Shown: piece after piece, positions 1-64,000 of the stretch
Numbering within the stretch: position 1 is the first letter of the stretch
Layout of the letters: the number at the start of each line of letters is the position of its first letter
Source: Mustelus asterias
Lineage: Eukaryota
DNA: 64,000 nucleotides
Direction of reading: 5' to 3'
NCBI RefSeq assembly: GCF_964213995.1
Contig: NC_135813.1
Span: 60,078,001-60,142,000, forward strand
The notes under the pieces: generated by a model
What the model was told of the DNA's origin: nothing
Seen by the model: the letters and a program-made list of their open reading frames with translations, nothing else
The model's database searches: none
Translations under genes and position numbers: made by a program

Positions 1-21
1 CAGGTTTTAGGAACAAATCTG

Positions 22-95
22 ATTGGTTGAAATGTAAAGGCTAATTTGCATTCCAACACAATGTAACACCTTCTTGCTGACAGGTGTTATTAAAA
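22..95 (+). promoter_or_regulatory. Ig light-chain V promoter, unit 1 (inverted CCAAT, octamer ATTTGCAT, E-box, TATA-like)
   Basis: ATTGG 22-26, ATTTGCAT 44-51, CAGGTG 81-86, TTATTAAAA 87-95, ~80-150 nt upstream of the leader ATG. The same four motifs recur in the same order at 44398-44471. Confidence 0.88.
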
Positions 96-174
96 GAGAG
101 AGAGAGAGATCCAGACAGTTAACCCATCTTGTCAAATAACTGGCAGAACTCGGTACCTCGGCAAACTTTTCACA

Positions 175-223
175 ATGAATGACTGGGTCCATGCGATCAT
201 TGTGTTCATTTTTGGACTGGCAT
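175..223 (+). CDS. Ig lambda (type II) light-chain leader exon, unit 1 (MNDWVHAIIVFIFGLA)
   Basis: ATG 175, 16 mostly hydrophobic codons plus 1 nt, donor GTGAGT at 224. Phase 1 matches the acceptor TTTCTTTCAG ending at 360. Confidence 0.92.
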
Positions 224-360
224 GTGAGTATTTATAACGTAGAGTCGATGTGAATGCGTGTTTTCGAAGATTATTTCGGTGATTTTTTAAAAAGTCAATT
301 TTTTTTCTGTAATTAATTTGAGTAGCTTAACATTAATATTTGGAATCTGTTTTCTTTCAG

Positions 361-708
361 TTTCTAACGCGGCGATTACAGTCAGTCAACCGCCTTCGAA
401 ATCTACTTCTCTCGGAGGAACCGTCCAAATAAGTTGCACCTTGTCTGGCGCCAGTTTAGGAAGCACTACCATATATTGGTACCAGCAGAAATCTGGAAAT
501 GCTCCCCGGTATCTGCTTTATCACTATGCTGGAAGCAGCACTAACAGAGCCCCGGGAGTTCCAAACCGATTTTCAGGTTCGGAGTCCGGTAACACGGGAA
601 CTTTAAGTATCAGTCAAGTTGAATCGGAGGACACCGCAGAGTATTACTGTGCTATGTGGATAAGCAACTTGTGCTACTTCGGCAGCGGAACCAAGCTGAA
701 CGTTGGCA
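361..708 (+). CDS. Germline-joined VJ exon of Ig lambda/type II light chain, unit 1 (intact)
   Basis: Encodes (F)SNA-AITVSQPPS...ISC...WYQQK...DTAEYYC-AMWISNLCY-FGSGTKLNVG in one frame with no RSS between V and J. Donor A|GTGAGT at 709. Confidence 0.96.
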
Positions 709-1302
709 GTGAGTAAATTCCTTTCTGTTACATTGTTCAAAACTCGCTTCCGGTTAATAGCAAAACATTCCCTGGGTATCTTATTTTGAATAAATTGAAA
801 TGTCCTTTTAACAACACAACCATGAATTCAATTTAACCTATACAAGGCGACTTGCAAATAATGTTTGTATCTGTCCATTTCGATAATGCTTTCTGATCTA
901 TCTGTCAGTCTGCATTAAGTTGTCTTAGCTCAGGCAGAATAACAACAAGCAGCAAAATTCCTGTACCATCAGATCAGTGGGATGAACAAAGCGCTTTAAT
1001 CCTAATGTGCCATCACACGACCTTGCAGAGAAAGAAAACATGTAGATTCCCGGTAATACCAAGAAAAATCTCAATGGTTTTAAGTCCCGTTCCTTAAAGA
1101 CTTTACCAAATCACAGTGCCTATTGACACAAGTAAATAATGAGCACTTGCGCCAGTTACGTGAACTGATGGACCTCGCGTAGAAATAGCCCCTTATAAAT
1201 AGCCCATCAAATATAGCAAGAGAAATAGGAAGGCAAAAAATGGATGGTAAATCAAACTGACTACAACGCTCTGCATTCGGACCCCCTGCTAACTTTTAAC
1301 GA

Positions 1303-1579
1303 AAAGTAAAGTTTATTAATTAGCCACAAGTAAGGCTTACACTGCAATGAAGTCACTGTGAAAGTCCCCAAGTCGCCACACTCCAGCGCCTGTTGGGGTG
1401 AATGCACCTAACCAGCACGATTTTCCGACCGTGGGAGGAAACCAGAGCACGCGGAGAAAACCCACGTACACATGGGGAAAACGTGCAAACTCCTGACAGG
1501 CAGTGACCCTAGGCGGGAATCGAACACGGTTTCCTGGCGCTGTGAGGCACTAACACTAACCACTGTGCCATCGTGCCGC
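1303..1579 (-). mobile_element. tRNA-derived SINE in J-C intron (same insertion present in unit 2)
   Basis: Minus strand reads GCGGCACGATGGCACAGTGGTTAG...GTTCGATTC (pol III A/B boxes) through to an AATAAACTTT tail. Copy at the homologous site 9943-10240. Confidence 0.88.
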
Positions 1580-3205
1580 TCCTTCTCCAATGGAATTATT
1601 GCTACACTGAATATCCCGGATTTGATTTGAACTGAGGTTCAACCCGGAATTTTGATTTAAACAGACAGTGCAGGATGATTGGCCGCTCATGAGGAAACTC
1701 TTTCTATTGGACATTGTTTAATTGTACAGCACCCAAAGAAAAACTTTGAATTCACACGGCCCCTGTAAGTAAGGCTTGTATACTTCTCTGTCGAAGCGAA
1801 TGCTGGGTTGCAAGTAAAATAGCGAATCACTTACTGGTCTTCTCTGTAATGAATGAAACATTAACAAGTTTTACTACAGCGCAGAATCTTTTTAAAACTA
1901 ACATTGTGTGAACATGTGATCAGTGACATTAAATTTTATCATTGTGCTCCAACAATTCACATTGCCAGATTGCCCTTTGTATTGAGCATGCGCCCCACAG
2001 AGAAACATCTCCAGTTATTTCTGATGTTGAAATCTGATCTGAGTTTGTTGCTTATTTCCAGGCAGAGACCTGTAATCAGAGAAGGCAGAATGTGACCCAG
2101 TGTAACAATTCCACTGTATTAATAATGTTAATCATATCTAACACTTACCTCTTCCACTAATAATGCAGTCGAACTCGTCCACTATAAGACTAAAAGACCA
2201 TCTCTTAGCTCTAAACCTTGCTCGGAAAGTTGCATCAATATAGCGCCTCCATACCAGCAATATTAAGTGCCGATTGTAACTTGGCCCAGAGTGTAGCACG
2301 GTGGATGCTGGGTCGACAAAAGATTTTTCATTTCCCCCGACTCCTACTTCTGTCGACCTTAATGTAAAACTCTCTGTCCATAGATCACCAGTGTTAGCCT
2401 GTTGCACAAAGTCAAGGTTTCTATCATCTTGTCTAACAAAAGACGCACATTTAAGGACACACCCCGTACTGATAAATAGTTGCGTTTATTTCGTGGCTTG
2501 CATCCGATACATACCAGAGTGTTTGCTGTAATATTTTTATTAATGAGATCCCCAAAATGATCTCCGCGGCCACTTTTCCCCACAGACAGTAATGAGACCA
2601 ATCACTGGTTAATCTGCTTTCGCACAATGAGGACAGTCTGTCGGCATCTCCAAAACTGTAAGATTTAGTGAGTTAGGTCCATCAATCGAGGATCTTGGTT
2701 TAAATCTAATCCAAAAGCTGTCACCACCGCCTGAACCACATTCCCTTCGCTGGAATATCAGTCTAGGTAGCGCGGTCAGCTTCCAGCGTGGAGTTGAAAC
2801 CGTCTGACCCAAGAGGGGAGAATCTCACCGGGTGAAGCTGCCAGAGAAACTGCAACTACACTGCTCAGGATTATAACATAAAAGTTCATCAGTGAAACCT
2901 GATGGTAAAACTGATCAACATTTCTGCCCATTGGAACACAATAGGGCAAATTTAGTGTATGTTCAGCGTTTGTAAGTCTATTTCTAATTTTGACTGGCAA
3001 CGCAGATTTTCAATGTGGAGACACGGCAGCTAAAAATAACAGCGTTATTTTCAACAATATATCATGAACCAAGATATCTTTAATGATATTCTGGGAGACA
3101 TTGAGAAATATAATGCGCATGTATTGAATTGTTTTCTGTAAAATTGAACAGAGTCAACCCCAGTTCGACTCCAGTCAGTCATTAAAACTGAACTTCGCTT
3201 TTTGG

Positions 3206-3264
3206 ATCCAAATGTCCCAACGATCTCCCTCCTTCACCTTTCCTCGGATGAACACACAAAGTAA
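3206..3264 (+). pseudogene. Truncated C-like mini-exon upstream of C1 (acceptor AG mutated to GG)
   Basis: Phase-1 translation xPNVPTISLLHLSSDEHTK* aligns with the C-exon start xPQKPSVSLLPPSSDQITVK. Preceded by CTTTTTGG where the other units have CTTTTTAG. Confidence 0.72.
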
Positions 3265-3381
3265 AGGGATCTATTTATTGTATTCAATGAATGACAGAAT
3301 TTGGATCATATTGTTTGGAAAATTAAAGTGCGTCAAACAAATCAATTCCCCAACACTAAACCTATTTTATTTTTAAACCAG

Positions 3382-3704
3382 GTCCGCAGAAACCATCTGT
3401 CTCCCTCCTCCCACCTTCATCGGATCAAATCACAGTGAAGAACACGGCGACCCTGGTGTGTTTGGTGAGCGGTTTTAAACCGGGAGCTGCGGAGATTGAA
3501 TGGACTGTAGACGGCAGCGTCAGAGGGAATGGTGTTGAAACCAGTCGGGTCCAGCAGGAGGCGGACAACACGTTCAGTATGAGCAGTTATCTGACTCTGT
3601 CAGCCTTCGAGTGGAACTCACACGAGCTTTACTCCTGTCTGGTCAAACACGAGGCTCTAGCAAACCCACTTAAAACAACCGTCTCCAGATCGAGCTGTAT
3701 GTAA
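3382..3704 (+). CDS. Ig lambda/type II constant exon C1 (intact)
   Basis: Acceptor TTTTAAACCAG ending 3381, phase 1. Encodes SPQKPSVSLLPPSSDQITVKNTATLVCLV...EW...SSYLTLS..EWNSHELYSCLVKHE...SRSSCM*, with C1-set Cys/Trp motifs and the penultimate Cys. Confidence 0.96.
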
Positions 3705-4012
3705 ATTCAGAAACTGTTCTCGACCCAGCTGCGAATGTTTGTTCATTTCTGTTCATTTCTTTCATGTGACAAAAAGGGTAGAAATTGATCGCATTTCAGA
3801 AATTTAAGAAAATGGCCACCGCGGCTGGAGCTTCGGGTTTTATCACTTGCTCTTTTTAAAGGGTCTTCGATCGGACCATTGCCGGTGTTCAGTGAAACCT
3901 CGTTGTTTATTAATTTACCTTTATGTGTCCGATAATCGTAATTAAAATGCAACAATCTGGTTATGGCAATTTAAGAGTCTACTCACAGTTAGACATTTAG
4001 GTAAAACTGTTC

Positions 4013-4018
4013 AATAAA
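4013..4018 (+). terminator. PolyA signal, unit 1
   Basis: AATAAA ~310 nt after the C stop codon; conserved at 13902, 30242 and 48930. Confidence 0.8.
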
Positions 4019-4180
4019 ATAATTAAGATCAAATGCAATACGACCCACCGTATCTTTTATTGCTATTTTCAAGATAAGTCAAATTTAACACTTTTTCGGT
4101 ATTATTCAGCCTTACGTAACATGGTATATTGAAAAACTTTCATTGTCAACTTTGAGATGTAAGCTATTGTTCGTACTCTC

Positions 4181-4543
4181 TGTTGGTGGGGTACCCGAGT
4201 TGACCGGTACTGCCCAAGCTTTAGACCATGCAAGACACACGAAGCCAGTATTTCTGTATTAAAGATGTAACATATTAAAACCAACGGCTGCCAGGAGGTC
4301 ATCAAAGAGTTAAGTAGCTCTGACATAGAGCAGCAAAATCTCTCCAATGAATCTAACATATACAATCAAAAACAAATCAATTATACTTTTCTTCCCTTAT
4401 GAATCATTTCCGTCTTTCAGTAACTTTAAAACAATCATTTTCAAGATGCACAAATTAACAGTAAAACAAGTCAAATACCCTATCCAACCGCATTCTATCC
4501 CTCAGCATAATGGTATTTTATTAGTCCGAGAAATCTGGAAGGT
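4181..4543 (-). mobile_element. Partial LTR (same insertion as 14070-14979)
   Basis: Starts TGTTGGTGGGG at the site homologous to 14070 and matches that copy up to ...AAATCTGGAAGGT. Unit 3 has the empty site at ~30409. Confidence 0.7.
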
Positions 4544-4592
4544 AACTCCTGTAGCGGGATCTTTCTTTTTACTCCACTTGCGGGCCGGTATT

Positions 4593-4926
4593 TGGGGGTC
4601 CGCCGATAGCTGTGAGTGTCTCTCTCCTACAAATTTCAAAGGATCGGGGAATGCCGCACTGGGGCAACTCCGCAGGAGAGAGCGCTGAACCAGGCTCAAC
4701 GTTTATACCTGACAGGTAGCCTGATACTTATATCACACAGCTATCCCAAAACCACCACCTGGGGGTCTGCCAATAGCCGTGAGTGTCTCTCTCCTACAAC
4801 TTCCAAACGGTCAGGGAATGCCGCACTGGGGCAGCCCCGCAGGAGAGAGCGCTGAACCAGGCTCACCATTTATACCTGACCGGTAGCTTGATACTTATAT
4901 CACACAGCTATACCAGAACCACTACC
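4593..4926. repeat. Two tandem 167-bp repeats, each with an internal inverted repeat
   Basis: 4593-4759 and 4760-4926 align end to end. Each contains CTCTCTCCT...AGGAGAGAG. Confidence 0.9.
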
Positions 4927-7094
4927 AAGGCCCGAGTGATTAACTCCCTTGTCGGTGGGACAATAGCCACCCTGTACCCACACCACTCGAGTGGGTTCCC
5001 AAGAGATAGAAACAGAGAGACTGCAACAGTTCCCGAAGGTTGGAAGGTCGCAAAGTCAATCCTGATATTTACGAAAGGAGGAATAAATAAATTGGGGAAT
5101 CAGGAGACAGTGAACCTCGAATCAGGGACAGGCAAAAATCTAGAACCTCGTTATTGGAGGCGTGATAACAGGGCACTTAGAAAGTCAGTTTTTTGAGGAT
5201 GTCACTGGAAAGAAGAATAAGGTGGGATCAGCGGGTTTATTAGTATCTTTACAAAAAACTATGAATCAGGTACCACCACACACATTTAATAGACAAAATT
5301 CGGGAACATGGGATTGGGTGCAATTTATTAGCCTGAATTGAAATTGGTGAATGGACAGAAAATAGGAAGCAGGAATAAATTGGTCATTATCGCGTTGGCA
5401 GCATTTAGAGAGCAGGGTTTGGAAGGATCAAAACATATTTATAATATTTTAATTTTCGACGCAGAGAGCTGTAGAATCGCAGTCACTGTATTTATTCAAG
5501 CCTGAGATTTATTTTGGGTTATTAAGCTAATTATCGAATTTGGGGAGAGCGCAGGAAGGTGGTCTTGAGGTAGATGGTCTGTCCATGACTTTGCTGAATG
5601 GCGCAACAGATTCGAAGGACTTAAGTTCACCTTCCTGCTCCTATTTCTTATGTCCTTATGTCCAGCTGTTAAGTATTTTCTTGTGTTGATTACGGACGAA
5701 GGGAATAGGAAGTAATTTAATTTTTATTCGGCTTGTCCCATGTCGATCAATCACAAGCTGAAGAAGCTTGCTAAAGCCAGGTTAAAAACTGTCAGTGCAA
5801 AACTTTAACAGAAACAATATAAGGTTTCAATCCATCCTTTGCTTGAGCGCGTGGCTGATGATTTTGGCTTCATCACAGATATCCACATTCAGTTGCGCAG
5901 CCTGTTAGCCAATGCGCCGTTTGACCAAGCACTGTTCTGAAGCCTGCAAACATGCGCTATCTCCTGTGCCAGCTGAAGAACTCTGTCTAGGTACTATTAA
6001 TGACAATAGAGCCTTTAGCAATTAGATTGATGAATTCCATAGGCATTGGACAAAGAAAATTAAACCTGGTACATTGTTTCCTGGCCACTGAAACTGATTT
6101 GCAGCATTTCGACTGAAATGTATTCTTTAATCGTGCATTCTATTCACTATGACATCCTTCAGAAGAGACATGAAACTGTGTCTCCCTTTTGTATCCCATG
6201 TAGATATGATTTTTATTGAAAGAACAGGGACAGGCCCTTCGGCCCACCAAGTCTGTGCCGATACAGATGCCTCTCGAATCTAATATTTTCTTGCTTCTAC
6301 GTGGTCCATAATACTCCATTAAAGAAAATAAATCCATATAATCAATCCATGAAAGTATTCGAAAAACAAATTTCCCTTCAATGAACATCACTAGAAATGA
6401 TTATGCTGTGATGACGTTTCTGCTTGCGAAAGTTTGATGTGCACAAATTTTCTGCCGCGATCCCTATATCACAACAGTGACTACACTTCAAATCTATTCC
6501 ATTGACTGTGAAGAGCCTCAGGACGTCCTGATATCGTGAAAGGCGCCATGTAATTGTAATGAGGAGAATTGTCAGGAGGAGAATTGTCAGGGGAAAGATG
6601 AGTTGAGTGGGATTTCACGGATCTCCCTTCCAAAGCGCCATTCAGTCTTGATCGGCTGAGCCGCCTCCTTCTGTATGTGATACTGCTCCATGATTTCAAA
6701 TGATACGTTCGAGGGATGGCATGGAATTGTGAGAGAGGAAGCGTCCAAAAACATTTGTTTTGCCGCGAAGGAATCGGGGGAAATAAATCCATGATCGCTT
6801 CATACTACTGAATGGTCTCTAAATAAAGGAATGCGTTCATTTCAATTAAATTCTGGAACCAACTGCTTCGAATTTTCCAGTGCGCCGTTAAGGAATGGAT
6901 TCCACTTCGAGCAGCGCATGAACTCTACCCATATTGATTCAATTTCATGGATATGCACAACATGTGATCTCTCCTATTTCTGAGACTTGATACAGGCGCG
7001 CATTTGATACTCAATTCTCTGTTAATAACGTGCTTCCCAAATGCGAGCAAATGATGGCCAAATAGCCGTGAAAACTCAATAGGGGCGTTATTGC

Positions 7095-7370
7095 CCATCC
7101 CTTGTTGATCTTGATCAGAAGGAAGTTGGGAGTTAGCCACGTTGCTGTGGCTTTTGTGTCACATGTAGGCCAGACCAAGGCAAAGACGGCAGATTTCCTT
7201 CCCTGAAGGTACATTGGTGCACCAGATGGGGTTTTCCGACAGTCGTTTCATGGTTCTCAATTCCAGACTATTTTAATTGCACCAGGTGCCGTAGCGGGAT
7301 TTGAACCCTTGGCCACAGTACATTAGCTGAGTTTCTGGCTTAATAGTTCAGCGATAATACCACTCGGCCA
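7095..7370 (-). mobile_element. Old degenerate tRNA-derived SINE
   Basis: GGGATTTGAACCC (reverse B box) plus body. Related fragments at ~18245-18385 and ~37320-37432. Confidence 0.55.
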
Positions 7371-7889
7371 TAGATCCACAGGCAGATCAATTGCTTCCAA
7401 AAAATCTTGAAGTAGGAAATTGCAGGAGCTCTGGCAGGAATAACCGAGAAATTGCTGAATACTGTGGAGGTGTCTGGACACGAGACATAAGCAGGTTAAC
7501 TCTTTTAATGGTAGAAAAAGTGATTCATGGAAACACATGTGGTGAGTCTGCCGCCCATTGTGTGGAAAATTCGGGAAACATTTATTAAAGATAATATCAT
7601 CGAGCAGAAAGCAGATCTACAAAGATAGGACATTAGAGTCATGACTGAGAAGTCATTAACTTATTGTGTTTCTTTGGTAAAGGGCCTTGATAGTTGGAAA
7701 GTCTGGTACTTGGATTTCAGAGAGACATTTGATACAGATCCTGCGGAAAGATTGGTACTGGAATTGAACAATGCAGTAACGATTTGAAATATGTCACAAT
7801 GGATAGTCTTCCAGACACCTGAAGAGGGGTGCACACGACTCCCCTATCATGCCTCTCCCAGTCTGACCATAACAGACCTTTTGTTTTTT

Positions 7890-7933
7890 GGGGTGGCGGG
7901 GGGGGGGGGGGGGGGGGGGAATGGGGGTCGGGG
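7890..7933 (+). repeat. Poly-G tract
   Basis: G run of more than 20 nt. The homologous site in unit 2 (~18909-18938) is shorter and interrupted. Confidence 0.85.
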
Positions 7934-9942
7934 ATGGAACTGTGGGTGGTCGGGGCCGTATTAAACGTAGACATTTATGTGTTGTTTTCAAAGAACTTAA
8001 TCTGGCTGGCCTCCATGCATTTAAAACAAGAGAAAAGGTTAACGTGCGTGGATATAAAAAACCACTCAGGTAAAGGGACAGACACATTTCACATAGTAAA
8101 TCTCAATTTCGGAATATGCTCACCCACACAGTAAAACAAGCCGAATTGCCAAACTTTGCAGTAGGCGGCTGTTTCCTTAGCCAAATTAAAATTCAATGCT
8201 ATAAGGAAAAGTAAAGGAAAATTTCACTGTGATGAGTATTTTACTGTATCTGTGGCAGATTTTCTGCATGCTGGTCTTGGGATTCCAGGAATTGAAGCCC
8301 ATATAAAAGTACATTTCCATAGGGAATTGATTTAAAAATTGTCATTCGTCTTTTCCTAAGGTTGATGATTTTTGCACCCGCTCTGTCTTTCGATGTGTAG
8401 TCACTGTCTCTGTGCTGTGTTGTTAAACTGTAACAGAGAGAGGATCGTAACTGGGGACAGAAGAGGAGTGGCAGAGTATTTCGGCCCCACTGGCACATTG
8501 ATCTCCGATAACCGTTGTCGCAGCTTGTGTTCTGTATTCTGTTATTAGAGTCACCTGACCTCTCTCGCCATAATGATCTCAGCTGATATCAGAACACACA
8601 TCCGTAAAATCCCTGTAATCAGGTAGGTCAGATTCATCATGCATCTTGATGAGACAGGAGGATTGCGTGTCTATTTAACTTTTGTACTGGTCGTCTTTCT
8701 GAGTCTGATTAAGAGATCGCATTATCGAAATATACATTTGAGGGGCGGCACAGTTTCAGTAATTATTTTGAAGCAGTTCTTGAGATCGGCAGGTGTTACA
8801 TTCCATGAAGGTGTCTGGGCGTGTCTTAGTTGTATTCCTTATCGGAGTTGTTCGTAAAACTGGTCATCTGGTAATACCAGACTCCAGGTGACTTGCGGTA
8901 GCCATCTTAATTCAGTGACTTAGGTTGCTTTGTAAACATATTTTAAACAGTTGAATATGTATTCAATCAGGTGATTAAATGAAGGATTAATACCACTCAT
9001 GTACAAGTAACATGATCGTGAGAATAAATAATTGTTAATCAATAGAATCCAGAGGCCTGTGTCCCAAAGATTTTCTTCATCTTTGGAATGTTACCCACGT
9101 GTGCAATATGGGAGGATGTATTTTGTTTAATATCTTTATATGCGACCTGAGCTAGGAGTCAAGGACACGATGGTAAAAAATGTAACTGAAAGTAGGTGAG
9201 GAAACAGTGGACTCAGAAGCAAAACAGATTCACCCTGGAGAGATTTTGAATGGAGCTTGGAATTGTGCAGACATCTACCAGATGAATTTCAATGTAGAGA
9301 AATGTGAAGTGGGGAAAGTAATTCAGGAGGGTACTCATATTTCTAGAGCGATGGCGTAATGTGGGTACAAAATGAAAAATGAGAAAAAAAGTTGCGCTCT
9401 CTTATTGATTGATAATGAGTTGAAGATTTCTCAGTAATATTTGGTAGCAGTGACTAACCATGAATTCAATTTAACCTATACAAGGCGATCCTGCAAATAA
9501 TGTTACTATCTGTCGCCTTCCAATTCGATAATGCTTTCTGATCTATCTGTCGGTCTGCATTGAGTTGTCTTAGCTCAGCCAGAATAAGAACAAGCCGCAA
9601 AATTCCTGTACCATCAGATCAGCGGGATGAACAAAGGGCTTTAATCCTAATGTGCGATCCAATGACCTTGCAGAGAAAGAAAACATGTAGATTCCCGGTA
9701 ATACCAAGAAAGATCTCAATGGTTTTAAATCCCGTTCCTTAAAGTCTTTACCAAATCACAGTGCCTGTTGACACAAGTAAATAATGAGCACTTGCGCCAC
9801 TTATTTGAACTGACGGACCTCGCATAGAAATAGCCCCTCATAAATAGCCCCTCAAATATAGCAAGAGAAACAGGAAGGCAAAAAATGGATGGTAAATCAA
9901 ACTGACTGCAACGCTCTGCATTCGGACCCCCTGCTAACTTTT

Positions 9943-10240
9943 AAAGTAAAGTATATTAATTTGTCACAAGTAAGGCTTACACTGCAATGAAGTCACTGTG
10001 AAGTTCCCCAAGTCGCCATACTCCAGCGCCTGTTGGGGCTAATGCATCTGTTGGGGCTCATGCACCCTGAGTAGCACATCTTTCCGACTGTGGGAGGAAG
10101 CCGGAGCACCCGCAGAAAATCCACGTACACACGGGGAGAACGGGCAAACTCCTCACGGGCAGTGCCCCTAGGCGGGAATCGAACCCGGTTTGCTGATACT
10201 GTGAGGCAGTAATGTTAACCACTGTGCCACCGTGCCGCCC
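9943..10240 (-). mobile_element. tRNA-derived SINE (duplicate of 1303-1579)
   Basis: Same element at the same flanks as in unit 1. Confidence 0.88.
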
Positions 10241-11856
10241 CTTTGCAGATGGAATTATTGCTGCGTTGAATATCCCGGATTTGATTTGAACTGAGGTTCA
10301 ACCCGGAATGTTGATTTGAACAGACAGTGCAGGATGATTGGCCGCTCATGAGAAAACACTTTCTACTGGACATTGTTTCATTGTACAGCACCCAAAGCAA
10401 AGCTTTGAATTCACACGGCCACTGTAAGCAAGGCCTGTATACTTCTCTGCTGAAGCGTATGCTGTGTTGCAATTAAAATAGCGAATCACTTACTGGTCTT
10501 CTCCGTAATGAATGAAACATGACCAAGTTTCACGACAGCGCAGAGCCTTTTTAAAACTAACATTGTGAGAACATGTGATCAGTGGCATGATTAAATTTTA
10601 TCATTGTGCTCCAACAATTCACATTGCCAGATTGTCCTGTGTATTGAGCATGCGCCCCACAGACAGAAATCTCCAGTTATTTCTGATGTTGAAATCTGAT
10701 CTGAGTTTGTTGCTTATTTCGAGGCAGAGACCCGTAATCAGAGAAGGCAGAATGTGACCCAGTGTATCAATTCCACTGTATTAATGATGTTAATCATATT
10801 TAACACTTACCTCTTCCATTAATTATGCAGTCGAACTCGTCCACTATAAGACCATAAGGCTATCTCTTAGCTCTAAAGCTCACTCGGAAAGTTGCATCAA
10901 TATAGCGCTTCCAAAGCAGCAAAATGAGTGCGGATTGCAACTTGGACCGGAGTGCAACACGGTGGATGCTGGGTCGACAAAAGATTTTGCATTTCTTCCG
11001 ACTCCTACTTCTGTCAACCTCAATGTAAAACTCTCTGTCCTTATCATCAGTGTTACACTGTTGCACAAAGTTAAGGTTTCCATCATCTTCTCGAACAAAA
11101 GACGCACATTTAAGGATATAACCCGTACTAACAAGTAGTTGGGTTTATTTCGTGGCTTGCATCCGAAACATACCAGAGTGTTTGCTGTGATATTTTTATT
11201 AACGAGGACCCCAAAATGATCTCCGCGGCCACTTTTTCCCCATAGATGGTAATGAGACCAGTCACTGGTTAATCTGCTTTCGCACAATGAGGATAGCCTG
11301 TCGGCACTTCCTCCAAAACTGTAACATCTAGTGAGTTAGGTCCATCAATCGAGGAGCTTGGTTTAATTCTAATCCAAAAGCTGTAACCACGGCCTGAGCC
11401 ACTTTCCCAGTCAGTCCAGATAGCGCGGTCAGCTTCCCGTTTGGAGTTCAAACCGTCTGAGCCAAGGGGGAAGAATCTCACATGGTGAAACTGCGAGAGA
11501 AACTGCAACTACACTGCTCAGGATTATAACATAAACGTTGATCAGCAAAACATGATGGTCAAATTGATCAACACTTCTTCCTATCGGAACACAATAGAGC
11601 AAATTTAATGTATGTTCAGCGTTTCTAATTCTATTTCTAATTCTAACTGGCAATGCAGCTTCTCAATATGGAAACACGGCAGCTAAAAATAACTGCGTTA
11701 TTTTCAACAATATATTATGAACCAAGATATCTTTAATGGTATTCTGGGAGAAATTGCGAAATATAATGCACATGTATTGAATTGTTGTCTATAAAATTGA
11801 ACAGTCAACTCCAGTTCAACTCCAGTCAGTCATTAAAACTGAACTTCGCTTTTTAG

Positions 11857-11915
11857 AAACAAATGTCCCATCGGTCTCCCTTTTCCAGATTTCCTCGGAT
11901 GAACGCACAAAGTAA
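11857..11915 (+). pseudogene. Truncated C-like mini-exon upstream of C2 (acceptor intact)
   Basis: CTTTTTAG acceptor ending 11856; phase 1 gives xTNVPSVSLFQISSDERTK*. Confidence 0.72.
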
Positions 11916-11940
11916 AGGGATCTATCTATGATCTATAATG

Positions 11941-12054
11941 ATTTTCCAAACAATATGATCTAAATCCTGTCATTCATTGAATACAATGAATGAATGACAG
12001 AATTTAGATCATGTTCAATGAATGACAGAATTTAGATCATATTGTTTGGAAAAT
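11941..12054. repeat. 41-bp inverted repeat enclosing an extra direct copy
   Basis: 11941-11981 is the reverse complement of 12014-12054 (1 mismatch). 11989-12012 directly repeats 12017-12040. Confidence 0.92.
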
Positions 12055-12115
12055 AATTATGCGTCAAACAAATCAATTCCCCAACACTACTCAACCTATT
12101 TTATTTTTAAATCAG

Positions 12116-12439
12116 GTCCGCAGGAACCATCTGTCTCCCTCCTCCCATCTTCATCGGATCAAATCACAGGGAAGAACAGGGCGACCCCTGGTGTGTTTGG
12201 TGAGCGGTTTTAAACCGGGAGCGGCGGAGATTGAATGGGCTGTGGATGGCAGCGTCAGAGGGAATGGTGTTGAGACCAGTCGGGTCCAGCAGGAGGCGGA
12301 CAACACGTTCAGTGTCAGCAGTTGTCTGACTCTGTCAACCTTAGAGTGGAACTCACACAAACTTTACTCCTGTCTGGTCAAACACGAGGCTCTAGCAAAC
12401 CCACTTAAAACAACCGTCTCCAGATCCAGCTGTATGTAA
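12116..12439 (+). pseudogene. Constant exon C2 with +1 frameshift
   Basis: Acceptor ends 12115. GCGACCCCTG (12181-12190) versus GCGACCCTG in C1 shifts the frame to a stop at 12213. Also SSY>SSC. Confidence 0.88.
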
Positions 12440-12471
12440 ATTCAGAAACTGTTCTCGGTACAGCTGAGAAT

Positions 12472-13621
12472 AGAACATAGAACATAGAACAGTACAGCAC
12501 AGAACAGGCCCTTCGGCCCACGATGTTGTGCCGAGCTTTATCTGAAACCAAGATCAAGCTATCCCACTCCCTATCATCCTGGTGTGCTCCATGTGCCTAT
12601 CCAATAACCGCTTAAATGTTCCGAAAGTGTCTGACTCCACTATCACTGCAGGCAGTCCATTCCACACCCCAACCACTCTCTGCGTAAAGAACCTACCTCT
12701 GATATTCTTCCTGTATCTCCCACCATGAACCCTATAGTTATGCCCCCTTGTAATAGCTCCATCCACCCGAGGAAAGAATCTTTGAACGTTCACTCAATCT
12801 ATCCCCTTCATCATTTTATAAACCTCTATTAAGTCTCCCCTCAGCCTCCTCCGCTCCAGAGAGAACAGCCCTAGCTCCCTCAACCTTTCCTCATAAGCCC
12901 TACCCTCCAAACCAGGCAGCATCCTGGTAAATCTCCTCTCCACTCTCTCCAATACTTCCACATCCTTCTTATAGTGAGGTGACCAGAACTGCACACAATA
13001 TTCCAAATGTGGTCTCACCAAGGTCCTGTACAGTTGCAGCATAACCCCACGGCTCTTAAACTCCAACCCCCTGTTAATAAAAGCTAACACACTATAGGCC
13101 TTCTTCACAGCTCTATCCACTTGAGTGGCAACCTTTAGAGATCTGTGGATATGGACCCCAAGATCTCTCTGTTCCTCCACAGTCTTCAGAACCCTACCTT
13201 TGACCCTGTAATCCACATTTAAATTAGACCTACCAAAATGAATCACCTCACATTTATCAGGGTTAAACTCCATTTGCCATTTTTCAGCCCAGCTTTGCAT
13301 GCTATCTATGTCTCTTTGCAGCCTACAACAGCCCTCCACCTCATCCACTACTCCACCAATCTTGGTGTCATCAGCAAATTTACTGATCCACCCTTCAGCC
13401 CCCCTCCTCTAAGTCATTAATAAAAATCACAAAGAGCAGAGGACCAAGCACTGATCCCTGTGGCACTCCGCTAGCAACCTGCCTCCAGTCCGAAAATTTT
13501 CCATCCACCACCACCCTCTGTCTTCGATCAGATAGCCAGTTACCTATCCAATCGGCCAACTTTCCCTCTATCCCACACTTCCTTACTTTCATCATAAGCC
13601 GACCATGGGGACCAAACAAAT
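12472..13621 (-). mobile_element. 5'-truncated CR1/HER1-type LINE inserted in the C2 3'UTR
   Basis: RT motifs [36 protein letters not shown]; (GTTCTAT)n tail; GAAT duplicated at 12468-12471 and 13622-13625; empty site in unit 1 at ~3733. Confidence 0.95.
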
Positions 13622-14069
13622 GAATGTTTGTTCATTTCTGTTCATTTCTTTCATGTGACAAAAAGGGTAGAAATTGATCGTCTTTCAGAAATTTAAGAAA
13701 ATGGCCACCGCGGCTGGAGCTTCGGGTTTTAGCTCTTGCTCTTTTAAAAGGGCCTTCGGTCGGAACATTGTCGGTGTTCAGCGAAACCTCGTTGTGTATC
13801 AATTTACCTTTATGAATCCGATAATCGTAATTAAAATGCAACAATCTGGTTTTTGCAATTTAAAAGTCTACTCACAGTTAGACATTTAGATAAAACTGTT
13901 CAATAAAATAATCAAGATCAAATGCAATACGACCCACCGTATCTTTTATTGCTATTTTCAAGATAAGTCAAATTTAACACTTTTTCGGTATTATTCAGCC
14001 TTATGCAACATGTTATATTGAAAAACTTTCTTTGTCAACTTTGAGATGTAAGCTATTGTTCGTACTCCC

Positions 14070-14979
14070 TGTTGGTGGGGTACCCGAGATGACCGGTACT
14101 GCTCAAGCTTTAGACCATGCAAGACTCACGAAGCCAGTATCTCTGTCTTAAAGACGTAACTTTATTTATACCAACGGCCGCCAGGAGTTCATCAAAGAGT
14201 TAAGTAGCTCTGACATAGAGCAGCAAAACCTCTCCAATGAATCTAACATATATAATCAAAAACAAATCTATTATACTTTTTTCCCTTATGAATCATTTCC
14301 GCCTTTCAGTAACTTTAAAACAATCATTTTCAAGATGCACAAATCAACAGTAAAACAAGTCAAATACCTTATCCAACCGCATTCTACCCCTCAGCATAAT
14401 GGTATTTAGTCCGAGAAATCTGGAAGGTTGCCTTGGCTGACTCCACATCCTATTACCTAGGTAACCTAAGACACTTAGCCCAGAGTTCAAATGAGCGTTC
14501 TCACGGGTCCCCTCAAAGTCCACTGTACAACCACACTAACTCGACACCACGTCTGGACACCAGTCTATCTCGTCCGGACAATGAATAAACCTATTCATGA
14601 TATATGATTAGGTGTTTGATATGTTCCTTCCATCCGAAACTTTACTGATAAAACTTGCATATTTCCAAGGCCTAAAATTCTCTCGCAATATGGCTTACCG
14701 AAATGACTTTGATCATGATGCCTTGCGATAAAATGCTGTTCGACTAAAGTGAACAATATTCCTTAAAATCAATAACAATGCATCCAAATAGCAGCAGATA
14801 TGTTTTATAACCATAATCATTCGTTTGAATCAGGTAGTGCATCTCATATGTGTAAATTGCTTCTTGTTAGCTGATAAACTTATTTTAACAGTCATTTAAC
14901 TGAATGCTGCTAGTTCCGTCAGTGCCTTTATGTCTTCTGGTTCAAAAATCTTACCACCCCATTAAGGGCTCCACCTACA
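14070..14979 (-). mobile_element. Solo LTR, ~910 bp
   Basis: TGTTGGTGGGG...CTCCACCTACA (imperfect terminal inverted repeat, TG..CA); degenerate ~5-bp TSD; AATAAA on the minus strand at ~14161. Unit 3 reads CTCCC|TTTCATC without it. Confidence 0.75.
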
Positions 14980-15589
14980 CACTCTTTCATCAAATCTCAG
15001 AATCCCCTTTGTTAGCCCTTATAGTTTTTAAAGCTCGTTGCATCTGCCTTCACTCTATTTCTCTGCTGATTTACACATTAACGTTATCAGGAAAAAAGAC
15101 CCACCGCTGTTACAGAGTCTGGTGAAATACCATTGTCGTTATACTGAAAGGCTCTTTATCAATTATCTTTATGCATCCGATAAGACTAATTAAAATGCAG
15201 CAAATCAAATCAATCAAAACAATATGGTCATTGTAGCTTCAGTTTTGGATCAGTGTAAGAATCTCCAACTAAAGTTGATGAATAAATGAACTGACCTAAG
15301 ATTCAAATGCAATACATTTTATCGTGTCTCTTATTGTTGAAGAAAATATGTCAAATCTAATACTTCATGGGTAATAGTAAGGATCATTTAGTAAACAAGG
15401 CGCAAAGTTATACAGAAACAAATTTCACCACTGTTATAGAGTCAGGTAAAATACTCAAAGTCAGAGAAGTTAACAGCACAGAAAGAGGCCCTTTGGCCCA
15501 TCGTGACTGCACCGGCCATCATGCACCAACCGATTGTAATCCCATTACCATATACTGTATATTCAAAAGAGTTGTAAGATAGGGGTTTT

Positions 15590-16640
15590 GGGGTTTTGAG
15601 AGTTCAACAAAGGAGGACCAAGAAATTCATGAGATCAGAGCAAAGATTTGACTAGCAAGAGTCCTAAAGACAGCTTGTAACTTCATCTAAACATATACAG
15701 ATAAGAAGTGATCAATGGATATAAATGTGCGAAGGTTAGCGGCAAAAACTGATGAAATCATGAGGAATTACGCCAGAGAAACAGTCCGAAGATAATTAGA
15801 AATCAATGGTTGAGCAAGAACGAAGAAGTTAAATAAATTAGTATAAGACAAGAAGTAGTAAATGTGAAAATAATGAGAATAAATCCTGACAAATCCCATG
15901 TGACTGAGGACCTATATCATGTAGTTGAAATGAGGTGACAGCAAGGAGATATTGAAATCAAACTTCCGGAATCCCTTAATTCTGCAACAGTTCTCGAAAG
16001 TTGGAAGGTGGCAAAGTCAATCCTGATATTTACGAAAGGAGGAATAAATAAATTGGGGAATCAGAAGACAGTGAGTCTAGCACCAGGGGCAGGCAAAAAT
16101 CTAGAACCTCGTTATTGGAGGCGTGATAACAGGGCACTTAAAAAGTCAGTTTTTTGAGGGTTTCACTGGAAAGAAGAAGAAGGTGGGATCAGCGGGTTTA
16201 TTAGTATTTTTTACAAGAAACTAAGAATCAGGTACCACAACACACGTTTAATAGGCAAAATTCGTGCACATGAGATTGGGTGCAATATATTAGCCTGAAT
16301 TGAAGCTGGTGAATGGACAGAAAACAGGAAGCAGGAATAAACTGGTCATTATCGCGTTGGCAGCGTTTAGAGAGCAGGGTTTGGACAGGATCAAGACTTG
16401 CATGAAGTTGCAATGTGCAACATATTTATAATATTTTAATTTTCTACGCAGGGAGCTGTGGAATCGCAGTCACTGTGTTTATTCAAGCCGGAAATTTATT
16501 TTGGCTTATTAAGGTAATTATGGAATTTGGGGATAGCGCAGGAAGGTGGTCTTGAGGTAGATGATCTGTTCATGACCTTGCTGAATGGCGCAACAGATTC
16601 GAAGGGCCAAAGATCATCTTCCTGCTCCTATTTCTTATGT
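15590..16640 (+). mobile_element. Old degenerate CR1 LINE remnant shared by all spacers
   Basis: Relic of the W(K)VANVTP.F.KGG region and a TTCCTGCTCCTATTTCTTATG tail. Homologues at ~5020-5660, ~30690-31915 and ~51150-51850. Confidence 0.6.
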
Positions 16641-17808
16641 CCTATTGTTCAGGCTGTCAGTATTCTCTGGTGTTGATTACCGACGAAGGGAATAGGAAGT
16701 AATTTATTTTTTATTCGGCTTGTCCCATGTCGATCAATCACAAGCTGAAGAAGTTTTCTAAAACCAGGTTAAAAACTGTCAGTGCAAGACTTTGACAGAA
16801 ACAATGCAAGGTTTCAATCCATCCTTTGTTGAGCACGTCGCTGCTGATTTTGGCTTCATCACAGATATCCACATTCAATTCTGTTAGCCAATGCGCCGTA
16901 TGACCAAGCACGATTCTGAAGCCTGCAAACCTGCGCTATTTCCTGTGCCAGCTGAAGAACTCTGTCTAGGCACTACTAATGACGGTACAGCTATTTAGCA
17001 ATTAGATTGATGAATTCCATAGGACAAAGAAAATAAAACCTGGTACATTGTTTTCTGGCCACTGAAACTGATTTATAGCAGTTCGACAGAATTGCATTCT
17101 TTAAGCGTGTCAGTCTATTGACTCTGACATCCTTCAGAAGAGACATGAAACAGTGTCTTCCTTTGTATCCCATGTAGATGTGACTTTTATTGAAAGAGCA
17201 GTATAGCACAGGAACAGGCCCTTCGGCCCACCAAGTCTATGCCGATAGAGATGCCTCTCGAATCTAATATTTTCTTGCCTCTACGTGGTCCATATCTCTC
17301 CATTAAATAAAATAAATCCTTGAAATCAATCCATGAAATTATTCGAAAAACAATTTTCCCCTCAATGAACATCACTAGAAATGATTATGCTGTGATGACG
17401 TTTCTGCTTGCGGAAGTTTGATGTGCACAGATTTTCTGCCGTGATCCCTATATCACAACAGTGACTACACTTCAAAACTATTCCATTGACTGTGAAGAGC
17501 CTCAGGACGTCCTGATATCGTGAAAGGCGCCATGTAATTGTAATGAGGAGAATTGTCAGGAGGAGAATTGTCAGGGGAAAGATGAGTTGAGTGGGATTTC
17601 CCGGATCTCCCTTCCAAAGCGCCATTCAATCTTGATCGGCTGAGCCGCTTCCTCTATGTACTACTGCTCCATGATTTCAAATGATAAGTTCGAGGGATGG
17701 TATGGAGTTGTGAGAGAGGAAGCATCCAAAAATATTTTGTTTGCCGTGAAGAAATCGGGGGAAATAAATCCATTATCGCTTCATACTACTGAATGGTCTC
17801 TAAAAAAT

Positions 17809-18146
17809 GGGGCGGCACGGTAGCACAGTGGTTAGCACTGCTGCTTCACAGCTCCAGGGTCCCGGGTTCGATTCTCGGCTCGGGTCACTGTCTGTGTGGA
17901 GTTTGCACATTCTCCTCGTGTCTGCGTGGGTTTCCTCCGGGTGCTCCGGTTTCCTCCCACAGTCCAAAGATGTGCGGGTTAGGTTGATTGGCCAGGTTAA
18001 AAAAATTGCCCCTTAGAGTCCTGGGATGCGTAGGTTAGAGGGATTAGCGGGTAAATATGTGGGGGTAGGGCCTGGGTGGGATTGTGGTCGGTGCAGACTC
18101 GATGGGCCGAATGGCCTCCTTCTGCACTGTAGGGTTTCTATATATA
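17809..18146 (+). mobile_element. Full-length HE1-like tRNA-derived SINE
   Basis: GGCGGCACGGTAGCACAGTGGTTAG, GGGTTCGATTC, and a CR1-type tail GATGGGCCGAATGGCCTCCTTCTGCACTGTAG. Absent at the unit-1 homologous site ~6820. Confidence 0.93.
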
Positions 18147-19093
18147 AAAAAAATAAAGGAAAATGTCCATCGCAATTAAATTCTGGAACCAACAACTTCG
18201 AATTTTCCAGTGCGCCGTTAAGGAATTGACTCCACTTCGAGCAGTTTTTCCGACAATCGTTTCATGGTTTTCAATTCCAGATTGTTTTAATTGCACCAGC
18301 TGTTGTAGCGGGATTCAACCCTTGGCCACAGAACAGCAGCTGAGTTTCTGGATTAATAGTCTGGCGATAATACCACTCGGCCATCGATCCACAGACAGGT
18401 CAAGGGCTTCCAAAAAATCTTAAAGTAGGAAATTGCATGAACTCTGGCAGAAATATCCGAGAAATTGCTGAATACCGGGGAGGTGTCTGGACACGGGACA
18501 TAAGCAGATTTTAATGGTAGAAAAAGTGATTCATGGAAACCCATGTGGTGAGTCTGCCGCCCATTGGGTGGAAAATTGTGGAAACATTTATTAAAGATAA
18601 TATCATCGAGCATCTGTACAGAAAGCAGATCTACAAAGAAAGGACATTAGAGTCATGACCGAGAAGTTATTAACCTAACTTATTATGTTTCTTTGGTAAA
18701 GGGCCATGATAGTTGAAAAGTCTGGTACTTGGATTTCAGAGAGACATTTGATACAGATCCTGCGGAAAGATTAGTACTGGAAGTGAACAATGCAGTCACG
18801 ATTGGAAATATGCTCCAATGGATAGTCTTACAACCACTTGAAGAGAGGTGCACACGACTCCCCTATCATATCTCCCCAGATCTGACCATAACAGACCTTT
18901 TGTTTTTTGGGGTGGAGGGGGGAGAGGCGGATGCGGGGCTGCGTGTGGTCGGGGCTGCATTAAACGAAGATGAAGTTAGCTGTCTGTGCTTAATCATGCA
19001 CGTGTTGTTTTCAAATAACTTAATCTGGCTAGACTCCATGCGTTTAAAACAAGAAAAAATAGTAACTTGCGTGAATATAAAAATCCACCCAGG

Positions 19094-20100
19094 CTGGAGG
19101 CCTGTGACTAGTGGTGTTCCGCAGGGCTCTGTGTTGGGACCTCTGCTGTTTGTGATTTATATAAATGATCTGGAAGAAGGTGTAACTGGGGTGATCAGTA
19201 AGTTTGCGGACGACACAAAATTGGCAGGACTTGCAGATAGTGAGCAGCATTGTCAGAAGCTACAGAAGGATATAGATAGGCTGGACATTTGGGCAAAGAA
19301 ATGGCAGATGGAGTTCAATCCTGATAAATGCGAAGTGATGCATTTTGGTAGAAATAATGTAGGGAGGAGCTATACGATAAATGGCAGAACCATAAAGGGT
19401 GTAGATACGCAGAGGGACCTGGGTGTGCAAGTCCACAGATCCTTGAAAGTGACGTCACAGGTGGAGAAGGTGGCGAAGAAGACATACGGCATGCTTGCCT
19501 TTATAGGACGGGGCATAGAGTATAAGAGTTGGGGTCTGATGTTGCAGATGTATAGAACGTTGGTTCGGCCGCATCTGGAATACTGCGTCCAGTTCTGGTC
19601 GCCACACTACCGGAAGGACGTGGAGGCTTTGGAGAGAGTACAGAGGAGGTTTACCAGGATGTTATCTGGTATGGAGGGGCTTAGTTATGAGGAGAGATTG
19701 GGTAAACTGGGGTTGTTCTCCCTGGAATGACGGAGGATGAGGGGAGACTTAATAGAGGTGTATAAAATTATGAAAGGCATAGATAGGGTGAACGGTGGGA
19801 AGCTTTTCCCCAGGTCGGTGGTGACGTTCACGAGGGGTCATAGGTTCAAGGTGAAGGGGGGGAGGTTTAACACGGATATCAGACGGACATATTTTACACA
19901 GAGGGTGGTGGGGGCCTGGAATGCGCTGCCAGGAAAGGTGGTGGAGGTGGACACACTGGAAACGTTTAAGACTTATCTAGACAGCCATATGAACGGAGTG
20001 GGAATGGAGGGATACAAAAGAATGGTCTAGTTTGGACCAGGGATCGGCGCGGGCTTGGAGGGCCGAAGGGCCTGTTCCTGTGCTGTATTGTTCTTTGTTC
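19094..20100 (+). mobile_element. 5'-truncated CR1/HER1-type LINE
   Basis: [19 protein letters not shown]...FADDTK; one premature stop at 19728; (TTCTTTG) tail; empty site in unit 1 at ~8069. Confidence 0.95.
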
Positions 20101-20624
20101 TAAAGTGGCAGACATATTTCACAAGGTAAATCTCAATTTCGGAATATGCTCACCCACACTGTAAAACACACCGAATTATCAAACTTTGCAGTAGGCAGCT
20201 GTTCCCTTAGCCAAATTAAAAGTCAATGCTATAAGGAAAAGTAAATTAAAAGTTCACTGTGATATGTATTTTACTGGTATCTGTGGCTGTGGCAGATTTT
20301 CTGCATGCTGGTCTTGGGATTCCAGGGATTGAACTTCATATAAAAGTGCATTTCCACAGGGAATTTATTTTAAAATTGTCATCCGTCTTTTTCTAAGGTT
20401 GATGATTTTTGCACCCGCTCTTTCTTTCGATGTATAGTCACTGTCTCTGTACTGTGTTGTTAAACTGTAACAAAGAGAGGATCTTAACTGGGGAGAGAAG
20501 AGGAGCGGCCAGTTCCAGCTAGCAGACTCGAAGCATGAGTGCAGACATCTTTGTGGAGGCAGTTTAAGTCATATTTTCAGTGAATGAATAGCAGGCATTC
20601 CCCAGAATAAGTTCTAACGTGTCT

Positions 20625-20898
20625 CAGTGTTTAGCACTACTGCCTCACAGCACCAGGGATCCCGGTCACTAATTGTGCGGAGTCTACACGTTCTCTCCGT
20701 GTCTGCGTGGGTTTCCTCGGGTGCTCCACTTTCCGTCCACCGTCCCAAAGATGTACTGGTTAGGTGCATTGGCCATTCTAAATTCTACCTCAGTGTACCT
20801 GAATAGGCACCGGAGTATGGCGACTAACGGATTTGCAGAGTGACTTCATTGCAGTGTTAATGTCAGTCTACTTGTGACACTAATAAATAAACTTAAAC
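20625..20898 (+). mobile_element. tRNA-derived SINE (same subfamily as 1303-1579)
   Basis: SINE body CGTGGGTTTCCTC... and tail TGACACTAATAAATAAACTTAAAC. Confidence 0.8.
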
Positions 20899-20910
20899 AA
20901 TCGGATACAG

Positions 20911-22388
20911 TGTGGTAACTATAAGCTGGCATTCACTTATAAATGTATTGAATTGAACAAAGACCAAAGAACAGTACAGCACAGGAAACAGGCCCTTCGG
21001 CCCTCCAAGCCTGTGCCGCTCTTTGGTCCTACAAGACCATTCGTTTGTACCCCTCCATTCCCAGATTGCTCATGTGACTATCCAGGTAAGTCTTAAACGA
21101 TGTCAGCCTGTCTGCCTCCACCACCCTACTTGGCAGCACATTCCAGGCGCCCACATGGAAAAAACTCTGTGTGTAAAAAACGTCGCTCTGATATCTGAGT
21201 TATACTTCGCCCCTCTCACCTTGAGCCCGTGACCCCTCGTGATCGTCACCTCCGACCTGGGAAAAAGCTTCCCACTGTTCACCCTATCTATACACTTCAT
21301 AATTTTGTACACCTCTCTTAGGTCTCCCCTCATTCTCCGTCTTTCCAGGGAGAACAGGCCCAGTTTACACAATCTCTCCTCATAGCTAAGACCCTCCATG
21401 CCAGGCAACATCCTGGTAAACCTTCTCTGCACTCTCTCCAAAGCCTCCACGTCCTTCTGGTAGTGCAGCGACCAGAACTGGACGCAGTATTCCAAATGTG
21501 GCCGAACCAGGGTTCTATACAGCTGCAACATCAGACTCCAGCTTTTATACTCTATACCCCGTCCTATAAAGGCAAGCATACCATATGCCTTCTTCACTAC
21601 CTTCTCCACCTGTGCTGCCATCTTCAAGGATTTGGACTTGCACACCTTGGTCCCTCTGTGTTTCTATACTCTTGATGGTTCTGCCATTTATTGTATAACT
21701 CCCCCCTACATTAGTTCTTCCAAAATGAATCACTTCGCATTTATCTGGATTAAATTCCATCTGCCATATCTCCGTCCAATTTTCCAGCCTATCTATATCC
21801 TGCTGTATTGTCCGACAATGTTCATCGCCATCCGCAAGTCCAGCCATCTTCGTGTCATCCGCAAACTTGCTGATAACACCAGTACACCTTCTTCCAAATC
21901 ATTTATATACATCACAAATAACAGAGGTCCCAGTACAGACCCCTGCGGAACACCACTGGTCACAGACCTCCAGCCGGAAAAAGACCCTTAGACTGCTACC
22001 CTCTGTCTCCTGTGGCCAAGCCAGTTCTCTACCCATCTAGCCACCTCTCCTTGTATCCCATGAGCCTTAACCTTCTTAACCAACCTGCCATGAGGATGTT
22101 GTTCAGGGAGAGGAAAGTCCTGAAATTGTTCAGAAATCGTAAGTCGTATCATTTCTGCGTATACTGTGTGGGTGAGTTTAGTAGTTCCTATATGTCACTG
22201 TCTTAGATCGTTACAGTCCTATTAGTGTATATATGTCGTTTTTATTGTCTTTAATAGTGTTATACTCCGATTGGTCTGTCCACTGTTCTCGTTGGGTCTT
22301 ACACATTATTCCTCACACCGTCCCTGTAAACACATTTATACACGCCCATTTCCCGGTGCTTCAGGTTGGGACACTCTCGCAGATAACA
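20911..22388. mobile_element. Possible short solo LTR split by the CR1 at 20955-22096
   Basis: TGTGGTAAC...GATAACA ends, flanks ACAG/TCAG, ~336 bp after removing the CR1. No homology seen in other spacers. Confidence 0.35.
20955..22096 (-). mobile_element. 5'-truncated CR1/HER1-type LINE (frameshifted)
   Basis: ORFs 21545-21847 and 21103-21645 encode the RT C-terminal half; tail present. Confidence 0.95.
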
Positions 22389-23334
22389 TCAGCCGGGTTC
22401 CTGACAACTGCAGTCAGCTCCAAACTATTGAATTTTTAAGAGCTTGTGCTATTACACCATTAGGCTCTGTGCTTAAACTGCTGTATACATCTTCCTCAAT
22501 GAGGTTTGCCTCGGCTTTTAATGACGGGCGAGTTTGCCCTTGTTAATTTACTGTCTGTAAAAATACTGTAATGCAACTGGCTCCTTACAATGCTTGGTGA
22601 AATCACAGCAATGGAAATCTGAAGTTTAAAAAATAATATTCACCCAGAGGATCCGTTTAGCGACGAGGCTGTCGTGCTGCGTACCACAATTGAAGCTGCT
22701 GCCTTAATGTTTACCACTGCAGGTTTCGGGTCTTCATCTCCCTGCTGCCGTACTCAGCTGTCCACGGAGACAGGCACAAGGAGTATAGGCAAATCGCAGA
22801 AGAGACAGCCCGTTTTAAGTCATAATTTGACGGAACGGCCGATGAAATCCCTTCAGTCCTCCGCCGAGCGCTTTCCAAAGTTCTAAATGAATTTAAAGGA
22901 TTTTAAAAATAATTTTAAACATTTCAATTGTTTTTATGAGTCTTCATACCTTTAACTTAATTTAAATAACGTGGAAAAGCGTTGAATCAAACCAGTAAAA
23001 TACTTACAGTACAATAAATGGTAAAGTACATTTTAGAGAATTGTTACCGTAGCCAAGTAAAAATGAAACATTTAACTGACTTCAGAACATGTTGCAAGGC
23101 AGAATGTGAATTAGAGTAAATTGTTTCATAATTTAATGGATGCAGACCTCAAAATTCGGCTCTGTCAACTTGAAACGAGGCATCGCCGCGTCATCGGTAA
23201 TGGAAGGTTAAAATCGTCCAAGAAAAATCAACACCTCAGTCTGAAAAGAAATTGACAGGCAGTGATTGCAAGTAGCAGCGTGCCATTTAATTACAGGGGA
23301 ACAGTGCCAGTAAAACTATCAATGACTTGGGCGT

Positions 23335-24440
23335 TCTGCCAGGGCATGGATATGAATCCATGATTTTACAAAAGAAATCTTAGTTTGAGTGTTGACAGTT
23401 AAAAGGCAATTGGATGTGCATGTTTCCTCATTTGATAAGGTGTCGAAAAATCCAGTTGTTTGAAGATAGTGCCGCCCTTATCATTACCTGTTTTGTCTAA
23501 TCTTCGTTCGCACAATGTGAACGTTTCAGTTTGTTTTTAGTATCATTACAGTTTTCTCCATTAACTGTACAAAGGGTTTCAGAAGGCAGGGTAGCAAGAA
23601 AGCAAGGTTTTTTCATTTATCTATTGAGAGAATGGTTACTGATAATGCCCGGAGGCACTCTTTGACCTGGGCGGTGTCGCCTTCCTATCTGAGCTCACTG
23701 AGTTGCCCAGGTAACTGTTGGGAACTATTAACGTCAGAGTAACCAGTGCTCAGACTAATGTTGGAACGTACAAACGATATGTCACTGACTGAAACCATGT
23801 ATGAGTGGAATGTTTATTCAGTGTAATAAATATTTATAAACATTTCATTTTGATGGGTTCACAGGTGTCCTTTGGCAGATGAGCTGGCGATGTGGCGAGT
23901 GCTGTAAGAAATTCAATGTCTTGGAAGTTCAGCCTGGGCGTGTATGTGAATCCATACTGTTCGTTATAAAATCTAAATCTGAGGTTAAAAGGTCACGCGA
24001 TATGGACGGTTCCTCATTTAAGAAGGTGTCGTAAAATTCAGCGGTTTGGAGATTGTGCTGACTTGTCATCAAGTGTTATGTCTAATTTTTATCCTCACAG
24101 AGTGGAATTTTCTGTTTGCTTTAGTCTGATCAAAGCTGTCTCGGGTAACTGTAAAACGTGTATCAACATTTGCTTTCAGAACGAACGGTTGCCCAGAATG
24201 CCGGGGCACCATTTGCCCAGGGGCTGTGTTATCCTCCTGAATGACCTCACTGAACAGCGGCGCTTTGTCCGGTAACTGTGGGGGGTCATTAACCTTCAAG
24301 TAGCCAGTGTTCATTCTGCTGTTATAATGGGCAAACGAGATGTCACTAACTGAATGTTTAAACCATGTGTGAGGAGGAAAGTTTATTTCATCCGATTGAT
24401 AATTGCAAATATTTTCCTTTGCTGGATTCACAGTTGTCCT
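23335..24440. repeat. Old ~600-bp tandem duplication within spacer
   Basis: GGGCATGGATATGAATCCAT (23342) vs GGGCGTGTATGTGAATCCAT (23936), and collinear thereafter. Single copy at ~38360-39010. Confidence 0.7.
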
Positions 24441-25492
24441 TGGACATATCAGTAGGCTACGGTGATGAGTCAGTGAAAGAGGTGCTGCTTGGGGAATAGG
24501 GCAGAGAGTTTCAGAGGAACGAGATGTCGAAACTGTGTTGGTGGAAGAAAAGCGAATGGAGTAGGGGGATGTACAATCTGTGTGTGAAAGCAGGTGTAAT
24601 GGTGCAGTGAGTCGTGTTCGTTTTAAACATCCAAGTTTCTGAAAACGGGGCAATGTGTGAATATCAGATCACGACTTTGAGGAACGCCGATGCGATGGCT
24701 TCAGTGGAAGTAAGTGTGACACCGCAGTCCAAACAGCAGGTGGCGAGGATGCTGCAAATTTGCAAATACATGTTCCGGGGAATTCATTAACATATGGGAA
24801 ATGTCAGGTCCAATTTGAGAAGTCAGAAAGTTTAGCGGAATAGGTGGCCCGGAATTTTCTGCCTAAATGCCAGTTTAAGTCGATTATGCCCCGCAGATGC
24901 GCGTCGGAACTACACGCAAGTCCCAGCGCTTGCGCGGTCAAGGAGCGCCAATTTTGAACCTCCGATTGAGGTTTGCAAAGCTGCCGATATTGAAGCGTTG
25001 AGCTGCAATTGCGCCAAAGCCTCCGGCACCTGTGTTAAGTTAGTTTTTGCCCATATTTATTTGCACACTTATTCTTTGGTCTAGCTGCAGTGAGTAGAGG
25101 CAGCAGACATTCCATGGGTGGATTTTTTGTTAAATATTTTAAAAAGATGTTTAACATATTTGGAATACAAGGAAAGTAAGAGGAAGACTTAAAAAATGTT
25201 GTTACCATTTTGTCATGACAATAATTCTAGTAAAAAGTACGTTCCTATATAACAAGGTCGATGTTAGTGTCTGGAATAAATTTCAGCATTTGGATGTTCC
25301 AACATATTTGAAACATTGTCTAACTCTATTGTAAGAGTCTCCCTGATTTAATGTTACAGAATACAGTGCAGATTGAAAATCTGGAGGCATTTTCCAGCTG
25401 GAAAGTTGTGCTTTTTGCTTTATTCTTAACTGAAGTTATTTTTGAGTCTTTGATGCAGGCGCGGAAGAGTGAGTCTATGTGTTAAATCCAAA

Positions 25493-25881
25493 TCCTCCCC
25501 TCTCTTTTTTCCCTTATCCCACTACCCACTTTTCCCGCTCCCTGCTTCTCCCGCTCCCCATTTTCTCCCTCCCCTTTTCTCCATCCACCTTTTGCCCTCC
25601 TCCCTTTTCCCCTCCTGATTTCATCCTCCCCAATTTCCCCTGCCCACATTCACCTCCCCATTTCTCCCTCACCATTCCCCCTCGCCTTTTCCCCACCCCC
25701 TTTTCCCTCTCCCCATTTCCCCTCCTCATTTCCTCCTCCCCACCTTTACCACTCCCTCTTTTTACCCTCTCTCTTTTAGCCCTCCCCCTTTAACCTCTCC
25801 CCTTACCCCTCCCCTTTCCCCTCCCCTCACACTCCCTCTCCTTCCTCTCCCCACCCCTCTTCATATCCCTTCCTCACCTCC
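25493..25881 (+). repeat. ~390-bp polypyrimidine (C/T) low-complexity tract
   Basis: Almost purely C/T on the + strand. Confidence 0.93.
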
Positions 25882-27100
25882 GTGTTTAGAGACAACAGAA
25901 TTGTCGTGTGAACGTTTGAAATATTTCACTGACGGTTGATATAGAAAAATACATTTTGTAAGAAACCTGATAAGATGAGGCAATTAAACATGTGAGTGCA
26001 GCTACTAAAGTAAAATGTTTAGTTAAAAGTTAACGTGGTATCAAAGTTTTCCGTCTATAACATTATTTTTGTTGATAAATGTGTTCCATTAAACTATGAA
26101 ATTCTACTAATATTTTATTGAACAAAAGAAAACATTGAAATATGGAATTATGCAAACGCTTTGTAGAAACACACAGAACAATTAATTATGAGAATTATAA
26201 ATCAATTGAGCAAGGGTAGAAGAATACTAATGATGAACACATTTAGGTTTTCCAAAGCCCAAAATATGAACTCTGCTTTGCTCAATTTCATGCAAATCAT
26301 GGTCTGAGAACCTCTGATTTCTCAGTTTCCCATGAAATGTACAGTTTCAATGTTCTAAATTAAAACACAGGAACACTTATAAAACGTTTTAAATAATATA
26401 ATGCAGATTCAAAGTGTTTCTCAGACTTGGCACATTATAAATTAAGACATATGAATACTTCTATGCATGCCATACATAAAGTTATATATTATATATAACT
26501 TGTTATATATATATTTAAGTTGTGGTTTAACAACTTTAGAACAAATAATCGACCCTGTTTATACATTAAATAATACTCATCTTCAATCATTAAAAAATAA
26601 AAAATATTTCTTAAATGAGCTAATAACAACAGCATCAACTACGTAAAATAAATACTTAAATATTTAAAATGCTTCAACATTGTAGGAGCTTTTCAGAGAC
26701 CAATGTATTATGCTTGCTTTTACGTGAGGGATTTCTCTTTATTAATTACAGCTCAGCAAGTATAAAGAACTCACGGAAACAGTTATTGTGATTGAAGACA
26801 TTCTTTATTGTCCAGGTGTGGTCAATGCGGATAAGAGAATTATTTAGGGAAGCCCAAATTATTCCAAATTACATTGTTAGCAGTATTACACTTAAACATT
26901 TTTCAGAAATCATCAGCCTGCCTACTCTGTTTATCCTAACCGGATGAGCCAATCATGTTGGTATGAATTATTTGGCCAGTAACATTCAACCCTCATGTAG
27001 TATAAAAATACATAGGTCTGTAGAGTCCGGAGGTTCTTGCCCACTGTCTCCTAACAGCCCTATATACCTAAGTCCATAGAGTTCAAAAGTTCGTTTCCCA

Positions 27101-27437
27101 ATGTCTACTGAGGAATTTGTTCGTGGGAAAATTGTATTATTCCATTCATTTGGCTGTCTGGGATTGCTCGAACTATCTGAGGCTGACGCTGATTAGAGAG
27201 TCATTTTCTACTTTACTTAGTGGCTGTAATGTTTTCATGGAATGTGGTTCTTTTTACTCAGCTATACCCCACCGTGCCTTGGGGCAGTGTGTAATTGGCC
27301 AAGGTGCACAGAATATTCAAAAATACATGTTTAAATTGTCTAACAGTGGTTATCTTTGTTTCTATGCAAACAGTACCTTTGTGACTCCAGGTACATTGTA
27401 CCTTTTCTGTACAATTATCTTTATCTTAATCGATTAG
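27101..27437 (+). other. Orphan ORF (~110 codons, probable 1-nt frameshift near start) behind CCAAT and TATA boxes
   Basis: CCAAT 26949, TATAAAA 27001, ATG 27101; stop-free frame 27117-27437 in AT-rich DNA. No family recognised. Confidence 0.35.
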
Positions 27438-29109
27438 TCTTTTAGTCTCAGGTTATCCTAAACTCCTCTAACAAAGACACATTTATAACAGCAGAGAAAT
27501 CCTTCTGTTTTCAATGTAAAATTGCAAGTTCCAAACTGGACCTTAATGGGCGTTTCAAGTCTGCGCGCATCATTAGGGGGCGTGGTGAGGACTCTCCTGC
27601 GTCGCGCTGGTTCTTGGGGAGATGGTTTCGCGGCGGGAGGATGCTGCTCCGATTGGAAGTTCGGGCACAATTTTTCAGACCAAGTAAGCGTCGAAACATT
27701 CTCTGGCCCATAAATTCCAATGGCCAATGTACGGTCGGCCAAAAATAGAAACAAATTGCATCGTTAGGTCTCCTGAACAACTGCGCCGAAACTACCGATG
27801 TATGCAGCAGGCTCGAACACACAACAAAGTCATCTGACCAGACCCCAGCGTGTGGGAAGAGATCCCTAACCATGCTGCCTTATGACGTGGCCAGCCTGGG
27901 AACGCCCTTTGAGGTCCAGGTTCCAAAAGGCAGTTTTGCATTTAAAACGGCCCCTGCTCTTAGAAAAGTACGTATTGGTATTTGCATTTAATCTTTTTTG
28001 CTATTTCTTTTAAGTAGTTCATACAGATGGCTCACCCAAACCGTATTTTGTTAAATTTATTGCAATTATTGAATATGGGTGTTATTTAATATGTATAAAT
28101 GAAAAAATGTGTTATTGGTTTAAAGTTGGTGAAAGTACTATTTAGAGTCATAGAATCATAGGGGTGAATTTTCCCTTTCCACCTGCCACACAATAAATCT
28201 TCCATACTAGCAATGTGAATGTGCAGTTTAACTTGGCCAAGAATGTAAAAGATGTGGGGTCGGCAAAAGATTTTAGGTTTCTCTCGACTTCTATTTCTGC
28301 TTAATTCAATGTAAAACCCTGTGCCCATTTATCATCAGTTTTACACAAAGTGAGAAATTCCACCATCAACTCCTCAACATTTAAGGACAAAAATCATTCA
28401 GATAATTAATTGTATTTTTTTCGTGTCTTGTATCCGAAGCATACTAGAGCGTTTTCAGAACAATTTTTATCAATGAGATCCTCATAATGATCACCGCGGC
28501 CATCCTCGCCACACGTTTCACACAAACAGCAACGCCACCAATCACGGGGTAACCTGTTTTCGCGCAAGGATGAGAGTATATCGAGACTCCCTCCAACGCT
28601 GCAATATTCAGTCATTTAGGTCCATCAAATCAGGATCTAGGTTTAATTCTAATCCAAAAGCTGTCACAACGGTCTTGGGCCACATTCCCTTCACTGGAAT
28701 ATCAGTGTAGATATCGCGGTCAGCTTCACGTGCGGGGTTGAAACGGTCTGAGCCAAGAGGTGAGAATCTCACAGGGTGCAACTACCCGAGAAACTGCAAC
28801 TACCTGTTCAGGATTATAACATAAAAGCTCATGAGTACAATCTGTCCCAAAACTGATCAAAAGTTCATCACACCAAAGCATATTAGCATAACTTTAATGT
28901 ATGCTTAACGTTTCTAGTTGTATTTCTAATTCTGACTGGCAAAGCAGCAACTCAATGTGGAAACATGGTTGATATGAACAGTCAAGATATATATATTTCA
29001 CACAATTCAGGGATAATGTTGCGAAATATAATGTACATATGTTGCTTTGTCCTGTAAAATCGAACTGAATCAATTATTGTTCAACTGCAATCGCTTTTTA
29101 GACTCAAAA

Positions 29110-29426
29110 CATAGAATGATAGAATCCCTACAGTGCAGAAGGAGACCATTCGGCCCGTCGAGTCTACACCAACCGCAATCCCGCCCAGGCCTTATTCTCG
29201 CAACCCCACATATTTACCCTGCTAATCCCCTGATACTAGGGTAAATTTGGCATGGTCAATCAACCTAACCTGCACATCTTTGGACTGTGGGAGAAAACCA
29301 CAGCACACGAAGGAAACCCACACAGACACGGGGAGAATGGGCAAACTCCACACAGATAGTGACCAAGCCAGCAATCGAACCCGGGTCCCTGGCGCTGTGA
29401 GGTAGCAGTGCTAACCACTGTGCCGC
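29110..29426 (-). mobile_element. HE1-like SINE inserted into the C-like mini-exon of unit 3
   Basis: SINE lies between the CTTTTTAG acceptor (ends 29101) and the remainder VSRIFLLQPSFEETAK (29434 onward). Confidence 0.9.
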
Positions 29427-29610
29427 TCTGTACGTCTCACGGATCTTCCTCCTTCAGCCTTCATTTGAAGAGACTGCCAAGCAAGGGGATTCTATCATGA
29501 CTTTTATATTCAGTGAATGCCAGAATTTTAGAATTATATTGTTTCGAAAATATCTCGTGTGAACAAATCAAATGTTTACAACGACTAACCCTCGTTTATT
29601 TTAAAAACAG

Positions 29611-29932
29611 ATCCGCAGAACCATCTGTCTTCGTCCTTCCTCCTTCATCTGATCAAACCACAGCGAAGAACACGGCGACCCTGGTGTGTTTGGTGAGCGG
29701 TTTTAAACCGGGAGCTGCGGAGATTGAATGGACTGTAGATGGCTGCGTCAGAGGGAATGGTGTTGAGACCACTCGGGTCCAGCAGGAGGCGGACAACACG
29801 TTCAGTGTGAGCAGTTATCTGACTCTGTCAGCCTCAGAGTGGAACTCACACGAGTTTTACTCCTGTCTGGTCAAACACGAGACTCAAGCAAACCCACTTA
29901 AAACAACCGTCTCCAGATCCAGCTGTATGTAA
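29611..29932 (+). pseudogene. Constant exon C3 with -1 frameshift at its 5' end
   Basis: Acceptor ends 29610. CCGCAGAACCA versus CCGCAGAAACCA in C1 and C4 makes the exon incompatible with a phase-1 J donor; the remainder is open to SRSSCM*. Confidence 0.85.
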
Positions 29933-31317
29933 ATTCAGAAACTGCTCTCGACCCAGCTGCGAATGTTTGTTCATTTCTGTTCATTTCTTTCATGTGACGA
30001 AAAGGGTAGAAATTGATCGTATTTCAGAAATTTAAGAAAATGGTCACCGCGGCTGGAGCTTCACGTTTTACCACTTGCTCTTCTAAAAGGATCTTCGAAC
30101 GAAACTTTGTCGGTGTTCAGTGAAACCTCGTTGTTTATCAATTTACTTTTATGCATCCGACAATCTTAATTAAAATGCAACAATGTGATTATTGCTATTT
30201 AAGTGTCTACTCACTATTTGACATCCACGATACAACTGTTCAATAAAATAACTAACATCAAATGCAATGCAGCTTACCGTATCTTTTATAGCTATTTGCA
30301 AGATAAGTCAAATCTAATACTTTTTCTGTATTATTCAAACTTACGTAAGACATAATATTTATCAACATTTCCTGTTAACTTTAATATCTAAGTTTTTGTT
30401 CATACTCCCTTTCATCAAATCTCAGAATTCGTTGTTACCCCTTTTAATATTTAAAAACTCCTTGTATTTGGCTTCTCTCTATTTCTCTGCTGATATACAC
30501 ATTAAATTTAGCTGGAAAAAGATCCGCCACGGTTATAGAGTCAGGTGAAATACCTCTGCTCATCTTGTCCCCACTGGAAATGTGCCCGTGTGTGTGCGTC
30601 TGTGTTTGTGAGAAGGTATATTGTCTTTCCAAAACAAGCTGTATGCCCGAAGATTGGGAGGTTTTTAGCATTCTGAAAGAAGGACCAAGAAATTCAAACA
30701 GTATCAGGAAACAGTTCACAGACACAAGTCATGAAAACAGTTTGTAACATTTTCTAAGCATATATATCAAGGAAGGCATTAACGAATATGAATGTGGAAA
30801 GATTAGAGGCAAAATTCATTATGGAATTAAGGAGGTTAAACAAATTCTGGCTATCTGTTATCAAAATAGAAGACAGAAAAAAATCAGGAATGATCAGGAA
30901 TCAATGCTATATATAGCATTATAGATTAAGTTAAATAAGTCAGTTAAGTTAATAAGTCATACAGATGAAACTCATGAGAATATGTTTTGATGACTACATG
31001 ATATTTTAATCGAGGTAACTGCGTGGATTGATATCGAACTTCCAGAATCTCTTAGATACTAGAACTGTTTCCAAGGATTGGAAAGGAGAAAACGTAACCA
31101 TCTGATTAGAAAAAAAAAAGGAATGAATATACTGGAGAACTGTCAGCCCGTTAATCTATTATCAGCGAAAGGCAAAAAAATTAGAACAAGTGGATGTTCA
31201 TGAGTTTGAGTATTTCCACAAAAACAGTAAATTAGGTGCCACACAAGAGTTTATTACAGATTACTTGTGCCAATGGGAAGGGAATGAATATATTAGTATT
31301 ATTTGAGATTGCTGAAA

Positions 31318-31588
31318 AAGTTTATCGATTAGTCACAAGTAGGCTTCCAGTCACACTGCAATGAAGTTGCTGTGAAACCCCCCTAGTCTCCACACGCTTG
31401 TTCGGGTACACTGAGGGAGAATTTGGCATGGCCAATGCACCTAACCAGCACAACTTTCGGACTGTGGGAGGAAAGCCATGGAGACACAGGAAAAACATGC
31501 AGATGCCACACAGACAGTGACCTAAGCCCGGAATCGAACGCGGGTCCCTTTCGGCAGCAGTGCTAACCACTGTGCCACCGTGCCGCCC
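31318..31588 (-). mobile_element. tRNA-derived SINE
   Basis: Minus strand reads GGGCGGCACGGTGGCACAGTGGTTAG...GTTCGATTCC. Confidence 0.88.
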
Positions 31589-32994
31589 AGAGGAAATAGG
31601 AATTAATTGGCCAATTGCGGGATTGAGGCTGTAACTAGCAGGGTGTCGTTACGATCAGTATTTGCATTCCAACAATTTACAATATATTTGCAATCTTAGG
31701 TATTCTCTACCTCAGAGAGTTATGGAAGTGCAGTGTTTGTGAATATCCAGGTGAGAGCTTGATTGATTTTGGATATTAAGTGAATGATCGAATTTGGGGA
31801 TAGCACAGGAAGATGGAGTTGAGATACATGATTAATCCTGATGCTGCTGAATGGCGCAGTAGAATCGAATGGCAAAATATCCTTTTTCCTGCTCCTATTT
31901 CCTTTGTCCTCATGTCCAGTCATTCAGTGTTTCCTGGTGTTAATTACTGACGAAGGATTTAGGCAGGAATTTTGTTTAAATTGACTTCACCCATGGAGAT
32001 CAATCACAAGTTAAATAGATTTATTAAAGCTAAATAAAAACTGTTGGCGCATAATTTTAATAGAGGCAATGAAAGCGTGAAACCCGATCTTTGCTTGTGC
32101 ATCTGTCTGATAATGAGGACTTCATCACAAACTAAATAATATCCATATTCATTTGCGTAGCGGATTAGCCAATGCGCCATTTGATCAGGCTCTGTTCGGT
32201 AACCTGCACACCCACGATATCTGATCTGTCAGTTGAGGAGCTCTCTGTATGATACTGTTCATAGTAGCATAGCCGCAGCTACACGTATTTAGCAATTCAA
32301 TTGATGAATACCAAAGGGTTTGGCAACAAAAGAAATACCGATACATAACCCATCGTTTTCAGTTCACTTGCACGAATTCACAGCATCAACATAATTGCAT
32401 TTATTGCTTTTAGCCTGGCACGGTGGACTGAGTCATTCTTCAGATAAGAGATCAAACCCAGTCTCCATCTGCTCTCCCAAGTGGATGTTAAGAAATCCCT
32501 GAACGTATTCGAAGAAAACAAGGGAAGTTAATTGGTACAGGGTATCCTGTACCAGTATTTTGCCCTCACTGGACATGATTAGAAATAATTATTTTGTCTT
32601 TATGAAGTTCCTATTTGCGGAAGTTTGCTCCGTCACTACAGTGACTGCCCTTCAAAAAGCATTTCAGTAACCGCGAAGCGTTTTAGGACTTCCTGGTAAC
32701 GTACAAAGTGTTATATAATTGCAATGAGGAAAATTGGCAAGGCGATGGGAAAAGGCCGTTGTCGAGAATGAATAGGACGACACTCTTGCCACATTACAAC
32801 TCTTTTGGGTAAATCCGCACTTGAGTGCCTTGTACGTTTTTTCTTACCCTGGGACCAACATATTACAGCAATTGAAGCGACAAGATTATTGTGGTGATAG
32901 AGAGCTCGCATGATGATGAGCAATAATGTAAGTTTGTCTGCCCTGACTGGATACGAGAAGTCCGAGAACAGATTGACTTGATTTTTTTAGGATT

Positions 32995-33430
32995 CTAAGG
33001 TAACTAACTAATGGCTTGAATATTTCCGGTACCAACGACAATGAAATAGACGTCTGTTAATGTCATTACTCCACTGAAATTCACCATTATGTTCCGGAGT
33101 CCCCACTTCCGGAATTGAAAGCGGCAAATCAAATGTTGTTGTTCCTTAAATTAGCTGACGGAGCCTGTGCTGTTGAGCTTCCCCGAGAGCAATGAATTCG
33201 GAATTGCTGAACTGTCAAGAACGTCCACTGCCATTAGTTTCACAGTAGAATCCTTGGTTTACAGATTATTGATTAGGGTGTTCCTGGGCTTTTAACGGCG
33301 GACGAATTTATAATTACTATCAAAAAGGTTCACTGGCCTTGAAATAGAAATATTGTTGAATGTCAAGTGTTCTCATTATGAAAAAGAATACCTCATGGCA
33401 ACATGTTTTTAAAGCTTATTTATGGTCAAG
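32995..33430. repeat. Spacer segment duplicated at ~37475-37900
   Basis: ATATTTCCGGTAC...TGAAATT...GGAGTCCCCAC.TCCGGA shared. Partial homologues at ~22390-22545 and ~55990-56430. Confidence 0.7.
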
Positions 33431-35071
33431 GCACACAAAAAGGTCACCACAGACAACAGGGCACGGCAGACAGAAGGCGGCCTACTCCTCTGCTGTGGAT
33501 CCTGGGCAGAAACCGAGACCGAGAGCTGGGTTTAGGAAAGTAAAGAGAGTTTAGTTGCAGCGAGTGGTCACTGGTATTATGAGGCAATTATAGATAGTGA
33601 GCATTCATGCAATGATTAATCCACCGTTGTCAATATATTAAACCTCATTTTTTTCACCCTATTTGTACCTGCCAACTCTCATTAGATCTCTCCACGGACC
33701 CGCTGCCTGAGCTCCCGGGCCGCTTACCTCTGAACTCCCCCTCGAAAATGAGGCCGCCAAGTTCCTAGAATCTGCTGTAATACACGCGAGCTCGAGGTCG
33801 CGCCGCCGGGGGGACAAATAATTGAGCGTCGGGGCAGCTGACAGCCGGATGGCTCGCTAATGATATAATGTTAAATTCAAACGCACCCCCAAAAAAATAC
33901 TTTCTCGCGGGAAGCGCATCACGCCGATGGAAGGGGCTGGAAATATTCGCTGATGGAAATATCGCCGTCGGAAATCCTCTTTTCTTGGCTCCCGTGATAT
34001 CACCCCCCCCCCTCCCCCCGCCCCACCCCGCGCCCGCTCCTCCCCACCCCCCGAATCCACTGACGCCCGTTGCAAACTGCGGCCCAAAATCCCACCCAGT
34101 TGGCAAGTAAGTTAATTGCGGGTGTCAAGTGATCTTGTTAATAAATCAGAGGAAATAAATCCCTGAGCTTTTCACAGTAGTCTATTGCAACGAAATGGCC
34201 GCGAGTCTTTATTGCAACTAAATTTCAGGATCAAATAGTTCGAAATTCCCAATGAATTTTGAGATAATAGACTCAATTCGAACATTGTCATGTATTCCAC
34301 CCATTTTAATTCCGTTGTGTGGATATCCACAACATGTGACCGTTCTTTCTCCTGTTCCTGGAACGCTGAGTGCATTTGATCTTCCATTTTCATTAATGGA
34401 AGAGTTTCTGAAATGTTAATAAATTATGGGCCTGAACAACGAACACAGCAACTAGATAAATAGCGTCCAAAACTTCTTAAGGGAAGAAAGGAGGAAATTG
34501 TAGGAAATTGTAGGAAATCAGGCACAAATCTTCCAGGAACATCTGAAAATTGTGAGGTTTCTGTGGATGGGTCAGAAGCAGACTTTTTAAAGGTAGAAGA
34601 AGTGATGCATGAAAATAAAGGGCATGGATCTATCATCCATTGTGTGGAATATGACGGGAACATTTATTAAAGATAACAGCATGGAACATCAATATAGGAA
34701 CAAGATCAAAAAAGCAGGAAATTAGAACTATGAATGTGAGATCAGCGGCGCAACACCTTAGGTTTCTTTGGCTTGATAGCTTAAATGTCTTGCACTTGGA
34801 TTTCAGTGAAGCATTGCATACAGGTCTTCCGGAAATGGTTAGCACTGGAAGCGAAGGAATGATTGGAAATAATTTACAACGGAAAGAACTACAACCACGT
34901 GGGAAGGGTTAAACTGACTTATGTGTACAACCACGCCGAGTCTGACTGTAACAGGATTTCTTTCTGGCAGGATCTTACTGAGGTTAAATGAACAAAAGCA
35001 GTTAATTTTCATTCACTTAAACCCAGTCATTAAAGATAGAAAATACGTGAAAAGTTAAATCCGTGTCTGAA

Positions 35072-35622
35072 CTCTACTTTCTCAGAAGACGAAGGAAATT
35101 TGGCATGTCAGTTACGACTCTCACCAACTTTTACAGATGCACCATAGAAAGCATTATTTCTGGTTGTAGCACAGCTTGGTATGGCTCCTGCTCTGCCCAA
35201 GATGACAAGAAACTACAAAGGGTCCTGAATGTAGCCCAATCCATCAAGCAAACAAGCCTCCCATCCATTGACTCTCTCTACACTTCGCGCTGCCTCGAAA
35301 GCCGCCAGCATAATCAAGGACCCCACGCACCCCGGACATTCTCTCTTCCACCTTTTTCCGTCGGGAAAAAGATACAAAAGTCTGAGGTCACGCATCAACC
35401 GACTCAAGAACAGCTTCTTCCCTGTTGCTGTCAGACGTTTGAATGGACCTACCTCGCACTAAGTTAATGTTTCTCTACACCCTAGCTATGACTGTAACAC
35501 TACATTCTGCACTCTCTCTTTCCTTCTATATGAACGTATGCTTTGTCTGTATAGCATGCATGAAACAATACTTTTCACTGTATGCTCATACATGTGACAA
35601 CAATAAATCAAATCAAATCAAA
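35072..35622 (+). mobile_element. 3' end of Rex1/Babar-type LINE
   Basis: LYFLRR.RKFG...LTNFYRCTIESI.SGC.TAWYG...LQRV, IIKDPTHPGHSLF.L.PSGKRY, and a (AATCA)n tail. Confidence 0.85.
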
Positions 35623-36908
35623 AGCTTCACAAAAGCCTCGTCGACACAAAAACGCTGCAGAATTACAAATTAGATATGAGGCCGTTGCTTTTTTTTAGAT
35701 AAATTGAAAATAAATTGTAAAAAGTGAGATAAAGGAAAAGTTCACGGTTGAGTCCCTTGCTGGTAACTGCGGTTGTGGTAGATTTTTCTCCATGGTAGAT
35801 TTGGTATTCCCAACAGCTGAAGTCCAGGTGCAATTTCCAGAGACAATTTATTTTCAAAATGTCATTCCTCTTTTCCTAAAAAGTATGATTTTTGCACCTG
35901 AGCTTCTTGTCAATTGGAATTCACTATATATGTGCTGCGCTTTTAAACTGCAACGGACATAGGGTCTTAACTTGGGAGAAAACAGGAGTGAGAAGGTATT
36001 ACCATTCCACTGACAATATCTTCCCCACTACTGATTCAACAGCTTTCGTGGTGTCTCAAAAGATATTTCAACCATGGTTAGTCGAATCACACGACGCTCC
36101 TTCCCATAATGATTTCAGAAGGTATTTGCTTAACTGATATCCTTGTTTGCTTTGTAAACACCTCCATTAAACAGTTCCATATGTGTTTAACGTCCCATGA
36201 AAAGATCAGCCCCACTCATGCACAAATCACATAACGGTAAGTCGATCGAACCCAAATGCTTGTGTCCCCGTGATTATCACTGTCCATGCACATGTTACTA
36301 GATGTACAATAGTAGTATTTTGAAGACATATTTTGTTTAATAGCTCTATATATTACCTGGAACTAAGTGTCAAAAGCGCAATGACAACATTTTTGACTGG
36401 GGGATGCAGGGTAAGGAAGCCGATGGACTCCAAACTGAACAGTGAAACCAGGAAGACAATTTGAATGCACCTTGGAATTGGGCAAACACCTACTCGATGC
36501 AATTCAATATAGAGATATGCAAAGTGAGCAAAGTAATGCAGGAAGGAACTTTGGTTTAAAAAGCAAGAAAATGATGTGCATGCAAAATGAAAGAGAGCTG
36601 GGTTTCTGATTGAAAATGCATTTGAACGATCTCAGTGAAGCTTGCTGACAGTGATTGATGTAAATTAAAATTTGGGATCCATCAAAAGATCATTATCGAG
36701 CAGAAAGACAACTGCAATTTTGTCACTTTACAAGTCATCGGTAAATCCAGCACTGAAAGTGCCGTGTACAATTCCAATTACCAGGAGGCATATATGTATT
36801 ACAGCTTTTATGAGCATACAGAATGGAATTAACAGAATTATTGTGGTGTCAGAGAGATTGGATGGTTAGCAGAACTTATGGAAGTTGTGTCGACTTTGAG
36901 TGGAAATG

Positions 36909-37301
36909 AGAATCATAGAATCGCTACAGTGCAGAAGGAGGCTATTTGGTCCATCGAGTGTGCACCGACCAAAATTCCGCCTATTCAATTCAGTTCAATT
37001 CAATTCAACTTTACTGTCGTTATATAATGCACAAATACAAATACAATGAAAATTGAGCTTGCAAGTTCCCAAGATACAAAGAAAAAAAGTATTAACCCTA
37101 TTAGTCCCCCGACACCAAGGGGCAATTTAGCATGGTCAATCGACCGAACATTTTTGGAGTGTGGGAGGAAACCGGTGCACCCGGAGGAAACCCATGCAGA
37201 TACGGGGAGGAAGATCAAGCTTCACAGAGAGCGACCCGAAGCCAGAATTGAACCCAGGTCTCTGGCGCTGTGAGGCAGCAGTGCTAACCACTGTGCTGCC
37301 C
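36909..37301 (-). mobile_element. HE1-like SINE interrupted by a short insert (~36983-37095)
   Basis: SINE tail 36909-36982 and head 37096-37301 are separated by a (TTCAA)n-led fragment resembling another LINE tail. Confidence 0.8.
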
Positions 37302-39559
37302 CTAAAATGCAATCTGCTATGAATTGAATTTAGATTCTATCGGCTGCAGTGATGGGAATTGAACCCATGTCCCATGAGCATGAGCCCCTGGATCATTAAT
37401 CCAGTGACACTACCACTACACTACCATCGCCCCTAGCTGCGCAGCGGCAGGGTTTCTGTTTTTTTTTACATGAAATGGAACTAGCTAATAGTTTGTATAT
37501 TTCCGGTACTATTGACAGCGAAGCAGTCGGCGTTTTATGTAATTACTCCTTTGAAATTGACATTATGCCGTGGAGTCCCCACATCCGGAGTTAAATACAG
37601 CAAATCAGAATCTGCTGTCACTTATTTCAGCTTGACTGGAACCTGTACTATTGAGGTTTCCACAGAGTGCAATCAGTTTGAAGTTGTTGAACGGTGAAGA
37701 ATTCCCACTGTTAAGCCATTATTCCCACTGTAAAAATAGTTTGCAGCTTTCTGACTGAGGTGTACCATAGGTTTTAACGGTGGGTGAATTCATAATTTTT
37801 GAACAGGTTCAATGACCATGAAATAATAGTTTTGAATGTCAACGGTCCTCATTATGAAAAAGATCCAGATTTTTTGATGTATTTTGAAGCTTGTTTATGA
37901 TATTTTATCTTTTATATTGATCCCATTCATATGATTCAATCATGTATTCCGCCGACAATAAAATATAAGATTTAAAGTGAAGTTCATTGGCTTTTACTTA
38001 ACTTATTGTCTGTGACAATACTGTGATACAATTGGCTCTTGACGCTGTTTGGTGATGTCACAGTCATGACAATTTGTTTCTTTTAAAATAGCCCAGAATA
38101 TCCGGTTAGCGGCGTGACTTTAATGCCGCTGACCACGATTAAAGCTGCTGCCTTGCCTTTTTCCACTACAGGTTCGGGGTCTTAATCTCTGCTGCAGACT
38201 TCACCCACCCATGGAGGCAGGCTTCAGGAGTATTGGCGAGGCGGGGGAACACCAAGGCCACGCCCCATTTGAAATCAGCATTTGAAGGAATGCCTCTTGA
38301 CATCCAGCGGCTTTGCAGTGTTGTGCCTAATGTTTCCTGTAGAACACCGTGGTCGACCTGCCAGGGCATGGATATGAATCCATGACTTTTTAAAGTATTG
38401 TTTTAAGAGCTGAAAGTGTAAAATGTTTTGAGATGTGGATGATCCCTCATTTAATGAGTCAATTGTTTGGTTGGAGATAGCGCTGACGTTAGAATCATAG
38501 TCATAGCGTTTTACAGAAAGGAAAGAGGCCCTTCAGCCCATCGAGTCTCCGCCGGCCATCCATCACCAATCCATTCTCATCCCATTTTCCATCACTTGCA
38601 TGCTATTCTTGTCTGCTAGCCATGTCATCAACTGTTACATCTAATCTACATCCTCACAGATTTGCCTTTGCAGTTTCCTTTTAGTTTCATTAAAGTTGCC
38701 TTTGAGAATTGTAAAACGTTTTTCAGAAGACGGGACAGCAAGGAACAAAGATTTTACATTTGTCTCTTGAGGGAATGATAATCCATAATGCCCGGGAGCA
38801 CTTTTAACTCAGTTTACCGAACGCGGAAGACTTCGTTAGGTAACTATTGGGGATCAGTAAACCTGGAGTAACCAGTGCTCATTCTAATGTTGAAAGGCAC
38901 AGACGAGATGTCGCCTAACAGATATTCAACTCATGTATGAGGAGGTAATTTTATTGCATGTGACAAATAATTGCAAATATTTCCCGCTGACGGATTCATA
39001 GTTGTCCTGGGACCCCCATCAGTTGGTGATGGTGGTGAGTCAATGGCAGCAACAAATTGTCTTGAAAGGGGTGCTGCTGAAGGAACAGAAGCGAGTTTTA
39101 GCGGAAGCAAACATCGAAACTGTGCTGCAGGTGGAAGGGCAGTATTAATTACTGGAATTACTGACATACAATCCGTGTTTGAGGGTTGATTCAGTAATGC
39201 CGCGACCACGTGCTCACCTTCAACTTGCAGGTTGTTGAAGAAGTGGAGTTTTTGTGATAACGACCTCTGAGTGACGCTACCATGAAGCTGATGCCAGGGC
39301 TTCAGTGGAAGAAAGTGGACGCGGTATTCCAAAAATGCAGGTGATCAGGGATATGTCCATTGACAAGGACAAGTGCCAATTCACTAAAACAAGTGACATT
39401 CCAGGCACGTAATGAAGAATTAGAAAGTTTAGCCGAAGGGGAGAATATTATTTTCAAATGATCGAATGATGTAACGTGTGCAGAAAATTATAGACTTTTG
39501 AGCACTTTTAATTTGATCCAATAATAGTTGAACATTTTCAGGCAAGATCCTTAACCAAG

Positions 39560-41345
39560 TCAGTATGAAAGGCAAAGTAAAGATAGACATGTTAAGGTAC
39601 AAGAGAAAATTACACGGCTGGATAGTATTTACAGATAAGGTTGATGAACTGAGGGTGTTGATTAACACATGGAATTGGCAAGGATTAATCAAGGATAGTC
39701 AGCATAGTTTTTTCAAGAGGGGATCATATCTAACAAATTTGAATTTTTCGAGAAGGTGACTAGGTGTGTAGATAAGGGCAGTGCAGTTGATATAGTCTAC
39801 ATGGATTTCAGTAAGGCTTTTGTCATGGTTCCACATGGGAAACTGATCAGGATGTTAAGAGCTCACGGAATCCAGGAAAATTTGGCAAATTGGATCCAAA
39901 ATTGGCTTGGTAGCGGGGGCGGGGGCGGGGGGGGGGGCGGGGGGGGGCGGGGGGAGAAGGTAATGGTCAAATGTTATTATTGTGACAGGAAGCCTGTGTC
40001 CAATGGTGTATTGCAGGGATTGGTACCGGGCTCCTTGCTGTTTATAGCGTACATTAATTATCTAGGCGTGAATGTGGGAGGTATGATCTGTATGTCCGCA
40101 GATGACGCGAAAATTGGTGGTGTGGTAAGTAGTGAGGAGTAAAGCCTTAGATTACAGGACGACATAAACGGGCTGGGCACGTGGGCAGAACAGTGGCAAA
40201 TGGAGTTTAACCCTGTAAGATATGAGGTGATGCATTTTGGGAGGACTAACAAGGCAAATGAATATACAATGAGCGATAGGACGCTAGGAAGTACAGAGGA
40301 CCAAAGGAACTTTGGTGCGCATGGCCATAGATCCCTGAAGGCAGTAGGACAGGTAAATAATGTTGGAAGAAGACATATGCAAGATTGCCTTGATTAGCCA
40401 GGGCATAGAATATAAGAGCTGTGAATAAAAGAATATAAGAGGTTATGATCAAGCTGTATAAAACGCTCATCAGAGCGCACCTATTATTCTGGTCGCCACA
40501 ATGTAGGAAGGATGTGATTGCACTTAAAAGGGTGCAGAGGAGATTCACCAGGATCTTAGCTGGGCTGGGGAATTCCAGCTATGAAGAGAGGATGCTTAGG
40601 CTGGGGTTGTTTTCCTTAGAAAAGACGGCTGAGGGCGTGGAGGTGGTGAGGGGGAGGGCGGGGGGTGGGGGGGGGGCGGTGTGGGGGGGGGGGGGGGGGG
40701 GGGGGGGAAGACACCTGACAATAATGAGGGACAAATATAAGATAGATAGGAAGAAACCTTCCCCCTTAGTAGAGGGGTCAATAACGAAGGTTCATAGATT
40801 GAATACAATGCGCAAGTGATTTAGAGGGCATTTGAGGAAACATATTTTGATAGAAACCCTGCAGAAAGAGGCCATTCAGCCTATCGAGCCTGCAAAAACA
40901 ACAAATCCCACCCAGGCCCTATCCCCATCACCCCACATATCTCTCCGACTAAGGGGAAATTTAGCATGACCAATCAACCTAACCTGCACATCATTGGACT
41001 GTGGGAGGATATCGGAGCATCCGCAGGAAACTCACGCAGACACGAGGAGAACGTGCAAACTCCACACAGACATTCCCCGAGGCCGGAATTGAACCCGGGT
41101 TCCTGGCACTGTGAGGCAGCAGTGCTAACCACTCTACGACCGTTTCGACCTTAATTTTAACCGAGAGGGTGATAGGAATCTGGAAGTAAATGCCTGTAAT
41201 AGTGGTAGAGGTGGGAATCCTCACAGCATTTAAGAAGTATTTACATAAGCACTTGAAGCGCCGTAGCATACAAGGCTACGTACCAAGTGCTGGAAAATAG
41301 GATTACAACAGATAGGTGCTTGATGGCCGCCTCAGACACAATGGG
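39560..41345 (+). mobile_element. Older degenerate CR1 LINE containing two G tracts and a nested SINE
   Basis: VDIVYMDFSKAF..VPHG, GVLQGLV.GSLLF, ADDAKIGG, MEFNP. G runs at 39915-39954 and 40650-40707. Confidence 0.85.
40850..41142 (-). mobile_element. HE1-like SINE nested in CR1
   Basis: SINE head and CR1-type tail on the minus strand; host CR1 resumes at ~41152. Confidence 0.85.
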
Positions 41346-44300
41346 CGATGACTATGACGCTATGATGTGAGGAAACCAACCCAGGGTCTGTGTCTAGCAT
41401 GGTAGCAATAAATACAAGAGGGCATACAAGGTAGGTACATAAGCCAGTAGCTGAAACAGTAGCACTGGGCTGAAACATCAGTCCAGTTACAACCCAGTGC
41501 CGAGGTATCCTCTGATAGGCATGGTTCTGACAAAAGAGTCCAAGCCATCGATATAGCAAAATGCAGAAGTATTTCCTCCTTAACTCTCTAGCATTTCCAG
41601 CCCTCATCTTTTGTGACAACAATGCACAGATGCAGATGGCCGAATTCTGCTTTTGTCTTTTCTTGTTTTGTGTGATGTTATTTATCACTTGCTAAATGTA
41701 TGGCTGCATTCCACCGTTTAGGTTTTGAGCTCATAAATGCTGTGTTGTTTATTCCTGTGTTATTTCCTGATAAGTATATGTTTAACTATATACAGTCTGA
41801 TCTCAATGAAACGGTGTTGTTTCCGTTCCACAGTAGTCATTTTAAATCGTTGAAAGTAATAATAGGAAATGAATGGATAAAGTTGCAAAAGATTAAACAT
41901 TTTAAAATATCACGAATTAACATAATTTTGTCGCAATGTTTTGCACGAACTCCCTCAATTTCCTTCCACGAGCATTTTATGTTAAAAATGTACTTTGTGC
42001 TTGATGCGTGTTGGGAGGGAGACGGACATCGTTATTTCAGTGTTTACTATGTCAATCCCCTTCATAATAGCTAATGTTTCAATGAGAGCAGCAATTAATT
42101 CTTCACACCAAATTCATTCAAATTCCCGTCACAGGGCAACAACCCTGTGACCCCAGGAAACAATGCAAGGATATTCTTCCTTAAATATGCGGACAAACCG
42201 TGTGCCGTACATCAGCTGTGTTCTTCCTCCAACGACCCCAAGCCTTATATCATTACAGCATGAATGTCATATTCTCGGACTCCAATCCCCTTGCAATAAA
42301 AGTCAACAAAGCATTTCCCTTCCGAATTGTTCATTGGACCTACATCTCTGATCAATAATTTTAAAAGTTTGAAGCCTTTTTGAAATATGTTGTTTTCTCA
42401 TTGCTGCTTCCAAAGAAAATAACCTCCCATTTGCCCATATTATGTTCGATCAGCCATTTTGCTGTCCACTTTCTTGCCCTCTCTTCATGCATTTGCAACC
42501 TGACTGCATTCTCCTCCTCGTAGCTTACATTCCCATCTACTGTTGTATCATCAGCAAACATCAATACATTACTCTTGGGCCTGTTACCAAACCATTATGG
42601 GTGAGTGCGCTGTTAATTCTCTCCCCACTTCTCCACAGGTCACAATCAACAGCAGTTTAAGTATTTAACTCACTCACCAAAGTGTTACTTTCGCTACAAA
42701 AGAGACATAACAATCACAGAAGAATGATGTATTATGAAATAAACCTGCTTTACAACCAGTTGCAAAACTGATTAACATACAATTTGCAGCCTGAAACTGT
42801 AACGATTTACCCCTGTCGAAAAAGAGTCGACACACATGCGCCCACGCATACACAAAACAAAGCACAAGCCAGATAGTTCCCTGCAGCGACTGGTGTAAAG
42901 GGCAGTTAAAAAAGGATAAAGTCCGAAAAGTTGTTGACGCTAGTGATCTGACAGAATACTGGTCACAGGTTGTCGCCAGGACCAGTAGCGTCTTGCAAAA
43001 CTGCTTCTGGTGCTTGGACAAGTTTGAGGGTGTCCCGTAATAATCTCTCAAGTCTGGAGTGAAGATCATTGCTGTATACAGAACTTTACCGTGGTTGAAA
43101 GTTTGAATTTTGGCAAGGAGGGGGAGAGGGAATGGGGGAAAGCATTAGAAGTAGAACATTATTATGCTGGGAGCTTAGGGGCGAACTTTAAGTAGCGGCA
43201 CTGCAGAATACAAGGAGATCGGCCCTCAGCCTGCGGCACTGTACTCAATGAACATCCCATAATAACCACACCCAGAAGATACAGGCACTGTTTTATTGCA
43301 ACAATATTTCATAACATTAAGTGAAAATTCTTAGAAATAAATACATAGGTCTGAAGAAATTAAACTATGTCCTGAAGTATCACGCAAATGTGACTGAAGG
43401 GACCGCAAAAAGAAGTATATTTAATTTACACCATTGTTTTATTGCAATCGGACTCCTGTTTAGACACTTCAACAGCTATCGACAGGAAACTATTTCTAAA
43501 CAATAATAATAAATGTAAGCTTCACAAATTATTGGAATATTATGAAGTGTTGAATACAAACCGGAAATATCACAATTAATCAACAGAGCACAACTGTGGG
43601 GAACGAAACAGTCCGGCAGGTCGATAACATTGTTCAGAACTTTAGAAATGAATTACAATTTTAGTCGAATTTTAATAATTGAAAGTGAATATTTTTTTTA
43701 ATTTTTGCACAATTATTTGTAGTCACCAGTAATAACAGATGTCAGACCAACAAACGGGACAGAACAGTATTCGCCACGTGTCTGGGATCCAAAAGCTAGG
43801 CGAGCCCTTCAGTCCACTCTCCACTGACCCAGCACTGACCCATCACTCCCCGAAAAGTTGGTGTCCCTCCATTTACTCCTTGTCAGCCTCCCAGTTGTGC
43901 GGTTGCATCTAAGAGGCCAACATCTGGAACCATGGCCGCACTGTGAGGGAAGCGTTGTTCGGAATAACACCTTTCAAAGTTCTGAAATGTTCCATTGATT
44001 GTGCCCGGAGCGAATGTGGCGGAGCCCGAAATCCACGCCCCCCCCCCCTCCCACTTACAGGAACTTCCAGACGTGTGGGTTCAGGACTACTTGGGTAGTT
44101 CTGTCAAAGATCAGGCAAAGGAACAATGGATAGAATTGTTTGGCCCTGTGTGTTTCGATGATTCAAGTCCCATTCATCAGGAAAATGACTGCCAAACCTT
44201 TGTAGAGAGGTCGGGATCTCAGAGGTTAACTCTGTTTATTCACCAGGTATACTCTCAGACCTGCTGACTATTTCCAGCATTATCTGCTTCATTTTTACGA

Positions 44301-44397
44301 ATTCAGCAACCGCAGTATTTTGCTTTTGTGTGACCTTCCTCGTATTTTCTGCTTGCCGAAGCGAATTTGAGATGGTTTTTAAATTTCAGAGAATCTG

Positions 44398-44471
44398 ATT
44401 GGTTGAAATAAAAAGACTGATTTGCATCCCAACTCAAGGTAACACCTTCTTGGTGACAGGTGTTATTAAAA
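44398..44471 (+). promoter_or_regulatory. Ig light-chain V promoter, unit 4
   Basis: ATTGG 44398, ATTTGCAT 44420-44427, CAGGTG 44457-44462, TTATTAAAA 44463-44471. Confidence 0.86.
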
Positions 44472-44547
44472 GAGAGAGAGGTTCAGACAGTTAACCCATC
44501 TTGTCAAATAACTGGCAGAACTTCGGTGCCTCGTTAAATTTTTCACA

Positions 44548-44596
44548 ATGACTGGCTGGGTCCCTGCGATCATTGTGTCAATTTTTTGCCTGGCAT
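44548..44596 (+). pseudogene. Leader exon, unit 4 (MTGWVPAIIVSIFCLA), donor GT>AT
   Basis: Homologous to 175-223 but followed by ATGAGT instead of GTGAGT. Confidence 0.88.
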
Positions 44597-44842
44597 ATGA
44601 GTATGTTAAAATGTAGAGTTGCTCTAATTGCTCCTTTATGAAGACTTTTCGTGTGATACTTCAACGAAATTACAATCCTATAATTGCAAGAATTGATAAC
44701 GGTACCTGGGCAATAAGATTTTTCATGCCAATTTCTTTCAGTTTCAAATGCGGCGATTACAGTTAGTCAACCGCCTTCGAAATCGACTTCTCTCGGAGGA
44801 ACCGTCCAAATAAGTTGCAACTTCACTGGCGACAGTTTAGGA

Positions 44843-46316
44843 TGTGGAGATGCCGGCGTTGGACTGGGGTGAACACAGTAAGAGTTTTAACAACACCAGG
44901 TTAAAGTCCAACAGGTTTATTTGGTAGCAAATACCATTAGCTTTCGGAGCGCTGCTCCTTCGTCAGATGGAGTGGAAATGTGCTCTCAAACAGGGCACAG
45001 AGACACAAAAATCAAGTTACAGAATACTGATTAGAATGCGAATCCCTACAGCCAGACAGATCTTAAAGATATAGACAATGTGGGTGGAGGCAGCATTAAG
45101 CACAGGTTAAAGAGATGTGTATTGTCTCCAGACAGGACAGCCTGCAAGTCCAGGAGACAAGCTTTGGGGGTTACTGATAATGTGACATAAATCCAACATC
45201 CCGGTTTAGGCCGTCCTCATGTGTGCGGAACTTGGCTATCAGTTTCTGCTCAGCGACTCTGCGCTGTCGTGTGTCATGAATGCCACCTTGGAGAACGCTT
45301 ACCTGAAGATCAGAGGCTGAATGCCCGTGACTGCTGAAGTGCTCCCCCACAGGAAGAGAACAGTCTTGCCTGGTGATTGTCGAGAGGTGTTCATTCATCC
45401 TTTGTCGTCGCGTCTGCATTGTTTCCCCAATGTACCATGCCTCGGGACATTCTTTCGTGCAGCGTATCAGGTAGACAACGTTGGTCGGGTTGCAAGAGTA
45501 GGTACCGTGTACCTAGTAGATGGTGTTCTCACGTGAGATGATGGCATCCGTGTCGATGATCCGGCACATCTTGCAGAGGTTTCTGTGGCAGGGTTGTGTG
45601 GTATCGTGGTCACTGTTCTCCTGAAGGCTGGGTAGTTTGCTGCGGACAATGGTCTGTTTGAGGTTGCGCGGTTGTTTGAAGGCAAGAAGTCGGGGTGTAG
45701 GGATGGCCTTGGCGAGATGTTCGTCTTCATCAATGACATGTTGAAGGCTCCGGAGGAGATGTCGTAGCTTCTCCGCTCTGGGGAAGTACTGGACGGCGAA
45801 GGGTACACTGTCCACCGTGTCCCGTGTTTGTCTTCTGAGGAGATCGGTGCGGTTTTTCGCTGTGGCGCGTCGGAACTGTTGATCGATGAGTCAAGCACCA
45901 TATCCTGTTCTTATGAGGGCATCTTTCAGCGTCTGGAGGTGTCTGTTGCGATCCTCCTCATCCGAGCAGATCCTGTGTATTCGGAGGGCTTGTCCGTAGG
46001 GGATGGCTTCTTTAATGTGTTTAGGGTGGAAGCTGGAGAAGTGGAGCATCGTGAGGTTATCGGTGGGCTTGCGGTACAGTGAAGTGCTGAGGTGACCGTC
46101 CTTAATGGAGACGCGTGTGTCCAAGAATGCAACCGATTGCGGAGAGTAGTCCATGGTGAGTCTGATGGTGGGATGGAACTTGTTGATGTCATCATATAGT
46201 TGTTTCAGTGATTGCTCACCATGACTCCAAAGGAAGAAAATATCATCGATGTATCTAGTGTACAGCATCGGTTGAAGGTCCTGTGCGGTGAAGAAGTCTT
46301 GTTCGAACCTGTGCAT
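44843..46316 (-). mobile_element. 5'-truncated Penelope-like retroelement (RT plus GIY-YIG; Cys-rich linker suggests Neptune type)
   Basis: One frame 46316>45171 with two in-frame stops: RYIDDIF, LYRKPT...HF.SFHP, PCHRNLCKMC, NVVYLIRC...WYIGET. Perfect 12-bp TSD GACAGTTTAGGA (44831-44842 / 46317-46328). Confidence 0.95.
44934..44970 (-). ncRNA. Minimal type I hammerhead ribozyme in the Penelope 3' repeat
   Basis: Minus strand: CCAT-CTGACGA-A-GGAGC-AGC-GCTCC-GAAA-GCTA-ATGG (stem I, core, stem II, palindromic mini stem III). Confidence 0.8.
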
Positions 46317-48131
46317 GACAGTTTAGGAGGCAGCATCATGTATTGGTACCAACAGAAATCTGGAAATGCTCCTCGGCTTCTGCTTTATCATTGGGCTGGA
46401 AGCAGCATCAACAGAGGCTCGGGAGTTCCAGACCGGTTTTCAGGTTCGGTATCCGGCAACACGGGAACCTTAAATATCAATAAAGTTGAATCGGAGGACA
46501 CGGCGGACTATTACTGTGCTATATTGCAAAACAGCCTGTACTACTTTGACAGCGGAACCAAGCTGAGTGTTGGCAGTGTGTAAATTCTTTTCGCTTACAT
46601 TGTTCAAACTTTGCTTCAGGTTTGCAGCAGAATGCAATAACTATTTAATGTTGAAGTAATTTGATCGTCTTTTTAACAATATAACCGTTAATTTAATTCA
46701 AATGTCACGAGGCGAGCTTGCTAACTGGTTAAGTACTGAGTCTTGTAGTTGTATGTATTCTGCCTATCTGTTGAGAGTGGAGTTTTGTTCTGCACTGCGC
46801 TGCATCATCTGAGCCACAATAGCAACTAGCCTCAGACTCTCTGTACAATGAGATCAGGGAAATCGGGAAAAACCTCAAATCTTCATCTGCGATCGAATAC
46901 CTTGCATGGAAAAGCATGTACCTTCGGTCGTGACAAGAATGATCTCAATGGTTACGTACCCCGTTTCTAAAGTACCTTACCAAAATGCAGTGCCTGTTCG
47001 TACTGGTAAATAATGACCACTTGAAGTGACGAAACTCGCCAAAACGTAGTCCCTCATAAATAAATCTTTCAGAGCAGCAAGGGCAATCATTGGACTTTAA
47101 TAATGAAACCAAACTCTCCAAAAATCTGTTCGTTCTCACCTTTGCTCGAGAAAGTATATAAACATAAATCTTCCAGGCCAGCAATGTCAGAGCGTTGTTT
47201 CATTTTCTCCATAGGGTAAAATGGCTGGTGTGGGCTTAGCAAAAGATTTTACATTCCTCCCGATTTAAATTTCCGTTCAGCCCAATGTAAACCAGTTTAA
47301 GACAGTTGCAAAAAGTCAATGTTTCACCCATTATCTCCTCCTACAAAGCACGCATCTACAAAGGACCAAAATCGTCCACTGATTTGTTGTATTTATATCA
47401 CGATTTGTATCTGAAACATCTGAAACATGCCAGTGCGTTTGCGAATTTTTTTTGTTAATGTGATCCCTCAATGATCCCCGCGGGCATCCGCGTCACGTAT
47501 TTCTCACAGATAGCAATGCGCCCAATCACTCGTTAATCTGCTGTCAAATAATGGGGATACTCTGTCGCCACTTCCTCCAAAACTGTAATAGAGTAATTTG
47601 GATCCATCAGATCAGGATCTCGGTTTAATTCTAATCCAAAAGCTGTCACCACCACCTGAGCCACATTCCCATCGCTGGAATGTCAGTCTAGATAGCGCGG
47701 TCAGCTTCCCGTGTGGGGTTGAAACCGTCTGAGCCGAGAGGGGAGAATATCACAGGGTGAAACTGCCAGAGAAACTGCAACTACACTGCTCAGGATTCTA
47801 ACATAAGAGTTCATCAGTAAAACCTGATGGTAAAACGGATCAACAATTGTTCCCATCGGAACACAATAGAGCGAATTTAATGTATGTTCAGCGTTTGTAA
47901 TTCTATTTCTAATTCTGACTGACAAAACGACGTCTCATTGTGGAAACACGGCAGTTAAAAATAATCGTGTTATTATCAGCAATATATTATGAACCATTAA
48001 ATATTTAATATAATTCACGAATGAAATCGTGTAATATAATGTGCATTTATTGAATTGCGTTCTATAAAATTGAACAGAGTTAACTCTAGCTCAAGCCCAG
48101 TCAGTCATTAAAACTGAACTTTGCTTTTTAG

Positions 48132-48178
48132 ATCCAAATGTCCCATCGATCTCCCTCCTTCACCTTTTCCACGGATGA
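48132..48178 (+). pseudogene. Truncated C-like mini-exon upstream of C4 (acceptor intact, +1 frameshift)
   Basis: CTTTTTAG acceptor ending 48131; xPNVPSISLLHLFHG*. Confidence 0.7.
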
Positions 48179-48310
48179 ACACAAAGCAAAACAATTTATT
48201 TATTAAATACAATGAATGGCAGAATTCAAATTATATTGTTTCCAAGAAATCCTGTGCGTAACCAAATCAATTCACCAGCACTACTAAACATAGTTTTATT
48301 TTAATAACAG

Positions 48311-48633
48311 ATCCGCAGAAACCATCTGTCTCCGTCTTTCCGTCTTCGTCAGCTCAAATCGCAGCGAAGAACACGGCGACACTGGTGTGTTTGGTGAACT
48401 GTTTTAATCCGGGAGCTGTGGAGATTGAATGGACTGTCGATGGCAGCGTCAGAGGGAATGGGGTTGAGACCAGTCGGATCCAGCAGGAGGCGGACAACAC
48501 GTTCAGTGTAAGCAGTTATCTGACTCTGTCAGCCTCAGAGTGGAACTCACACGAGCTTTACTCCTGTCTGGTCAAAGACGAAATTCAGGCTACGCCGTTT
48601 CGAGCAAGCAACTCCAGATCCAGCTGTATGTGA
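48311..48633 (+). CDS. Constant exon C4 (open frame, divergent; its own V is disrupted)
   Basis: Acceptor ends 48310, phase 1. PQKPSVSVFPSSSAQIAAKNTATLVCLVNCFNPG...YSCLVKDEIQATPFRASNSRSSCM*. Conserved His>Asp and an extra Cys suggest decay. AATAAA at 48930. Confidence 0.8.
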
Positions 48634-49134
48634 TTCGGAAACTGTGCTGGACCAGCTGAGAACGTTTGTTCATTCCTATTCATTTGGCAAAAAGGGTAGA
48701 CATTGATTGTAATTCGGAGATTTAAGAAAACGGCCGTGCGGCTGGAGCTTCGCTTTTTAAGACTTGCTCTTTTGAAAGGCTCGTCAATTGGAACATTGTC
48801 GGTGTTAAGTGAAACCTCATTGTTTATTAATTACCTTTATGCATCTGATAACGTTAATGAGAATACAATAATGCGGCTGCTGTAACGTAAGTGTCTAATC
48901 ACTGTTAGACTTTCCCAATACAGATATTAAATAAAATAACTGACCAAATATCAAGCGCAAATACGGCTTTTCGTGTCTTTTTTTTTGCTGTTGCAGATAA
49001 GTCGAATCTAATACTTTTTCTTTAGTGTTCAGGCCAATGTAATATAGAATGCACCGAGTTATCGTAAAACAAGTTCCAGAGTCGGGTGAAATAATTCTGC
49101 TCATTCTGATCCCATGTGTATGTGACTGAGAGAG

Positions 49135-50910
49135 AGAACAAAGAACAAGGAACAAAGAACAATACAGCACAGGAACAGGCCCTTCGGCCCTCCAAGCCTG
49201 CGCCGCTCATGTGCCCAACTAGACCATTCGTTTGTATCCCTCTATTCCCAGTCTGTTCATGTGGCTATCTAGATAAGTCTTAAACGGTCCCAGCGTGTCC
49301 GCCTCAATCACCTTGCTTGGCAGTGCATTCCAGGCTCCCACCACCCTCTGTGTAAAATACGTCCCCCTGACATCTGTGTTGAACCTTGCCCCCCTCACCT
49401 TGAACCTGTGACCCCTTGTGTTCGTCACCTCCGACCTGGGAAAAAGCTTCCCACTGTTCACCCTATCCATGCCCTTCATAATTTTATACACCTCATCGCC
49501 CCTCATCCTCCGTCTTTCCAGGGAGAACATCCCCAGTTTACCCAATCTCTCCTCATAGCTAAGACCCTCCATACCAGGCAACATCCTGGTAAACCTTTTC
49601 TGTACTCTCTCCAAAGCCTCCACGAGCTTCTGGTAGTGTGGCGACCAGAACTGGATGCGGTATTCCAAATGTGGCCTAACCAACGTTCTATACAGCCGCA
49701 ACATCATATGCCAACTTTTATATTCTATGCCCCGTCCAATAAAGGCAAGCATGCCATATGCCTTCTTCACCACCCTCTCCACCTGTGCTGCCACCTTTAA
49801 GGATCTGTGGACTTGTACACCCAGGCCCCTCTGTGTGTCTATACTCCTGATGGTTCTGCCATTTATTGTATAGATCCCCCTTACATTAGATCTACCGAAA
49901 TGCATCACTTCGCATTTATCTGGATTAAATTCCATCTGCCATTTCTCTGCCCAATGTTCCAGACTATCTATATCCTGCTGTATTCTCTGACAATGTTCAT
50001 CACTATCCGCAACTCCAGCAATCTTTGTGTCGTCCGCAAACTTACCGATCATACCAGCTACATCTTCCTCCAAATCATTTATATATATCACAAACAGCAG
50101 AGGTCCCAGTACAGAGCCCTGCAGAACACTACTTGTCACAGACCTCCAAGTGGAAAAAGATCCCTCCACTGTTACTCTCTGTCTTCTATGGCTTAGCCAG
50201 TTCTCCACCCATCTAGTTAGCTCACCTTTTATCCCGTGAAATTTAACCTTTTGCACCAGCCTGCCTTGAGGGACCTTGTCAAACGCTTTACTAAAATCCA
50301 TATAGACGACATCCACGGCCCTTCCCTCGTCAATCGTTTTTGTCACCTCCTCAAAAAACTCAACCAAATTTGTGAAGCATGACCTCCCTCGTACAAAACC
50401 ATGCTGTCTATCGCTAATGAGATTATTCAGTTCTAAATGCACATATATCCTATCTCTAAGAATCCTCTCTAACAATTTCCCTACCATGGACGTCAAGCTC
50501 ACCAGCCTATAATTACCCGGGTTATCCTTGCTACCCTTCTTAAATAACGGGACCACATTTGCTATCCTCCAATCCTCTGGGACTTCACCTGTGTCCAGTG
50601 AAGAGACAAAGATTTCTGTTAGAGGCCCAGCAATTTCATCTCTTGCCTCCCTGAGGAGTCTAGGATAGATGCCATCTGGCCCTGGGGATTTGTCTGTCTT
50701 AATGTTTCCTAAAAAACCTAACACTTCCTTCCTTGTAATTGAGATTTTTTCTAACGGGTCAACACATCTCTCTGAGACACTACCAGTCAACATGTCCCTC
50801 TCCTTTGTGAATACTGAAGCAAAGTATTCGTTTAGGATCTCAGCTACTTCCTTTGGTTCTAAGCATAATTCCCCCCCCTTTGTTCCTGAGAGGTCCGATT
50901 CTTTCCCTAA
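49135..50910 (-). mobile_element. 5'-truncated young CR1/HER1-type LINE with uninterrupted RT frame
   Basis: 564-aa ORF 49219-50913: [52 protein letters not shown]; tail present. Confidence 0.96.
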
Positions 50911-53900
50911 CAAGTGATAATGATTGAGAAGAATGAGTGAATGTGTGTGTGGACGTGAGGAAGAGAGAGTGCACTCCCCTGTGTGTCTGTGTGATTGACA
51001 ATAGTGAGTGAATGGGTGTGTAGGAGTGGAGTGAGAGAGAGAGTCTGGATATATTGTATTCCCAGAAGAGTAATATGCTTGGAGATTGAGAGGATTTTAG
51101 AATTCGGTGAATCGGGACAAACAAATTAATAAGTTAAGCAGAAATAGTAAATTATACAGGGTCATAAAAACATATTCTGAACTTTTCTAAATGCATATCA
51201 ATAGGAATAGAAATGTGGGAAGATTCTGAGCAAAAACGGATGAAATCACAATGGGAACTAAGGAAATGACAGAGACATTAATCAAATCCTGATACATGAC
51301 ATAAAAAACGATGTAAAAAGTATTAAGAACCAATGGTTCTGCAAGAAGGAAGTCAAATAAATTAGGACTTTTTAATAAGCAGTAATACTGAAATTAATGG
51401 GAATGTGACAAATCCCCTGATACTGCCAGACTGCATCAGAGGGTTTTGAACAAGGTTGCATGCACTGCTATGCAGCTAGCAGAATACGTTAGATTCTAGG
51501 ACAGCTCACAAGGATTGGAAGGTAGTAGACTTAAAACGAATATTTATGAAAGGAGGAATAAAGTTTTCAGGAAACTGTGGGACAATTAGCCTAATATTAG
51601 TTGTAGTCAAAAGGCTAGAATTTTGTCACTCGAGGCGTGTTAACAGGGCAGTGGGAAAATCAGTTTTTTGAGGATGTCACCTGTAGGAATAATAAGGTGG
51701 AAACAGTGGATATAGCTTATAAGAATTTTCGCTTGAAAGGTTAACTCAGGTGCCACACCAGAGTTTGCTACACAAGCATGTCGTCCCGTTGTATGGGCGC
51801 AATATGTTAGCATGAATTGAGATCTGTTAACAGTCAGAAAACAGGAAGTCCAGGCATTAAGCGTTTTCCGGTGTTGATTATTAACTTTGGAAATATGAAG
51901 TATTTTATGTTTAAATTGACTTCACCACGTACATCAATTCCACGCCAAAGAAGTTTGTTGAAGCCAGATTAAAAGCTGGTTGCGCAAGATTTTAACAGAA
52001 TGTAAGCAAGGATGCAAACCGACCTTTGCTTGTGCGGATTGATGATGATGTGGGCTTCATCACAGGCTAAACAAGATCCATATTCAATCGCGCAGCGTAA
52101 TGGCCAATGAGCCGCTTGACTCGGCACGGTTCTTTAACCTGCGTACCTGTAATGCCTCATGCTGCAATCTGAGCAACTCTGTCTATGGCACTTCTAATGA
52201 TAGAAGAGCGGCAGCTATTGGCATTAAGGAATACAATTGATGAACGGCATGGGGTTGCGATAAAGAAAACTAAAAGGCCATCATTTTCTTTTCACTAAAA
52301 TTAATCAACAGCATTTCTACAATAGTGTATTTATTTAATCGAGCCTGATTCTAGATAGTGCAAACAGTGTCATCAAACCAAAACTCGATCTGCTCTTCTC
52401 GGTACATGTAAGAATCCATTAAAGTATTTGAAGAAAGTTATCCCAGGTATCTCGCACCAATATGTAACCCCTAATGAACATCTCCAGATATGACTTCCTG
52501 GTCGTGGTGAATTTTCAATTTGCGGAAATTTGCTGCGCACAAATTTTCTGCCGTGTTCCTACGTCATTATAATGACTACACTTCAAAAGGTACTGTGTTG
52601 TAATAAGCAATTTCTGTAGATGTTCTCGCACTGATTCTATGCATCAATGCAGAGATCCAAGTATTTTTAGATATTAAGGATATCCAGGGATATGGGTGGG
52701 TATGTGGGGATATAACTTGGAAGTAGAAGATCATTCATAATCTACTTGAATGTCACAACACAGAAACACGTAAAATAGGAACAGGAGGAGACCATTCGGC
52801 CCGTCGAGCCTGCTCCGCCATTCATTGAGATCATGGCTTACCATCCAGCTAAATAATTTGATCCAGACTTCACGCCATACCGTTTGATCCCCTTTGCCTC
52901 AAATGCTATACCTAAATGCTTCTTGATAACATTGAACGTTTTGGCTCGACAACTTTCTGTGGTCACGAATTCCACAGGCTGACCACTCTCTGGGTGAAGA
53001 AATTTCTCCTAATCTCTGACCTAAAAGGTTTACCCTGTATCCTCACACTGACCGTGAACGGCACCGAGGGGCCGAGCAGCCCGTTTGTTCATATCTTCTA
53101 TGGTCCTAGAATACTGGAGATAAGGTACGACTGCATCACGCAGAGGGACAGCAGAGAGAGGGCTGGGATGGTCAACCCAACGGTAGCGAAAAAGTCGGGA
53201 ATAGCAAGGGAGAATTCGGACCGCAGTCATAATAACAGAGAGTGCAATTTGTTCGTTTTATTAGGGCTGTTATTTCGAATGCCAAGGGTGAAAACTACAT
53301 GATCAATATTCAAATCTGGAATTGCGGGGACAGCATCTTTATGGAATTTTGAAAATTGAGTGGGAAATTAAAAAGGCGAAAGTGTTGGGCGCATTATATT
53401 GAGGACAGTCGTGGCGACAGCAGCGAAGTCGTTCTGGAGGAGAGGCCAGCATTTTTTATATTATCTGCAAAGTCACCAAGAAGGGACATGCGGTAGTCAG
53501 TCCATTAGACGCAGTGTGAGAGATAAGCGCAATGCGGGTCTCGTGGATGAGTGGTCTTGTGAAGCAATCAGGGGAAATAAATCCGCGAGCGCTTCACGCT
53601 CGTCAAAAGCAACGAAATAGAAGCGATTGTTTATTGCAAATTGCATTTCAGAATCAATCACTTCGAAATTCCCAATACAATTTCAGAATAGTCTCCATTC
53701 CGAGCAGTAGCATGTACTCTACACAACTTTATTGCATTGTATGGGTATGCACAACTTGTGATCGTTCTTTCGCCTGATCCGTGAAAGCGGGGTGCATTTG
53801 ATCTTCAGTTTCCGTTAACGGAAATGAGAGCAATCGATAGCCAAGTAGCCCTGAAAACATAATAAGAACGCATATAGGAGTCAGAAAAAACTCTTACGGA

Positions 53901-56165
53901 AATTAATGAGGAAATCGCAGGAAATCTGGCTCAAATCTGCCAGAAATTATTCAATGCTGCGAAGGTTTCCTGGGACAGGAAGCTATTTTAAAAGGGTAGA
54001 AAAAAAGTGATGCATACAAATGAACGTCTGAATTTGTCACCCATTGTGTGCAAAATTGCGATTTATTATATATAACATCATGCAACATCTGTATAGAAAC
54101 AATATCATAAAATGTAGGAGATTCTTGTCATATATGTGAGATCATCAACGTCACATATTGGGTTTCTTTGGCAATGGACATTGCTTGCTTAAATAACTTG
54201 TACCTGGATTACAGTGAGACGTTTCATATAGGTTATTGGAAAGTTATACAAAAAGTATTGCTTTCTTAGAACAACTAAAATTCAATCATAAACGTAAAAT
54301 TAAGAAAATTGCCTGAGTATATTTAAGCTAATCTCCACACCTATTGCTGTGTCCTGTGGGGAATAGTGGGGGAAGGATTTCCAAGCTGGTGGAACGATTT
54401 TCGGGTTGATCATTAGCCCGTTGGACCTCGTTATGAACTCGTCTTCCGTGTTCAACAAATGCTGGTGTTGGACAAGAACCCGGAATTTCTGCTCTAGCTG
54501 TCGGGATGCACCACAAAATCTAATTTCAAAGACTTGACGCCCATCTGCAACTGCAATCCCTTTTAAAAATGGAATCCGTCTTTTCCGACAACTGATGATG
54601 TTTGCACCTGAGCTTCATTTCGATTGCAATTCACTATCGCTGTGCTGGGTTTTTAAACTGTAACAGTTTAAATTGGGAGAGAAGGGGATTGGGAGAATAT
54701 TCCGGCGCCATTGGCAGGGTCTTCCCAGACTTTTGTTTCAGCAGCTCTCACGTTGCATTAAAATTCTATGTGATTCACATGACGTCCTTCCACGTATCGA
54801 TTTCAGAAAGCATTTCCTTAGCTTCAATCTGAACAGAATGTGACCAATGTCCTATCGCCTATACTGTCCCCGCCATTAGCTTCGGAATTATACATTGTTG
54901 ATCCTGATGAGATCGTAAAAAATACACTCCCACAGAGCTATTGTCCTGATAGACTTTCTGTCTCTGCTTCAGAGATAGCCTCATAGAAATGAAAATGTGC
55001 GGTCCAATATGGTGTGAGCAGCACTTTGTAGTTGTTCTTGACATCAGCAGTTATGAAATTCCACGAGGATCTCTGGACGTCTTAATTGTATTCCATAATG
55101 GAACATTCCGGAAAACAGGCCACCAAGACGTCAGGTGACTTATGGCAACCGTCCTACGTTATTATCTTTGTTTCGTAAAGGTCTCTTTCAATCTGTTCAA
55201 TACGTGTTTGATCAGCCGATTAAATTGAAGATCAGCACCATTCATGCACAAATCACATTTTGGTGACAATGGGGAATTGGTAGTTTGATAGAACAGAGAG
55301 GTTTGTGTCACAGAGAATGACATAATCTTTGTAGAATGTTACCTAGGTGTCCACTAGTGGCCTGTTGGGATCATATTAGCATTAATATCTCTATAAATTA
55401 CCTGGACCTTAGTGTTAAGAGCACAACTAAAAATGTATAACTGAAAGAAAGGTCAGGAAAGTGGAAGACTCCAAAACTGAATAGTGGAACCAGAAGGAGA
55501 ATTTCAAAGTAAATTGGAATTGTGCAGACATTTACTGAATGAAATTCAATACTGAGAAGTGAAAAGTGGAGAACGAATTCAGCAAGGGAGTATTATTGAA
55601 AAAACAAGACGGTAATAGGCATAGAAAATGAAGCAGAGCTGCGACTCTGGATGGAAATAAATTGAATATATCTTAACAGTCCTTCGGGGCAATGATGCTC
55701 ACGAGAATTTTGAATGTTTTACAAGATCATCATTGAGACGAAGTAGGATGGTAATCTTGCCACTTTATCAGTCTCGGTAAAACCGCACTTAAAATGCTCC
55801 GTACCATTCCGCTTTCAAAATATATTACAGTTACTGAGAGGATACTGAATGGAACTAACGGAATTATTGAAGTGACGGAAAGATTGGATGATAGGCAGCA
55901 ATTGTGTAAATCTTATCTTCTCTGTCTCGAAAGGAGAAGGTCGAGAAGCGAGAAGATTTCGTTTTTTATGATTCTAACAAGAGCAAGATGCTTTGGATAT
56001 TTCTGGTACTTTTGCGAGCGATTCATCCGACGTTTCAGGTCGTTGCTCCTCTGAAATTGGCAGCAACTCCTGGAGTTGAAATTATTGAACTGACAAGAAG
56101 TTCCAATGTTACCCCATAACCCTCACTGTGAAAATTGTTCGTTACCCCTGGCTAAATGAGGTGTA

Positions 56166-56271
56166 CACAGTAAGAAGTCTCACAACACCAGGTTAAAGTC
56201 CAACAGGTTTATTTGGTAGCAAATACCATAAGCTTTCGGAGCGCTGCTCCTTCGTCAGATGGAACGCATGA
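56166..56271 (-). mobile_element. 106-bp Penelope 3'-repeat fragment with hammerhead motif (56226-56262)
   Basis: Near-identical to ~44874-44971. Flanked by CTAAATGAG(G/A)TGTA at 56152-56165 and 56272-56285 (14-bp TSD, 1 mismatch). Confidence 0.88.
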
Positions 56272-58169
56272 CTAAATGAGATGTAGCAGGGTTTTTAATG
56301 CCGGACGAATTCAGCGTTCTTACTCATCAGGTTCACTGATCCTGATATAGTAATATTTTTGAACGTAACGTGTCCTTATTATGAAAACTGAACGTCATTT
56401 TGAGATTTTTAAAGGTTTGTTCACGATTTGGAAGTTTTATATTAATCCCATGTATATGACACAATCAGTTTTTTCGCTACCTACAAAATGTAACATTTCA
56501 GTTGAAGATCATTGGTTTATAGTTCTTAATTTACTGTCTGTGAGATTGCCGCAATATAATTGGGTCCATATTCTGCTTGATGGCATCTCTGCACTGCACA
56601 GTTGGAGGTATTTCTCATATTTTGGCCCGAGCCTCCGTTCAGCCGAGAGGCTCTTATGGCGTGGACAGAGATTCAAGCCTTATTTTTTTCTAGGTTCAGG
56701 GTAATCCTCTCCCAGCTGCAGGATTCAGCCATCCAGGGAGGCAAAGACCCAGAGTATTGGCAACGGGTACCGGCGCTAGGGCCACGCTCTGTTTAATTCA
56801 TCAGTTGAAACGACAAATCTTGAGATCCAGCAGTTTTTCATTCTTCTGCTGAGTGTTTTTCAAGTTGTAATTCTTTTTGAAAGGAATTGTTAGTGATTTA
56901 AAACCATGAAATTGCTGTTATGAAATGACTTAATTTAATGCCAGAAACGTGAAAAAGAGTTGAATTGAACGAGGAAACATCTTGCAATCAAATGAATGCG
57001 AAAGTGCAATTTGCACTATTGTTAACGTAACCTAGTAAACATTAATTGCTGGAATCTGCACATCGCCGAATCGTCGGTAATGCAACGTTGAAATCGCCAA
57101 CTTCAAATCAGCACCTTAAACTAAGCTGCTTATCCTGGAAGAACACACCAGCGGTCGTGAATGCATGCCATGCTCGGGAAAACAGTGCCGTTTAAAGTAT
57201 CAGAATTGTTACCGCAGAGAAGAAGGCCATTTGGCCCATCCAGTCTAATATTTCTTGCAAATTTACTCTCATACTCTATTTTTCCCTCTTAACCAATCTC
57301 TTTGTCCTCCTTTGCTGAATACTGAACACCTTCCAATCCTCAGGTTTGCTCTTTTTTTCTAGCAACGTTAAATGATTCCTCTTTGGATCAATGAACACCG
57401 ATAATTTGACCATGCACCTGAGAAAGGTGATACGAAAACAGTGAAACGGTGCTGGGGTGGTTGCGTGTGTGTGGCGTGGGAGCAATGCCATTCAATGGAG
57501 CAGCCCTCTTTTCGAGGGCATATGTAGTGATGCTGTGACTCCTGTATTTTTCTTAATTTTGCAAGCTGTCGAAGAAGTTGAAAGCTGTGGTGACCAGATG
57601 ACAATCTCTGAGTGAGGCTGCCGAAAATCTGATGCTGTGGGTTCAGTGGAAAAAAATATGCACAGCAATTCAAAAGAACAGATGCTGACGGACGAGCGAA
57701 ATTCCAAGTACAAATTCCAGATAATTCATGACGCGTAGGACATGCGAACCCCATTTTGAGTATTTAGAGAGCTCAGAGGAACAGGAAAAAATATTTTCCG
57801 AATAAATTAATGATGGTACGTGTGCACAAAATGATAGACATTTAGTTTTTTTCTTAAATTTTATCCAGCAATAGTCGAACTTTTAAGGCAAGATGTGAAG
57901 AATCTAATCCCAGGTCTTTTTCAGCAGCTGACCCTATCCACTGAAATCCTTCGTAGAGATAGCACTGAAACGATGCAGACTCTCCTGAACCAGAATATTT
58001 CTGTCTTTCACTCTGGACTTATAGCAGTTTCTGTGTCTGGTGTAGCGGCAATGAATACAAGAGAACCAGCCATGTACATGTCTACGTAAGTCATTAACTC
58101 AACCTGTAGCAGCTGCAATTAGGTGGGTGATACCAGCTCACTGATGCTCAGTTTGTATTCCAACTGTGT

Positions 58170-59841
58170 CACTCGAGTCCTGATCTTATTGCAGCCTTGG
58201 TTCAAATATGGACAAAAGAGCTGAATGCCAGAAGTGAGGCGAGAGTGATTGCCCTTGACATCAAAGCAGCATTTGACCGAGTATGGCATCAGGGGCTGTT
58301 GTGGTGAACGTCTTCCAGCTACGAGGAGACCCAGTGACAGGGTACAATGGTTTATTCAGGATTCAAACATGGAGGGAACGACTGCAGATAAACCTCTAGA
58401 GGAGAACCGCTTGTGATACTGCCCTAACAGTTCGTGTACAGCAATCACAGGGATAGCATTCTAATACAGCTCTCAGCTCTAAGTCATAAATACAGACTGC
58501 TGACACAGTTATTCAACACATAAAATATTGTTTTAAAATTCCATTACATACGTTGGCCTGTAGTTAAACCTTCACCCAAAAGCCTGTTTGTTATCCAGCC
58601 AGAAAACGCTCGGTTCTGCTAAAGAGTAAACAACGTTGCTGGCAAGTTCTGCTGGCGTCAAGACCTTGAAGTATAAGCGTTTGACTAGCATATGATTTTA
58701 CTCTGATGCAGAGCTGTTAAATCTATCCGCTTTGTACTAAGTCTATCAATTCACTTTTACAGGGGTCAAAACAAAACTGCGAAAACCAAGGGGAAACTCA
58801 CCGATAGTTGGAGTAATAACTGGCCGAATGGCTGAAGATCAATCATCGCATCTCCAGGACACCGTTGCAGGAGTTCCTCAGGGTAGTATGAGGTATGTGT
58901 TGAAACATACCTGTACATCTGTCCCAGGTCCAACCATCTTCAACTGTTTCAACAGTTTTCTTCCTTCCATCACAAGGTCAGAAGTGGGGATATTCACCAA
59001 TGATTGCACAATGTTCAGCACCATTCGTGACTCCTCCGAAACTAAAGCAGTCCATGCCCAAATACAACGAAAGCTGCTCAATATCCAGACTTAGGCCGAC
59101 AAGTGGCACATAACATTCGCGCCACACAAGTACCAGACAATGACCATCTCCAACAAAAGAGAAGTTAACCATCACCAGTTGACATTCAATGATATTACCC
59201 TTACTAAATCCCCCACTTTCAACATTTTGGGGGATTGACCAAAAACTGAACTGGCCTGGCAGAATAAACAATGTGGCTACAAAAGCAGGTCCGAAGCTGG
59301 GACTCACCTCTGGACTCCCCAAAGCCTGACAACCATCTACAAGGCACAAGTCAGGAATGTAATAGAATACTTTCTACTTGCCTGGATGACTGCACTCCAT
59401 CAACATTCAAGAAGATCGACACCATCCAAGACAAAGCAGCCCACTTGATTGGTACCCCTTCCACAAATATTCGCTCCTGCCCCCACCGTCCGACAGTGCC
59501 AGCGGTGTATACCATATGCGCCAATGCAGTGCAGCAACTCACCGAGTCTCCTTAGGCAGCACCTGCCAAACCCACGAAAGATACCATCTAGAAGAAGGGC
59601 AGGAGACACATGGGAACACTACCACCTGGAATTTCCCTCCCCACGTCACTCACCATCCTGACTTCGAAATATATCGCTGTTCCCCCACAGTCGCTGGGTC
59701 ATAATCCTGGAACTCCCTCCCAAATAGCAGAGCGGGTGTTCCTACACTACAACGACTCACCGTCATATTTTCATGGACAATTAGTGATGGGCAATAAATG
59801 CTATCCTAGCCAGCGACTTCCACGTCCCGTAAATGAATAAA
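58170..59841 (+). mobile_element. Degenerate CR1-group LINE (distinct from the HER1 type), interrupted by a solo LTR
   Basis: ALDIKAAFDRVWHQG, AGVPQGS..GPTIF, FTNDCT; tail GATGGGCAATAAATGCT...AATGAATAAA. Confidence 0.75.
58297..58761 (-). mobile_element. Solo LTR, 465 bp
   Basis: TGTTGT...TTTACA; flanks GGGGC/GGGGT; AATAAA on the minus strand at ~58350; splits the host LINE right after WHQG. Confidence 0.65.
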
Positions 59842-60409
59842 ACGATAGGAGGAAGTTAAGGGCCAGTATATTCCTCCTTAAATATGCAGGGAACTGTACA
59901 CTGTGCTGCCGGTCTGTTCTTCTCCCAAAGCCCCAAGCCGTATAAAATTGGAACAAGAACTTGATTTCTTGAACTATAATTCCTTTGGAAGAAATGTCAA
60001 CAAACAAATTCCCTTTATAAATGCTTGCTGTACCTGCACGATAATATTGTGTTCATTGTACCAGAATACTTGAGTCTTCCTGAACATCAATCAATATTTA
60101 GACGCTTCAGGCCTTTGAAAAATATTCTGCTTTTCCATTCTTGGTACCAATATGAATAACCACACATTTCTCCAACTTATATCCCATCTGTCATTTTGCT
60201 GTCCACGTTTTTAAACCTCTCTTTATGTATTTGCTGCCTCCTTGTCTCGTCCTCCTCATAGGGTACATTTCCGTCAAGCTTTGTGTCATCAGCAAACTTG
60301 AATTCTTGACTCTGCGTCCAAGCGTGAAGCACCGAATATCGAATGTGAATCTCTGAGGCCCAGTGATGGGTGGGTGGGGGGAGGGGGGGGGGGAGGTGTT
60401 GGCGGGGGA

Positions 60410-62143
60410 TGTTGTCAGTGAGTACAAACTTTTCCGTTACATTACTCAAAACTTTCATCGCATTAACAACAAGATAATATAGTTGTCTGGATATTTTAAT
60501 TTGAATAAATTTAAATGTTCTTACAGCAATAACATTATAACATAGATTTAAATGACACAATACTACCCTGCTAACTATGTAGGAACTGAACTTTCCAGCT
60601 CTATACGGTTTTCTGGTCTATGAGTTCAGAATGGAGCTTTGTTTTCTGTTGAGCCATTTTACCTCAGGCACAATTGTAACTAGCCTCAGACTCGCTTCGC
60701 CACAGAATGGGGAATAATCTTAATCTGCCAGCCAGTGAAGTCGCTGGGTGATACAATGTGTGGATTTTACAGAATTGTAAGATTGAGTTCTTTGAATATG
60801 TATCCCGTCCTCTAAATAATTTACTATGATAAAAATGATAATGCGCGCCAGGTATTTTCTGTAATGGACAATCTGAAAATGTAATCCTGTATAAATGCTC
60901 CCTCAAGAATAGCAAGAGCAGATCAAAGAAATAAATGGTAAAATTAACCATGAATTATCTGCGTTGTGGGCTTGCTATTAGCTTTATAACTGTAACTATT
61001 GTTATACTGAATAAAACAGCTTTGAATTATAAGTGAGGTTCAGTCCAAATGTTGATTTAAGATGAGCGCGCAGGATGAATGACCGCACAATGAGGAAACA
61101 CTTCATGAATATCGCATTGGTGAGTATGGCGCCGAGGAGATTTTCACAGTAACTTCATTGCAGTGTTAATTTAAACCCACTGATGACACTTATAAATACT
61201 CTTAAATCTAAACTTAAACTTAAACTTGTGACGCACCCTATGCAAGGCTTTGAATTCACAAAGTAACCCATGAATAAGGCATGTATATTTCTCTGATGAT
61301 GTACTTGCGGATTTGTGCTCGAACTATTCACATTGTCAGATTATCCTATGCATCGAGTGTTATTTCTGCTGTTGAAATCTGATCCGAATTGTTGCTTATT
61401 CTGATGCACAGACCTGTAATCAGAGAAGTGAGAATGGAAGTCAACTTAACGATTCCGTTGTATGAATAGTGTTGATCATACTTTTTCTTTTCGTCTTCGA
61501 CTTCAATAAGGAAACCAGACCTAATAACGTTAGCGGTAAACCTTGCTCCAGGAGATATAAAAATATATAAAATAAATGCGAAATGCTACGGATGCGGGTA
61601 ACCTGAAATAAAAACAGAAAATTCTGGATGAACTCAGCAGGCCTGGCAGCGTCTGTGGAGAGAAGCAGAGTTAACGTTTCGGATCTAAATGATCATTTTG
61701 CAGAGGCCTGTAGAAGGATAATTTCAATCCGAAATGTTAACTGTGTCTCTCCACAGGCGCTGCCAGACCTGCTGAGTTTATCTCGCATTATCTGTTTTTA
61801 TTTTATATTATTTAAAAATATAAATTTCCGCACACACAATGTGAGTGCGCGATTTAACTGAGCCGATAGAGTAAAGCAGCTGACGGAGGCTTGACCACCG
61901 ATTTTACTTTTCCGCCGATTTTTCTTTCTGTTGAGTTCAATGTTAAACTCTCTGGCCGTTTATCACTTGCTCTATATTATTGCACAAGGTTACTCCTATC
62001 ATCTCCCCTTACAAGGCATGCAACGTGGAAGGACAAAAATCATACAAATATTTAGTTGTGTTTGTTTCGGTGCTTGTGCCTGAAACATGGAGCATTTGCA
62101 GAAAAATATTTGGTTAATGTGATTCCCATAATGATCCCCGCGC
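60410..62143 (+). pseudogene. IgL unit 5 remnant: J 3' stub, splice donor and diverged J-C intron
   Basis: TGTTGTCA|GTGAGTAC...TTTCCGTTACATT matches CGTTGGCA|GTGAGTAA...TTTCTGTTACATT (701-734). Intron homology continues: 61021=1621, 61325=1955, 62110=2540. Confidence 0.78.
61606..61803. repeat. ~200-bp palindromic repeat element (Penelope-terminal-repeat-like)
   Basis: AAATAAAAACAGA...CTCAGCAGG.CTGGCAGCG.CTGTGGAGAGA pairs with TCTCTCCACAGGCGCTGCCAGACCTGCTGAG...TCTGTTTTTATTT. Confidence 0.8.
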
Positions 62144-62149
62144 CAAAAT

Positions 62150-63760
62150 GAGTCTTAAGCATGAAGATTGGGAGAGATTTAACCCATGGCAACGAAGGAC
62201 CAAATAATTGATCAAAGGGGAGAACGTAAAATGAAGAAATACAAAATAATTTATGAAAGCATCGATATATAAATAGGAAGCAGTTCGTGATAGTAAACAT
62301 GGATACCTGAGAGACAGAGACAGTAAAAAAATACAATGGGGAATTATACATTCATTTATCCTTTTTCAAAGAAGGATACACAAAACATACCGAAAATAGT
62401 GGAGAACCAAGGGTCCAAGGACAATGAGAAGCTTAATGTAATTGATATTAGTGAAAAAAATAGGTTTTGGTGAAACGGGATTTAACAGCAATGAATCCTC
62501 TCCAGCTGCTATCTTGTGTTATTAGGTGTTAAAAGATGTAGCTGCAGCAATGGTGAATCCATCGATCAATCTTCCAGATTTTATTAGATTCTAGAGCAAT
62601 GGTGGTGCATTGAAAAATAGGAAATACAACTCCGTTGTTCAGCAAAAAATATAAAGAAAACATGGAACATATGGATCTGTTAACCTGATATGGGGAATAG
62701 AGAAGATGCTAGAATGTATTGCTAGGGATGTGGTCGTAACACCTAGAAAATGACAACACAGAGCAAAAATAGTTTCATGAAAAGGAAACCTTTATATCTA
62801 TTGGAATTTTTGAGGGTATGATTGACAAGGTGGATAAGTAGGAACTAGCGTGTGTATTGAATTCTCAGAAAGCATTCGATAAGAAGCCACACAGAGGTTA
62901 TTATACAAAATTAAAGCTCATGGGATTGGGATTACTACATTAACATGGGTTGAGGATTGATGAATGAACATCGAACATGGAGTAGGAATAAACGATCTTC
63001 TTCAGGATAGAGGGCGTACCTAATGTAGCGCTGCAAAGATCTGTTCGGGCACTGCTTGAGCTCCCACAGTTTAGAATCCATATCAGTGACATAAACGAAG
63101 GGATGACTGTAATATATTCAAATCTGATGATAATTCCGAAACTAGGTCGGAAACTAAGCTATGAGATGGCTGGAAAGGGAAATGGACTAGTCAGGTGATT
63201 AGGCCAGAAGATAGAAGTTGAAGTGTGATGTGGGGAAATACGTAAAATTTTCACTTTGATAAGAATAGAAAATCGAATGCTTAATATGTTTTAAAAGTTC
63301 AGAGATCAGTTAATGTTCGTATTCAGAAATATTTTGGTGTTTTTGTGCACAAGTTGCAGAAATGCATGATGCAGATGCAGTATGATATGTTTGTTTTTAT
63401 TTCAAGTTGATAGGAGGTTAAGAGTAAAGTGGTATTACTGCAATTATATTGAGCTTTGATGATAACACGCCGAGAGTACTGTTTACAGTTTGTTGTCCCG
63501 ACCTAAGAATGATATACCTGCATTAGCACTGGTGCAAGAAAGGTATACTAGATCACTACTCAGGGTGAGACGACTGCCCCATGAGGAGAGATCGAGTAGA
63601 ATAGTTCTACTTATTCTGGAGTTTAGGGGAATGAGGGATGACCACATTGAAGTGTATAACGCTCTGATAGAACTTGACAGTATTGTGGCCAAGCGGGCCA
63701 CCTAAAATGGCGATTTATAAAGCACCCTGGGACAATTGGGCAAGAACTAAACAGCAGGTT
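62150..63760 (+). mobile_element. Old highly degenerate CR1 LINE inserted in the unit-5 intron
   Basis: Relics such as KAFDK.PH.RL..KIKAHG and LEFRGMRDDHIEVY. Confidence 0.65.
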
Positions 63761-63761
63761 A

Positions 63762-64000
63762 AACATAGAACAGTACAGCTCAGAACAGGCCCGTCGGCCC
63801 ACGATGTTGTGCCGAGCTTTATCTGAAACCAAGATCAAGCTACCCACTCCCTATCATCCTGGTGTGCTCCATGTGCCTATCCAATAACCGCTTAAATGTT
63901 CCTAAAGTGTCTGACTCCACTATCACTGCAGGCAGTCCATTCCACACCCCAACCACTCTCTGCGTAAAGAACCTACCTCTGATATCCTTCCTATATCTCC
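63762..64000 (-). mobile_element. 3' end of young CR1/HER1-type LINE (runs off window)
   Basis: Nearly identical to 12481-12720. Confidence 0.9.

Follow-up and report, generated by a model that had tools for sequence, protein, structure and literature searches.

Organisation of the lambda light-chain array

The window analysed here is a stretch of 64,000 nt (C13:60078001-60142000) in which four units of a shark lambda (type II) immunoglobulin light-chain (IgL) array, referred to as units 1 to 4, lie in tandem. Positions are those of the window, and the exons and fragments described lie on the forward strand. A further unit, unit 0, lies 20 kb upstream of the window, at C13:60058598.

Only unit 1 is a complete gene. 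Its promoter and leader region (44..223) carries an octamer at 44, a TATA-like box at 88 and a leader exon at 175-223 with a GT donor. It is followed by a germline-joined V-J exon (361..708) with an open V-set frame and the phase-1 donor GTGAGT at 709, and by an intact C1-set lambda C exon (3382..3704; acceptor AG at 3380-3381), 3' of which polyA hexamers occur at 3941 and 4013. The germline-joined V-J, its open frame and its FGXG J motif are those of a shark lambda cluster, and the single lambda-type C1-set exon with intact splice sites places the C region in the same class. The C exon is 65-100% identical to 24 paralogues on contig C13 and 45-49% identical to the light-chain C exons of contigs C8 and C26. 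Moreover, the database gene model P0080, labelled Mustelus asterias, has a V-J identical to that of unit 1 and its J joined to the unit 1 C.

According to PMC4279169, every shark lambda gene studied is germline-joined. The lambda (NS3 / type II) IgL clusters of cartilaginous fish are numerous and comprise one germline-joined V-J and one C each. Unit 1 agrees with this arrangement but carries an additional fragment of a C-exon start, which is confined to five of the 28 units on C13.

The unit 1 V-J exon (361-708) is apparently the sole intact local member of a long-CDR2, germline-joined lambda V subfamily. The subfamily is also conserved, often in multiple copies, in 12 further species of sharks and rays, and the nearest non-shark (tetrapod) matches of the unit 1 V include proteins labelled IGLV5 and VpreB.

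The remaining units are incomplete. Units 2 and 3 are devoid of V-J, and their C exons are frameshifted, by +1 in unit 2 (12116..12439) and by a 1-nt deletion near the start in unit 3 (29611..29932). Unit 4 has an open C exon (48311..48633) preceded by a leader and V-J pseudogene (44548..46575), in which the leader donor is AT rather than GT, the J motif reads FDSG and the V is split by a Penelope-like insertion of about 1.5 kb (44843-46318) flanked by a 12-bp target duplication. The inserted element is a 5'-truncated Penelope-like retroelement on the minus strand, with an RT-like YIDD motif and a weak GIY-YIG match. Unit 0 has an intact C, and its likeness to unit 1 starts within the J-C intron. 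It was considered as a second functional gene and rejected, as no V-J was found within 30 kb upstream or among the 150 scored V matches. A sixth remnant at 60407-62142 consists of a J donor and pieces of intron after a poly-G run, without V, fragment or C.

A constant-exon fragment in the J-C intron

The fragment is a degenerate copy, about 75 nt long, of the start of a C exon, comprising the splice acceptor and the first ~60 nt of the exon, and it lies inside the J-C intron. It was originally predicted, as a truncated C-like mini-exon, before every constant exon. This holds within the window, where it precedes all four C exons by 176-509 nt, but not on contig C13, where only five of the 28 lambda C exons have it. 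The distance from the acceptor of the fragment to that of the C exon is 176 nt in unit 1, 259 in unit 2, 179 in unit 4 and 509 in unit 3.

In unit 1 (3190..3264) the acceptor remnant is GG at 3204-3205, followed by 59 nt to a TAA, and the peptide encoded at 3206-3264 is PNVPTISLLHLSSDEHTK, then stop. The unit 2 fragment (11841..11915) has an AG at 11855-11856 and a frame open to the same TAA as in unit 1, encoding TNVPSVSLFQISSDERTK, then stop; a Pfam search gave no match for this frame. The spacer between fragment and C in unit 2 contains about 80 nt of locally duplicated or inserted sequence at 11941-12014. The unit 3 fragment (29086..29490) has an AG at 29100-29101, followed by 8 nt, a SINE-like insertion of about 320 nt (~29110-29430) and then VSRIFLLQPSFEETAKQG. 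In unit 4 (48116..48178) the AG is at 48130-48131, and the frame is shifted and ends at an early TGA, reading PNVPSISLLHLFHG, then stop. Unit 0 has an AG and an open frame of 19 codons; the frame is open over the same 19 codons to the same TAA in units 0, 1 and 2, which are close copies of each other. The phase of the fragment agrees with that of the J donor.

The AG and the T-run are retained in four of the five copies, and the single loss, to GG, falls in the working gene, unit 1. The peptides, their positions, the AG in units 2, 3 and 4 and the GG in unit 1 were therefore all as originally described. The accompanying picture of AG-bearing units as genes with a J donor and a V could not be upheld, as units 2 and 3 lack any V-J; none of the five units pairs an AG acceptor with an expressible V-J.

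The GG of unit 1 is covered in both runs, X1 and X2, by a 125-nt contig over 3174-3298 with zero differences and 30 letters on the shorter side; these runs come from one sample, possibly the assembly's own, and consist of contigs only. The contig argues against an assembly error. Among the joints listed for X1 and X2 there was no GT..AG joint, and contigs of both runs span introns. One joint, 3241-3365, was considered as a splice junction and rejected: its ends are CC..TA, and it is most likely the contig of a paralogue.

Origin and distribution of the fragment

Aligned without gaps and in register at the acceptor, the unit 1 fragment agrees with the first 60 nt of the unit 1 C exon (C1) at 38 of 60 positions; the background across the window is 15 ± 3.5. 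A local alignment of the C exon with the J-C intron scored 41 at the fragment, while the maximum among 500 dinucleotide shuffles was 38. Profiles built from 20 lambda C exons, all outside this array, matched the fragments of units 0, 1, 2 and 4 at 8.6-13.6 bits (shuffles, n = 300, at most 6.3 for that profile), from about 15 nt 5' of the acceptor to about nt 60 of the exon. The unit 3 fragment reached 0.5 bits, which is not significant, and is tied in through its likeness to the other copies. Conversely, a profile of the five fragments matched lambda C starts at the first bases of the exon but not a single one of the 10 non-lambda C loci searched with it. The register with the acceptor, the shuffles and the profiles together indicate that the fragment is a genuine piece of a lambda C exon. 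The C origin put forward for the mini-exon is thus borne out, with a nucleotide alignment to the C 5' end beyond chance (equalled by 0 of 500 shuffles), and the proposal that the ancestral unit carried a partial C duplicate is supported by the homology, by the profiles and by the restriction of the fragment to one array.

As to the donor, the best profile was that of the KEKDKA subgroup of C exons (L121 and L123), which scored 13.6 bits where the other subgroup reached 4.2; by identity, C1 is equal (38/60). A longer duplication was considered and rejected, since the match to the C profiles ceases at about nt 60, and the intron 5' of the fragment is unlike the spacer 5' of C (72 of 500 shuffles were equally good) and unlike other lambda introns.

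The five fragment-bearing C exons on C13 are all adjacent. A DNA search and a pattern search of the whole genome recovered four of the five copies and nothing elsewhere, unit 3 being too diverged for both. Likewise, scanning some 6.5 kb 5' of each of the other lambda C exons (n = 23) with a profile gave nothing better than E = 8 apart from C starts. This confinement to five adjacent units indicates that the fragment arose once, before the array expanded.

Sequence constraint on the fragment

Across the five units, 28 of 51 columns are invariant in the fragment. Flanking intron has 83/150, 82/141 and 63/115 invariant columns (55-58%) and the C exon has 257/321 (80%), so that conservation of the fragment does not exceed that of the intron. 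On the 40:14 sites of the fragment, nonsynonymous and synonymous changes numbered 7:2 when units 1 and 2 were compared and 14:5-6 when the fragment was set against C, these counts being small (18 codons); for the C exon of units 1 and 0 they numbered 7:7 on 243:75 sites. The amino-acid changes of the fragment look neutral. Purifying selection on its frame or residues was not detected, with small counts and a raised identity between units 1 and 4. This identity is 53/57 in the fragment and 606/757 in the intron (Fisher p = 0.014, uncorrected). It is one of four such comparisons with unit 1; none of the remaining three was significant, and two lean the opposite way. The raised value could reflect patchy exchange between copies, which is proposed because unit 3 is 94% alike to unit 1 in C and 75% alike in the intron.

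The C exons (3382-3704, 29611-29932 and 48311-48633) appear to be mosaic. At the C-terminal end of C, units 0-3 resemble the distant L121 subgroup, and unit 4 resembles the catshark orthologue P0086. On the basis of these sequence comparisons, the mosaic structure suggests gene conversion.

One block of the J-C intron, at 2700..2990 and without an assigned strand, has 189 of 279 columns (68%) invariant over the five units, compared with 55-58% in its flanks. It has five matches in the genome and is absent from other lambda introns. Simple patterns revealed no octamer or NF-kB motif in the block, and Rfam gave no matches in 700-4200. The block is a candidate cis-element, either an enhancer or a conversion tract.

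Splice acceptor and polyadenylation signals

On a simple, home-made and crude acceptor matrix, built from 39 paralogous acceptors of other Ig loci of this genome, the AG of the fragment scored from -1.3 to -0.6. This is lower than 37 of the 39 sites used for training, and the AG ranks 14-27 among the 87-148 AGs per intron. The true C acceptor scored 4.9-6.5 and ranked first or second in its intron; in unit 0, the C AG also heads the top scores. Rescue of the unit 1 fragment by the next AGs, at 3261 and 3266, was considered and rejected: they score -10.7 and -14.0 and rank 128 and 145 of 150. It is conceivable that a transcript reads through beyond C1 and the polyA signals of unit 1, so that the unit 1 donor is joined to the AG of unit 2.

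No canonical AATAAA lies between the stop of the fragment and the C exon in any of the four units examined. The variants found there are AGTAAA on the stop in three units and non-aligned ATTAAA in two. Because AATAAA is lacking, the fragment, if used at all, would act as an alternative 3' splice site that leaves the C exon as an untranslated tail, and not as the separate alternative terminal exon that had been suggested.

Interpretation of the fragment

The fragment is most probably an inert relic of an old partial C duplication, spread by tandem duplication of the cluster. Inertness is likely because the sole intact gene lacks the splice signal and the four copies with an AG lack a working V region. 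One old partial duplication would have placed a lambda C start, with its acceptor and first beta-strand, in the J-C intron, and tandem duplication of the cluster would then have given the five fragment copies. Unit 1 would splice from the J donor (709) over the fragment to the true C acceptor (3381), the best-scoring AG of the intron. With its short pyrimidine tract, the fragment was probably a poor competitor even while the AG stood, and the AG of unit 1 may subsequently have been lost through drift or weak selection.

That this loss removed a harmful cryptic acceptor is an unlikely reading, although the sole loss of an AG falls in the sole intact gene. The proximal AG would have taken splices in ancestral working genes, giving leader-VJ with about 19 residues and a stop, beyond which spacer and C exon would form the 3' UTR; selection would then have favoured the change from A to G in unit 1. 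This change is one of two private to unit 1 in 102 aligned columns. The intron tree of the five units has a total length of 0.53 substitutions per site and a terminal unit 1 branch of 0.041; with two sites, the chance of a loss on the unit 1 branch is about 8%, but about one loss is expected on the whole tree and one is seen. The loss is, moreover, a single event noticed after the fact, the acceptor scores of the fragment are weak, and the AG was kept through most of the history of the array, presumably in working genes. According to PMC4710196, truncated Ig light chains made by aberrant splicing (exon skipping) can harm mouse plasma cells; those chains are likewise mis-spliced with one domain missing, but they lack V, whereas the hypothetical shark product, known from DNA only, would lack C. 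Selection behind the loss of the AG in unit 1 is suggestive but unproven.

Still less probable is a functional alternative 3' splice site that yields a secreted V-only lambda chain with a short tail in other sharks and was lost in this lineage. The agreement of phase with the J donor, the 19-codon frame open in units 0, 1 and 2, the raised identity of the unit 1 and unit 4 fragments (p = 0.014) and the wide conservation of the V subfamily, with its IGLV5- and VpreB-labelled nearest non-shark matches, are compatible with it. Nevertheless, no copy in this genome can make the product; the changes in the fragment look neutral, unit 4 is frameshifted, unit 3 carries an insertion and there is no canonical polyA signal of its own. 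A pattern search of 36 protein models from sharks and rays found 35 J-C junctions in 33 of them, all entering a normal C (the pattern missed P0110, P0143 and P0151, of which P0110 is normal in alignment). The peptide of the fragment was present in none of the 151 proteins fetched, which are gene models of the kind that seldom show minor isoforms. A word search with the fragment frames scored none of its 721 candidates at E <= 10, which is weak evidence, and the two proteins obtained in a full HMMER scan were unrelated repeat proteins. Within this genome, the V-only chain or decoy of the original prediction is therefore unsupported: an AG and an expressible V-J occur together in none of the five copies, conservation across the five does not rise above that of the intron, the amino-acid changes appear neutral and the acceptor scores low.

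It would be a long shot that intact genes of this V subfamily in other sharks keep the AG and secrete a V-only chain with the 19-residue tail. If true, this would be a VpreB-like product made by splicing and switched off in this lineage; were orthologues to splice to the fragment, alternative splicing would yield a V-only light chain in the oldest of the lineages that have immunoglobulins. VpreB of the surrogate light chain consists of a V domain and a non-Ig tail, and is encoded by a dedicated gene without J or C. The hypothetical product would resemble it in combining a lambda-like V with a short tail; unlike VpreB, the unit 1 V is accompanied by a J and an intact C, and the tailed form can be made by no copy.

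Finally, a chance resemblance of a pyrimidine-rich intron stretch to a C start has almost no probability left: identity across the 60 nt is only about 63%, the stretch is rich in C and T and the C profiles give no significant score for unit 3, but the match begins exactly at the acceptor, its score was reached by 0 of 500 shuffles and the fragment profile found lambda C starts only among the loci fetched (0 of 10 non-lambda), and these in-register, isotype-specific sequence matches largely refute it.

As a relic, the fragment would be a small case of the birth-and-death process within a lambda array of a shark, as well as an ancestry marker for one subfamily. Human IGLC4 and IGLC5 are truncated or pseudo constant exons in a tandem J-C array, i.e., decayed C left by duplication. 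The defective C-lambda of spotted gar, according to PMC5985310, is likewise a decayed C left by duplication in an IgL locus. In contrast to these separate pseudogenes, the piece described here is 60 nt long and lies in the J-C intron of a working gene, with its acceptor in phase with the J donor. A literature search, outside which most subscription papers fell, did not find a C-derived fragment in shark lambda introns.

Two more divergent V-J and C clusters with a long CDR2 and without the fragment adjoin the array, L035/L036 (C13:60149768-60154246, minus strand) and L129 (C13:60169716-60173195, plus strand). Their C exons are 50-56% identical to C1.
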